Source: Octopus vulgaris
Taxonomy: Eukaryota
Length of the DNA: 64,000 bases
Direction of reading: 5' to 3'
NCBI GenBank assembly: GCA_951406725.2
Contig: OX597823.1
Coordinates: forward strand, 66,092,001-66,156,000
Positions within the stretch are counted from its first letter, which is position 1. Every line of letters begins with the position of its first letter. A program made the translations under genes and the position numbers. Below the pieces are notes generated by a model, which worked only from the letters and a program-made list of their open reading frames with translations, did no database searches and was not told where the DNA came from. Shown piece by piece: positions 1 to 64,000 of the stretch.

Positions 1-106
1 GATTTATATATATATATATATAAATAATTGTTGAAGAGGACACCAAACATTAAGGCAAGGCAAACATCTCAAGTCGCATACGATATTATTATTGGAAAAA
101 ATTTCA

Positions 107-161
107 GTCTTACAGCTGTTTCTGGGTTATCCGGGCTATGGGATATTCCGTCATCATATAC
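107..161 (-). ncRNA. Degenerate minimal type I hammerhead motif in a (TA)n-flanked insert (~22-310)
   Basis: Minus strand: gtat-ATGATGA-cggaatatcc catagccc ggataaccca-GAAAC-agct-GTA-agac. Same GAAACAGCTGTAAGAC end as the motif at 26172; C3 and one stem I base are mutated. Confidence 0.55.
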
Positions 162-324
162 AAACAGGGAAAAAGAAGGAAAACGAGTATGTTTGTTGTG
201 CTCTTTAACAATTATATATCCGCTGCATCGGAAGTATGCAATGGTTTCATAACTACCGTCTCGGCTTTAACCTGGGAGCCCTAGTAATTCGTTACCTAGC
301 GTACCTAATCGTTATATATATATA

Positions 325-418
<94 letters not shown>

Positions 419-420
419 TA

Positions 421-626
421 AGATGTGACCGCGTGTGTACCGTTGGCGATTTTTTTCCTCTGTCTTTCCTTCTCTGGATCTTTCCTTCTCCTATGTTTCC
501 GACGAAGAGCTCCGCTCGAAACGTTAAACCCTCCTTCTTCCCTTCCTTCCTGAGCGTCCAATAATACTATATTTGTTCCACATCCTCACGTTGTTGTGTT
601 TTCTCTTTGTGTTCTCATGTTTGGAA

Positions 627-630
<4 letters not shown>
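421..630 (+). mobile_element. ~210 bp non-coding Penelope-like pLTR/retrozyme-like unit inserted in (TA)n
   Basis: Long (TA)n on both sides; carries an HHR-like motif at 495-529; shares gaagagc..gctcgaaa and ttcctgagcg blocks with units at 12185-12370 and 46484-46670. Confidence 0.6.
495..529 (+). ncRNA. Minimal hammerhead-like motif (U4C variant, no stem III loop)
   Basis: gttt-CCGACGA-a gagc tcc gctc-GAAAC-GTT-aaac. Stem I gttt/aaac and stem II gagc/gctc pair; AACGTT palindrome replaces stem III. Confidence 0.55.
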
Positions 631-712
<82 letters not shown>

Positions 713-1550
713 TTCTGAATACATCACATTCCCGCCACCGCACGCGCACACATGTAGGTATCCCATTTTGACTGAAGAGTGTTCATCCAACCTGCGTTAA
801 AGTATAATTGTGTTGCTGATATTCATTTTATTCTCGTCGTAGCTCTTCTCTCGCTTTCATGTTGCGTTCATGACTGGCGTCATCACTCATGTACATTCGC
901 ATTATGCTGGTTGTAACTTAAGTAAAAATGTATTGTGTATTCTTGTATAAGGAATTACGCCTAACATTTTAGGTTAAATCTTACATAATCACCCTTACGT
1001 TTGCATGGTTTTATCGCCAGGTCTCCTTATATTGGCAATAATTCTTTCAGCTCATTAGATTGCGTGTTGTAATAATTTGTGAAACGCATTTTAACTGCGT
1101 CTATCGATTTCAGTAGAGGCGTAAACTCGTTACCTCTGTCTTGTATGTCTGTGTAAATATGCTGATATGGGAATGTCCATGTTGCTGGTGTTTGTGTGGA
1201 AGAATGTTAAACGTGTAGTTGTGTGAGAATCTCCATGCGTATGTCTTAAAAAATAGCAATGTTTCGCAGAGTTCAAATATTTCAGAAATTGTATGATGAA
1301 TGATACACATACCATGAATAGAATGCTTTTGGTGCAACGGTTCTTGCAGCTATCTCTAAGCAACGTTCATTTCGGACTGGAATCAATACGAAGAAAGTAG
1401 CAAGTTATTCATGAGAACGGAGAAATATGATTACCGAGCAAAGTGAAGGCTCTAACAGAATGATGTTAATTGTAGACAAAAGTATGTGAAAATGATATGA
1501 ATTAAAAGTAGATTAATCAAAAGACTGTAAATGATCAGGTACTTTTTTTC

Positions 1551-1788
1551 GGGGACATAAATACACCAGCATTGGTTGTCAATCGATGGAGGGGGGGGGG
1601 CAAACACAGACAGAAAGACACACATCGATCTATATACATATATCTATATACACGACGGACTCCTTCCAGTGTCTGTCTCCCAAATCCAACCACAAGGCTT
1701 TGGGACGTCCGAAGCTATAGTAGAAGATACTCGGCCAAGGAGTCACGCAGTAGGGCTGAACCTGGATCCATGCGGTTCGAAGGGAAGC
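1551..1788 (-). mobile_element. SINE family A, partial diverged copy
   Basis: Aligns by eye to 44405-44625 (acaccagcat..ggacaaacacagac..caaatccac..gctatagtagaagacac..ctgaacc). Confidence 0.8.
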
Positions 1789-2108
1789 ATATATGTGTGT
1801 GTGTCTGTGTATATATGCGTATATATATATATATATATATAAGGACACATTAAAGTGTCTGCGCGCTAGATATAAGAGTCAAAACCCTCATTTGGAATAG
1901 CAAAACGTTTACACCGAAAACAGGCTCAACAGTAATGTGTCTTAATGATTAATATAATTTTCATTCTTTTGCTATACAATGCTATTTTTTAGGCCTACAA
2001 TTACCTGTATTAATGTTGCTATTGTTATCAATAATTTATATGGCCTTCGGTAATATTAATAACTTACAAATATCCACTTCTGAATATTTTGCAGCTGATT
2101 GTGTGTGT

Positions 2109-2155
<47 letters not shown>

Positions 2156-2185
2156 TGTGTGTGCATGCGTGTGTCTGTATGCATT

Positions 2186-2218
<33 letters not shown>

Positions 2219-2964
2219 ATTTATATATATGCGTTTGTGTATTTAATTATATATGCATGTATCTGCTAATCTTATGACCACATAACTCCATACACTCCCA
2301 TAATTTGAATAACCGTTACGACTAGAGATATTTCTCTCTAGAGATGCTGTTACATATTTACACAAATTTACAATTTCCCATTCCAATGGACACGGATTGA
2401 TTAATATTGGATTTTTATGTTTTTGTACATATGTAAATGAGTATGAACGTATATGTATTTACATATTTTCATATATATCTTTTAAATGAATATCTTTTAT
2501 TTACTTATTTTACATTTATCTTATTTATTTTAAATTATCTTCATTTTTTTACCATTTTTTACTTTGTTTACTTTTGTATTCTGTCTTATTCTTTACTTTA
2601 CTACTCATTATATTCTAATTAAACCGTTAACCCTTCTCCCACACATAACAATAAAAATGATAACTCATATTTAGCCTGCTTGCATGAACAGACAAGTTGA
2701 CAGGCATGTAATTTCTTAATGTATATATTTTTCTCTGATAAAATTAAACTCATAACATATAAATGCAAATTTAAAGCATAAATTCGTAATTTTCCTATTG
2801 GGCATTAATGCAAACGGCTGTAAAAAATAAACATTACCAAATTTTTAATAATAAATAATTATTAACTTTTAAGTCTCCATTTTCTTTCCTTCAATTAACT
2901 AAATATGATATTATATATATATATATATACTGAGAGAGAAAGAGAGAGAGGGGGAGAGAGGACA

Positions 2965-3650
2965 CAATGGGGATAAACAAATAAAGCACATCAAATATAT
3001 TAAATATATTAAATACATCAAATCCAAAATATGTATATATGTGTACAGGGAAAACAAGTGAAAGCATGAGATGGAAACTTTTCGATGAATTTTTATGCAA
3101 ACATATATAGATATTTGATGTATTTGATATGTTTAATATGTAGTTGTATATTAAATATATCTAATACATCAAATAGAAAATATGTACATATGTATACATG
3201 CAAAATGACAGAATGCACAAAGGGGAAACTTTCACACAATAAATAAAAACATATGGATATTTATCTTAATATGTATATATATATATGGATGTTTACTTAC
3301 ACAGAGCACAAATGGCAGAGAATTAAAGTAGTGGAGGAAAGGTGTTATAAGTCCAAAAACAGTGTCTGATGGCTCAGCGATCCATAATTATATTGGTAGA
3401 GCTCACTGAGAACCCAGAATCAGCTGTTGGATTTATAAACATTTCGTTCTCATTTTTAATTCTCCGTCATCTGTACTCTGTGTATGTTGGACCTATTAAT
3501 ATAGATACCCATATATTTTTATCGTCTGAAAGTTTTAGCTTTTTGCATTCATTCGTTTTGCATGTATACATAATTACATATTTTGAATTTTATGTAATTG
3601 ATATATTTAATATATTTGATGAGTTTAATTTGTTTATCTACATAATTGCT
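2965..3650. repeat. Diverged direct plus inverted repeat complex
   Basis: aaatatat..aatacatcaaat..aaaatatgta..gaaactttt at ~2995-3085 recurs at ~3150-3235; ~3455-3640 is an imperfect reverse complement of these blocks. Confidence 0.55.
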
Positions 3651-4011
3651 TGGTCCTTCTTACGGCCTTACTTTATCTTGCGGAATGATCCCCTGTAAAG
3701 ACATCGAAGTCTATTTTGGATCTTGCTGCACTACTGTCTTCTATACAAAGTATCTCTGGATCTCATCTGTGAAATATATATGTAGACACACACACACACA
3801 TATATACACACATATATAAACACATCTGATATGAACGTACAACATCTACACCTATATCCAGTTGGCTTGTATCATAGAAATAATTTCCATAAAATACTAC
3901 ACGAATAAATGAAAAGTATTTGAACTTTATACAGCTGTCATTGGCTTTTCACGAGTAATATGTGAGTACATCCATGCTTGTGTATATATATATACATACG
4001 TATATATATGC

Positions 4012-4075
<64 letters not shown>

Positions 4076-4090
4076 GTGTGTGTGTGTGCT

Positions 4091-4125
<35 letters not shown>

Positions 4126-6219
4126 ATGAAAATCACATATGGGTGAGTGAGCGTGTATGTGTGTGTGTGTGTGTCTGTGTGCGTGTGCGTGTCCATGGAA
4201 GATGTATGTATGCCTTTGTGTATATATTGATGAATAAATGAATGGATGCATGTCTCTACGTATGAATGCATGCATGCGTTTATGAGTGCTTTTCCGTATG
4301 TATATAAAATTATGTCAGTGACAAAAACGTTCATGACAGTTCTGCTGCTTCAGTCTCTATAACAGTATATTTGCAGCTCTTTAGTAGGAGTTGGTTGCCA
4401 TATGATGATGACTAATACTGTTTCTGATCACATGATGTGATCAGTTCCTACCGACCGCTGCCAGCTATCTCAATATGAAATCTGAAACAGACTGTTGTGT
4501 GCTACTTTTTAAGATGGATATAAGCCGTGTACCGATATCGAATATCTCCTATATTTGCTAAACAATTTTGACAAAGAGGGGGAAAGTTCAGTCAAGTACT
4601 GTTACAAAACGACAGTACGACTCCGATCAGGATCACCGTCGGTAAGGAAGAAAATTGCCTTTCCCAAAGATTTAAAAGATATACCCAAATCAGATAAAAC
4701 AGCATAGAGACGCGATCACACACAAATGCACACACACATCTCCACACACATACATGTTATACTTAACATATGTACAGGAATATGTACCTATACATATATG
4801 TATTCATGTATATATGTATATCAATCTTGCTCTCTGTTTTTCACTCTCTATCTATCTGTCTGTATGTATGTATCTTTTTCTTTCTGTATGTATGTATATG
4901 TACGTGTCCGTGTGTGTGTGTGTGTATGTGTGTGTTAGTACATATGTGTTATTTTTTGTGGTGAGCCAAACATTTTATATTTTGTTAACTTAATTCTATT
5001 ATTCAAGATAGTACAAAAACGTCCGTGATTTCAAAGTAGTAGTCATTGTGTTGCACCGTCTGAAGCCTCGTTTATGTCAGTTCGTTCATCGAAGTTGATA
5101 TCAGTTCTTGTCCTTCGAAGCCTCCACCTCCTCTTGGCTGAGGCAACGTTACGAGGGCAGGAAGTGAGCCATGAATCGAAAGAAGTAATAATCTGGAGAT
5201 ATTGTTCCGCAATCCTAACGTGCACGTGCAGCGGTTAAGCAACGGCCAGTTTCCCGAACCTCTCACCAAATATGGATGTTTCGGAAACAATGTGCCAGGC
5301 GAAGCTATCAAGGAGAAATTCACTACGGGTTCGTTCAGGACTGTAGAACATCATTGTCAACCAGTACTCCAAACAGCTGGAGTATGCCCTGTATTACAAA
5401 AATATCTGAACCTGGTTAACAGAAAACGAGCTCTTTTGTGTGTTAAACATCCAGTTTACTAGTATGTCAGTTGAATACCATATAAATATTGATATAATGC
5501 AATTATGAAGATAAATTAGAGAAATACTATTGGCAATCTAATAATCTATTTATATTATATTACATGATATATTATGAATATAATATAATATATAACATAA
5601 ACAATTATTTTAAAAAACATAAAAGGCAAACAAATTGTTTCGACTATGTAATAGTTTATATATATTTTGATACAGTTATACATCCGGGAAGACTTAGATA
5701 CTAAATTATATACATATATATACATACACATCTTATTGTTGCATATTTGGTGACCAGGGGCTATCTTGGACATGAAAGGGTTTCGATTGGCATATGTTTG
5801 AGATGTAATGATGTGTCTTTCGATGGATATGGATTGCACTTACTTGCTTGTATCGTCCGTTAGAATGTTTTTCTTTTTTTCTTTTTTTTAAAATTTAAAT
5901 TGATGCATGATTGAATAGTTAACGCTCACGCTCATAATACAAAGACATTTGAATTAAGTTTTACAATCCAGCCGTCCTTTCACATGGAATTTCGTATATC
6001 TTTAAACCATCACGCTGAAGTCGCTTTATATATAAAGGAACTGTTATTATATATGTACATCAGAAAATATATATCAGCTGAAACAATTTGTTGGTCTTTT
6101 ATGGCTTTTTAATATAATTGTTTATGTTGCATAATATTATGTTAAATGGTATTAATATTATATTATGTAAGATAATATAAATAAATTATTGGATTGCCAA
6201 TAGGATCTCTCTATTTATC

Positions 6220-6279
<60 letters not shown>

Positions 6280-6283
6280 TATT

Positions 6284-6324
<41 letters not shown>

Positions 6325-6769
6325 GTAGGTAGGTAGGTAGGTAGGTAGGTAGGTAGGTAGGTAGAAAGATGCTTGTATGTATGTATATGTCTGTTTATGC
6401 ATATGTACATCCATAAACACGCTAATAGCTTAGGAGTGAAATTTAGGATTTCTCGTTTTTCTGTGAATCGATTTTGATAAAACTTTTTCTAGATGGTTTG
6501 CCAATTATGACAACACCATTTTAATGTTTTCTGGTTGACGTCCTCTCTTTTTTTTCTTTATTCAGATTCTTCAGTTTACGGGTGAACCACGCTAATATCG
6601 TTTGAATGAAAATAACTCGCCTCGACATACTTGTTCAGAAAATGAAGGCTAATGATACATATTAAGCATACATTGGGTATACATTTAACAGACAACCCTA
6701 ATAATATTACAACATTTCTTGACATAATGGATTATTTAGCCATATGAGCACCATTTTAACGGAAAACAT

Positions 6770-6945
6770 CAAAACCTTATTGGTCATGGGATCTGTCAAT
6801 TCCTTAATAGTAGTAGGCTGGACTGCCTCAGATGCAGCTTTGATGGTTGCACATAAGAATCTTTCGACGTAATCTGGCGTCCATCGGCATAAACATCTTG
6901 TTTAATGATGGACCAAAGATTTTCGATAGCGCTGAATTCCGAAGA
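6770..6945 (-). mobile_element. Tc1-like transposase C-terminal fragment
   Basis: Minus-strand peptide AIENLWSIIKQDVYADGRQ matches the Tc1 (P)IENLW motif. Confidence 0.65.
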
Positions 6946-7603
6946 TGCCAGCGGCAAGACAAGCATACAGACACATGTATACATATATACATGCATATAG
7001 ACATGCATATAGATGTGCATATAAATAGAAATAAATTCAATCCCCTCTTTATACATATGCGCGAGTGCGCCGGTGTCCGTGTGTATGGAATTATATTTAT
7101 ATATACGCGAGTATTATACTGAAAGTGCGTAGTTGTATCTGACAATCATTTATCATTTGAATGTGAGCATTTATTCCGCTACAGTAACTTCATTACGTCC
7201 CATTTGTAATATCACTACCCGCTTTTACGTCTACCACAGAAGTACGATTTTAATTGTAATGCCTCTAGTGAACATCAGAGAATAAAATAAATATGTCTCC
7301 GAATATAAATTATATAACATATCTTACAATCTATTTCTTTTCAGCATTTAATATATTTGCTAATCTCGTTACACATTAAACCGCTAAAGCGCAGCGATGG
7401 AGAAGAATTCAATGAATGCGTGTTTCGTTTACTTGATTGTCATGCAATTAAATCCGTACATTAGACTTTTTCCGTGACAGGATGAACATGTCAGCTATAT
7501 TTGCTATATGTACAATTAATGAATATGGAATTGGCAAATAATATCATCACAATTTAATTGATTATGAGTCTGACTTTCTAGATTTAATACTTTGTGAATA
7601 GAT

Positions 7604-7757
7604 GTGGCTGTGTGGTAAGTAGCTTGCTAACCAACCACATGGTTCCGGGTTCAGTCCCACTGCGTGGCATCTTGGGCAAGTGTCTTCTGCTATAGCCCCG
7701 GGCCGACCAATGCCTTGTGAGTGGATTTGGTCGATGGAAATTGGATTTGGTCGATAA

Positions 7758-7809
<52 letters not shown>

Positions 7810-8026
7810 TTGTGTGTCTGTGTTTGTCCCCCTAGCATTGCTTGACAACCGATGCTGGAGTGTTTACGTCCACGTCACTTAGCGGTTCGGCAAAAAAGAC
7901 CGATAGAATAATTACTGGGCTTACAAAGAATAAGTCCCGGGGTCGATTTGCTCGACTAAAGGCGGTGCTCCAGCATGGCCGCAGTCAAATGACTGAAACA
8001 AGTAAAAGAGAGTAAAGAGTAAAGAG
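7604..8026 (+). mobile_element. SINE family A, near full length (tRNA-derived head, CORE-like block, internal TA/TG tract, (AGTAAAG)n-like tail)
   Basis: A-box-like gtggctgtgtggt and B-box-like gggttcagtccc, then atcttgggcaagtgtctt; closely similar inverted copies at 44252-44648 and 53691-54093. Confidence 0.9.
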
Positions 8027-8680
8027 AGATGTAGCTGTTTGGTTAGGAATTTTGCATGACAACTATGTTCATTTCTACTGAACGAAAGCTTAGGCATGTA
8101 TTTTCAACAGTAGACTTGGAGAGCCCAAAGCCTTTCAAATGAAATTTAAGGGAAGAAAATAGTTAATTATGCAGGGAAAATGTTCCAGTTCTTGGGGATG
8201 GATATAATCCTGTGCGTGTTTTAACACCTACTATAATCTTGTGCATATTTTAACAGCCAACGTCTAGAGAAATCGCTCTTGGCTGACGAGAACATACTTC
8301 CATCCTCTCACCCGTCACCAAATCACTGATAAATAACCTGCGTGTTTGTATTGTATTGCGTGTCATTTTGCAGAAGCGGATCGTATGCACTGTACCTTAC
8401 TCATGTTCACAAATCGTAACCAATTATCCGGTTTAGAAAAACCGCTCATGTTCTCCCTATTCATTAAACAGTTTAATGTGACCTTACAAAATGTAATGTA
8501 TGAACTCGTTATTCCTTTGATTATGCCATGAAACTGAGGAATTCTGAATTCGTTGGCTTTTTCGGATATTCATTGATGATCAAATTTTATATATTTTTAG
8601 CGTATTGTCCTCGGTAAATTCGTTAAAACTTTTCTGAATTTAAACTTCATCTTGAATGTATATATATATATATATATATG

Positions 8681-8725
<45 letters not shown>

Positions 8726-9865
8726 GCATGTATGTATGTATGTATATATGTATATTTGATGTATGAAATTTTTATTTCTAAAATTTTATTTATGTAAACT
8801 AATTTCGTATCAGATTTATTTTATTGTCGGGTTTTAAATGCTTAGTATAGCTTTTTTGTAAAAATATTATATACAATTTATATGAAATATAAATTCAATT
8901 TATATTTACTGCTGCATACACTGAAAACACATATGAAATGATATTCATTCATCATCAATATTAAGATTTAATCATTATTTTGCATATTCCATGAATTTAT
9001 ACATGAGACACCATAGGCAATTTCATTTTATTCCATAGAAGTAAATTGCTGGATAGACATACAGGTTTTTACTTTGACAGTAACTCATATAGTAAAGGAA
9101 AAATATATTATTTTGCAAGAATTATAAGGTGAAACACATTATTGCATGTATATTTTCAAGTCTACATAACTCATTTTATCATTGAAATCTTACGTGACAT
9201 ATTCAGAACAATATGAGGATTGTTTCTCGTCGAACATTTTTTTTAAATTAATATTTTCCTTGTAGTCTCAATGGACATTTATGGCATAATATGAATGCAT
9301 TACAGTGGAAAGGTTTCCACAATTAGAAATATATTTTCTGCAAATGGTTTCCATTTAAACATGATCATTTGCTGAGAAGAACTTATTTAGAGGAGTACAC
9401 TCTTTCAATATTTGTATGTGTTGGAGAAGGCATTATTGAACTCCCATTCTTCTCTTAAACATACATAACTACAAAGTTTAAAGAAAGTACAGGACGTACT
9501 CCGTTTTGTATACAAAATTCCTACATATACATAGCTGATCAGTACCCATTTATACATTTCAGCATGCATGGAGAAAGGGAAGCTTCCAGCAGTCTTCAGC
9601 GTTCGTGCGTAACTTCCTAGTATCTACAATAAATACCAGTATAGATCAGATAACATTTAGATTGGTTACGTATATTTTCTCAATATTTATCTTCAACTAA
9701 ATAAAAAATATTTTTTAATCCTAAATCTCAATTTAGAGATATGGGACTTCATAATTCCTGACATTATAATTTTTGCACACATTATGATGGATTGCCACAA
9801 ATATCAAATTAGAAACTATGCTACACAAAAGGCAGGAAGCTGCTTACTACACAGCTACTCCTGCA

Positions 9866-9937
<72 letters not shown>

Positions 9938-10209
9938 TGTATGTATGTATGCATATATATATGTATGTATGTATGATATATTTGCATACATACAATGTTA
10001 TATACACATGTCATAAGTCTACATACATAAATACACACATACATAACCCAGTTCATACATACATGAGTGTTTGGCGAATTTAACAAAAGTAAATAACCCC
10101 AGATGTGATATTTTAGTAACTGAGTCGGCTCCACCTCTATGAATTAATCAGTATCGCTGTTTTCCTGTATACCGGGAATCAAGGCTCTTTACAACATCTT
10201 GAACATATA

Positions 10210-11239
10210 CAGGGAGATATCCAAAATGTCCCGTACTATTTCTGCAGTGCGCCAACTGATAGCAGCACACGGTTGCGTGCACAATGAGAGCTAGCTGTGA
10301 TTATCATGAGGCAGGGTGCCGAGTGTAATTGCTGTGTTTACTCTGAAAGTTTTTAAATTTGCGTTTTTGTGATCACGTGTATGTTGCAGTCTGCGACTTG
10401 TTCATGGACAGAAACAAAAGCCAATGTGAAATTTTGCTTTAAACTTTGGAAGTGTGCTATAGCAACATTGAGCGTGCTTTGGCAAACTTACAGCGATGAG
10501 GCAATGGGTCTTACGCAATATTTAGAGGGGCATGTGTGCTTCAAATGCAGAAGAACATCCCTGGAGAAGATGGGCGATCTAAAGACCTGCCATGAGCGTT
10601 ACTCCTGGAAATATTGGGAAAATTCATCAGCTTTTGCATGAGTATCGTCGGGAGACAATCAACGTCATTGATGTTGTTGGTTTGTCGCATGGGCCCATGC
10701 AGGAGCGTGCCACTGATGACTCATTCTTCATGTAGAGGATCATCACCGGTGACCGGCTTCAGGTCTATGGGTACGACCCTGAGACGAATCAGCAGTCGTC
10801 ACAATGGATGAGGTTTTCATCTCCACGACCGAAGAAGTCATGGCAGAGCCACAGCTCAATCAGGACTATGCAAACGTTTTTTTTTCGACATCGGCGGTAT
10901 TGTGCATCGCAAATACGTACCCCAGACAGTGAATCAAGAGTTCTATTGTGACGTTTGGAAGCATTTCGCGAGGACATACGGCGAAACGGATAGGATCTGT
11001 AGAGCGCGAAGGATTGGATTCTTCACGATGACAATACACCCATCACCGCGTTCTCCTCACTCGTGAGTTTCTCGCCTAAAACAACAACATGGTATCCGAC
11101 TTCCACACCGGATTCCAAAATGGAAGGAACACTGGGACCGATATATTGCAGTGCAAGGTAACTATTTCGAAGGAGATGTATTTAAAGCGTAGGTATATAT
11201 CAAACATAACTGGTCTGAGAACCTTTTGATATCAACTCG
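10210..11239 (+). mobile_element. Decayed mariner element with imperfect TIRs and TA flanks
   Basis: Peptides KANVKFCFKL, IITGD, YDPET..QSSQW and WILHDDN across frames; left end cagggagatatccaaaatgtc resembles the reverse-complemented right end cgagttgatatcaaaaggttc. Confidence 0.85.
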
Positions 11240-12184
11240 TACCACTGGTAGCAGTTTCATTGGAATAGCTGTAACATGATTGCTTATGTTAGATGAAATA
11301 TTCAGAATAGATATTCGCTTCATTCGGAAGAGTTTGAGCAAAGTCATAGGAGAAGAATATATTCTTCACGTTGTTACTTTAACCACCGTTAAGATTGCTG
11401 TCAAGATTTTGTTAGCATCAGTTGCAGAAGCTGGATGATATTTCATGTATGAAAGACAATAGAAACTCAAAATATTGCTCGTTAATGAGAAAATCCAAGC
11501 TACATATAAAAATAATCTGCACGTTGATCATTATTATATGCTTTTTAAGTTTTAAAAATGGATTATTTTTCTAGTAGAAGAACATATCAAAGCGTAAACA
11601 AACACATATTAGTACTAGTAGATCACGACTGAAGTGCAGCTCCCCAGTTAAGGTGGCAAAGAATAAATGAGAGACCAATCTAAGCAAGTAGTAACTGGTT
11701 GTTTGTAATTTTTCGGTTAGACTCCTAAAAATATTGGAAATATATGTAAGGGTTCAGCTTTAAATGGCTGCCAGGTACTGATCTCCCGATCTGTAACGGA
11801 TGTAAAAGGCTTTAATGAACAATAAACAAATAAACCATAAACGCAAGTAGGGAAAATGGTGCGTTATATATTATTATCTTCGTTTTCGCTTAAAAAACAA
11901 TACAATGTAATTAATAAATCGTCTTTTGCTGTCTACATGTGTGATACATTGAAATCAAGATAGCAACTAGAATGGATAAGTAAGGCATATATAGGTGAAT
12001 GGAAATATTAATTACTTTATTGTTCGTACATTGAAAAAGGAATTTTAATTAAGCTCAAGAACAACTCTCTTCTTTGGAACAGAAATGAAGTACATATATA
12101 CAGACATACGCACACGCGCACACACACAGACACACACACACACAAACACACACATACACACACACACATATATATATATATAAA

Positions 12185-12370
12185 CTATATAGCTCACATT
12201 TACAGAAAACAAAAGACGAAAACAGGTGAAAGAATAACAAGCAGGTGTAATAGTTTAACGCTCGGGAAGAATGGAAAAGTTCTTTACGTCTCAAGCCTAC
12301 GCTCTTCAACAGAAAGGATTAAGGGGGGAAAACTGAGTGAAAATGAAAACAGTGGAGAAAATGTGTGAAG
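12185..12370 (-). mobile_element. Short pLTR-like unit related to 421-630 and 46484-46670; degenerate HHR-like motif at 12282-12316
   Basis: Minus: cttt-CTGTTGA-agagc gtag gctt-GAGAC-GTA-aag, followed by ttcccgagcg; next to CA/TA repeats. Confidence 0.55.
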
Positions 12371-14649
12371 CTTAACTATATAAACTGTACATACATGTGT
12401 GTATGTATGTGCACGCGCGCGTGTGTGTAGCGGTAAAAATCATTTCAGTTGTATGTTATTTAATTTGGGATAAATCCTATCCACCAGACTTCGGCTGAAA
12501 GATATTTTAGCAGTGTGTATCACTTCGTAAACTCATATAGGTTTCTTTTTTTATTCTTTCGAAGGGTCTATGATATAATTATTTTGAAAAGTCTATAATT
12601 ACTGTTGAATGATGTGGATTTTTGGGAAGTAACTGTGTAATAAATCTTCCTTTTTTTTCGAAAACTCTTTAATCTAAGTAAGAATAGGTAAACACCAAAT
12701 CAGAGATACAAAAGACAATTTTCTGAAACCTAATTATAATTATTGTGTATCTAGTATTGTTATATAGTAATATAAACATATCTGATTATATATTTAACAA
12801 GATAACTCCGGCGGATAATAGGGCATTCCGATGATATATGCATTATTCGCTACAGGAGTGAATATATAAATATATAAATATATAAATAAGATTAAATTTG
12901 ACTTAAGATATGGCATTAATGTTTGGATAGATATATGTACTGAAATGTTTTCTCTCTGTGTTGAAATGAAATTACTGCTCAATGCATAAAAATGAAGATA
13001 TTGAATTAGAATGTCCGGTTAACTAAATTAAAACTTGGTGGAATCTAACACCTGCAGGAGGTTAACGAGATTAAGTGGGATAGAGAACTGTTTCAGGTGA
13101 GCTTAATATTGTCCTTAGGTAGCTTATCCATATATATAAATATATATATACTCTTGCCTGTAGCTAAATATATACATATATATATAATAATTATTATTTG
13201 AGGGAATAATATCCAAATTTACAAGGAAAAAAGTTCAATTTAGAAATACTAAATCAAATTTCTCACGATATAATATATCTATAAAAAATTTTAAAAAACT
13301 CACCTTTTATCAATTCAAAATGAACAATTAAATTACACCATCTAGAAAAGTACATATAATAGAAAAGTTAAAATTAAAATAACAATAAAATGTAAAGATT
13401 AAGTAAATTGCAAAAATAATAATAAAAACGTATATAATATATATATTTAGCTACGGGCATGCATACATATATACACGCATACATATATACACGCATACAT
13501 ACATACGTGCATACACAAATATAAATGAGTGTGTGTGTGTGTATTGTTAGCTATAGTAAGATACATATATACGTATGCGCATGTGCAAATACATATTCCA
13601 GCATATATATGAGAACAGGCATAAATGTATTTACAAACATGCCCGCACTCAATTATGTATGTAGCATAGATGCTGCAAATTATTAAATGTTAAGTATATT
13701 TGCATGTCGTACATGCACACAGAAAAATTTATAAAATATAGTGCACGCGTGTACACTCACACAAAATTATATAACTCTGTATGTGTTGTTTTGCACTTAC
13801 ATGTTGGAATTACAGGGGTGCCCATTGGACATGTGGCTATGTAAAGTTTACACCATGTAGAGCTCATATCTATTCCTGCATATCCACAGGCAATTCTTTC
13901 GACAGAAATGAACAGACACAAAGATTGAGGGAAATTATAATTCTTCTTTTTTTTCTTTTTGCCTCGGTCATACATATTTTCCGAAATATTCAACGACCAT
14001 GTCGTACTTATTGCATCTCTGTTAAGAAAATGTAAGTGTTTTAAAGTTTCTGTCATTTCCAATTTACCCAGAAAACTCTCTGCCCCGGTCGACGCGGCAA
14101 GATTCTAGTCTACTGCATGCTGATGTACCGGCTACCAAGATAGAAGGGAACAAGTTAGACACGTCGAAATGGGGAAAGAACATTAAAATAAGGCAATCTG
14201 CGCCAAACTGAACAGCCTCACACGTACAAAACTCCGTTACATGGAATCTGATTTGAGACACACAAAGGTTCAGCTTCAAGGCCTGCCATATTCGGTCTGC
14301 ATTTGTAGAGAACCTTTCGGCAATAATAATATTAATTCCTTCTGTCAATCATAATTACTGTCTGGTACTTAGTTTTATTAACTCAAGTGGGATGAAAGCA
14401 AATCTGATTTCGGTGACATTTGAATTTAGAACGTGAAGTGCCATAAACAGAATACTTCATGACATTTGTTCGACACTTAGAAGACTACAAATCAACCGTT
14501 CTTTATCAGAAAGACTGAGCTAGAGATTTCGGAAAATGGATTTAAATTGCCCCCAATACTTGAGAAGAATTTTATTTTAGCTAATAAAGGCAGAGTTCAT
14601 CTTGACAAAAGTCTCGCATGGAGCTTTATTCCCGTTGCTCTTCATACTC

Positions 14650-15290
14650 ACCACAATTAATGCAATTGTGATAATACGGCAAGGGAACGGGGTATCATTC
14701 AAGCACAGCTTCCTGCCGAAATTATGATAACTGGACGATTTTTCCTTGCATATCACTCTCAGGAAGGCACAGAAAGAATACCAGAAACCACATGAAAACC
14801 TAGGGAGAATAATTCACTGGGCGTTATGTAAAGCTAGCATTTGACTATACTGATAAGGGTATGAATATGAACCCAGTAGAGTGCAAGAAAGTAAGAAATA
14901 TAAGATATTGTGGGATTTTGACATTCAGACCTACAGAATATTTGACGCTAGAAGGCCTTATTTAGTAGTAGTACACAAATAGAATAAAAAGTACCATGTA
15001 ATTGACTTTAGAGTCCCAAATGATGAAGTCAATATGAGAGGCATAGCGAAAATAGCAAAGTACATATATCTATCCAAACATTGAGTTACAAGGCTATTTG
15101 ATACTGCGAATAAAATATATCCCTGTAGTTACAGGTGCATTAGGAACTATCCCTAAAGATTTGAACAGATATATAAAGAAAAAAGGCATAAGGTCTGGTT
15201 TTATGCCTCTCTAGCGAACAGTATTATTAGGGACACCTAGGAATATTCTTCGCATCTTAAGTTACTTGTAGCGATTTTTTCCAGTAATCT
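14650..15290 (+). mobile_element. R4/Dong-like LINE 3' remnant (restriction-like endonuclease region)
   Basis: Fragments RRPYLVVV, HVIDFRVPND, PVVTGALGTIPKDL, RTVLLGT; many stops and frameshifts. Confidence 0.7.
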
Positions 15291-15334
15291 AAACTGATGT
15301 GCGTGTAAAACAACATCAATAACAACAAAAATAA

Positions 15335-15543
15335 TGATCCTTTCTACAAAAGGAGCAAGAAGTGAAATTTGTAGGGAGAGGCTAGTTGATTACATCAACC
15401 CCAGTACTCAACTGATACTTCTTTCATCGACTCCGAAAAGATGAATGGTAAAGTAGAACTTGGCGAAATTTGAACTCAGAACTTAAAGACTTGAGAAATA
15501 CCGCTAAGCATTTCTCCTGGCGACTCCGCCAGCTTGCTGCCTT
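15335..15543 (-). mobile_element. SINE family B copy
   Basis: Reverse complement has ggcagcaagctggcgga, aaatgcttagcggtatttc, ttctgagttcaaatttcgcc and ggagtcgatgaa, as in the 28651-29465 units. Confidence 0.8.
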
Positions 15544-15548
15544 AATCG

Positions 15549-15583
15549 TAATAATAATAGTAATGATAATAATAATAATAATG

Positions 15584-15652
<69 letters not shown>

Positions 15653-15672
15653 TTAATATTAATAATTATAAT
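15549..15672. repeat. (AAT)n microsatellite
   Basis: Read directly from the sequence. Confidence 0.95.
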
Positions 15673-15819
15673 GAGGAGGAGGAGGAGGATAGTAATAACA
15701 GCAACAATAATAACATCAACAACAATAGCAACAACATAGCAGAAATGGTCAAAGAGACAAGAAATAAAATTAAGAAAAGAATGATAAAACTTAATAAATA
15801 AGAAATGTAGAGCAAAATC

Positions 15820-16545
15820 ACTCAATGGTCACCCTGCAAGCCTTGACAGAGAAGTGATCCAAGCCAAAAATGACTCAAAAGCTGTGGAGGAAAAGTTGAA
15901 ACGGAAGGACTGTTTCTCACTGCACAAGACCAACGTCTGACTACGAACATGTATAAAAGCAAAATAATGAAAACAAAACCTAACACCAAATGCAGAATGT
16001 GTAACCAGCTCAATATGACAGTTGACCACATCTCTGGTTGTCCAGTCTGAATATATATATACAGACACAACCGAGTAGTTATATTCACTAGACAATATGC
16101 CAAAAGCACATAAAAACTGACAATAAATTGTACAAACACGTGCCAAACAAAGTACAAGACAATGATCAGGCCACAATCATCTGGGATATACCTATTAAAA
16201 CCGACGAAGGAATAAAAGCTAATCGCCCAGACATAATAATCAAGGATTTGTAAAAAAATCAACTGCTTTATGATAGATATCGTAGACCCGTCTGACCAAG
16301 ATACTGCCCAAAATATAGGGGGGAAATTCTCAAAGTTCAAAGGCCTTGAAACTGAAGTATTCAAAGTGTGGGGTATGGAGGTGAAAAACAATACCAGTAA
16401 TAATTGGAGCGCTAGGCATGATATAAATGCATATGAACAAACATGTAGAATCTATATCTGAATACTCAACACGACACATTATCTAGAAAATATCCCTCCT
16501 AGGAACAGCCCACATCCTACTCAAGACACTATCAATTGAATGGAA
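15820..16545 (+). mobile_element. R4/Dong-like LINE remnant (CCHC zinc knuckle plus RLE domain)
   Basis: ETEGLFLTAQDQ, KCRMC..TVDHISGC, RHNRVV, IIWDIPIKTD..ANRPDIII, MIDIVDPSD, PVIIGALG; frameshifted. Confidence 0.85.
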
Positions 16546-16850
16546 CAACCTAAACAAAACAATCCACAAACTCAAGTCACTCTAGACAGGAAATATCCAA
16601 TGAAATAAACTACCAACTGCAGGTTGGGTATCCAAAGCTTGGCACACAGAACACACAATACAAACACTATATCAATCAAAACTTGCAATAAACCTAATAT
16701 AATATAAAAAAAAAGAAACTGACGCAATAAAATACCGGGTAGATTTTACACACTCACGACAACAAAAAATGAACACACAATGCTACACACATAGCATAGA
16801 AGTTTGGCAGGTGATGAGGTAGAAATTTGCCTGAAACTACCAAAAGTTGA

Positions 16851-16861
16851 ATGACGACGAC

Positions 16862-16933
<72 letters not shown>

Positions 16934-16939
16934 GTGAGG

Positions 16940-16984
<45 letters not shown>

Positions 16985-17030
16985 GTGATGATGAAGACGG
17001 AAATGATGGTGATCATGATAATGATCAACA
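16851..17030. repeat. (GAT)n microsatellite
   Basis: Read directly from the sequence. Confidence 0.95.
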
Positions 17031-17835
17031 AGCAGGACATGGTGCTCAGCATATTCGCCATTATAGTATAAAACACCTTAGTGAATACTTAAAAATTTCT
17101 TCTCGTATCGACAGTGAAACTTCAGAGTTTATTATTCGACACATTAACATGTCAAGTCGAACAGCTGATTAAATATTCAATGGTGGGGAATTATAAAATA
17201 ATTGGATAATTCTACTTTTTTTCAGTTTTACTTGTATATAGATGAATATAATATATCTAACATATGTACGAATAAGTAAAAAAACGAATATTTTAACAGA
17301 TTCAAAAGAATTTTAAAATCACATTTCACTTGCAAAGTTATCATTTGATTCATTTATACATTTGCAATATCAGGCGTAACTTACAATTTTGGTGTACTGT
17401 AGACGCAGCTTCGCTATACAATACATAACGTATAACTGAAAATATTCAAAAATTCAACGATTACGCTTGAAATCACTGAATTGGCAATTGAAATAAGATG
17501 AAATAAGAAATAAGAAATGATGAAATATGAAATAAGAACGCAGTTAAAAAGTGTATTTATCAGATAAATGGGATAGTTAAAAAATGAAAGGATGAGATGC
17601 AGCAAAATTTGTTATACAATGTAGGAGACAAGGCTGTGTGTTTCAAAAAATTACTTACTAAACAGATTTACTTTAACGAAAATCCTTCGGGAATATAGGA
17701 TTTATTTATATTTTAAGAAAGGCTTTTCGATTATTTATAGTTAATAACCGTATTTTTTATATATTTATTTGATAATTAGTATAAGTTAAGATAAGTACAT
17801 TTATTCTATTAGTATTTATTATTATTTATTATCTT

Positions 17836-17952
17836 AGACCTGATGAGTGAATATATTTTTAAATAGAATTAATTTTAGTTCGGTTTCATTTTAAATCGAA
17901 TTGATTTTATTATTAACTATTTGAAAATATAACCATGAAACGTGCGTACTCT
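17836..17952 (+). ncRNA. Hammerhead-like motif with long AT-rich stem II (decayed)
   Basis: agac-CTGATGA-[~90 nt imperfect hairpin: tatattttt aaatag...ctattt gaaaatata]-GAAAC-gtgc-GTA-ctct. Stem I pairs 3 of 4. Confidence 0.5.
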
Positions 17953-18832
17953 TTTTACAACTTTTTACTATTTATTTTACTTTATGGATGTTTAGAATAA
18001 GGTTTTTTTTCTTTGAAAAAGAAAAGATATAACTCAAATGTCGTTACAATGATGTACGCCTATATATATAGGCATATATCATCTCAACGACATTGGCGTT
18101 AAGTCTTTTTTTTTCAATTTCCTCGTTATTTTTAACCAAATAATGGAAATAAATGGTATGAATATGAAAATACGTGCAAACAATTTAACAAATATTCACT
18201 TAATTTAAGTCATTTTTCGAGTTAACTCTAATCTCTTCGAACCAACTGCCGACGTAATTTGAGATATACAGTTACGTACTTATACATGTGTGTGTGCATG
18301 TGTGCATGTGTGTGTGCATTTGTGTGTGTATGTGTGCGTGTATGTGTGTTTGCATTTGTGAGTGTATGTATGTGTGTATGAGCCTATGCGTGTATTTGTG
18401 CATATGTATATATGTGTGTATTTGTGCATATACCATATATATATATATATATATGAAGCAAGAATCCTAGAAATCTAGTATATTTAATCCCCATTATATA
18501 CGTTTCCTTACTTAATACGAATAAATAAATATGATATACTTGTAGAAAGACTTGTAAGAAATCTATTACTAATTCTTGAAAGAGAGAATTTAAATAATAT
18601 CAAGATACATTGATTGAGCTATAATTCATTTTATGAATTATTAATCAAATGTCACACAGAACATTATAGAGGAATATAAACAATAAAGAAGTAATGTTAA
18701 TAAAGAGAGAGATATTGCGTTTTAGAGATATATTGATACATACTCAAACTCACACACACGTAAATCCATAAATATATTTAAAATTCTTTGGGAAAATTAC
18801 TTGATTCAGTTATATATATATGTATGTATGCA

Positions 18833-18873
<41 letters not shown>

Positions 18874-18907
18874 GGAGTTTAACGCAGGTATTTTCAAATA
18901 CTTATAT

Positions 18908-18991
18908 TTCCGACACATGTTTCGAAGATTTCACTGATATTATTCCTAAGGAATAAATCATGTACAACAATATAAACTTCTCTTCAGGGAA
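18908..18991 (-). ncRNA. Minimal type I hammerhead with intact core, GUC site and extended stem II
   Basis: Minus: ttcc-CTGAAGA-gaag..ttattcc tta ggaataa..cttc-GAAAC-atgt-GTC-ggaa. Inside a (TA)n-flanked insert at ~18871-19215. Confidence 0.75.
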
Positions 18992-19214
18992 GTGAAGAAA
19001 TGAAACTCGCCAATGAGACATTTTAACAGAAAATGATGGATATGTATAGCGATTTACTGAACGCTATTAATATTGTTTAAAAAACCGTTATATGATATAA
19101 CGTCAGAAGTAACCTAAAGAAAGAGGAGGGTTATTTTTTAGTGAATGTTAAATATAAAAAGAAAATTAGTGTCTAAATTATATATAATGATAGAGATTAC
19201 TTATATGAACTAAA

Positions 19215-19270
<56 letters not shown>

Positions 19271-19274
19271 TCTC

Positions 19275-20727
19275 TCTTCCTCTGACTTACAGAGCTTCCT
19301 CACAACTGGTAGACTTCCAAAAAAGTTAAAGAGAGGCACAATATACCCTATTCATAAGGAAGGTAATAGAGCAATTGCTAAAAATTAAAGAGCTGTCTCT
19401 CTAACTTCCCATATCAGCAAAGTGGTGGAGTGCATGGTCAGGAAGGAACTAATTGCGTTCCTTGAAGATAACGACTTTCTGACATACAGCATGGTTTTCG
19501 CTCAGGAAGAAGCTAGCTTATACAGATTTTGCATCTATGACTTGGCATTGTAATTATTAATGAATCGCTCAGACGTGTATGTGATATATATTAACTTTGC
19601 AAATCCTTTGATAAGGTTGAGCATTGGATATGTAACAAACTACGGACAGTCGGCATAACAAGGGAAAATCGGAGAGTGGTTGCATGACTTCTTAAAAGAC
19701 AGAAGCCAGGCGGTAGCAGCGAACGGAGACCTCTCCAAGGAGACAGCAATAGAAAGTGGAGTTCCTTAGAGAACAGTATTGCAGCTGCTACTTTCAGACA
19801 TGCTATTAGCTATACAGATAGCTACAAATAATAGCTATGCCGATGATAATCTCCTAGAAAAAGATCTTGATGCCATATATAAAATGGCTGAGGACAAGAT
19901 GCAATTTAATGCTGTCAAATTTCAAGCCCTCCGCTACAAGCTAAGTGGTGCTCAAAAGTCGCAACAAAGATATTCTAGACCAAAAGGAGCGGTAATCCCA
20001 GAATCACATACGGTGCATGATCTTGAGATAGAAACGAGCAAATACGACTCGTTTCACGTGCATATCACCAAGATGCTTGCAGTGTGCAGGCGAATGGCCA
20101 GCTGGATTCTGAGAAACTTCAGAATACGGGACCAGGAAACTAAGCTTGTCCTATGGAGGACATTTGTCCTTAGCCACCTGAACTACTGCTCTTAACTGTG
20201 GCCACCTTCCAGTTTGGGATTAAACGGTTTAGCGATGGATGCTGTAAAAGGAATATTGCATCAATGTACCAGCTGAGTTACTGGGAGAGACTTAAGAGCT
20301 ACTACTCTACCCTCTGAAGTGAAAAGGAGAGGTATGCAGTGATATATAAATGGAATATACTGGAGGGGCTGGCACCAAACTTTGGAATTGAGAGTTCTAC
20401 CAGACCTGGAATTGGACGTCACTGCACTGTTCCAAAAGTCCCGGCCGTCCCCTCCAAGTTGAGGACCATGTACTGCAGTAGTTTGGGATTCAAGCGCCCA
20501 CAGCTATCTAACACCTTATCAAAATATCTGACGGATCTCCATGGAGTGGTGGTAAGTGTTTTCAAATAACTTGACTTCTCACTATCCGAGATCCTAGATG
20601 AACCAATATCAAGGCGGGAAATTTAAAAGAGGGCAGCAGTGTCGAACTCCCACATTCACCAAAAGCAAATCACATAGGATTGGCCAATTTTAAGGTGATT
20701 ACACTGGTGGTGCCCCAGCATGGTCAT
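19275..20727 (+). mobile_element. 5'-truncated, decayed CR1-like LINE (RT domain and 3' end)
   Basis: Across frames: PIHKEG, VSLTSHISKV, QHGFRSGRS, PFDKV, SGVP, YADD, MQFNAVK, VLSHLNYCS, LSYWERL; several stops. Confidence 0.9.
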
Positions 20728-22432
20728 ATGGAGCACTCAGTCATTTTATTAAAATTGTATGAATAGGCATTAACGCAGGCTTTTGTTTCCCTATTATGAT
20801 GTAGCTGAAATTTTTCGCTCCGTTTAACACTAGCAAATAGTTCCTCCATAGCTTTAGCCAAATTCACTCGGATCCAAACAATCAAATCTGACCGCATCCA
20901 CCCCCGAGTTAAAGATAAACCTCGCCTTCTTCATTCAGATGTCCTGAAAAATATATACACACTTGCTCGAACTCTTACTTCCCGATGAAGCAGTAATAAA
21001 ATAAGTTGAGCGAGCAAACAGAATACTTGTCTCCAAACAGAGAATAAACACATTTAGTTGGTAATCCATGCGTATGGGTTGCAAGTATACGGGTCATATG
21101 AAGGTTTAAATGAGAGAATACTTATCTTAGATACGATTTAAAGAGTGTAGCTTTTCTAATCCTATTGTATTCACTCTTCTATTTTCAGTTGCATTATTTC
21201 AATGATAAATATATTGTAAATGTGATTTAATTTTGGCGACATTATTGAATGATTTTCGGTAAAATCATATTTGAATGTTATATTTTTGAAAAGACCATCC
21301 CTTGATAACAATTCATTATGCATAACATGAAAAAAGAAAGTTCTTTCAAATCAGCTTAAGGATTACATATGTTCAAGGTAAGTCGTGAGTTCAAAATGGT
21401 TCACATCAGTTAATTCCAAGTATGTCAGTACTAAGAAAAGCAACATATTTCAGAAATAAGGGTTAATGTTAAGATTACATACAGAATATTCATGTACGAC
21501 AAATTGTACCAGATGTAATTCAACATAGATGAGAAATAACATAGGAGTCAATGAGAAGTCCGCTACATGGAAATAACAGCTAAGTCCCTCAAATCTCACA
21601 TTTGTATCTTACATAGAGAACGGATACGTTAGATAGGATTAGGATCCGTGATTGTCATGGAAAAGCTGTAAATCAGTGGAGTTTTAAGCTGCCCTAATAA
21701 AAATTTAAAACATATATCTTTAATTTTTAGTTACGGTTCTGCCAGCACTTGCATTACATATTATGAGTAGTAAACTATCTTATCAGAGACCCATGTCCTT
21801 GTCTTGAAGTAAGACTTGAGCAACCTGTAATTTAGCTTTGTACGAGTATATTGCAAAATCAATTCAGGAGTCCAAGAGCTAAGTGCCAACGTAGTAGAAT
21901 ATATCGATTCTTGTGCATAACTCAGTATACCATATCGCTTATGAATATCGGCTGGTTAATTCTGGTTTTGATGTAATGTTCCCCAAATTCACGCAAGGTT
22001 TTCCGTCGACGAAGTGAAATATTTAGAGATAAACATACTTCGGGTGGCTTTGTATGTATATGCGTGCTTGTGTGTACGTATTTGTGTGTGCGTGTGCGTG
22101 TGGGTGTGTACTGGTGTAAGCATATCGAAACAAAAAGCATAGACAAACTGTCAGCGGTTATCAACTGACTTGATATCTGACCATTATACACATACCATAT
22201 CGATTTATACACATCATTTAGCTAATGATCATCTAAGCCGTCATTTCGTACCTGAATTCAAAGGTGAGGTTGCGGCTCAAATTCGATGTGAGCACTCACT
22301 GTATGTACCTATTATCTCATGGAATGTCTTATAACCTACAGCTTACATTCATTTATGTATGTGTGTGTCTCTCTCTTTGTTTGTGTATGCGTATGTGCGC
22401 TTGTGCGTGTATATATATATATATATATATAT

Positions 22433-22491
<59 letters not shown>

Positions 22492-22494
22492 CAC

Positions 22495-22539
<45 letters not shown>

Positions 22540-22779
22540 TACATACATGCAGAGCGATGATCGGTTGAGCTGTATAAAGTGGATACCTATATCACATATT
22601 TCTCCAGTGTTATGTGTGTGTATGTATGTTAGTACGTACGTACGTTGCGTGTATGCATGTATTTGTGTATGCTTGTATGTATGTAGACACTGTAACAGCT
22701 TTAGCGAAATATCGCCGGTGATCAGATATGGTCAAAGTTTGTGAAATTGGTTTTCTTTGACGGGTATGCAATCCTTACA

Positions 22780-23400
22780 TAGCATGCCATGTGTTCCCAA
22801 ACATATACCTATGAGCTTTTTCTTTCGAGTTTCCGTATTTTGGAGAGTTGCTAAGTCTTTTTAGAAAGAGAAACTCTAACAAAGAAGCTGCTTTTCTACA
22901 AGGAGATAAGAAAAAAGACTCCAACTAGACATATCTGGGACATGAAGACTAACTATACATCACACACCATCAATTGGAATAAAGTACACACATCCACGCC
23001 ATACATTAATGGAATACATAGATGCATGCTCTCATACCATTTTTAGATCTGAGTCCCCTACTGACTTACTAGATTTTAGCGATGAAATTTTTATGATAAG
23101 TAAGAATCTGGATGAATTCCTTTTATTGAACTGGAAAAGACCACAATCTCCGTATTAAGCTGGCAGGTTCATAATGATTGACCTTTCCCTCCTTGAATTC
23201 ATTTACAAAAACCATACTAATTCCGAACCGAATTGGCGAAAGGGGTGCAAATATTAATATTTTCTTTTTCCTCTGTTTCCACTATTTTTCTTTTACCTTC
23301 CTTCCGTCCTATTTAGTGCTTTCATTAAGAACAGCGTCGTTTCCCGATCACTGATAAAAGACCATCTATATTTAATATCTGTGTCTAAATGGTTCTGAAG
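22780..23400 (-). mobile_element. Possible heavily decayed piggyBac-like transposase remnant
   Basis: Minus-strand snippets IDG, PIRFGI and MYGVD appear in the order of piggyBac SIDE, KPIRFG and MGGVD; short matches only. Confidence 0.3.
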
Positions 23401-23541
23401 GTGTCCTCGGAAACATGCGGCGTGCTATAGAAACTTGTCTAACAATGGCGTTTTCAAAGTATGAAGCTAACAGTAGTTAGAATATAAAACCCTATGTATA
23501 TTAAATGGCACACACACACACACACACACACGCACACACAC

Positions 23542-23572
<31 letters not shown>

Positions 23573-24116
23573 TAGGCTTATGTGAAAATTCTCGTACAAA
23601 AGAAATCCGCACAACTCCATCATGCGGTTGATAAAGATGATGACGACGACGACGACGAGGAGGAGGAGGAGGAGGAGGAGGAAGAGGAGGAGGAGAAGGA
23701 ATAAGAGGGGGAGAATGTTGATGAGAAGGAGATAAAAAATGAAAGTGTGGGGTGCAAGTTTGACAGAAAACGAAAAAGGAAATTATATTAAAACGAAATG
23801 CGCCTAACGTATAATTAACGAACATGAAAAGAGGGAGAGCAATATGTATAGAAAAACGAAAGAAGGAATATAAAAATAACAACAGATAAATAGAGAGTAG
23901 GGTGAATAGAAAAATATACCGTTCAGAATTTAGATTAATTCCTGCATCGCTCCATATAAGGGCAAATTTATATGGAAATATGTTGCGCCTCTGCAACACA
24001 TCATTATATATATATCAGTATAGGTGTATACAAAAATGTATTTTATATATGACTATATAGACAAGTATGCTTGAAGGTATACACACACGCACATAAATAT
24101 ATATATATATATCTAC

Positions 24117-24199
<83 letters not shown>

Positions 24200-24466
24200 T
24201 ATATATATGCATATATATATATATAATATATATATATGCGTACATACATACACACATTTATGTATGTACATATATACATATATTGCGTATATATTAATAA
24301 CGATTTAGAATGAGAAATTATTAACTCTGGATTGTTACATTCATATAAGTTATATTTTTACACTGTCAAAACAAACGTTGCATATATCTTGGGTAATATT
24401 AAAATATCTATGGAAAAAACACACCTGTTACATTGGGAAACTGATATCATAGTCAATAAGTGTGTG

Positions 24467-24497
<31 letters not shown>

Positions 24498-24678
24498 GTA
24501 TGTATATATGTATATGCATGTATATATGCATATATATATGTATGTATATATGTATAGTTGTATATATGTATGTATATATGTATGTATAGTTAATCCGAAT
24601 GATATGATATATATGTAAAAAATGTAATATATAAATAAATATCTACAAATATGAACCATCTGATCTGATTACCTCAAT

Positions 24679-24719
<41 letters not shown>

Positions 24720-25217
24720 ACTCCAGTGTGTGTGCGCGCGCATATATTTAGGCCCATGCATATGAAAGATTAAACATAAATGTTCGAAATCCATGAGAGA
24801 GAAATATGAACAATACATATTATTAAATAAGAGAATGTAATATGCCGCAGAAGGTAAAGAAACAAAAATTGCTAATATATTATAAGGACTAAAATCTGTT
24901 AAGAAAGCAAATTATTCTGGAAGCCAAGTATTAAGAAAACAAAATATAGTGATATATGGTTTAAAAGAATTAATAATCTGACACGAACGTAATGTATGTA
25001 TTCCCTATACTAATTAATTACCTGTCTTGCATCTAATCTTTATGCATCGAAGCTTCTGAAGTTAGACATGTTTCATTTGCAAATATCGAATTTGAGATTG
25101 CTATTTTACGAACCTAAACATATATGAACACTATGTTCATTCGACATGTTGTGTTCATCCAAATGCAGCAAAGCGGGCTTTTCAAAGACGGTAAGAAACA
25201 AGTAAATCGTCCATATA

Positions 25218-25795
25218 CAAGGTGTGGGAAATAAACTGTCGTTTAAATAATGCAAAATTGAGAATAACACTGACATCTCATTTTAACAGATATATTTACC
25301 AAAATTATATTAAAATATCTTGAAATACCAAACCGTAAATTTATTCAATAAAATCGCCATTGACGTCAACCACGGAATCTCTTGCAACTCTTCTGGGCGA
25401 TCTCCTTGACTAAGTTGGGAAATGCTGCCGTAAGCCTTGCCTTCAATTCATCTTTGGTATTACAAGGAGTTTTGTTAGTCTCTCGCTCAACTGTACCCCA
25501 CGCATAATAATAAAGGGGTTGCAGTCTGGAGAGTTAGATGAGCAGATGTCATGGTAGTGTGGTCGCATAAATTGTCTGACAGCCATGACTGTGTTCTCCT
25601 GTTTGTGTGGCATAGTGAAGAGTCCTGTTGTCAGACAAAGTGTCTTCTAGCACTCACCCTCTTTACCCAGTACAGCACTACCTCGTCCAAACACGTAATG
25701 TAGGCCTCCAGGCCATGTAGGAAGATGAATGGAGGCATAATGTTGCCATCACTAGTGATCACTCCAAACACAATGGTGTTGACTGGATATTTGAT
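25218..25795 (-). mobile_element. Tc1/mariner superfamily 3' remnant, maT/DD37D-like
   Basis: VFGVITSDGNIMPPFIF, QQDS..CHT..RTQSWLSDN, NSPDCNP, WGTVERETNKTPCNTKDELKAR; TA at the terminus. Confidence 0.8.
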
Positions 25796-25799
25796 TTCT

Positions 25800-25938
25800 A
25801 TCTCTCTCGGTTCGGCAAAAGAGACTGATAGAATAAGTAGAAAGCTTACAAGTAGAAAGCTTAATCCTGGTGCCAATTTGCTCGATTACAGGCGGTGCTC
25901 CAGCATGACCACAGTGAAAATTTCTGAAACAAGTAAAA

Positions 25939-25940
<2 letters not shown>
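25800..25940 (+). mobile_element. SINE family A, 3' half
   Basis: cggttcggcaaaagagac..gatagaataagta..ggcggtgctccagcatg..tgaaacaagtaaaaga. Confidence 0.8.
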
Positions 25941-25973
<33 letters not shown>

Positions 25974-26171
25974 AAAGTACATGTATATTGTGAGGTAACG
26001 CTGAGTAAATGCTATGGGCAGCCCACAGTTAAACTCCAGGATAGATAATAATACGAATGAGGAGTCCAACGTGGGTCGTGTATTAGCATGGGTATATATA
26101 ATAATAATTAACACAACGAGAAAAAAAGATCCAAGGCTGTGAATAGTTTTCAGAACTTTTATAAGGAGAAG

Positions 26172-26219
26172 GTCTTACAGCTGTTTCCGGGATATTTTAT
26201 ATATCTCTTCATCAGAGAC
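26172..26219 (-). ncRNA. Minimal type I hammerhead ribozyme with canonical core
   Basis: Minus: gtct-CTGATGA-a gagatat ataaa atatccc g-GAAAC-agct-GTA-agac. Stem I gtct/agac; palindromic AGCU loop III. Confidence 0.8.
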
Positions 26220-26658
26220 GGTGCGATAAAATGTTTAAGTAATAATTATTGTACAGAAGATATGAAATACAGAGGGAAGTGAAAGAATGAAAAGTGAAGG
26301 AATTGAGATACGTAAGGATATTGTATTTGCTCATCCATTATCTCAGCAGAATGGTGTATACATAAGTTTCCTGTACCTTGTTTTCCGCCCTTAACTTTCT
26401 CTCATTGTTACGAATATAGAGGCGGCGCTCACTCTCAAATTTTTTAACCTTTTCTTTTTATATATACTTTTTCATTTTTTTTCTTTTTAGTTTTGTGAAT
26501 GTGTACGTATGCGAGTATATTTATGTATATTTATGCATATTTTTTTTATGTATATGAGTGTAAGATTGTATCCGGTGCATACGTGCGACTTCCATGCACA
26601 CATTGATATGGATATGCATATGTTTGTATATGGGCAGGTATAGGTGTGTGATAGGAGG

Positions 26659-26711
<53 letters not shown>

Positions 26712-28449
26712 TGAGGATGAAGTTGCCTGCACATACGCATATATATGTATATATATACATGTGTGCGTGTGTGTATGTGGGGATGTGTGTGTGTATATTA
26801 GTACGTAAATGCACATATATCTTTGTATGTGTATGTGCATGTACATATGTATGCTTGTGTGAGTGGTGAGCATGTAAGTATATAGACTTTATGAACGGAG
26901 GAGGTTTTATGTCAATGCACTGTGAGAATATGGTCGCGTGTATTTTTATCTTTCTTTGTTTTCTACCAATTAGAGTAACCTCCCTTTTATTCAACGGTTT
27001 TTCATAGCGTCTACGTCCATTAATAGCCGATGAGACAGTATCGTAGCACTTCGCTCCGACATACGAAACCCAGAGTACTGTAATGACAATTATTGTTTGT
27101 CCTAAATTATACATATATAAACAATCTCCTATTTACCTAATATCGAGGTCTCAAACATATATATGTACATTTATGTACATTTGTGTTTGTGTGTATATGT
27201 ATTTCTGTATTGAATGCATGTGTATTTGTTTCACTGGCTTAGAACTAATTCAAACTGGTAAAATTAAACAAATCTTGGTTAAAGCAGGAATTGAATGAGT
27301 GATACAACATATTATTCTTAACATAACTGCACTTTACTCATTCTTATTCACATTTTTGTGCATTTTACGTACATATAATACAATGCAAATATTGCGTTTA
27401 TATGTGTGCGCGTATGTGTGTGTTACCGCCATAAATTTGATGGCAATGCAGTCTCTATTGTTAGAAAAACTGTTTTGCAATGCATTTAGAAAGAAAATAC
27501 AATTTATTAACGTTCTTAAAACAATTTTATTGTTATCCAAGGAAATCTATGTAGTTACTCACGACATATCTGCACAATTTTCGAAACATTTTTGTCCTCA
27601 TTAAGGCACATAATTGTAGTTCATTGTCAGCCCGTTTCGTGCAGAACATTCATTGTATTGCACCTATAAATTTCCTATTTAATTTATCGTTTATGCGCTA
27701 CTGAATATATTCATTTTGCTATTCTTGTCCTTTCATGGTTTTGCAGGCAAACTTATTATGTGTTATTTTCTCTTCACAAGTGTTATGTATTCTGTGTATT
27801 TTTATCTCATTCATAAAGTATACACGCAAATCACTATATGAGTGTTCATATCTGTATTTAATTATTATCTTTAAGAGTTTTCTTAGTTGTTATTCTGCTT
27901 TCTCTCTGAATAGCTGGTACAACCTACATTTATATATAATTTTGTTTCGCAATTTTAACATGGATGCTCCTGAGTGATTGTGTGAGGCCTTCATAAAACC
28001 GCTAATATCATCTACAGAATTCAATGTTTATTTATATTTTCAAAATATTGTTTTCTTTTATCAATAAACCTCAAATAAATAACCACCTGTAGCTGAAGAT
28101 GGTTCTAAGTTTAAAATTGTTGGAGCGCTTGCATAATTTTACACGAAACATTTATAATCAAGTACAGTCATAGCTGGTGATTTCGGTATGCTGCCAATAG
28201 TTTCCTGGCTTTTGTCTACGTTTATCAATTCACTAATTTTCCATTTTATTTTCTTGAAGATGTAATTTATGACTGGTATGGCTAACACATTCTTCCCTAT
28301 TATCTTATTTTTAGCATTGAGATCTGAGTGTTAATATTAGCCTAACTCTTCTAATTTACACTTTCATTTCTGAGTGTGTTGTATTTTAGATATTTCATTT
28401 ATTCCAGGCACTGGTGTCGCTAATATATATATATTTTAACAAGCTAAAT

Positions 28450-29465
28450 AGCTAGCTAATCGTAACACAGTGCCTGGTCTAGCACTAAATGCTTAGCTTT
28501 ATTCTTCCGCCTCTTTACGTTCCGAATTCAAATACCCCAGAGGTCAGCTTTCCCTTTTATCCCTACGAGGTTAATATAATAAAAAACAGCTGCCTCCGTG
28601 GCAAAATTTGAAGCTATTAGTATTATTGTTATTATTATTCATATATTCAAGGCGGCGAGCTGTCAGAAACGTTAGCACGCCGGGCGAAATGCTTAGCAGT
28701 CTTTCGTCTGCCGCTACGTTCTGAGCTCTAATGCCGTCGAGGTCGACTTTGCCTTTAATCCTTTCGGGTCGATAGATTAAGTACTAGTTACGCACTGGGG
28801 TCGATTTAATCGACTTAATCCGTTTGTCTGTCCTTGTTTGTCCTCTCTATGTTTAGCCCCTTGTGGGTAGTAAATAAATAGGTATTTCCTCCGCCTTTAA
28901 AAGAAAAAAAGGCGGTGAGCTGGCAGAATAGTTAGCACGCCGGGCAAAATGCTTTGTGGTATTTCGTCCGCCGCTACGTTCTGAGATCAAATTCTGCCGA
29001 GGTCGGCTTTGCCTTTTATCCTTTCGGAGTCGATAAATTAAGGACCAGTTACGCACTGGAGTAGATATAATCGACTTAGTCCGTTTGTTTGTCCTTGTTT
29101 GTCCTTTCTGTGTTTAGTCCCTTGTGGGTAGTAAAGAAATAGGTATTTCGTCCGTTTTTACGTTTGGAGTTCAAATTCCGCCGAGGTCAACTTTGCCTTT
29201 CATCCTTTCGGGGTCGATAAATTAAGTACCAGTTACGCACTGGGGTCGATGTAATCGACTTAATGCGTTTACCTGTCCTTGTTTGTCCTCTCTGTGGGTA
29301 GTAAAGAAATAGGTATTTCGTCTGCCGCGAAGTTTTGAGTTCAAATTTGCCTTTCATCCCTTTGTGGTCGATAGATTAAGTACCAGTTAAACACTGGGGT
29401 CTATATAGTTGGCTCATCCCCTCCCCCAAAATTGCTGCCCATGTGGCAAAATTTGAAACCATTAT
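28450..29465 (+). mobile_element. Tandem multimer of SINE family B (about 5 full or partial units)
   Basis: Repeated ggcggcgagctg..ttagcacgccgggcgaaatgc..gaggtcgactttgcctttcatcctttcggggtcgataaattaagtaccag at ~28450, 28651, 28911, 29142 and 29312; ends aaatttgaaacc(att)n. Confidence 0.9.
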
Positions 29466-32400
29466 TATTGATGTATTCGATATTTTAATAAAAGAATAAA
29501 CAAAATACAGTATATTTGATTAAATATGTATCATATTTGATGATATCACCAGATACCTTGCTTAATTTATCTCATTGCTGATTGGTTAGTAGTATAACGG
29601 TAATATCCATTAATTTTTGGGATGTTTTCTTCTGCTTTGTAAATGAAATAGTCAATCTTAAGCAATGAATTTTCGGCCTCATATGAACAAAGACGTTGTG
29701 CCTGAAGGCTATTAACGTCGAATACCGTAGTTTATATTTAGGTTTTTTCATGGAGAATGGTTATACTTGCAGACTTACCATGCGATAGATATATGAAAGC
29801 TGCATATGATCACCGCATAAATACATTTATATAATAATGAAATACTTTACGCACGATTATACTTTGCGTTAAATATTATAGTTGAAATGAAAACCTAGAA
29901 AATCCGAAAGAAAACGCTTAGACTGGGAAGTGAAATTTTCTTCTATTTTCATAAGTTTTCATAATATTACTGAAATAACACGTAAACAATTATTCTAAAT
30001 ATTGATAGATACTGGAAATGTCATACTCTAAGCTGAGGGGATTCGGCAGTAAAATCAATGACAAATGACAAAACATGTCTCTGAATAACTATTTAATGAT
30101 ATATCGATATGTGTATTGCTAATATTATAATAATAATGATAATAACAATGAAGATGATGAACCCTAATACAGGTGCAATATCTCTTATTTTGACGACAGG
30201 AGTAATCGATTATATCGACTATAATCCTATAGAAGAATAAATGCAGAGCTTATGATGGCGAAAGAAAGAACTCAAATAGTACAAGAAAGGAAATAGATTC
30301 ACATTCATTTATTTTCTCCAATACGCTAGCATCAAACGTAGGCGAAATATCAATTATTACATAAATTATAGTCACTTTTGTACACTCACACGTGACTTCA
30401 AGGATATTTAATCTTCGGAGGCAAAGACACTTATTACAGCAATCTATATAATTAACCTATGTACTACTGAAAGTTATAACGATTGCCGTGAAAATAGGTA
30501 AACAGCCGCTTTAGAACAAAAACAACCGACAGTGATAATTACGTCAATTCAAGTTTCAGCAGGGAGCCGTTGTCATTGTGCCAACACGTATACAATGAGT
30601 GGGTGCTTTTAAATATGTATTGTTCAGGAAATGTGATATATAAAGTTTAAAGACAATAAATTTATTTCTGCTACTACTACACATATAGAAGCCCAGTCGA
30701 ATAACAGTGCTGTTTCTTTGAGTTTAACAGAGTGATGGCGTTATCATCACTTTTCATTAACCTACTTGATATATTCTTACGACCTTTAAACTCGATAATG
30801 AAATTAAATTTATTGCTGAGTTTAAACAACGAATATGTGGTTCCATGTAAACAATGAATTATTACGAGCATTACGAAAATACAAAAACAAAAGGAAATTA
30901 ATATTTCTGTGAAACATCATTAAGAAAATATGGAGTCAACTCCCAGCGGGTTCTTATATTTTTTTATTTTTTTCCGCTATATTTTTTAGTCTGCAAAAGC
31001 GAGCTTTGTCTAAATGTAAATATAAATTCATTGTTGAATCCTAGGTTACCCAACAATACATTTAATATTAAATTTAATTATTTGAATATTGTAAATTTTC
31101 ATAAATGGACGTTGCTTTTCTATAGATGAATGTTCCACACATAGCGAGAATAGTATTTGAAACAAAAGAATTTACAAATCATTCTCTTTGACAAAGTTTG
31201 GTTTTTATAAATTTATACTTATATGTATTCCATCTTTTTATTACCTATATTTTGCGTACATTTCTCTTAAAAGTTATTTCTATGGAATTAATTATTACGC
31301 TGGATATATGAAATTACATATTCATTGAAATTTAATGAATTAGAGTTGGAAAATGAAGCCACAAAATTGTTTATTTTTTTATTTTTGTTTAATCCCTTGA
31401 TAAAGAAGAAGATTCAGACAATTTGTTTTGATAGCTTAGATTATTTCTGGTTGATGTTTTATGGTTAAAAATATGTACAATAATAATCTGGCGAAAAGTT
31501 TTGAAGTCATAAATAGCAACATGCAGGAAGAAATTGTTACGCCGTTCTAATTATCAACTAAAACAATTTGCCTGAATTATTAAAATATTATTTGAATTAT
31601 TTCAATGTTATGCTAATATACTTGAAAATTATTAAAAAATGGTATCAGCATATCTTTCAACTTCGTCGCCTTTTTAAAAAATATATTTTAACAGCGTGAG
31701 TTTAAATTCCATGCTTGCCATTATACAAATGAATTACAAAATATTGAGTATTGTGTGAGGAAAACATAATGGAGCAAATAAAGGTGGGCTTAAGAGAATT
31801 GGATTTGAAAACAGATAGTTTTATTATGGGGATAAAGAAACAATAAAGATGACGTTTATTTATTATGATTATTAATACAGGAACCGATTTTTGCAATGTT
31901 ATGAATAGTGTATACGAAATTGGTTTTTATATAAAAATAAATGTATAGTTTGAGTCAAATAGCCTGCTTGTTTTGTGCTTTATATTTCCGATGTTTCAGC
32001 TATAAATTTCATGAATTATTCATTTTGTAGTGTTATTTTTTAAAATTGATCTGTACATATTCAGATATTTCATTATTTAGACCGTGCCATTATCGTTGGC
32101 GTCCATGTTATCGTTGTTGTTAGTGATGCTACTGCCGTTCTTGATACTGTTGTTCAATATTTGAAGTCAAATCTTTTGATCAGATCTCTAACTAATGCAT
32201 TTGGCATTGTCCATCGTGGCATTTGCTTCAGTTATAATGTATTTACAACACATCATCCACAGTCTCTTTCTTTGTTTTACAATTATAGAACATATTGTTT
32301 GACTGCAAACCCAATCGGACCAAGTGAAGTAATTATTCACACCATCCTTGCAAAATATACAAATACCCACTAATACAAACGAAGCACAAGCACTTCGTAG

Positions 32401-33240
32401 TTTAATATAAAGTGATGGGTTCATTGCAGTACTTTAATGAAAGACTAGACAAAGAAATGAAACACACAACAATCACAACAATCACAACAATAGTTGGGAT
32501 ACGTAACAGTTTTATACGATAGCGGAAGTACTCATCACTAATTCTGTATTGTGTGACACTATGCGCAACCTCTTGTACTTTTTCAGTGGGGACTCCAAAA
32601 CGTAAACGTGGATGGAGCCCGGATGTAAGACTCAACTGCCTAAGTAATTTTAGTTGAAATTTACGAAAGATTCAACAAAAATTACTTAACTTTCTGTTTA
32701 GGTAGTAAGTATCTATGAGCGTGTTCTATTCATCAATAAACAACTGGTCGTCAACTCCAACATCGTCCACTTCTACCCCTAATTTATGCTTATATGTATG
32801 TTGTCGTTTTATTACAATCTCTTAATCCTCATCGACTTTTCCCAATCACGAATAATCCACAGGCAAATACAGTACCTTACGCCAAACAACCTACCACTAA
32901 TTTAATGAATGCATCTCACGGTGAGTCATTACAATCTAAATCCCTTCGACAGTGCAATACAAGTAACGTTTATATCAAGGTGATAGCATCCTATACCACA
33001 CTATTTAAGCTTGAGCAGCGTTCTTCTTGAGCCCATATTGCTAAACCACAAGTTTGGCCTCATTATGATTTAGAAACTTTCCTACCAAAAGTACTTAGGA
33101 CTACATCCCCCAAAATTTACCCTTTATTTAAGGATTCATAAATATTTCACTCCAACACTGACATTATACAAATCTTAGGTAAAGCCAATAATTAAGTTTG
33201 TTACATCTGTACGATGTTGCTGTTGGGCACAGAGAACCTA

Positions 33241-34916
33241 CACTTGAGTCGGAAATTAATTAGCACTCCTCAAATTTCTACATTTTCTTACATTTTCTTA
33301 ATTTAATTAACTTATTATCAGAAACGAACTCGTTTTTAATCAAAAATTTATTAAAACATATCCCAGCACACCACATAATTGTTATTAATCGTGAAATTTA
33401 GTTAATATCGTGTTGCTCCTCCTTTGGCAGCAATGACAGCTGATACGCGGGTCGGCATGCTGTCTATGAGTGCCTGCAGGTACTGTGCAGGGATGGCCCT
33501 CCATGCAGCAAGAAGTGCCCCAAACAGCTTCTGTCGGTTCCTGTATTGCTGCACATTCAAATCCCTACCCAATCGACTCCAGAGGTTCTCAATAGGGTTC
33601 AGGTCAGGTGACTGGCCAGGCCAGTCCATGACCGTCACCCCATGGTCCTTGACGAAACTGGTTGTGAGCTTGGCTGTGTGGGAAGGCGCGTTGTCCTGCT
33701 GGAGCACGTACTCCTCGCCACCAAAGAGGTATCCCGTACTATCTCAACGTACTTTGCTGCGTTGATGTTGCCTTCGACGGCATAGAGCCGCCCAACACCA
33801 CTGTAGCTGAACGCCCCTCACACCATCAGACCACCCCCACCATGCTTCATGGTGGGAGCAATGCAGTCTTTGTTGAAGCGCTCACCCCTGCGGTGTCGCA
33901 CATGGACAGGCTTGTCACTGATGAGACTGAATTGCGACTCGTCAGTGAACATCACTGTCCACTACTGCTGCACAGTCCATGTCTTGTGGGCTGTAAGGAG
34001 CGGCTTATGGGCGGCCCTACAGGATTTTAGACCAGCTTCCAGTAATCTGGTCTTGACGGTAGTTGTAGACAACTGCTTCCCTGTCATCTTTTGCATCTCC
34101 TCCGCCAGTTGCTGGCTCGTTGCCCTTCGGTTGTACAGTAACTTTCGGATCAGCATCCGGTCCTCCCGCTGGGTCATCAGCCTCTTCCGTCCCCTACCCT
34201 TTTTGTCAGCTGCTGATCCGGTTTCCTCGTATTTCTTAAATAAGCACTGAATTGTGCGCCTGGCTACACCAAGTTTTCTGGCTATTGCAGCCTCCGACAG
34301 CTTCCCACGCCACGAGAGAGCCTCGTACCGTCTCTCCAAGATCATGCGAGGTCTTGGGCCCATCTAGGAATGAACGATAAAAACCAGTTATTTTCATTAA
34401 AACTATTCATTTGAATAATGTTTATGCTATAACAAAACTGCTATGAGTTATTATTCATTAAACAAAAAAGAAAGAAAGCAGAATTTCTCACCTTATTTGA
34501 TGTATAACAGAAAGTTTTGTGAACCGGAAGTGACATCATCAAGCAGAGTGTAGGAGAATTTGTGAGGAAAAAAAATCTTGCAAATACACAAATCAATTAA
34601 CCTACGAGCTGTTCAAAACGTCTTACGCGATGAGAAAACTTAGTACGTTGTGATTTCGGTCCTTGCGAGGCGCTACCTATATCTATTAAACAAAGGAAGA
34701 TTTGTCTGCATCCGCACTCCAAGTTGTTGTTGCACTGATATGTCAACATCATTAGGCTGTAGACTCTCAAACTGCTCTGCAAACAAAGTTACGTCATCGT
34801 TCTGCGCAACAGTGAACTCACAACAAAGCAATAGTTCGAGATATGGCCACTAGGTGACAACAAATACCTTGAGTGAAGAGCAAATCGAGGGTGCTAATTA
34901 ATTTCTGACGGTAGTG
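33241..34916 (-). mobile_element. Tc1-like DNA transposon (DD34E) with both ~30 bp TIRs and a TA target duplication
   Basis: Left cacttgagtcggaaattaattagcactcctc vs reverse-complemented right cactaccgtcagaaattaattagcaccctc; TA at 33239-33240 and 34917-34918. Confidence 0.93.
33402..34363 (-). pseudogene. Tc1 transposase, frameshifted
   Basis: N-terminal HTH (IARKLGVARRTIQ, GRKR), VMFTDES, QQDNAP, and NPIENLW with 34 residues between the second D and E; split over several frames. Confidence 0.9.
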
Positions 34917-35711
34917 TATAGTCATCCTCAGAAAGTTCACTAAGCAGACTTATTCCAACCTCTTATTTACAGGTCTGTTGCCTTTTCTCGCTATATTTTC
35001 CATCGGAATATGATGACCTGGGTTCCTTGAAGCTGATTGGCCTCGCTTAACTTTCACTCTATCTGGTTAATACTACCCGTTATCTTTGCCATAAGGGATT
35101 CTTCTTATGCTTGGGGATCTTAGAGAATTGTGTTTCATTTTTGGTACTAAAAACGAAGCAATTTTATATGCAAACTCAGAGTTTGGCCTATTAGGTTACC
35201 TTGGACAGCCGAACTTATTGCTCCTTAAGACATTTTCTAAAGCAATTTCTTATTTGTGGTTTGATGCGACATGAAGTAGCTGGTGCATCTACCTTGGTTT
35301 CTGAGTTTTAAAAATCTTCGTCTCACTATTCTTCCCAGGACATGGTTCTGCTTTTCTTTTGTAGACTTGCGGGATCAAATGTTATATCTGCACTGAACAT
35401 CTGGCATTTTTGCCCACCATTATCGTATTTGATCTTCCTGTCAATGACTTGTGTGTTCCTCATTCACATCTATTGCAGAATCAGAAGAAGGGTAAGCGTG
35501 TCACGTAGTACTTGAACTTGAGCTTTCGTTTCATTCTGGTTTAGATATTATATATAAGGTTATGTGTCTTATATATAAGGGTATGTGTGTGGGTGGAGTG
35601 CGCATGATGTTGTATGGTATGTGTTGTGAGTTAAACAGTGCGTGTGGCTGCTCGTAATGCATATATATATATATGTGTGTTTATTTATATATGTATGTAT
35701 ATATATATATA

Positions 35712-36496
35712 TACGTATAAATTCAGGATATAATCATTAGAATGATTATATCAGTGGATAGCATATAAAAACCACTATATCGGTAGAATTAATTTTTAAG
35801 TATATAATTATAAAAATATAATTATAATTAAGGACGCTGGCGGACCAATGCCAATACGCTTGAAATAGATGTCAAATATCTACAAACCACTCCAAATTTC
35901 TTCTCTTTTTAACACAAGGCTGAATGCGATGAATGGAAAAAACGATTTATAAAATTTCGGATAACTCTATATTTAAGAATTTATGTTCTGTAATAGAAAT
36001 TACTTTACAATCTTCAGTAGAAGTACATCGACAATATATAAGTGAGAAATACATATATATTCGATAAATTTCTACGCACAGATACCAATATATACTTGCA
36101 TCTACCGTGTATACATTATATCTAATCGCCCATCTCAGCCATGCTATTAATGCCAGAAATAGTACCGGAGCAAAACATAATGACTAGGGAACTCCAAATT
36201 ATATATACGTATAAATTTAGGGTATAATCATTAAAATTATTATATCAGTGGCTAGCGTATAAAAATTACCATATCGATAAAATTAATTTTATAGTCTATA
36301 ATTATAAAAATATAATTATAATTAAGGATGCTGGAGTGTCAATAACAATACGCTAGAAGTAGACGTCAAATGTCTACAAACTACTCGAAGTTCTCATTTC
36401 AACACAAGGCGGACACCAGTACTATATTCATTTCGGCACTATTTCTAGCATTAACCACATGGGTGAGATGGGCGATTAGATATAATGTATACGCGG
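35712..36496. repeat. Composite of a ~208 bp direct repeat and a ~65 bp inverted repeat between TA tracts
   Basis: 35712-35920 resembles 36204-36410; 36106-36170 is the imperfect reverse complement of 36432-36496. Confidence 0.8.
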
Positions 36497-36503
36497 GAAA
36501 CGC

Positions 36504-36534
<31 letters not shown>

Positions 36535-36630
36535 CAGTAAAATTTAGATTGAGATGAATATGGTACTTAAGTTAAAGGCACCAGAATTTAGTATGGTATG
36601 TATTATCCATATAATTCAAAATAGGGAGAT

Positions 36631-37366
36631 TATAATAAACATCAGCAACAAGGAGATCCAGAGGTAATGCAGTACGGTCGTTTCATGCGACTCCATTTAA
36701 TTGAACAATGCAAACTTTACATCAATTTAAAATGTAGAGTAATCTTCACATGCATAAAATTATAGAATTTAGTTAAATCCGAATGATTCATTTGTATGGT
36801 TTTCTTTTTATCCAAAATCACAAAGAGGACATGTAGATACACAAAGAACATGTTTTATCAACAACATCACAGTTGTAACTGAGATTTGTTCAAAGGACGG
36901 CACTGCTTACCATTGATTATATTTGTTATTCAGATTTACTAGTGGGTGGTGGGGTAGTTATAATTTATAGACTAGTTTTTTCTAGTCTAGTAGAAACTAG
37001 AATCTATCCTTTATGGATAGGGTAAGATAGACGATTTAAGTGGCAGAGTCATTAACCAAGATTTCTTTGAAGTAAAAACGATTTGGTTCAGTAAGAATAT
37101 ATTTCAGCTAAGTTTGCAGGCTAGTGCTAATGGGGTAGGGAGAGTAAAACATAGCATTAACTATTTCCCAACTATAAAAACAGTGGTATTTATATATACA
37201 CAGATACATTTTAGAGTTGTTTCAACTAAATTCTATATTTTAAGCATCTGAAGATTGCTCTACATTTTATATTGATGTAATGTTTGCATTGTTCAATTAA
37301 ATGTAGTCGCATGAAACGATCGCACTGCATTACCTCTGGATATACTTGTTGCTTATTTTGATTATA
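36631..37366. mobile_element. Inverted pLTR-like repeat (~145 bp arms, ~445 bp spacer) with an HHR-like motif in each arm
   Basis: 36631-36777 is the imperfect reverse complement of 37221-37366. Plus arm: gcat-CTGAAGA..GAAAC-gatc-GCA-ctgc (37244-37328). Minus arm: GTGAAGA..GAAAC-gacc-GTA-ctgc (36669-36753). Confidence 0.7.
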
Positions 37367-37515
37367 TATATGAGGAAAATAAGACAAGGTAGACAATGGA
37401 AATGTAATTCTATCATGAAATGCATTTATGCATTTTGTAACGGTTATATATCTCGGCACCCATAAGTACAATTTTTCAGATCTGCTAGTGCCTACCTCAC
37501 CAGCCTTCAAAAGAA

Positions 37516-37546
<31 letters not shown>

Positions 37547-37890
37547 GACAGACAGACAGAGAGACAGAGACAGACAGACAGACAGACAGACATACAGACA
37601 GGCAGACAGACAGACAGATGAATGTTCTACCTATTCGAAGGCTATGAAAATATTTACAAAACATCTCAGTCAACTTTTTCATCAATTTAATTGTTTTTCT
37701 TCTTAATTAATATCCATCCTTGTTTTACTTTTGCCGAAAAGGTTGTAAAGACAAATACCAGTACTAACCGATCTAAAATGTATTTTATGATAAAATTCTT
37801 TTAGCATTCTCTAGCTTGTATTTTCCTTATACATATCAAATCGTGTGTCAGTTTTGATTATTTTACACACACAGACACACACACATACAT

Positions 37891-37953
<63 letters not shown>

Positions 37954-38130
37954 TACACATATATGATTTTCAGCCTACCATTCCCTTTAACTTCCTTTCG
38001 CTCTCTCTCGAAGTGTATATATATATATATGTGTGTGTGTGAGTGTCTCTGTGTATGTGTTTATGTGTGCGTTCGTGTGTGCGTGTATGCATGTGTACAT
38101 ATCCACATACATATTATATATAGTTCTGTG

Positions 38131-38174
<44 letters not shown>

Positions 38175-38215
38175 AATATGTACTTACATAAGGACAACGA
38201 GGGTACGGACGCCGC

Positions 38216-38477
38216 TATATATATTATATGTAGAAAAATACAAACTGGGACAAGAACGGAAATCATTTAGAAGACGATACAAAAAATACGGACGGGATAT
38301 TCAAAGCCTTCAATCTTCAGTCAAGAACCGGATCATCCTCAGCCGAAATTGATTGGATGATCCGCTTCTTGACTGAAGATTGAAGGCTTCGAATGTCCCG
38401 TCCGTGTTTTTTGTATCGTCTTCCAAATGTTTTACGTTCTTGTCCCAGTTTGTATTTTTCTACATATAATATATATA
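38216..38477. repeat. Hairpin insert in (TA)n: ~122 bp arms, 16 nt loop, ~44 nt one-sided tail (38172-38215)
   Basis: 38216-38338 is the reverse complement of 38355-38477 with scattered mismatches. Confidence 0.9.
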
Positions 38478-38493
38478 TATATATGTATATATA

Positions 38494-39093
38494 CGAGGGG
38501 AAGTCAAAAATTATCCGCACTTCTGCCATAGCATGTTATTATTGTCACACTGCCTTCTGCGCATGCATGCTTATATTTGGTATTATTTTGGTCATGTGGT
38601 GATCGAAGTTTGAGTCAGATAGCGTCATCTTTCTTTCTGGCATTACAGTGTAAGCATGACCGCTCCACTAGCAATGCGCACCAAAGAACAAAGATCAGTG
38701 AAGTGTGAGATGGTAATGGTGAACCAGTTTACCATTACCATCTCTCGAGGTTCCTGAATCTTCTTGCCAGTGGTGGATGTTGACGGATCTCCAATTCCCT
38801 CTTCGTGCGTCACGCGTGTCCGGCCGCTATTAAACTTCTCGATCCTCCGATGATTTTCAGCACCTGACACACCATCCGACCAGAGAAATCGGATCGTTGT
38901 TTTTTGTTTTTCTTTGGCGCACATTGCCAGTGGAGCGGCCATACTTACACTGTAAAGCCAGAAGGAAAAATTGCATGATGAGGATCACGTGATCACAATA
39001 GCACCAATTATAAAAACATTTGCAGACAGGAATGTGGCAATGATAAAGATATGTTATGGCGAAGGTGCGGATAATATTTTACTTGCCCTCCTG
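38494..39093. mobile_element. Fold-back mariner derivative made of two facing 5' ends
   Basis: TIR cgaggggaagtcaaaaattatccgcac vs gtgcggataatattttacttgccctc. The start ATG(A/G)CCGCTCCACT occurs on + at ~38655 and on - at 38942. Minus peptide IRFLWSDGVSGAENHRR..KFNSGRT..PSTS is a mariner N-terminus. Confidence 0.8.
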
Positions 39094-40574
39094 TATATAT
39101 GATTACATATAGGCATGCAAATATACCCACATGTAGATAGATTTATAGACACATAAAGGGGAGGAGAGCACTATGGAGGGTACACATATAGCATCCAGGT
39201 GTTTCAGAGCAATTTCTGATCCACCCTCCTATCATTTACTCTCGACCTTCATTATGTGTTTAGGAAATCAAGCATGAAAATAAACATTGAAAATGAATAT
39301 TAGAAGGAAGGAAAGATCCAAAGTTTCGTAAAGAAATGAATTTATAAATAAATACTTTAAACATATACTTTCTTGGAAATGGGTCTCAGAATATTATTTC
39401 TTACACTTGGCTGTGGTACATTTCTAAACTGATTACACAATTGTAATTAATTTTCCCTCCGTCATTATTCTGTTTGACATTAAAGCAATATTGTTGAGAC
39501 ATTTAACATGCGATATTATTGATTAGCATTGTTACAGATTCTTAGGATACAAAACACGAATAGAATTACATGTTTCGCTATTATGACAATTCATGTCATG
39601 TTGAAAATTTAGCTGAGATTAGATGCTTTTTTTTTTTTTTAAAAAACATTTTCTCTTCATTTCATATTTTGGTTTCCTTCGCACGTTCTCAGTACATGCT
39701 GTGATTGCGTTTTCTGACCTCTTTCATTTAGATTCTTACTTTCTGTCTCACTTTCTCCCCCCCCCCCCACCTTTCTTTATATCTCACTTTCCCTCTTAAT
39801 ATTCTTCTGGTTCTCTCTCGTTCCTTTTTTCTTTTCATTCTGGTATTTCTCTTCTCCTGAAATATGTAATGAGGGAATTTTCAATAAATGTGTTCATACT
39901 GCCTAACAATCTTCCTATCAATCACCATCGTTCTCTTTCTATTGTTCCCACCATTGAACCATTGTAAATAATAGCATGTCACTCCGACTGTTTCTAAAAC
40001 AAATAGCATCTGAAGCTTCTGATTATCTTACATGCAAATTATTTCCCCATTATCGTGCTGTTCGTTGTACATTTGCATTCTCTCTCCCTCAGCCAATCAT
40101 CTCCATTTCGTTGTTTAGTTTTTCTCTGTAGTAATTGCTTCAATTCTATTTTCACACAGAAAACTTTGTTTCCATTCAAATTCAATAACGTCACGTAATA
40201 TTTATTAGATCAGATTAGATTGCTCTTGTATCAATAACATTGAATCAATATTTGGAATAGGGGAGACGTAGAGAGGCACTAAGAAGAGGGTAGCAATTGG
40301 CTAAAATGGTAATACGATTTCGTTTACTAAAAGTTGGTTAGGAGAAAAAAAACTGAACAATGGTAGTTGATTTATTCAATGACAAAAGTAACCCTCAAAT
40401 ACTAATTTTGCTTCTATCATCTATATCGGCTGCATCGAAATATGAGGCCTGCAGAAAAAAAAAAGATGGCAAGAGTCACAGGGAAATTCTCACTTTATAT
40501 ATTTTCCTGAATTGCTTTGATTTCAGATATGAGCTTTGATAAATTTTATTTCACATTCCGTATTAATACTAACG

Positions 40575-40654
<80 letters not shown>

Positions 40655-40715
40655 CATACATACTCACACACACACACACATATATATACATACATACATA
40701 ACTACATACATACAT

Positions 40716-40880
40716 ATGACAGGCTTCTTTCAGTTTCCGCCTACCGAATCCACACGCAAGGCTTTGGCCGGACCGAGGTTATAGTAGAAGGCACTCACCC
40801 AAGGTGCCACGCTGTGGGATTGAACACGGAACATTATGGTTGGTAAACAAGTTACTTACCACATAGCTACTCTTGTGCCT
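40716..40880 (-). mobile_element. SINE family A, 5' half
   Basis: gacaggcttctttcagtttccgcctacc..tagaaggcac..cccaaggtgccacgc..ttaccacatagc. Confidence 0.8.
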
Positions 40881-40920
40881 AAATGTCTACATATCTGTCG
40901 ATACATATATATATATGTCG

Positions 40921-40957
<37 letters not shown>

Positions 40958-40998
40958 GATATATATATATATAGGTGTGTGTGATTGTGTATAGAAGA

Positions 40999-41409
40999 AT
41001 ATATTAATAAAAAGAATTCCAACCTTGTCTGATTTTCACGTTTTATTTACAATCTTATAATGATATATTATAAGATAATATATTATAATTGAATAAAATA
41101 AAATGAAATAGTAGAATGTTAAATATTCATTCTGATTGAACTAGTACTTTCATGCATTGAATTCTGCAATCTTCGGGTTCATGTAGTAGTGTTGACAGTC
41201 ATGCTTCACAATTTTTGACTGTCAACACTACTACATGAACCCGAAGATTGCAGAATTCAATGCATGAAAGTACTAGTTCAATCAGAATGAATATTTAACA
41301 TTCTACTATTTCATTTTATTTTATTCAATTATAATATATTATCTTATAATATATCATTATAAGATTGTAAATAAAACGTGAAAATCAGACAAGGTTGGAA
41401 TTCTTTTTA

Positions 41410-41418
<9 letters not shown>
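40999..41418. repeat. Apparently perfect 203 bp inverted repeat with a 14 nt loop, inserted in (TA)n
   Basis: 40999-41201 is the reverse complement of 41216-41418 with no mismatch seen; loop tgcttcacaatttt. Confidence 0.95.
41236..41280 (+). ncRNA. Hammerhead-like motif (U4C; GAAA-GUAC-UA); mirror copy at 41137-41181 on the minus strand
   Basis: tgaac-CCGAAGA-t tgca gaattcaa tgca t-GAAA-gtac-TA-gttca. 5 bp stem I; palindromic AGTACT at stem III. Confidence 0.65.
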
Positions 41419-41456
<38 letters not shown>

Positions 41457-41658
41457 GTATATCTATATATATTCACTCCCTTTTTAGTCACTACTGTATG
41501 TAACACAGCAACTATAGGTATGTGAGTTAGCTGTGTCCATGAAACTCTGAGTGGTATTAGTTTTCTTTGTGTACATCGTTTACTACTTGTTGCCTCACCT
41601 CACTACTCTTTTAGAGTGGTATAATGCGATGAATTCCTAGCAATGAAGTTATTCTGCT

Positions 41659-41696
<38 letters not shown>

Positions 41697-41985
41697 CAAT
41701 GATAAAATACAAAAGATATGAAAATTCGAGAAAACAGTTTATGAGTGAATATTTTTCGGATACGTACGCAGCTTATCCTGTTGGGAAAAGGTAACACCTT
41801 ATATCTTTTGTACTCTAAGATTGAGTTCTAATGTCAAGATTCAAAGAACATGAAAGTTGCGTATTTTTTAAACATTGAAACGAAATAAAGGTTTAAATGA
41901 GAACACTGTCTTAGTTATTGTCTAAAATAACTACACGTGTGTGAGTTTGAATGAGTATAAATGGATAGATAGATAAACATGCATA

Positions 41986-42067
<82 letters not shown>

Positions 42068-42301
42068 TATTGGAATTGTCCTTGTTTTGTATGTTTCTCA
42101 TTGTGTTCGGCGTTTTTTTTTTTGGTGTTCAGTACCCATATATGCATGTATATATACATGTAGAGGTAGGTACGTACATATATGTATGTATATATGCATA
42201 TGTTGTATTTATTTATTAATTTATAATATGACAGAACGCACGCATCCTTTTCTAAGTCCATTTTCTAAGTAAGATTGCTCTTCTCTCTCTCTCTCTCTCT
42301 G

Positions 42302-42357
<56 letters not shown>

Positions 42358-42645
42358 GTGACGTGAAGACGTGAACGACCAGGCTATCAGATATTGCTAC
42401 AGATATCTGGCCACAATGCGCTTCGCATTGTTTAAGCCTTTAAAATGTCACCACCCCGCTGGCTAGGTGAGCAGGCCAACAGAAAAAAGGAGTGAGACAA
42501 AGTTGCGGCGAAAGAGTACAGCAGGGATCCCCCACCCACCGCCGGAGCACGTGTTTTCGCTTAATAAACACTCACAACTCCCCGGTCTGGGAATAGAAAC
42601 CGCGATCCTGCGACCGCCAGTCCGCTGCACTAACCATTGGGCCAC
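42358..42645 (-). mobile_element. SINE family C (tRNA-Arg-like head)
   Basis: Minus: gtggcccaatggttagtgcagcggactggcggtcgcaggatcgcggtttctattccc with A/B-box-like motifs; flanked by microsatellites. Confidence 0.7.
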
Positions 42646-43606
42646 ACACACACACATATGTATATATATATATATATATATATAAAAAATATATATGCTC
42701 ATATATGTATAGAAATATATTTGTGTATATAGAATATACTTGTGGGTGCGTATGTGTATGTGCATACGTATGTTTCAGGCAGTATAGGTATACATAACTA
42801 TATACATACAAACACGTATATGCATGCGTGTATAAGCAGTGACGCGCAAGAGCGTCTATACCTGTGTGCGTGTACATGTCTTTGCCCATAAAAATATATT
42901 TGTTCTAATTTGAAGAAATACTTTGTCATCTGCTTTCAGACAAAAAGTGTCAAGATAATACTGAGTGTGAAAAGTAACTCCTGTTGTGTCTTTTAGTAAA
43001 CTTCTGTAAATCTTGCTGTGAGTATATGTTTTATGGCGTCGTTTCTCACAATAAATGTATTTTGCTCTTGTAATTAAATAGAAGATCAAAAAGATACTGG
43101 TTGAAGTATTTTATGAAAAAAGAAATACGCGAATTACACGAAACGGATTTACTACATAAAGGAAAGAAGCTCTCCTGCTTATGGAACATACATTTTATAT
43201 AAATGCTCGAGCGAATTTTTACCTCAAGAAAACTACCAAAAATAAAAACACGCATTCGTGCATTATAAAATAATGTAGATACCTAATTGAAAAGATGTAT
43301 CTCTTCACAGAATACATACGAAGATAAGATACTTATTGAGAAAACGATCAAATCTGTTTAGATGTTTTAGTGCATTATCCATAGAAATGTTCATATATAA
43401 AGAAGAAACATACATTCATTTTTTTTTATAGTTTTACTGTCAATATGTAATTCCAAGTTTCTGCAAAGTATTCTCTACTTCCTGTATTATGCGCCTATCT
43501 AATACAATACTTAAAGTGGTAAAGTGGTAATTCCATATTTCTCTGTTCTTTTCTCTTGCTTTCAATTAATCTATTACATGTATATATAAATATTACATGC
43601 GTAAAT

Positions 43607-43672
<66 letters not shown>

Positions 43673-43674
43673 TG

Positions 43675-43712
<38 letters not shown>

Positions 43713-44251
43713 GATGTATATATATATATTTATTTATGTATATATATATATATATGAGCGTAGTGCGTGTGTGTGTGTGTAAAATATGCATACATATGTA
43801 TATACATATATAAAATGAAAAATAAACGTATGTATACAGACACACGCACGAACACACATATCATAAACCCAAACACATTCACATAAACGCGCACTTAGAC
43901 AAATATATCTGTATCTAATATAGAACAGTTCTTTCAAAGATCATACGTCGCTCTAGTTTTTAAGTTCTTTTCCTATAGATCTTCATTTGCCTAATAACTT
44001 TCTATTTTGGATTTCAGGTAATCTGTCCACTTAATCTTTAGTTCGCAAAGCTATTACTCAAACATTGTAATAGTTTCTTAGTGTCATTATTTGAGAAAAA
44101 ATAGTTGAGTGTTCGCGCATTGCATTCGTCGCAAAAGATCATGTATACGCCATTATAACTGAAAGAATCATATACTACGAATTTCAAACAAATTCACTAA
44201 ATTTCCTTAATTTAAAATCTTTGTTTATTTTACATGTGCTACGCCAATATG

Positions 44252-44648
44252 TTACTCTTACTCTTTTACTCTTTTACATGTTTCAGTCATTTGACTGCGG
44301 CCATGCTGGAGCACCGCCTTTAGTCGAGCAAATCGACCCCGGAACTTATTCTTTGTAAGCCCAGTACTTATTCTATCGGACTCTTTTGCCGAACCGCTAA
44401 GTGACGGGGACGTAAACACACCAGCATCGGTTGTCAAGCAATGCTAGGGGGACAAACACAGACACACACATATATATATACACATATATACGACAGGCTT
44501 CTTTCAGTATCCGTCTACCAAATCCACTCACAAGGCATTGGTCGGCCCGGGGCTATAGCAGAAGACACTTGCCCAAGATGCCACGCATTGGGACTGAACC
44601 CGGAACCATGTGGTTGGTTAGCAAACTACTTACCACACAGCCACTCCT
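44252..44648 (-). mobile_element. SINE family A, full length and little diverged
   Basis: Near-identical reverse complement of 7604-8026, including the repeated tail. Confidence 0.92.
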
Positions 44649-45798
44649 ATACTTTTTTTGTAATTTGCTGCTGATAAATCTTTCATTTTTATTTCCTTGT
44701 GTTGTAGCCAACGGGTGTGTAACGCTTAGTGAGTTTGAGTTTACATCCATATGCATGTGAGGAGTAGATTCGGCGGGTTCAGCATAATCAAAATCCATGG
44801 TTCAATGCAGAGGAAGGCAGCTGAGTCAATGCATTGTGGTGAGCAGGGAGCAAGATGAGGCGAGCAAAAGATCTTAGTCGACCACTTCATCCCTTTCCAG
44901 CCCCAGATATCTTGACTTAGCGTAGCCGCTGAATTGAAGATGGTTGGAGAAAAAAGAGTGGGGCTGGCGGTGCGCAACTCAGGATCACTTTAAACAAAAT
45001 CACTCTACATGATTTGTATCATTTCCAGAAAGAATTAATCATAATCATCGTCAATCCGACAGTCGAACATGATTGAGTATGGCGCGGCCTATTAATGTTT
45101 GTCTGAGAAATTCTAATTTTTTATGTTATATTATTATAATGTACTACACTGGCATTAAATGTAACAAGCTGCTTCGAGAAGTTTCCAAATGATCTCTTCA
45201 CAAATTTTGCATGACAAAAGTCTAATGGCTTGCAAGTTTTATACTTTTCCGTTGAAGAATGATATTTTTCTACTATATACAAAATTAGAATTCGTGGTGA
45301 GGTATGACAGACGGTGTATTAGTTTTCTGAGATGGGCAACCAGATTACACTTTTTTCTTTGCTTTTGCATATCTTCGTGCTTGTGTATTTGTAATGGCTA
45401 CTTCGTCAGTTGTAACTATGTTCATTGACCTATATCGATAGTGTACTACACAACCTCAAGTAATGTAATGCAAAACTCGTTAAAATGTAGTTTTATAACT
45501 TATTCTGTACCTCAGTGGAGATGGTCATCATCGCAGTGAATGAACAGGAATTTATGTGTTTTATGGCATTCTTTATGCCCTTGATTTATTTTTAAGAATG
45601 GGGTGATAAACTAGTCTGAATTTATTATTGTGCTTGACATTAACGGTTTACGAATAGCAAAGGAGATGAGAAAATTTATTAATAAGACACAAATTATGGA
45701 AAGTACTTGTAGTTTAGTTTACCGTAGGAATGCTTATAAATGACGGCCAAAAGTCTATCGGATATTGGAATTCTCCCTTTCACCTACGTATGTGTATA

Positions 45799-45873
<75 letters not shown>

Positions 45874-46483
45874 ACGTATATGTACATATGTGTGTATGTG
45901 TGTGTATGTGTGTGTGTGTGTGTATTCGTGCATGTGAAGTTTGCATCATCTCACATGAAACTTTGAAGTATGTTTTGGCAACCATGAATAATATCATGAG
46001 TAAATATGAAATAAAATATGATAATTATGAGTGAACTTTTATCTAATTTTGCCTTCCTCTTTATTTCTTTCGCACGGTAATCTTCGTTCCTTTACTTGCT
46101 TATTATATACTTGTTAATGAAATTTTGCAAATATTCATTCATTCGTTTTCTGTGGTATACATTATGATTCTGTAACTGACATTAAATTAATTCTAAGAAG
46201 ACTTTTAGACGTTTTAACATTTCTGATTTTGTTTCCTTATAATCCTTGTTAAAATGAATACTTTTAAATAACATTTCGCAGAAATAAATTCCCGAGAATG
46301 TATATGAAATAATGTTGATGTTTCAAACACATAAACTGTAATGAAGGCCAAATAATATATTAAAGTTACAGAGGTACTAATGAAATTCAGGATGCACTAG
46401 ATGACGGTCGAATAGGCCTAATTTATTTAAGTTTTCCCTTAATCTTTTTATCTTCCACGCTTATTATTTATATATATATATAT

Positions 46484-46670
46484 GATAGATCGTTAGCCAC
46501 TACACACATACTTATTTCTTGCATTGTTTTTTCTGTGTACCTTTCTGTAGAAGAGCGTAGGCTCGAAATGTAAAACACTTTTTTTCTATTCCTGAGCGCT
46601 ATACTAATACATCTGTTTGGTTTGTACACCACCTGTCTTCCTCTTTTGTTTATTTTCGTAAAATTTCCTT
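46484..46670 (+). mobile_element. Short pLTR-like unit in (TA)n with an HHR-like variant at 46542-46575
   Basis: ttt-CTGTAGA-agagc gtag gctc-GAAAT-GTA-aaa, then ttcctgagcg; homologous to 12185-12370. Confidence 0.55.
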
Positions 46671-46708
46671 TTATATATATATAAATGAGTAACAAAGATG
46701 CACATGTG

Positions 46709-47010
46709 TCAATTCATTACAGCTGTCTCAAGCGACTCCTTTAATTGATTAATGAAAACATTACCTCATTTGAAAGAAACCCTTCTCTTCAGATGATCGC
46801 ATAGACTTCAAACATAAAGGATACAAACATTTCCTTAACATATTCACACAAATAATGGATCTCAAAATATTTACAATCTTTCTTTTGTTATATTATGCCA
46901 CAGAAAAGACAAAAGGAACAAGAAAATAGTTGTATCCTTTAAGTTTGAAGTCTATGCGGTCATCTGAATTAAAGGAGTCGCTTGAAACGGCCGTAATGAT
47001 TTGATACCTG
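46709..47010. mobile_element. Inverted pLTR-like repeat with HHR-like motifs in both arms
   Basis: Minus arm 46714-46796: tcat-CTGAAGA..aaggagtcgctt-GAGAC-agct-GTA-atga. Plus arm 46960-46999: tcat-CTGAA[deletion]..aaggagtcgctt-GAAAC-ggcc-GTA-atga. Related to the 36.6-37.4 kb pair. Confidence 0.65.
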
Positions 47011-47539
47011 TAAAAAAAGGTTCGGATCAACTTCCAAATGTTCTTTCAGTTCAGGACACGATTTTGATCATACGTGATCAAGTGAGGCACAAATTTTGCT
47101 GCAGCGCTTTTCATTCGCAATTCCTCGCTCAAAATTCTCAGGCAGGAGCTCCAGCACATATCAGTTTGTCAATAATTTGGCGACGATCCTCACAGATCAG
47201 TTCACGAATTTTCGGAAGGTCGACGGTCACGCTCAACGACGTTGGACTTCAAGCGACAAGTGACAAGCTGTTTGAAGCATGAGAATTGTTTCGGCGGTTG
47301 TTATCTCCAGCTGAAAACAGAACTTCACGGAAGCACGCTGTCGTTTCCTATCAGCCATTGAAAAATCCGATGAACAGAGGAGAAGCACAAAGACGTGGCA
47401 GTACGACTCCTAACGATGACGCCAGCCGGCAGATTGATAGTTGAGGAATGCATCAAGTGGCTTCTAGCGGCAGAAATCTGAACTACAAAGGGCTTGTCCC
47501 ACATAGAAGGTTTCCGGTTACTTATGGTTATCCCCTCGT
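47010..47539 (-). mobile_element. Mariner 5' remnant
   Basis: Minus peptides KIRELICEDRR and RILSEELRMKSAAAKFVPHLIT; terminus cacgaggggataacc next to TA. Confidence 0.75.
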
Positions 47540-47543
47540 GTAA

Positions 47544-47570
47544 AGATAGATAGATATATTGATAGACAGG

Positions 47571-47650
<80 letters not shown>

Positions 47651-47711
47651 CAGATAGACAGATATATAGATAGATGGATACATAGATAGATAGATAGATA
47701 GATAGATAGAC

Positions 47712-47780
<69 letters not shown>
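47544..47780. repeat. (AGAT)n microsatellite
   Basis: Read directly from the sequence. Confidence 0.95.
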
Positions 47781-48470
47781 TAAACAATAACACAGAAGTA
47801 GTGAGGTTCACAAACAGCTGCTTCAGACCTGTAACACTTTGGAATCATTTAAAAGGGATGGGAGCTTTTTTCTTTTTTTCTTTCTTTATCCTTTTTCTCC
47901 CCGTTATTTGTCTTTATTTTTCTTCTTCTACTTAAGTCCCTTAAACATGTTGATTAATTTATTACCGTGCATATTTAACATTGAAATAGCACTTCGTATT
48001 TCCTCTCTCAGCTGTAACCGTGATAAGGGGTTCACTACTCAATATATACATTTTGTGTGAAAAATCCTAAATTTTACACTTAATTCACCTGAAGAAAACG
48101 ATGTTTATTTCTTACATGATATTGTTTCGTTCATTAATATAGAATATATCTAAAACAGTCTGTAGTCAACCTCAGCCCATCTGTGTTATTAATTATGCTT
48201 CACCACACTCGAATGCCTCTCAGTGTTGCCTCTTGGGCCTATGGTGAACTGTGGAATATGTGCTTAATTATACTTCTGTGTGACATTCCGTTGTGCATTT
48301 GGTCAATACTTGTGAATGTATGCTTAAATACAAGGACAAATCCGTATTTATTTTTGTAAGAACAGGAGTGTCTGGACACATTGTTAGTGCACAAGTACGC
48401 TACACTGGTGCCATTGTCATTTAAATACCTTGATTCTACCGGATCCTGGATATTTTATAATATATGCATA

Positions 48471-48507
<37 letters not shown>

Positions 48508-49074
48508 ACACACACACACACGCACACGCACTTTTTCATTTTCTCTGTCTCACACACAAATACGTATTTAGTTAGAAAAGAAAATAGTATGTGAGAGTTA
48601 ATTAGTGTGTTCGTGTGTTCGTGTGTGCCTATACGCGCGCATGTGTGTGTATATGTGAACTTCCATTCAACACAGTATTTTTGTTTTCGTTTTTATTAAC
48701 TTTTTGCATAAAAAGTAGAAATAAGGAGAAAATATATTCTTCTCAATATTGTCAATACTCTTAAATGCATATGTATCTATATTAATTAGATGTTTTAAAT
48801 TCTTAATCGTCAAGTACACTAACACATATGTTTGAATTCACTGTGACATGCATGTATTTATTCGCCGGATATATCCTTTTATTGACACCTCGTTCTTCTA
48901 TTCCTAATCCGCTGTCTCCTTGATTTTCTCTCCGTGTCTGCATAGCGTTCTTTTAATCTTAGACTAACAGGAAGCCGTAATCATGTGCGTCTTATGTCAA
49001 CTTTCCATTCAAACTTCTCTTTCAGTACTATATAAAGCGTGACTTGTTAAATCATTCAGCCATCATAAACATAA

Positions 49075-49108
<34 letters not shown>

Positions 49109-49110
<2 letters not shown>

Positions 49111-49560
49111 CGTGATGCACATATGCCATTTGAATATGGCTAACCCATAAGGGTGGATGCTACTGTAGTTTGTAGCCCCAGGAAGATATCTCCTCCAGCT
49201 GGCCATAGACACACTATCTGTGTCCAGTCAGTGTCAAATCGACACTGGAAAAAGTATATGTATTTGTGAAGGGATCTGACTTCTTATCGACAACCATGAT
49301 TGTCACACGCTGATGAAAGGTAAACACCTTGAAACTCGGGTACGTGTGTATCATGTGTTGAAGACGGGGAGGATGACTCCCCTTCACAAATACTGACAGG
49401 ACACAGATAGTGTGTCTATGGCCAGCTGGAGGAGATATCTTCCTGGGGCTACAAACTTCAGTAGCATCCACTCTTATGGGTTAGCCATATTCAAATGGCA
49501 TATGTGCATCACGATGTGTTACCGCTACTGTATATAACTCGCTCTGAGATTTATCATTAT
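49109..49560 (+). mobile_element. Rod-like pLTR/retrozyme-like insert in (TA)n: 124 bp inverted arms enclosing a hammerhead, plus a ~45 nt tail
   Basis: 49109-49232 vs 49392-49515 with 3 mismatches; inner pairing gtatttgtgaaggg/cccttcacaaatac; (TA)n on both sides. Confidence 0.85.
49304..49348 (+). ncRNA. Type I hammerhead ribozyme with a fully canonical core
   Basis: cacacg-CTGATGA-aaggt aaac acctt-GAAAC-tcgg-GTA-cgtgtg. 6 bp stem I extended by atgat/atcat; 5 bp stem II; predicted cleavage after 49342. Confidence 0.88.
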
Positions 49561-50040
49561 ATATATATATATATATATATATCGTTGTTATTATGAAAAA
49601 GTGTCGTAAGTCCAAATCGGTGATTTTTCAGAAAATGAAAATTTAGTTCCACATTTCCTTAGAAATTCGTTGTAATATACTTGGACAAGTTTGGATATCT
49701 TGGTTTCTGAGGTAGCTGGAGATACGATAGTATAACCAAAATAACTGGCTATTGCAAGCAAAGATAATATTGAGAGAAAAAACACGCATTTGGCCGAATT
49801 TGATCCCAAATTTTATTTTGGTACGTATGGAAGCAACTGTCTTCGGAGATTCATGTTGTCGTTTAATACTCAAGATGTGAAGTAGGTAGAAAGCAGACAA
49901 CTGATGAAGGGCCATTCTTTACGTTACTTGTCTTGTTTTCCATTTGTTTCTCTCACTGCTTTCGTATTGATGGCATTTGTTTTCTTATGTCATGTTGTTT
50001 ACTGTTGGTGAAGTCCTGTACGCATATATGCATATGTATG

Positions 50041-50207
50041 TACATCACCCCTAATATCTGGCTACCTAATTCCCCAGACTCCAACCCCGCTTGATTAATA
50101 TGTGTGGGACACAGTTGAGCGGGAGACCAACAAAATTTTTTGTAACACCAAATACGAGCTAAAGACAAGAATTATGGTTGCATTCACCAACCTAAACAAA
50201 GAGACCG
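50041..50207 (+). mobile_element. maT/DD37D-like transposase fragment (same family as 25218-25795)
   Basis: ITPNIWLPNSPDSNP..VWDTVERETNK..CNTKYELKTRI. Confidence 0.75.
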
Positions 50208-50448
50208 GTGCCTTTGTTGAGTAGTATATATTTATTTATTAATATATTAACTTTAGGCGTGAAAATGCTTGTTTTACCACAGAAATAATTAAAACCGAAA
50301 AAATATATGAATACCTATCGGCCGCAATAAGCCGCAATATACTGAGGAACCTCCTTTTTAAATTTACATATAATAGCCAGAAAAATCTGCGATGTACTGA
50401 GAGCGCGATAACTTGTTACATGCAGAAAGAGTGTTACTCCTGCCGCAC

Positions 50449-50497
<49 letters not shown>

Positions 50498-50912
50498 TGC
50501 AAATACAGATATGAAATGCGATCTGAGGATCGGCAATGTGGCACCATCATGACCATAGATTTAAAGATTCAAGACCACACTTACATATAGTAGCTGAAGG
50601 TACATAGGTGGCATATGTGCGAGGACTGCTAGATCAAGTGATTTCAATGCACAGCGGCAATCTTCACTGATGTCGGGAATAGGCTGCAGGCTATTTAATG
50701 AATAAATGTCAGCGACAGTGTCGGTATTACTACCGAAATACAATCCCCATATCCTACATCATGTAGACATATTTTACTATGCTAAATATTGCGGAATTCG
50801 TCATCGTGCTGCATCAACTTTAAGTAGGGCATAAATATTGTCAATTTTTATACATCAATATAAATATAAAGATATACCTATGAATATATAGCACATAGAT
50901 GCATGTACATTT

Positions 50913-50944
<32 letters not shown>

Positions 50945-51021
50945 AGAGACAGAGAGACAGAGAGAGAGAGACAGAGAGAGAGAGACAGAGAGAGAGACAG
51001 AGAGAGACAGAGAGAGAGACA

Positions 51022-51117
<96 letters not shown>

Positions 51118-51597
51118 TACATGCATACGTTTATATATAAATATGTGTGTGTGTTTGTCTATCTGTGTGACCGACAGTGTGCGTGTGATTTTTTAAGTGT
51201 TTATATAACATAAAATTATAATTATTATCATATTTTCTTAAAATGGCGAAATTTTTATGAGATATGTATGCAAATTATCAATTTATATATCTCTTCTTTA
51301 TACAACGTGTTATCAATCTATGTATCAATTAATTTTGAACTGCTCTTTTCTCTAGCAATCGTGTAAACAATTTGAATACTAAAGTGAATATGAACCTATA
51401 TAATTGGACTAGTGTTGGTTAAGTGGAAGCAGATGATAGCGTATTATTATTTCAGAAACGCTGAGGCATATTCTCACACCGACTCAGCCACATTGCGTCA
51501 TACATATTCATAAGAATATTAAAACTTATTCATGTGATTATATATATCCGTGTTTATAGATATATCTATATCACTAAATGTGTGTGTGTACATACAT

Positions 51598-51643
<46 letters not shown>

Positions 51644-51799
51644 GCGGATACGCCTATGTAAATGCAAACACGTACGTACTTACATATACATGTTCATATA
51701 GAAATATTTATACATATATATGATCAAGTATACGTGTCAATGTAGACATATGTATGTATGCATGTATTTATACTTATATATATATATATATATGTATAT

Positions 51800-51842
<43 letters not shown>

Positions 51843-53690
51843 AGGAGGTGTATGTTCGTCGTATGTATGTGAGCTACCTTGCGTCGCATAAAAATTTAAT
51901 CATGCTTTATTATTTCCAATTATCCTTCACGTACATCAAACTTAGAAGATTTATGTTACTACATCCTGTTATTATTGTCAATATAAAAAAAGTTTCAGCG
52001 TTTATTTACATATGTTTTTATGCACAGTATATATACCTTAACTTGTTATAGACTTTTAGTGGCTATTTGTCTGTCTTTGTGGTATTATTTTAGACTACCT
52101 ATTCAGTTTATTGCAGTTCACACGCTCTCTCTTACGTGTTTCTGGACGTTGACCACAAACCAATTTTCTTCGTCTCATTATCAACAAAATTATTTTTAAG
52201 CTGTTTACCACCTCTTTGCTCTTGTTTTTATGTTTGCGTTTCGTAGATACAAAATTGTTTCCTCAGTACTACCGACAACTCTTGGAATTGTTCTCCCCCA
52301 AACATTTATATTAACCAGAACGCCCTTGGTTGAAGATATATGAACGCACTTAGTTTACGATACAAGCTAAGAACGCCTGTGCATTATGATATAAACTTCA
52401 TGCTATAATAAAATTATCTTACATTAAACGATTCATCAATCTTCCATGTTCGAAACAAGCTTACAAATGACAAAGTTTTTGTAATAGATTCATTATATTC
52501 AAAATTAATTCAAAAAGGCAGTGCATTTCAACAGAAACAGGATAATAGTAATATTGCACCCCCACTTTGAGCTCTCATCCGGAAATTACGGGAGTAAATT
52601 TGTAAACTTTTATCATAATTATACTCAACCATTTGAATAGATTCAAAGTACCCCAAAAATATTTGGAATATTCAATTTGTATTATTCATTTTCGGATATA
52701 GGCACATAGTTGTAGCATGTGATAAACTACCTAAATTTTAAGCAACAAATAACTGCGTATTTTGTTCCAAATACAATTTGAATAAATGATGTTTTTCTTT
52801 TACCTTATGCATTTTGAATTTAAGTTGAGAAATCATTGATAATTTTATGGTTTTGTCAGCCATTGTTCCATGCACTGCATATCTATTTCATGCAATATTT
52901 TAATATAGTCTTTATTATGCTTGTATAATGGAGACTATAGATTATATGCAGTCGAACAACTGAAAATGTACGACGGATTTGTCATTTTCAACAGTAGTGA
53001 AACCATTACTTATTTATTAACAGTGCTTCACTTCATCATATTAACATCATAGCAAATAAGTACATACAAACAAGTAAATTTACATATATAAATGTCTTTC
53101 AGTTTATATATCTATCTCTATGTGTGCAATTACACGCTCACACACACATATAAGAATGAATGTATATATATATATATATGTACTGCTGGTGCAAGAATAG
53201 GTGGACTTTTCAATGTAATTCAGCATTGAAACAATCATCAAAGTATAAATTGTATGTAATTATAATGATTAAAATCTACATATGCTTACCATGAAGAAGA
53301 AATCTATTTCTTACGATAGGAGGGGATTCTTTATTCCTGAGATCGATAAACTTTTCAATGCTATTCGAAGCTGTTGCTTGTTTACAGAGTTCTGTATTTT
53401 GCAGCGGTAAAATGAGACGCTTCGGAAAGAAAATTCGTAAGGTATTTACTTCGTTATGAATCTCAGCAGTTCTCCATAGCACCACATTTATAATGTGACA
53501 TATTTTTGCTGACCATCCTGTCGTCAAACGATTGCTTGATAGTGTTTTCCGTTGTCCTGTATTACATTTATAACACATAACTTAAAATCGGCCGACCATT
53601 TTTGCATCTTAACTCCATGGCCGAACGCTTCCATTCTTGTTTTGTATTTAATTCACAGGCACAAAAGATGTATATGTATCTATATATATA

Positions 53691-54093
53691 TTCTTTTTAT
53701 TCTTTTTTCTTTTATTTGTTTCAGTAATTTGACTGCAGCAATGCTGGATCATCGCCTTTAGTCGAACAAATCGACCCCAAGAATTATTCTTTGTAAGCCT
53801 AGTATTTATTCTATCCGTCTCTTTTGACGAACCGCAAAGTTTCGGGGACGTAAACACACCAACATCGGTTGTCAAGCTATGGTGGAGGGACAAACACACA
53901 TACACAAACATACACACACACACACGCATATATACGACGGGCTTCTTGCATTTTCCGTCTACCAAATCCACTTACAAAGATTTGGTCGGCCCTAAGCTAT
54001 AGTAGAAGACACTTGCCCAAGGTTCCACGCAGTGGGACCGAACCCAGAACAATCTGGTTGGCAATCAAGCTATTTAGCACACAGCAACTCCTG
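53691..54093 (-). mobile_element. SINE family A, full length
   Basis: Collinear with 44252-44648. Confidence 0.9.
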
Positions 54094-54645
54094 TGACTGT
54101 GAAGTTATAAGTCTGAATGGATAGGGGAGTAAAGACTGTGTTACAGCTGCTCAATTCGGAGAGTGTGGTATTTTCCAATTGACCAGCAGGTACATTTCAG
54201 CTTTGGCATTCAACGGTGCAGTGGAGTTCGTAGATCTGTAAAGGATCTGTGAACTTGGTATCATGCGTTGAAAATAATTCAGAAATCATTTTATAACACG
54301 TTCGGTGCATTCAAGCTATCTTCAAGCTTTACCTACTTGACATAACAATCTATAACAGGACGCTAGAATATGAAAAAAATACTAGAAAAGGGGATAAGAA
54401 TGTAGATATTAAAGGTGGAAGGTTGAAAATACCCAAAAATGAAATGGTAAAAAGAAAAAGTGAAAAAGGGAAAAAATTGATTTATGTCCCCTTTGACTGA
54501 AAAATAAGTCTGAATAGATAAGGAACTATAGTCTGCGTTACAACTACTCAAGTCGGAGAGTGTGGTATTTTCTTATTTCATGTTTAGAATTCAACAGTGA
54601 GTGCAAACATAGACACAAAGGCACACAAACGTAAACACACACGCG

Positions 54646-54707
<62 letters not shown>

Positions 54708-54719
54708 TATATATGAGTG

Positions 54720-54930
54720 TATTTGTCTTTGTGTCTATGCTTGTCACCACCTCCTCTTGAGAAACGGTGTTAGTGTGTTTACATCCTTATAATGTAGTGG
54801 TTGGTTTGGCAAAAGCGACCAGTAGATAAGTATCAAGTTTAAAAAAAAATTACTTGGGTGGATTTGGTTAAAGAAAATTCTTCAATATGTTGCCTCAGCA
54901 TGGCCGCGGTCTAATGACTGAAAAAAAAGG
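54720..54930 (+). mobile_element. SINE family A, diverged 3' half
   Basis: ggtgttagtgtgtttacatcc..ttggcaaaagcgacc..cagcatggccgcggtctaatgactgaa. Confidence 0.65.
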
Positions 54931-57179
54931 AAAAGGTGAGACATTTACATATTTGCATAATTACTTATGGAAGATGTACCCTCATGAATAACTACTTTCT
55001 TCAGTTTCTGATACGGTCTCACGTTTGTAACAACACAAAAGTCGCGTAGTAGTTATCACACACACACACATACACACACACAGTACACACGCGTGCGAGC
55101 AGATATGCAGGCATACAATGAGTAATTTTCGTCTTCGCGTATTTTCTTACATGTGAACGCAATTTAAGATTTTGTCCTTGTCATACAAAGAATGGATGAA
55201 TAATAAAATCCATATCATGCCGGCTGCAATTAGTACACATGCATTTGTAAAGTGACATGAAACACATCGTCTTTGAAGTCAGCTAAGAGCCTGTAGTCTA
55301 GCATTTGGTTTGCAGATGCTCTTTCATTATAGCCGATTCTACACACGCTCACAAGTATATGTAAAGAGAGAGAAAAACATGCATACGTATATGCATATAT
55401 ACATATATACATAGATGTCTACACACATATATATAAGTACGTTTATATAAATATGTGCGTATATATAATTATATATATGTATATATATGTATGTGTGTGT
55501 ATATATATATACACACATACATATTATACATGTATACATAAATATATACATACATACAAACACATATATATATATTTGTATGTGTGTATATATTTGTATA
55601 GGTATGTATATAACACACATTCATAGGAAAATGGAGTGAGCTGGTGATGTGATTCTTTGTATTTTCTTATATGCATTTCTTGAGAGGAACCTATTTGTAG
55701 AGTAGTTTCATATAGGAATTTCTATTATCATCCGTATTTCTTTGATCTTTGACCGTGGATGCATTGTTACATCCTCATAACTGAAGAGATGATTTTAGAT
55801 GCCTTTGGTCATTGAGCCTTCACAGTATCAGCATCATTGTTGATTTAGGAGCCACATCTTACAACCTGTGTGTTTATAGTGTGTATTCTACTCGTGGGTG
55901 TCAAATTATGACTATGCTAGAAAAGAAAACGATGTATTTAAACGTTCATTCATTTCTAGAGAGTGGTAATATTATCATTATCTCCGCATTATATTTATAT
56001 TATTCAGTATCCTGCAGCCGATATGACGTCGTGCTGTTCATAGACAGTCTGAAAAATCGCTGGTTCGCTTTCCAACAAACAGTACCACAATTTTTATGGC
56101 CATTTCCAACTGATTTGCCTTCGTGCACTTTCCATTCTATATTACCTACCCACCTTAGAATCTGCCTGGAATTGTACATAAAATCAGCAATAGTAGTTTT
56201 TGAACAATTACAACTACACGTCAAGTTACCCTTTCGTGACCTGTGCCTGTTCGTTGCTTCTTGGAATAGAAGTTGCTCATAAGCGTATTTCATCGCAGCG
56301 TGTAATGTCCGAATTCGTAATGAGTTCCAGTCTAAAGATCTTATGATGATGGTGTCATATTCATAAAGTCACTTTTAGATTAGCTTTCACCCTCTGGTTA
56401 ACATATGCACTTTCTTCTTTCTCTGTCGCTACTAAGGCTACAACCATGGCTGTTATTCCTAGCTGGCTTCATGCGAAATCGCCTCAAAATTGTTTTCGCT
56501 TCAACGTGTCTCATCACATTCGTCTTGTCCAAAATTCCTCCAAAATTCCACTGAAGTGTTTTCCACCGGTACGGAATTGCAAAGGTTCAATAGGAATATT
56601 ATTGGGCACTAATCACTCTAGCCTAGGAGGGCCAACATGAGCAACAGACACTGTTCCGTCAGCTAGATACATCAAGTGAAATATATACCATTCTTTGCGT
56701 TCGCTCTCGTAGTCTCTACTGCCTCTTAGACACTTACATCATATATATATATATATTTCTTTCATAGTCCATCTGTCTGCACATGATAACAAAGCATATA
56801 TCACCTATACATAACAAGAAAGTCATATCATAGCACATCTCTACACACGAATAAATTATGTAATATTGCGATACGATTTTAGGCTTAATAATCTCTGGTT
56901 ATCTCAGATAATCTTTCGTGACAACTTCTCATAAATAGCATTACGAAAGGCAACTCTAAAAACTAAAATGAATTCTTGTTCATTACCATAATTTACGTCA
57001 GGCCTGATCAGAATTCTATCCTCCACAGCGTGCAGTATTGCCCATCGTTGATGTAATCGTATCACGTATCTAGTAAAGGACCGCTACGTACACAAACATC
57101 CTAAAATTCATATAAAAGATCCTTCCACTGACTGGCAAGATGTAATTTCCGAAAGGCCTGCGGCTGCTGTTGATACTCC

Positions 57180-57187
57180 TGTTGCTG

Positions 57188-57245
<58 letters not shown>

Positions 57246-57246
57246 C

Positions 57247-57285
<39 letters not shown>

Positions 57286-57391
57286 AATACAAATTGTATA
57301 CAAATAATAATAATACTGCTACAATTGTTTCCGCAACATCATCTACTGATGCTACTACAGCTACTGCTACTATTGCTGCTACTGTACTTTT

Positions 57392-57436
<45 letters not shown>

Positions 57437-57520
57437 AAATAGTACTATAACTACAGCGCTCTGACTGTTGCTGTTACTGCTGTTGGTACTACTATTACCA
57501 CTGCTGCTACTGTTGCTATC
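57180..57520. repeat. Compound (CTA)n/(CTG)n microsatellite
   Basis: Read directly from the sequence. Confidence 0.9.
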
Positions 57521-58009
57521 TCCTGAGCTCAATATTTCTCTTTTCCTTTCTTTGGTCAGCGGTTTAAGCAGAGAGTGATGTTGTTCTACCCATGAAACCC
57601 TAGAGCTGCATAAGAAGTGAGAGGAAATCGGGACAGGAATAACAACACTTCGCTTAACGCGGAATGAAGTAAAGCCTCAAGTCAACGAGCTTTTCTCTGG
57701 TTCGAACAAATTGGTTCTTTTAACACACTCCATATATTCTTGCATTGTAGACTGCCTTCTAAACTCGTCTGCACTCCTCCATCGTACTGCTTACTGTTTC
57801 ATCTTAAGTCAATTCCTGTAGACAGTTGAATTTAAAATAAAATGGTAAAAGTGTATAGCGAGTGCAAAGATAAGAAATGTAGCGTTTATGACAAAGGAAC
57901 AGGAGTATTTTCTAGGGATGCAGTATGCAAGAACAAAATATTGTTTAATAGGATCTATATGTGAAATAAAAATCTGAGATTACTTGACATTCGTAAAACT
58001 GCCTAAGTC

Positions 58010-58140
58010 AATGTTTCTATCCACTCGCTAAGCTTTGATCGGATCGAGGCTTTAATAGAATGCACTTGCTCAAGGTACCTCGCAATGGGACTGAACCCAG
58101 AGATATGTGATTGACAAGCAAGCTTCTTACCACACTGCAA
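58010..58140 (-). mobile_element. SINE family A, diverged 5' half
   Basis: atccactcgc..cacttgctcaaggtacc..gggactgaaccc..cttcttaccacac. Confidence 0.7.
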
Positions 58141-58154
58141 CTATTCTCTTTTTG

Positions 58155-58259
<105 letters not shown>

Positions 58260-58549
58260 TTCAATTTTGCAGCGTGGCTATAATTATAGATTATCGCAAT
58301 AATATATTCTACAGTACTATTGCATTTATTGTTCGTGATGTTGCTATAATGTTTGTTGGAAATCTACCTCGTGGATGTTGTATAGATCGCTAAAAACCTA
58401 GCTACAAGGAAATGTGACTTCAATGGCTTCTGTTGATGGATTTTTCTACTCACCGTACTCAATCGCATTTTTATTTAACTTTCATTTAAAAAAAACTATT
58501 GATGTATTTCTCGAACTGTGAATAATAAAGGCAATAATAGTAGTTATAG

Positions 58550-58611
<62 letters not shown>

Positions 58612-58737
58612 TTACTGCAACTACTACTACTAATGCCACTGCTGGTGCAACAAGAGTTATATTCACCAATAATGATAATAACACTATCGATGATGATAAT
58701 AATAATAACAATAATTATTATTATCATTATTCTGACC

Positions 58738-58932
58738 GGAATGCTGGCAGAATCATTTGCGCCCCGGGCCAAATGCTTAACGGCATTTCACCCGTCCCTA
58801 TGTTCAAATTCCGCCGCTGCCGACTCTGCTTTTCATTCTTTCGGCGTCGATAATCTAAGTACCAGTCAAGCACTGGGTTTGATGTAATAGACTTCAAAAT
58901 TTCAGGCGTTGTGCCTATTGTAGAGAGGGTTT
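58738..58932 (+). mobile_element. SINE family B copy between AAT/ATT tracts
   Basis: gctggcagaatc..ccgggccaaatgctta..ttcaaattccgcc..ttcattctttcggcgtcgataa..agtaccag. Confidence 0.75.
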
Positions 58933-58970
58933 TCATTATTATTATTATCATTATTATTATTATTATTATT

Positions 58971-59003
<33 letters not shown>

Positions 59004-59010
59004 ATCATCA

Positions 59011-59055
<45 letters not shown>

Positions 59056-59209
59056 GTATTATTGTTATTATTATTAATATTATTATTGTTGTTGTTGTTG
59101 TTGCTGCTCTTGTGTTGTTATTATCGTTATTGTATTTCTTCGTAACACAGTATAGGTAAAAATGCAGCGGAGTCTTTAGTCATCCGTCAAGTCATAACAA
59201 GGATCTCAG

Positions 59210-59990
59210 AGAGATAATACTTTCCTTAAGATGCACGCTTAGCCAAATAAGACTGCTTTTTGCAAGACATCAATCTTGCATGGTATTTCCAGTTGCCTTA
59301 AGAAGTGCTCCGATGACTACTGGTATCACTTCTACATTACCCCCTCGCATTCCATACACTCTTGCCATTTCCACTTTCAATTCGGAGTACTTGGTGATGT
59401 TTTCAACTTCTTTACTCACAACATTCATGTCATTTGGTATGGCTACAACAATGATCTGACAGCATTTGTCTCTCTTACTCAATATGACAATATTCCGCCG
59501 ATAGTTTTCTATTACACGATCCGTCTGAAAATCATAGTCCCAGAGTATCGCTACTTTTCCATCCTCCTGCATAACTTTACTTGGTACATGCCCATACCAG
59601 TACTCAGTTACTTCATATTGGTATTCACGGCATAAGATCCAATGAAGATACACACTTTTTATAGTGACGGCTCTCTTATTCCTTTTTGCACATGGCTCTC
59701 ACATCCACTTAACCAAGTGGGTTACATTTTCCACACTCTTTCCACTTTTCCACAGAGTCTGCATTTCTGAGTAGAAGAAGTTTTATAGATGTTATAATTC
59801 ACTGAATTGGTTGCGAGAGTTTGATCTTGTGCTGCAATAATCAGGCTTTCGGTGGTACGCTTCAAATCACCTCACTCAAGCCATGTTTACCATACCGTAT
59901 TCATTTCAAAGTGTCTATGCACTCTCATTTCAAGGTCTTCTTTTCTCTTCTCCAGCCATCATTACATAGTTCATTAGAAATGTGTCTAAA
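59210..59990 (-). mobile_element. R4/Dong-like LINE 3' remnant; an (AAT)n tract lies ~100 bp past its 3' end on the same strand
   Basis: TTESLIIAAQDQ, KCRLCGK..THLV, YLHW, ILWDYDFQTDR, VAIPND, KYSELK, IPVVIGAL. Confidence 0.87.
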
Positions 59991-60327
59991 ACTAGATTAT
60001 TTAATGCATCGTTCTATTATTGGAGAGAAAGTGAGACAGGGAGAGAGAGTTAGATAGTGAGAGAGAGAGAGAGAGAGAGAGGGTGCTATCTGAAAGAGTT
60101 TTTCTCCTTGTGAAGTAGGTGGAGCAGATGGTAGAAACGCTCTCGTTGGTCATCTGTATGAGAGTATATTAGCTCGGTGCCTCTTTTGCTAGATGGAACC
60201 AAGGTTGTTACAAGTTCAAAAGCAAGGACATTGCGTTCGGTGCTATTTATAAATCAAGGAAGTACCAGCAAATGGTATAAAAGAGCAAGGCTTCAGTAGA
60301 TACATATTGACAGAAGCTGTGCAGAGT

Positions 60328-60364
<37 letters not shown>

Positions 60365-61249
60365 AAGGGAACGAGAGAAACGATAATACTAATGTCATAA
60401 TAGGTTATAATACATTATGTTGAGTAAATTTTATAATCCAACTTGATTGTGTAAAATTTTCTGTGAAACATATCTTTGGATGAAGTTCGATTTGCATCAC
60501 ACTATTCTTGTTCGATTTGCAGAGCTTTCTCTGATTGAAGGTAATCATTAATATTACTTTGCAGTACTTTTCTCCGTCATAACATATATACACACATTAA
60601 AATTTCATTGACGTTGTCGTAGACACGGTTAAATGCGGGTTTCATGAAAGAGACTATCAAGATTTCCACTTGCATACTTAAAACTCATCAACTATGATAT
60701 CCATAACACTGAAAATAGAGGATAAGACAGGTCTGGACACATTGATTGGTTCAATCATTTATAAGTTGTTATAAGTGAGAAAATGTTTTAAGAGTTGTCA
60801 GAAAGAGGTTTACTCCAAATAATCGATATTGTATACCACAAGTATATAATATACATATTAGAAATTATTATTATTATTATTAATAGATTACACGAAATGA
60901 TTGGAAGTATCACTAGAAGATCGGGCAAAAAGATCTGCGGTAATTAGTTATTCTATTTCAGTTCTGAGTTTATATCACACTAAGGTTCACTATGACGTTC
61001 TTCTTTCTGTAACTGGTGAAAAATGTACCAGCGTGCTACTGAAGAGAACGTCTGCTTCACAAGACTAAATCATTGTGTGCATTTGTTTTCAAATATCATT
61101 TTAAATTCTCATTGCGTTTGGGGCAAATCTTGTCCTTAAGAACGTTGCAGCGGATCGTTAATGCAATAATTATGCACAACATAGTTCTCTACACAGACGC
61201 GAGTATGGCTGTGTATATAGGCTCAAGCAGGGCAGTGTATAGAGACAAG

Positions 61250-61610
61250 AGTATTATTGCATGGTTAAAAAGCTCACTTTGCATCCGTCTATTTTCGGGT
61301 TCAGCTCCACTGTGCGGCACATTGGGATAGTGTTTTCTACGCATTTAATGTCCTGAGAGCAAATCTGGAAACCAAAATCTCTGTAGATGCCCGGATTCTA
61401 TGTGTGTTTTTGTGTCTTTATTTGCCTCCCTCACAACTGACGTTCGGTATTGCTTTATTTTCGTCCTCGAAACAGACTGGTTCTGCAAAAGAGACTAATA
61501 GACTAAGTGCCAGATTTACAAATAAATAATTGTATCGATCTGTTTGATTAGAACCTTCAAGGCAGATTTCCTAAAATATATGCTGTTTAATGACTGAAAC
61601 ATAAAAAAAG
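61250..61610 (+). mobile_element. SINE family A, old diverged copy
   Basis: gggttcagctccactgtgcggcacattggg..gcaaaagagactaatagactaagt..taatgactgaaaca. Confidence 0.6.
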
Positions 61611-62584
61611 GAATATATTTTTGTTGCCTTGGATATCTTATTTCATTAGAATTAACTGTGAATACAAGTGGAAATCTAGAGAGTTTGTGCCTTAAACACT
61701 AGCACTTAGATGTTCTTCATGTCAGTCAAATTTCACTGTTGAAACCGCATTGCGTAAACACGAGCAACAAGGCGCAGCGTTTGTTTAAAGCACAGTGTTA
61801 GTTTGAAGGCAAAGTGCTCTTAAGTTTTTTTCAAAACTGTCACTAGTTTCCAAATGCGGTGTTAACTTTCTCAGTGAATGTAGATTACAGTACACTATCA
61901 AATTAATTTGCTAAATAAATGCTACATAATGAAGATATATTAGGTCGCATGACGACTCATATCATGACCACATCGAAAATGTAAAATAGTTAGTAATCAT
62001 GTAAAAATAAATGAATTAAAATATTCTTCGGATATTCCATGAATTATAGAAACGTTGCAAGAATTCAACTGAGAAATGTAAAGAGAGATATAATTGTGTT
62101 AAAGATGTTAGACATTGATCATAGAAGGTAAATACAAGAAAACTATTATTTATACACACATTAGTTTACATCGTGATCTACAACGTTTTCATTTTTCTGT
62201 TATCAAACTTCTGCTATTGAATTAGGCTCTATTCAACTAAATATAAAATGAGACCAAAGACTCTTATGAAAGCAATCCAACGTTCTTCCAGTAAGACAGC
62301 TTCCTTTGATCATAATTCTTGTCTTTTTTTTTCTTTTGCTTTGAATTATTATGTCTCAATACTATCAGCACGTCTCCTTGAATCGAAACCTTTCGTATGT
62401 GTTCAAATGATATCTCATATCTACTTCTCAGTAAACACGTATTTATCCAATTTATGAATCTCCTTTTATCTGATTTGTAAGACGAGTCTATAGGCATGAT
62501 TCAACCCATTTGGTTATCTTTATCCCGATATTCAATTCATGTGCATGTACATAGATATTGCATATCAATACATACATACATACA

Positions 62585-62618
<34 letters not shown>

Positions 62619-62721
62619 CATATATATACATATATATACATATATACACACCGACATTCACACAGATATATATCGGCTAATCTGCATATATGTCCCCACA
62701 CAACAAAGATTTGTGTGTGTG

Positions 62722-62755
<34 letters not shown>

Positions 62756-62765
62756 CGCATATATG

Positions 62766-62796
<31 letters not shown>

Positions 62797-62904
62797 GCAT
62801 ATATGTATACATATATATATATATATATATACACTTACGTATATATATATATATATATATATTTATACGCACACATATATATACACACATACATATATAT
62901 ATAT

Positions 62905-62943
<39 letters not shown>

Positions 62944-64000
62944 TACGAATATATATATGCGTGCGTGCGTGCGTGCGCTTTATATATAAGTATTCAAACG
63001 TGTATGCAAGTGTGCGTATCCATGTATGCATGTACGTTATGTATGTTCTTTATGTAAACACTTCTTAATACGTGAACATAATAAGAAAGAGAACTTGTCA
63101 TTGCATTAACTTCTACGAACTTAAAGATTTATAGTTGTAGCTTTCTAGCAAAGCTCACATGATGGTTCTGGTCGGTGTTGGCATGAACACATTGGCGTAT
63201 TTAATGACATTCGCTTTCAAAATTGATATATTTAGCTTGACCTTCTTGTCAAGTGTCACGGAGTGTTGAAAATATCATAAATGAAAAATAGCATAAGAGT
63301 TACCGTCACTTTTATAAATGTTTCCGTACACTCTGCATAAAGTAGGCTGAATGATGCCGCTATTCATTTTCATTCCAACTGTCTTTCGTCTGTAAGAACG
63401 CCTCCCGATGACCATTTATCTTCTAAACGTTTATACAGTGTAAAGAATTAGGCCAACATCTTCGTACATTAAATTAAATTATGTGATGACACTATTACTG
63501 CTCCGTGTCACAGAAACTGTGGGGTAGTGAACATTTTAGTTTAAGAATACTTTCAACTGATTTCCTTTTCATGCAGTTATTAGTAAACATTATTTTCAAT
63601 ATGTTTCTCATTTTCTTTACAGAAAACTAAAACTGCTCTCGTTATTAGATTACGTGTAAACATGAGTTACAAAAAAATGTCATGCAAGGACATTAAATTA
63701 TGTCGAAATTCTAAAAAAAAAAAGATATTTAAACTTTTCATTATTATTAGTTTCTGCTTGCAAATCTGAGGCAGGCTTTATTATTAAAGTTTCAAGAAGA
63801 CAACCATTAGAGATGAATAAATCCCATGATTTACAATAACGTTCGCCTTTGGGACTCGCGTCTTTGCTTTCTAGCATACACAGAGGAAAACTGTTCCACT
63901 GTGTTTATTTCTATATCGTTGGGTGCTATCCTTTGAAAGTTGTAATTCAAGTCTAACAATTTTATGCTCTGACATTATTTTAACGTTTATAAAAAGAAAG

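Follow-up and report, generated by a model that had tools for sequence, protein, structure and literature searches.

A hammerhead-bearing 353-bp tandem repeat family of Octopus vulgaris, likely mobilized by a Penelope-type enzyme

Within the stretch of 64,000 nucleotides of Octopus vulgaris that was analysed here (contig OX597823.1, positions 66,092,001 to 66,156,000; hereafter the window), the segment 49109-49560 combines a long inverted repeat with a hammerhead ribozyme, raising the question whether this rod-like structure is itself the mobile unit or a product of the way in which another unit was inserted. The initial annotation regarded it as a rod of about 450 nt with a hammerhead at the apex, and suggested a young retrozyme-like or Penelope-derived element. 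Most of the described structure was confirmed. The two 124-bp arms (49109-49232 and 49392-49515) pair with three mismatches, and the inner pairings named in the annotation are present in the predicted fold as a 14-bp helix (49260-49273/49380-49393) followed by helices of 4 bp and 5 bp. The segment is richer in GC (44%) than its 1-kb flanks (35-36%), is bounded by (AT)14 at 49083-49110 and (TA)12 at 49558-49581, and lacks a meaningful reading frame, the longest over the element being an 85-aa frame that starts at GTG on the minus strand. When both strands of the window were scanned with a strict descriptor, exactly one type I hammerhead was detected, at 49304-49348, in agreement with the claim of a single ribozyme. 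In contrast, the rod was wrongly taken as the unit: the unit is a tandem monomer of 353 bp, and the outer arm is specific to this locus. Most probably, the window carries one insertion of a 353-bp non-coding hammerhead tandem family, likely moved in trans by a Penelope-like enzyme (GIY-YIG and RT), the 124-bp arm representing a second, partial and inverted copy produced by the insertion.

When mapped on the unit, the window copy was found to consist of two head-to-head pieces. The direct copy (49228-49558, plus strand) covers unit positions 1-331 of 353, lacking 332-353, stops at the end point designated B, and is 96% identical to a natural tandem unit of locus L027. The reader's left arm of the rod (49109-49232, minus strand) is an inverted, 5'-truncated copy of unit positions 165-288, which stops at the other end point, A, and has no tail. 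At the inversion joint the two pieces share a microhomology of 5 nt (49228-49232). The (AT)14 and (TA)12 microsatellites represent the left and right flanks of the target, and nearly all ends of the family adjoin such (TA)n runs. Along the plus strand, the unit starts with an 8-bp hairpin (49228-49248), for which two-sided changes were detected in three of eight pairs with only 65% of the cells paired. There follows the intrinsic ribozyme-bearing stem (49260-49393), composed of the 14-bp closing helix and an extended stem I, and this stem, unlike the outer arm, is present in every unit. Within it lie a site (49284-49303), empty in this copy, whose homologues elsewhere form the 20-bp target-site duplication of a site-specific L1/Tx1-type LINE, and the canonical metazoan type I hammerhead (49304-49348), with its core from 49310 and a predicted cut after 49342. 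End A (near 49515) is located in a small stem-loop of the 3' multibranch domain (49477-49524), which may be the first start site of reverse transcription, partly by analogy to the system described in PMC11167929. The 43 nt from end A to end B (49516-49558) form an optional 'tail', with a putative second start site at 49558, and the element accordingly continues 43 nt beyond the end of the right arm. A short motif at unit position 1 (49228-49232), where 5' ends are not in excess, is kept in all three subfamilies described below; we take it to resemble the initiator consensus. Directly after the right (TA)n run, another high-copy repeat begins (49593-49976), as noted from the deep contig cover. 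Since the window copy has a single hammerhead and less than one unit (331 of 353 nt), it is probably inert, a dead end that by itself would release no monomer. Two tandem hammerheads were found at 5 of 87 loci of the same subfamily, and these loci are candidate sources.

The hammerhead has the 6-bp stem I and the intact core that had been claimed for it, together with a stem II of 5 bp, a stem III of 2 bp and a loop of 4 nt. Throughout the family stem I is of 6 bp, stem II of 4-5 bp and stem III of 1-2 bp, and the loop is palindromic, in agreement with the canonical metazoan type I hammerhead as defined in the relevant passages of PMC4209133. The Rfam hammerhead model, for which the gathering threshold alone was applied, gave no match at that score anywhere in the window. 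Among nine hammerhead variants, a sample of related sequences, 93% of the cells are paired and two-sided changes occur in 9 of 20 pairs, a level that none of 500 shuffles equalled and that far exceeds the slid controls. We count this covariation of the ribozyme as demonstrated; self-cutting itself is a prediction. The fold does not present the ribozyme as the annotation had it, since the lowest-energy structure traps the catalytic CUGA against loop III with a probability of 0.95. The active hammerhead fold is calculated to lie 5.6 kcal/mol above the minimum, in a model that leaves tertiary contacts and dimers outside. Loop III and stem III may form an 8-bp self-duplex, as judged from the same modelling, and loop III is self-complementary across the variants despite their differing sequences. 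A short palindromic helix III is described in parts of PMC4209133 as a mark of hammerheads acting as dimers. From the modelled folds, the hammerhead of this family is likewise predicted to act best as a dimer and to misfold as a monomer. For Xenopus retrozymes, eight of nine dimers gave no cleavage in vitro (10.64898/2026.07.22.740005).

The genome contains 126 exact copies of the 33-nt hammerhead core and none of the reversed control, and the conservation of the core among homologues is apparent from both these copies and the nine covarying variants. The best DNA matches to the window element are 97-100% identical to it. For mapping on the natural tandem unit, the 30 best DNA matches were combined with 60 additional places, taken from the first 100 of the 126 cores as listed; removal of overlaps left 87 sites, equivalent to 89 clusters as two sites are split by the LINE (loci L050 and L051 look like mutual duplicates). 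The monomer of 353 bp is arranged in partial tandems, most sites being dispersed and shorter than two units, and no LTR-type layout was seen in the mapped copies. It is non-coding, with 43% GC and a type I hammerhead in each unit, and lies within the range given for non-LTR retrozyme units (150-450 bp, less than 50% GC). Searches with diverged copies identified two further subfamilies, about 87% and about 75% alike (the older ones 70-87%), and the period is 352-356 in all three. Arrays of up to six units were found, with normal A and B ends (locus L224). Across nine whole-unit sequences, two-sided changes occur in 19 of 77 pairs with 83% paired, compared with 6-9 pairs and 34-46% for slid structures; the structure was derived from the window sequence, and kinship of the sequences inflates these counts. 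Six natural cut-to-cut units, when folded as circles, gave predicted z-scores from −3.0 to −8.1. A far older member, about 62% alike (L172:1-351), has retained an inverted arm of 200 bp together with an end of type B.

Copies stop at one of two points separated by 43 nt: end A lies at about unit 280-288 (window 49515) and end B at about unit 331-334 (window 49558). The 89 clusters of the window's subfamily include 48 inverted, 40 direct and 1 complex insertion. All 42 typable inverted clusters are of A+B type, with no A+A or B+B, and of the six untyped ones two turn into A+B once an inserted LINE is bridged; the direct insertions end at A in 19 cases and at B in 21. In subfamily 2, A+B was found for eight of nine inverted insertions (22 loci remaining of 30 after removal of overlapping ones). 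Subfamily 3 (29 of 30 loci) has 18 inverted insertions, 11 A+B, 3 A+A, 1 B+B and 3 untyped, and two of the three A+A loci are the same four-piece rearrangement. Altogether A+B accounts for 61 of 75 head-to-head insertions in the three subfamilies, and 40 of 78 inversion joints show an overlap of 1-6 nt. In comparisons with contigs, pieces of the family were present, but no empty allele, no informative joint and nothing bearing on cleavage was found.

An inverted 5'-truncated copy and an optional tail of 30-40 bp at one end are given as the signature of Penelope-like insertion in passages of two studies (PMC8557442; PMC3846280). The octopus copies show the partial tandem with the head-to-head 5'-truncated inverted copy, and we take their 43-nt tail, single-ended in all 42 typable inverted loci, to represent the optional tail. 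Moreover, an anole Penelope-like element in vitro cuts and extends both strands, and uses two reverse-transcription start sites of which the spacing equals the tail (PMC11167929). The match of the A/B tail and the inversions with this signature indicates that a non-LTR retrozyme-type element is likely moved by a Penelope enzyme. The likeness to Penelope-like elements with an endonuclease (EN+) extends, in the portions of PMC8557442, PMC3846280 and PMC11167929 concerned, to the microsatellite or AT-rich targets and to a hammerhead upstream of two start sites. The octopus family differs from these elements in the lack of an ORF, in the tail of 43 nt instead of 30-40, and in its canonical instead of minimal hammerhead; strict A+B pairing is unquantified in the passages of PMC8557442 and PMC3846280.

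The enzyme concerned was searched for in the same genome. The annotation suggested looking for a parent Penelope ORF upstream of the homologues, and none was found in phase with any copy fetched. In the search of GIY-YIG families, the best 150 of 6136 candidates were scored. Neither BLAST nor a family profile detected pLTR homology to the unit among 50 GIY-YIG loci (30 loci and 20 longer stretches); only separate insertions of the family nearby were found. As this gives no sequence link to an autonomous Penelope-like element, the helper is deduced solely from the anatomy of the insertions. One young two-ORF Penelope-like family (L154-L161, e.g. L157:244-5490), with an ORF1 of about 480 amino acids and an ORF2 of 781 amino acids carrying RT and GIY-YIG, is present in many near-identical copies. 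Its copies run into (TA)n at either of two end points separated by 30 nt; among eight copies viewed, one was an A+B inverted insertion. The terminal repeat of this family contains a minimal hammerhead variant with a U3-A8-type core. The family, possibly Neptune-like, is only a candidate for the helper. A 648-aa frame with an RT-like core (L084:520-2463, minus strand), which we assume to be Naiad-like by its motifs, was set aside because it has no Pfam match and its start lies past the (TA)n run of the family copy.

The absence of a parent bears on the best of the alternatives, according to which the repeats would be terminal stubs, or pseudo-LTRs, of an unfound autonomous Penelope-like element, copied from its own uncut transcript with no need for a retrozyme cycle or circle. 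The tail, the inversion and the (TA)n targeting are indeed those of ordinary Penelope insertions, the anole element inserts without needing its ribozyme and uses uncut RNA as the main template (PMC11167929), and the parent search was confined to the best-scoring candidates given above. Nevertheless, the units continue only into another unit and never into an ORF, and the long ORFs beside copies either belong to the LINE or lie past a (TA)n run. The 353-bp period is furthermore held across subfamilies 70-97% alike, and the hammerhead, canonical with its 6-bp stem I, differs from the minimal type that parts of PMC4209133 describe in metazoan Penelope repeats. Taken together, these observations make such an origin improbable. 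Of the earlier retrozyme-like or Penelope-related reading, the young, multicopy, non-coding and Penelope-linked nature and the conserved hammerhead stand; the rod as the unit does not, and no parent Penelope ORF was found among the candidates scored.

Returning to a retrozyme-type element moved in trans, we considered the nature of its template. The 5' ends are flat over the unit (179 ends, and 230 ends in a second count), subject to a bias from the choice of loci for containing a hammerhead; in the histograms, neither the ribozyme cut nor the LINE site (unit 57-60) stands out, nor does unit position 1, a potential transcription start. A cut linear monomer was rejected as template: a pattern excluding intact copies gave five matches compared with 126 intact cores, and three of these five break within 2 nt of the cut. 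The flat distribution at the cut and the small number of broken copies indicate that the template is either a circle or an uncut multimer. Because arrays reach six units with normal ends and more than one unit is covered by 59 of 175 arms, we lean toward the circle. Units are only slightly more alike within a locus than between loci, the median differences per 210 nt being 3 and 5 in subfamily 1 and 2 and 2 in subfamily 2, and this small difference does not establish a circle over an uncut tandem transcript as the template. Starting from what was directly observed (the length and copy number of the unit, its (TA)n targets, the two fixed 3' ends and their A+B pairing in inverted insertions, scattered 5' ends, microhomology joints and ribozyme covariation), the following pathway may be proposed. 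The few loci with two hammerheads would be transcribed, and the RNA would be cut, probably as dimers, to unit length and closed into a circle. A Penelope enzyme would then cut both strands of a (TA)n run, cDNA being primed on one side at site A and on the other at site B. Each cDNA would extend backwards on the template, past the point of ribozyme cutting and in some cases for more than one round, and the two cDNAs would be joined head-to-head by microhomology. Against this explanation as a whole count the A+A and B+B inverted loci of subfamily 3, the absent helper homology among the 50 GIY-YIG loci, the selection of loci by hammerhead, the predicted misfolding of the monomer and the failure of most Xenopus dimers to cleave in vitro.

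The L1/Tx1-type LINE mentioned above, for which the clade name is from the domain layout (AP endonuclease, RT and zf-RVT), is found just upstream of stem I at 5 of the 87 sites, 82 being without it. Of its best 30 3' ends, 27 run into the hammerhead region of the family (22 of 25 among those not used for discovery); the remaining three run into a duplication and a second LINE, into another hammerhead repeat (L114), where this LINE copy sits at the matching place, and into unrelated DNA. Likewise, at 27 of the best 30 5' ends the LINE begins after unit position 74-79 (some of the oldest ends were assigned by eye), while two follow another LINE and a duplication and one follows another part of the unit. 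The target-site duplication is 20 bp in all four full-length copies and 16-19 bp in three truncated ones. This LINE family is young and includes tandem insertions (L084, L121-L123, L091-L120, L234-L263). As the LINE ends are 94-99% alike and their hosts 66-99% alike, the insertions are independent of each other. Targeting of other transposons by Tx1 LINEs is known from passages of PMC4494074. The abrupt passage of 27 of 30 LINE 3' ends into the hammerhead region could also be read as a SINE-like partnership in which the LINE moves the repeat, but the LINE lies inside the unit between target-site duplications, its ends are more uniform than the hosts, nearly all sites are LINE-free, and the ends of the family are A or B with (TA)n and not LINE tails, making this reading very unlikely. 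The repeat is the target of the LINE, not its passenger.

The fold z-score of 49109-49560 is −31.9, most of which is accounted for by the arms; that of the direct unit alone is −5.3, and that of 49255-49395 is −7.0. The three arm mismatches are private changes, each in a single arm, and none is compensated, while both arms carry the same rare variants. The common variants and the three private uncompensated changes together indicate one template lineage followed by drift. The inverted part varies at every locus and the arm changes are uncompensated, and thus the long rod arose once, as a by-product of the insertion of the window copy. A viroid-like or MITE-like element of about 450 nt, with long terminal inverted repeats and a functional rod as first proposed, has in its favor the reality of the arms (98% complementary) and the extreme z-score, but it is refuted as a family feature and is the least credible reading of all, since the arm ranges from 25 to 804 nt in the window's subfamily and up to 2122 nt in the next, was not detected in 40 of the 89 clusters, comes from inside the unit and is outrun by the element on the right side, and the fixed terminal inverted repeats expected to be common to MITE copies were not found across the mapped clusters.

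Three more long palindromes (40921-41472, 38216-38477 and 3147-3614), with arms up to 257 nt, are present in the window. The descriptor scan identified no canonical type I hammerhead in these three, which by analogy are likely head-to-head insertions of other Penelope-type repeats. The window also contains a dispersed repeat of about 400 bp, represented by no fewer than seven copies or fragments with 72-94% similarity (7598-8027, 44247-44650, 53686-54092, 40654-40880, 1547-1777, 25808-25943 and 58019-58154). Partial-tandem repeats of about 250-260 bp (28615-29407, 15384-15577 and 58743-58894) and a tandem/inverted cluster (35706-36513 and 36631-37366) resemble the hammerhead family in layout.

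Among known systems, the closest are the metazoan non-LTR retrozymes, which in the sections of PMC7229834 compared here share the non-coding tandem units of 150-450 bp with one type I hammerhead each and a GC content below 50%, as well as a well-folded predicted circle; units of about 350 nt are likewise found in mussel and axolotl. The octopus family, judged on its DNA, fits this class in every feature compared. It differs in being known from DNA alone, circular RNA and cleavage being described for the retrozymes of PMC7229834, and in that most sites are dispersed with less than two units. A Penelope helper was proposed in the same paper from co-occurrence, and the words 'inverted', 'tail', 'microsatellite' and 'Octopus' do not occur in its main text. 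A 2026 preprint (10.64898/2026.07.22.740005) also concluded a Penelope helper and described dispersed monomers with rare multimers, on a different basis, i.e. co-occurrence in 35 species, with no mollusc, and pLTR homology in Xenopus, leaving the mechanism open. Unlike the Xenopus case, the octopus unit has no pLTR homology at the 50 GIY-YIG loci, but its insertion ends carry the Penelope signature. For the LINE, the parallels in the pertinent parts of PMC4494074 are Xenopus Tx1 in Tx1D and crocodilian Tx1-Mar in Mariner-N4_AMi, with one-site targeting of a mobile element, long duplications and tandem insertions; the octopus target differs from Tx1D and Mariner-N4_AMi in being a hammerhead retrozyme, and is unoccupied in the window copy. 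In the portions of PMC13282606 dealing with repeats of an octopus genome, recent Penelope and L1-Tx1 families are annotated and ribozymes are unmentioned. The literature searched contains no report of this octopus family or of any cephalopod retrozyme; Repbase and the supplementary files of PMC7229834 and the 2026 preprint lay outside that search and may list such elements. Neither an A+B rule for retrozymes nor a Tx1 element targeting a hammerhead repeat was found in it.

The window locus itself is ordinary. The link with a Penelope helper is already in print, and the insertion anatomy of this family adds direct support to it by a strict rule, one arm per start site, which fits the two-strand cutting and two start sites observed in vitro. 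The whole may possibly represent a three-tier chain of parasites, composed of a retrozyme circle unrelated to its helper, a Penelope dimer, and a site-specific LINE parasite, although we hold this joint proposal only tentatively. In such a chain, the dimer would prime both sides of one (TA)n cut with its subunits at A and B, rolling round the circle, and the family would renew itself through several subfamilies with a dimer-dependent hammerhead kept. If true, the 353-nt RNA would provide a minimal substrate for dissecting the inversions and tails of Penelope elements. Since a single genome offers the small RNA, two start points, the target and a candidate for the helper, the link between the octopus family and Penelope becomes directly testable.
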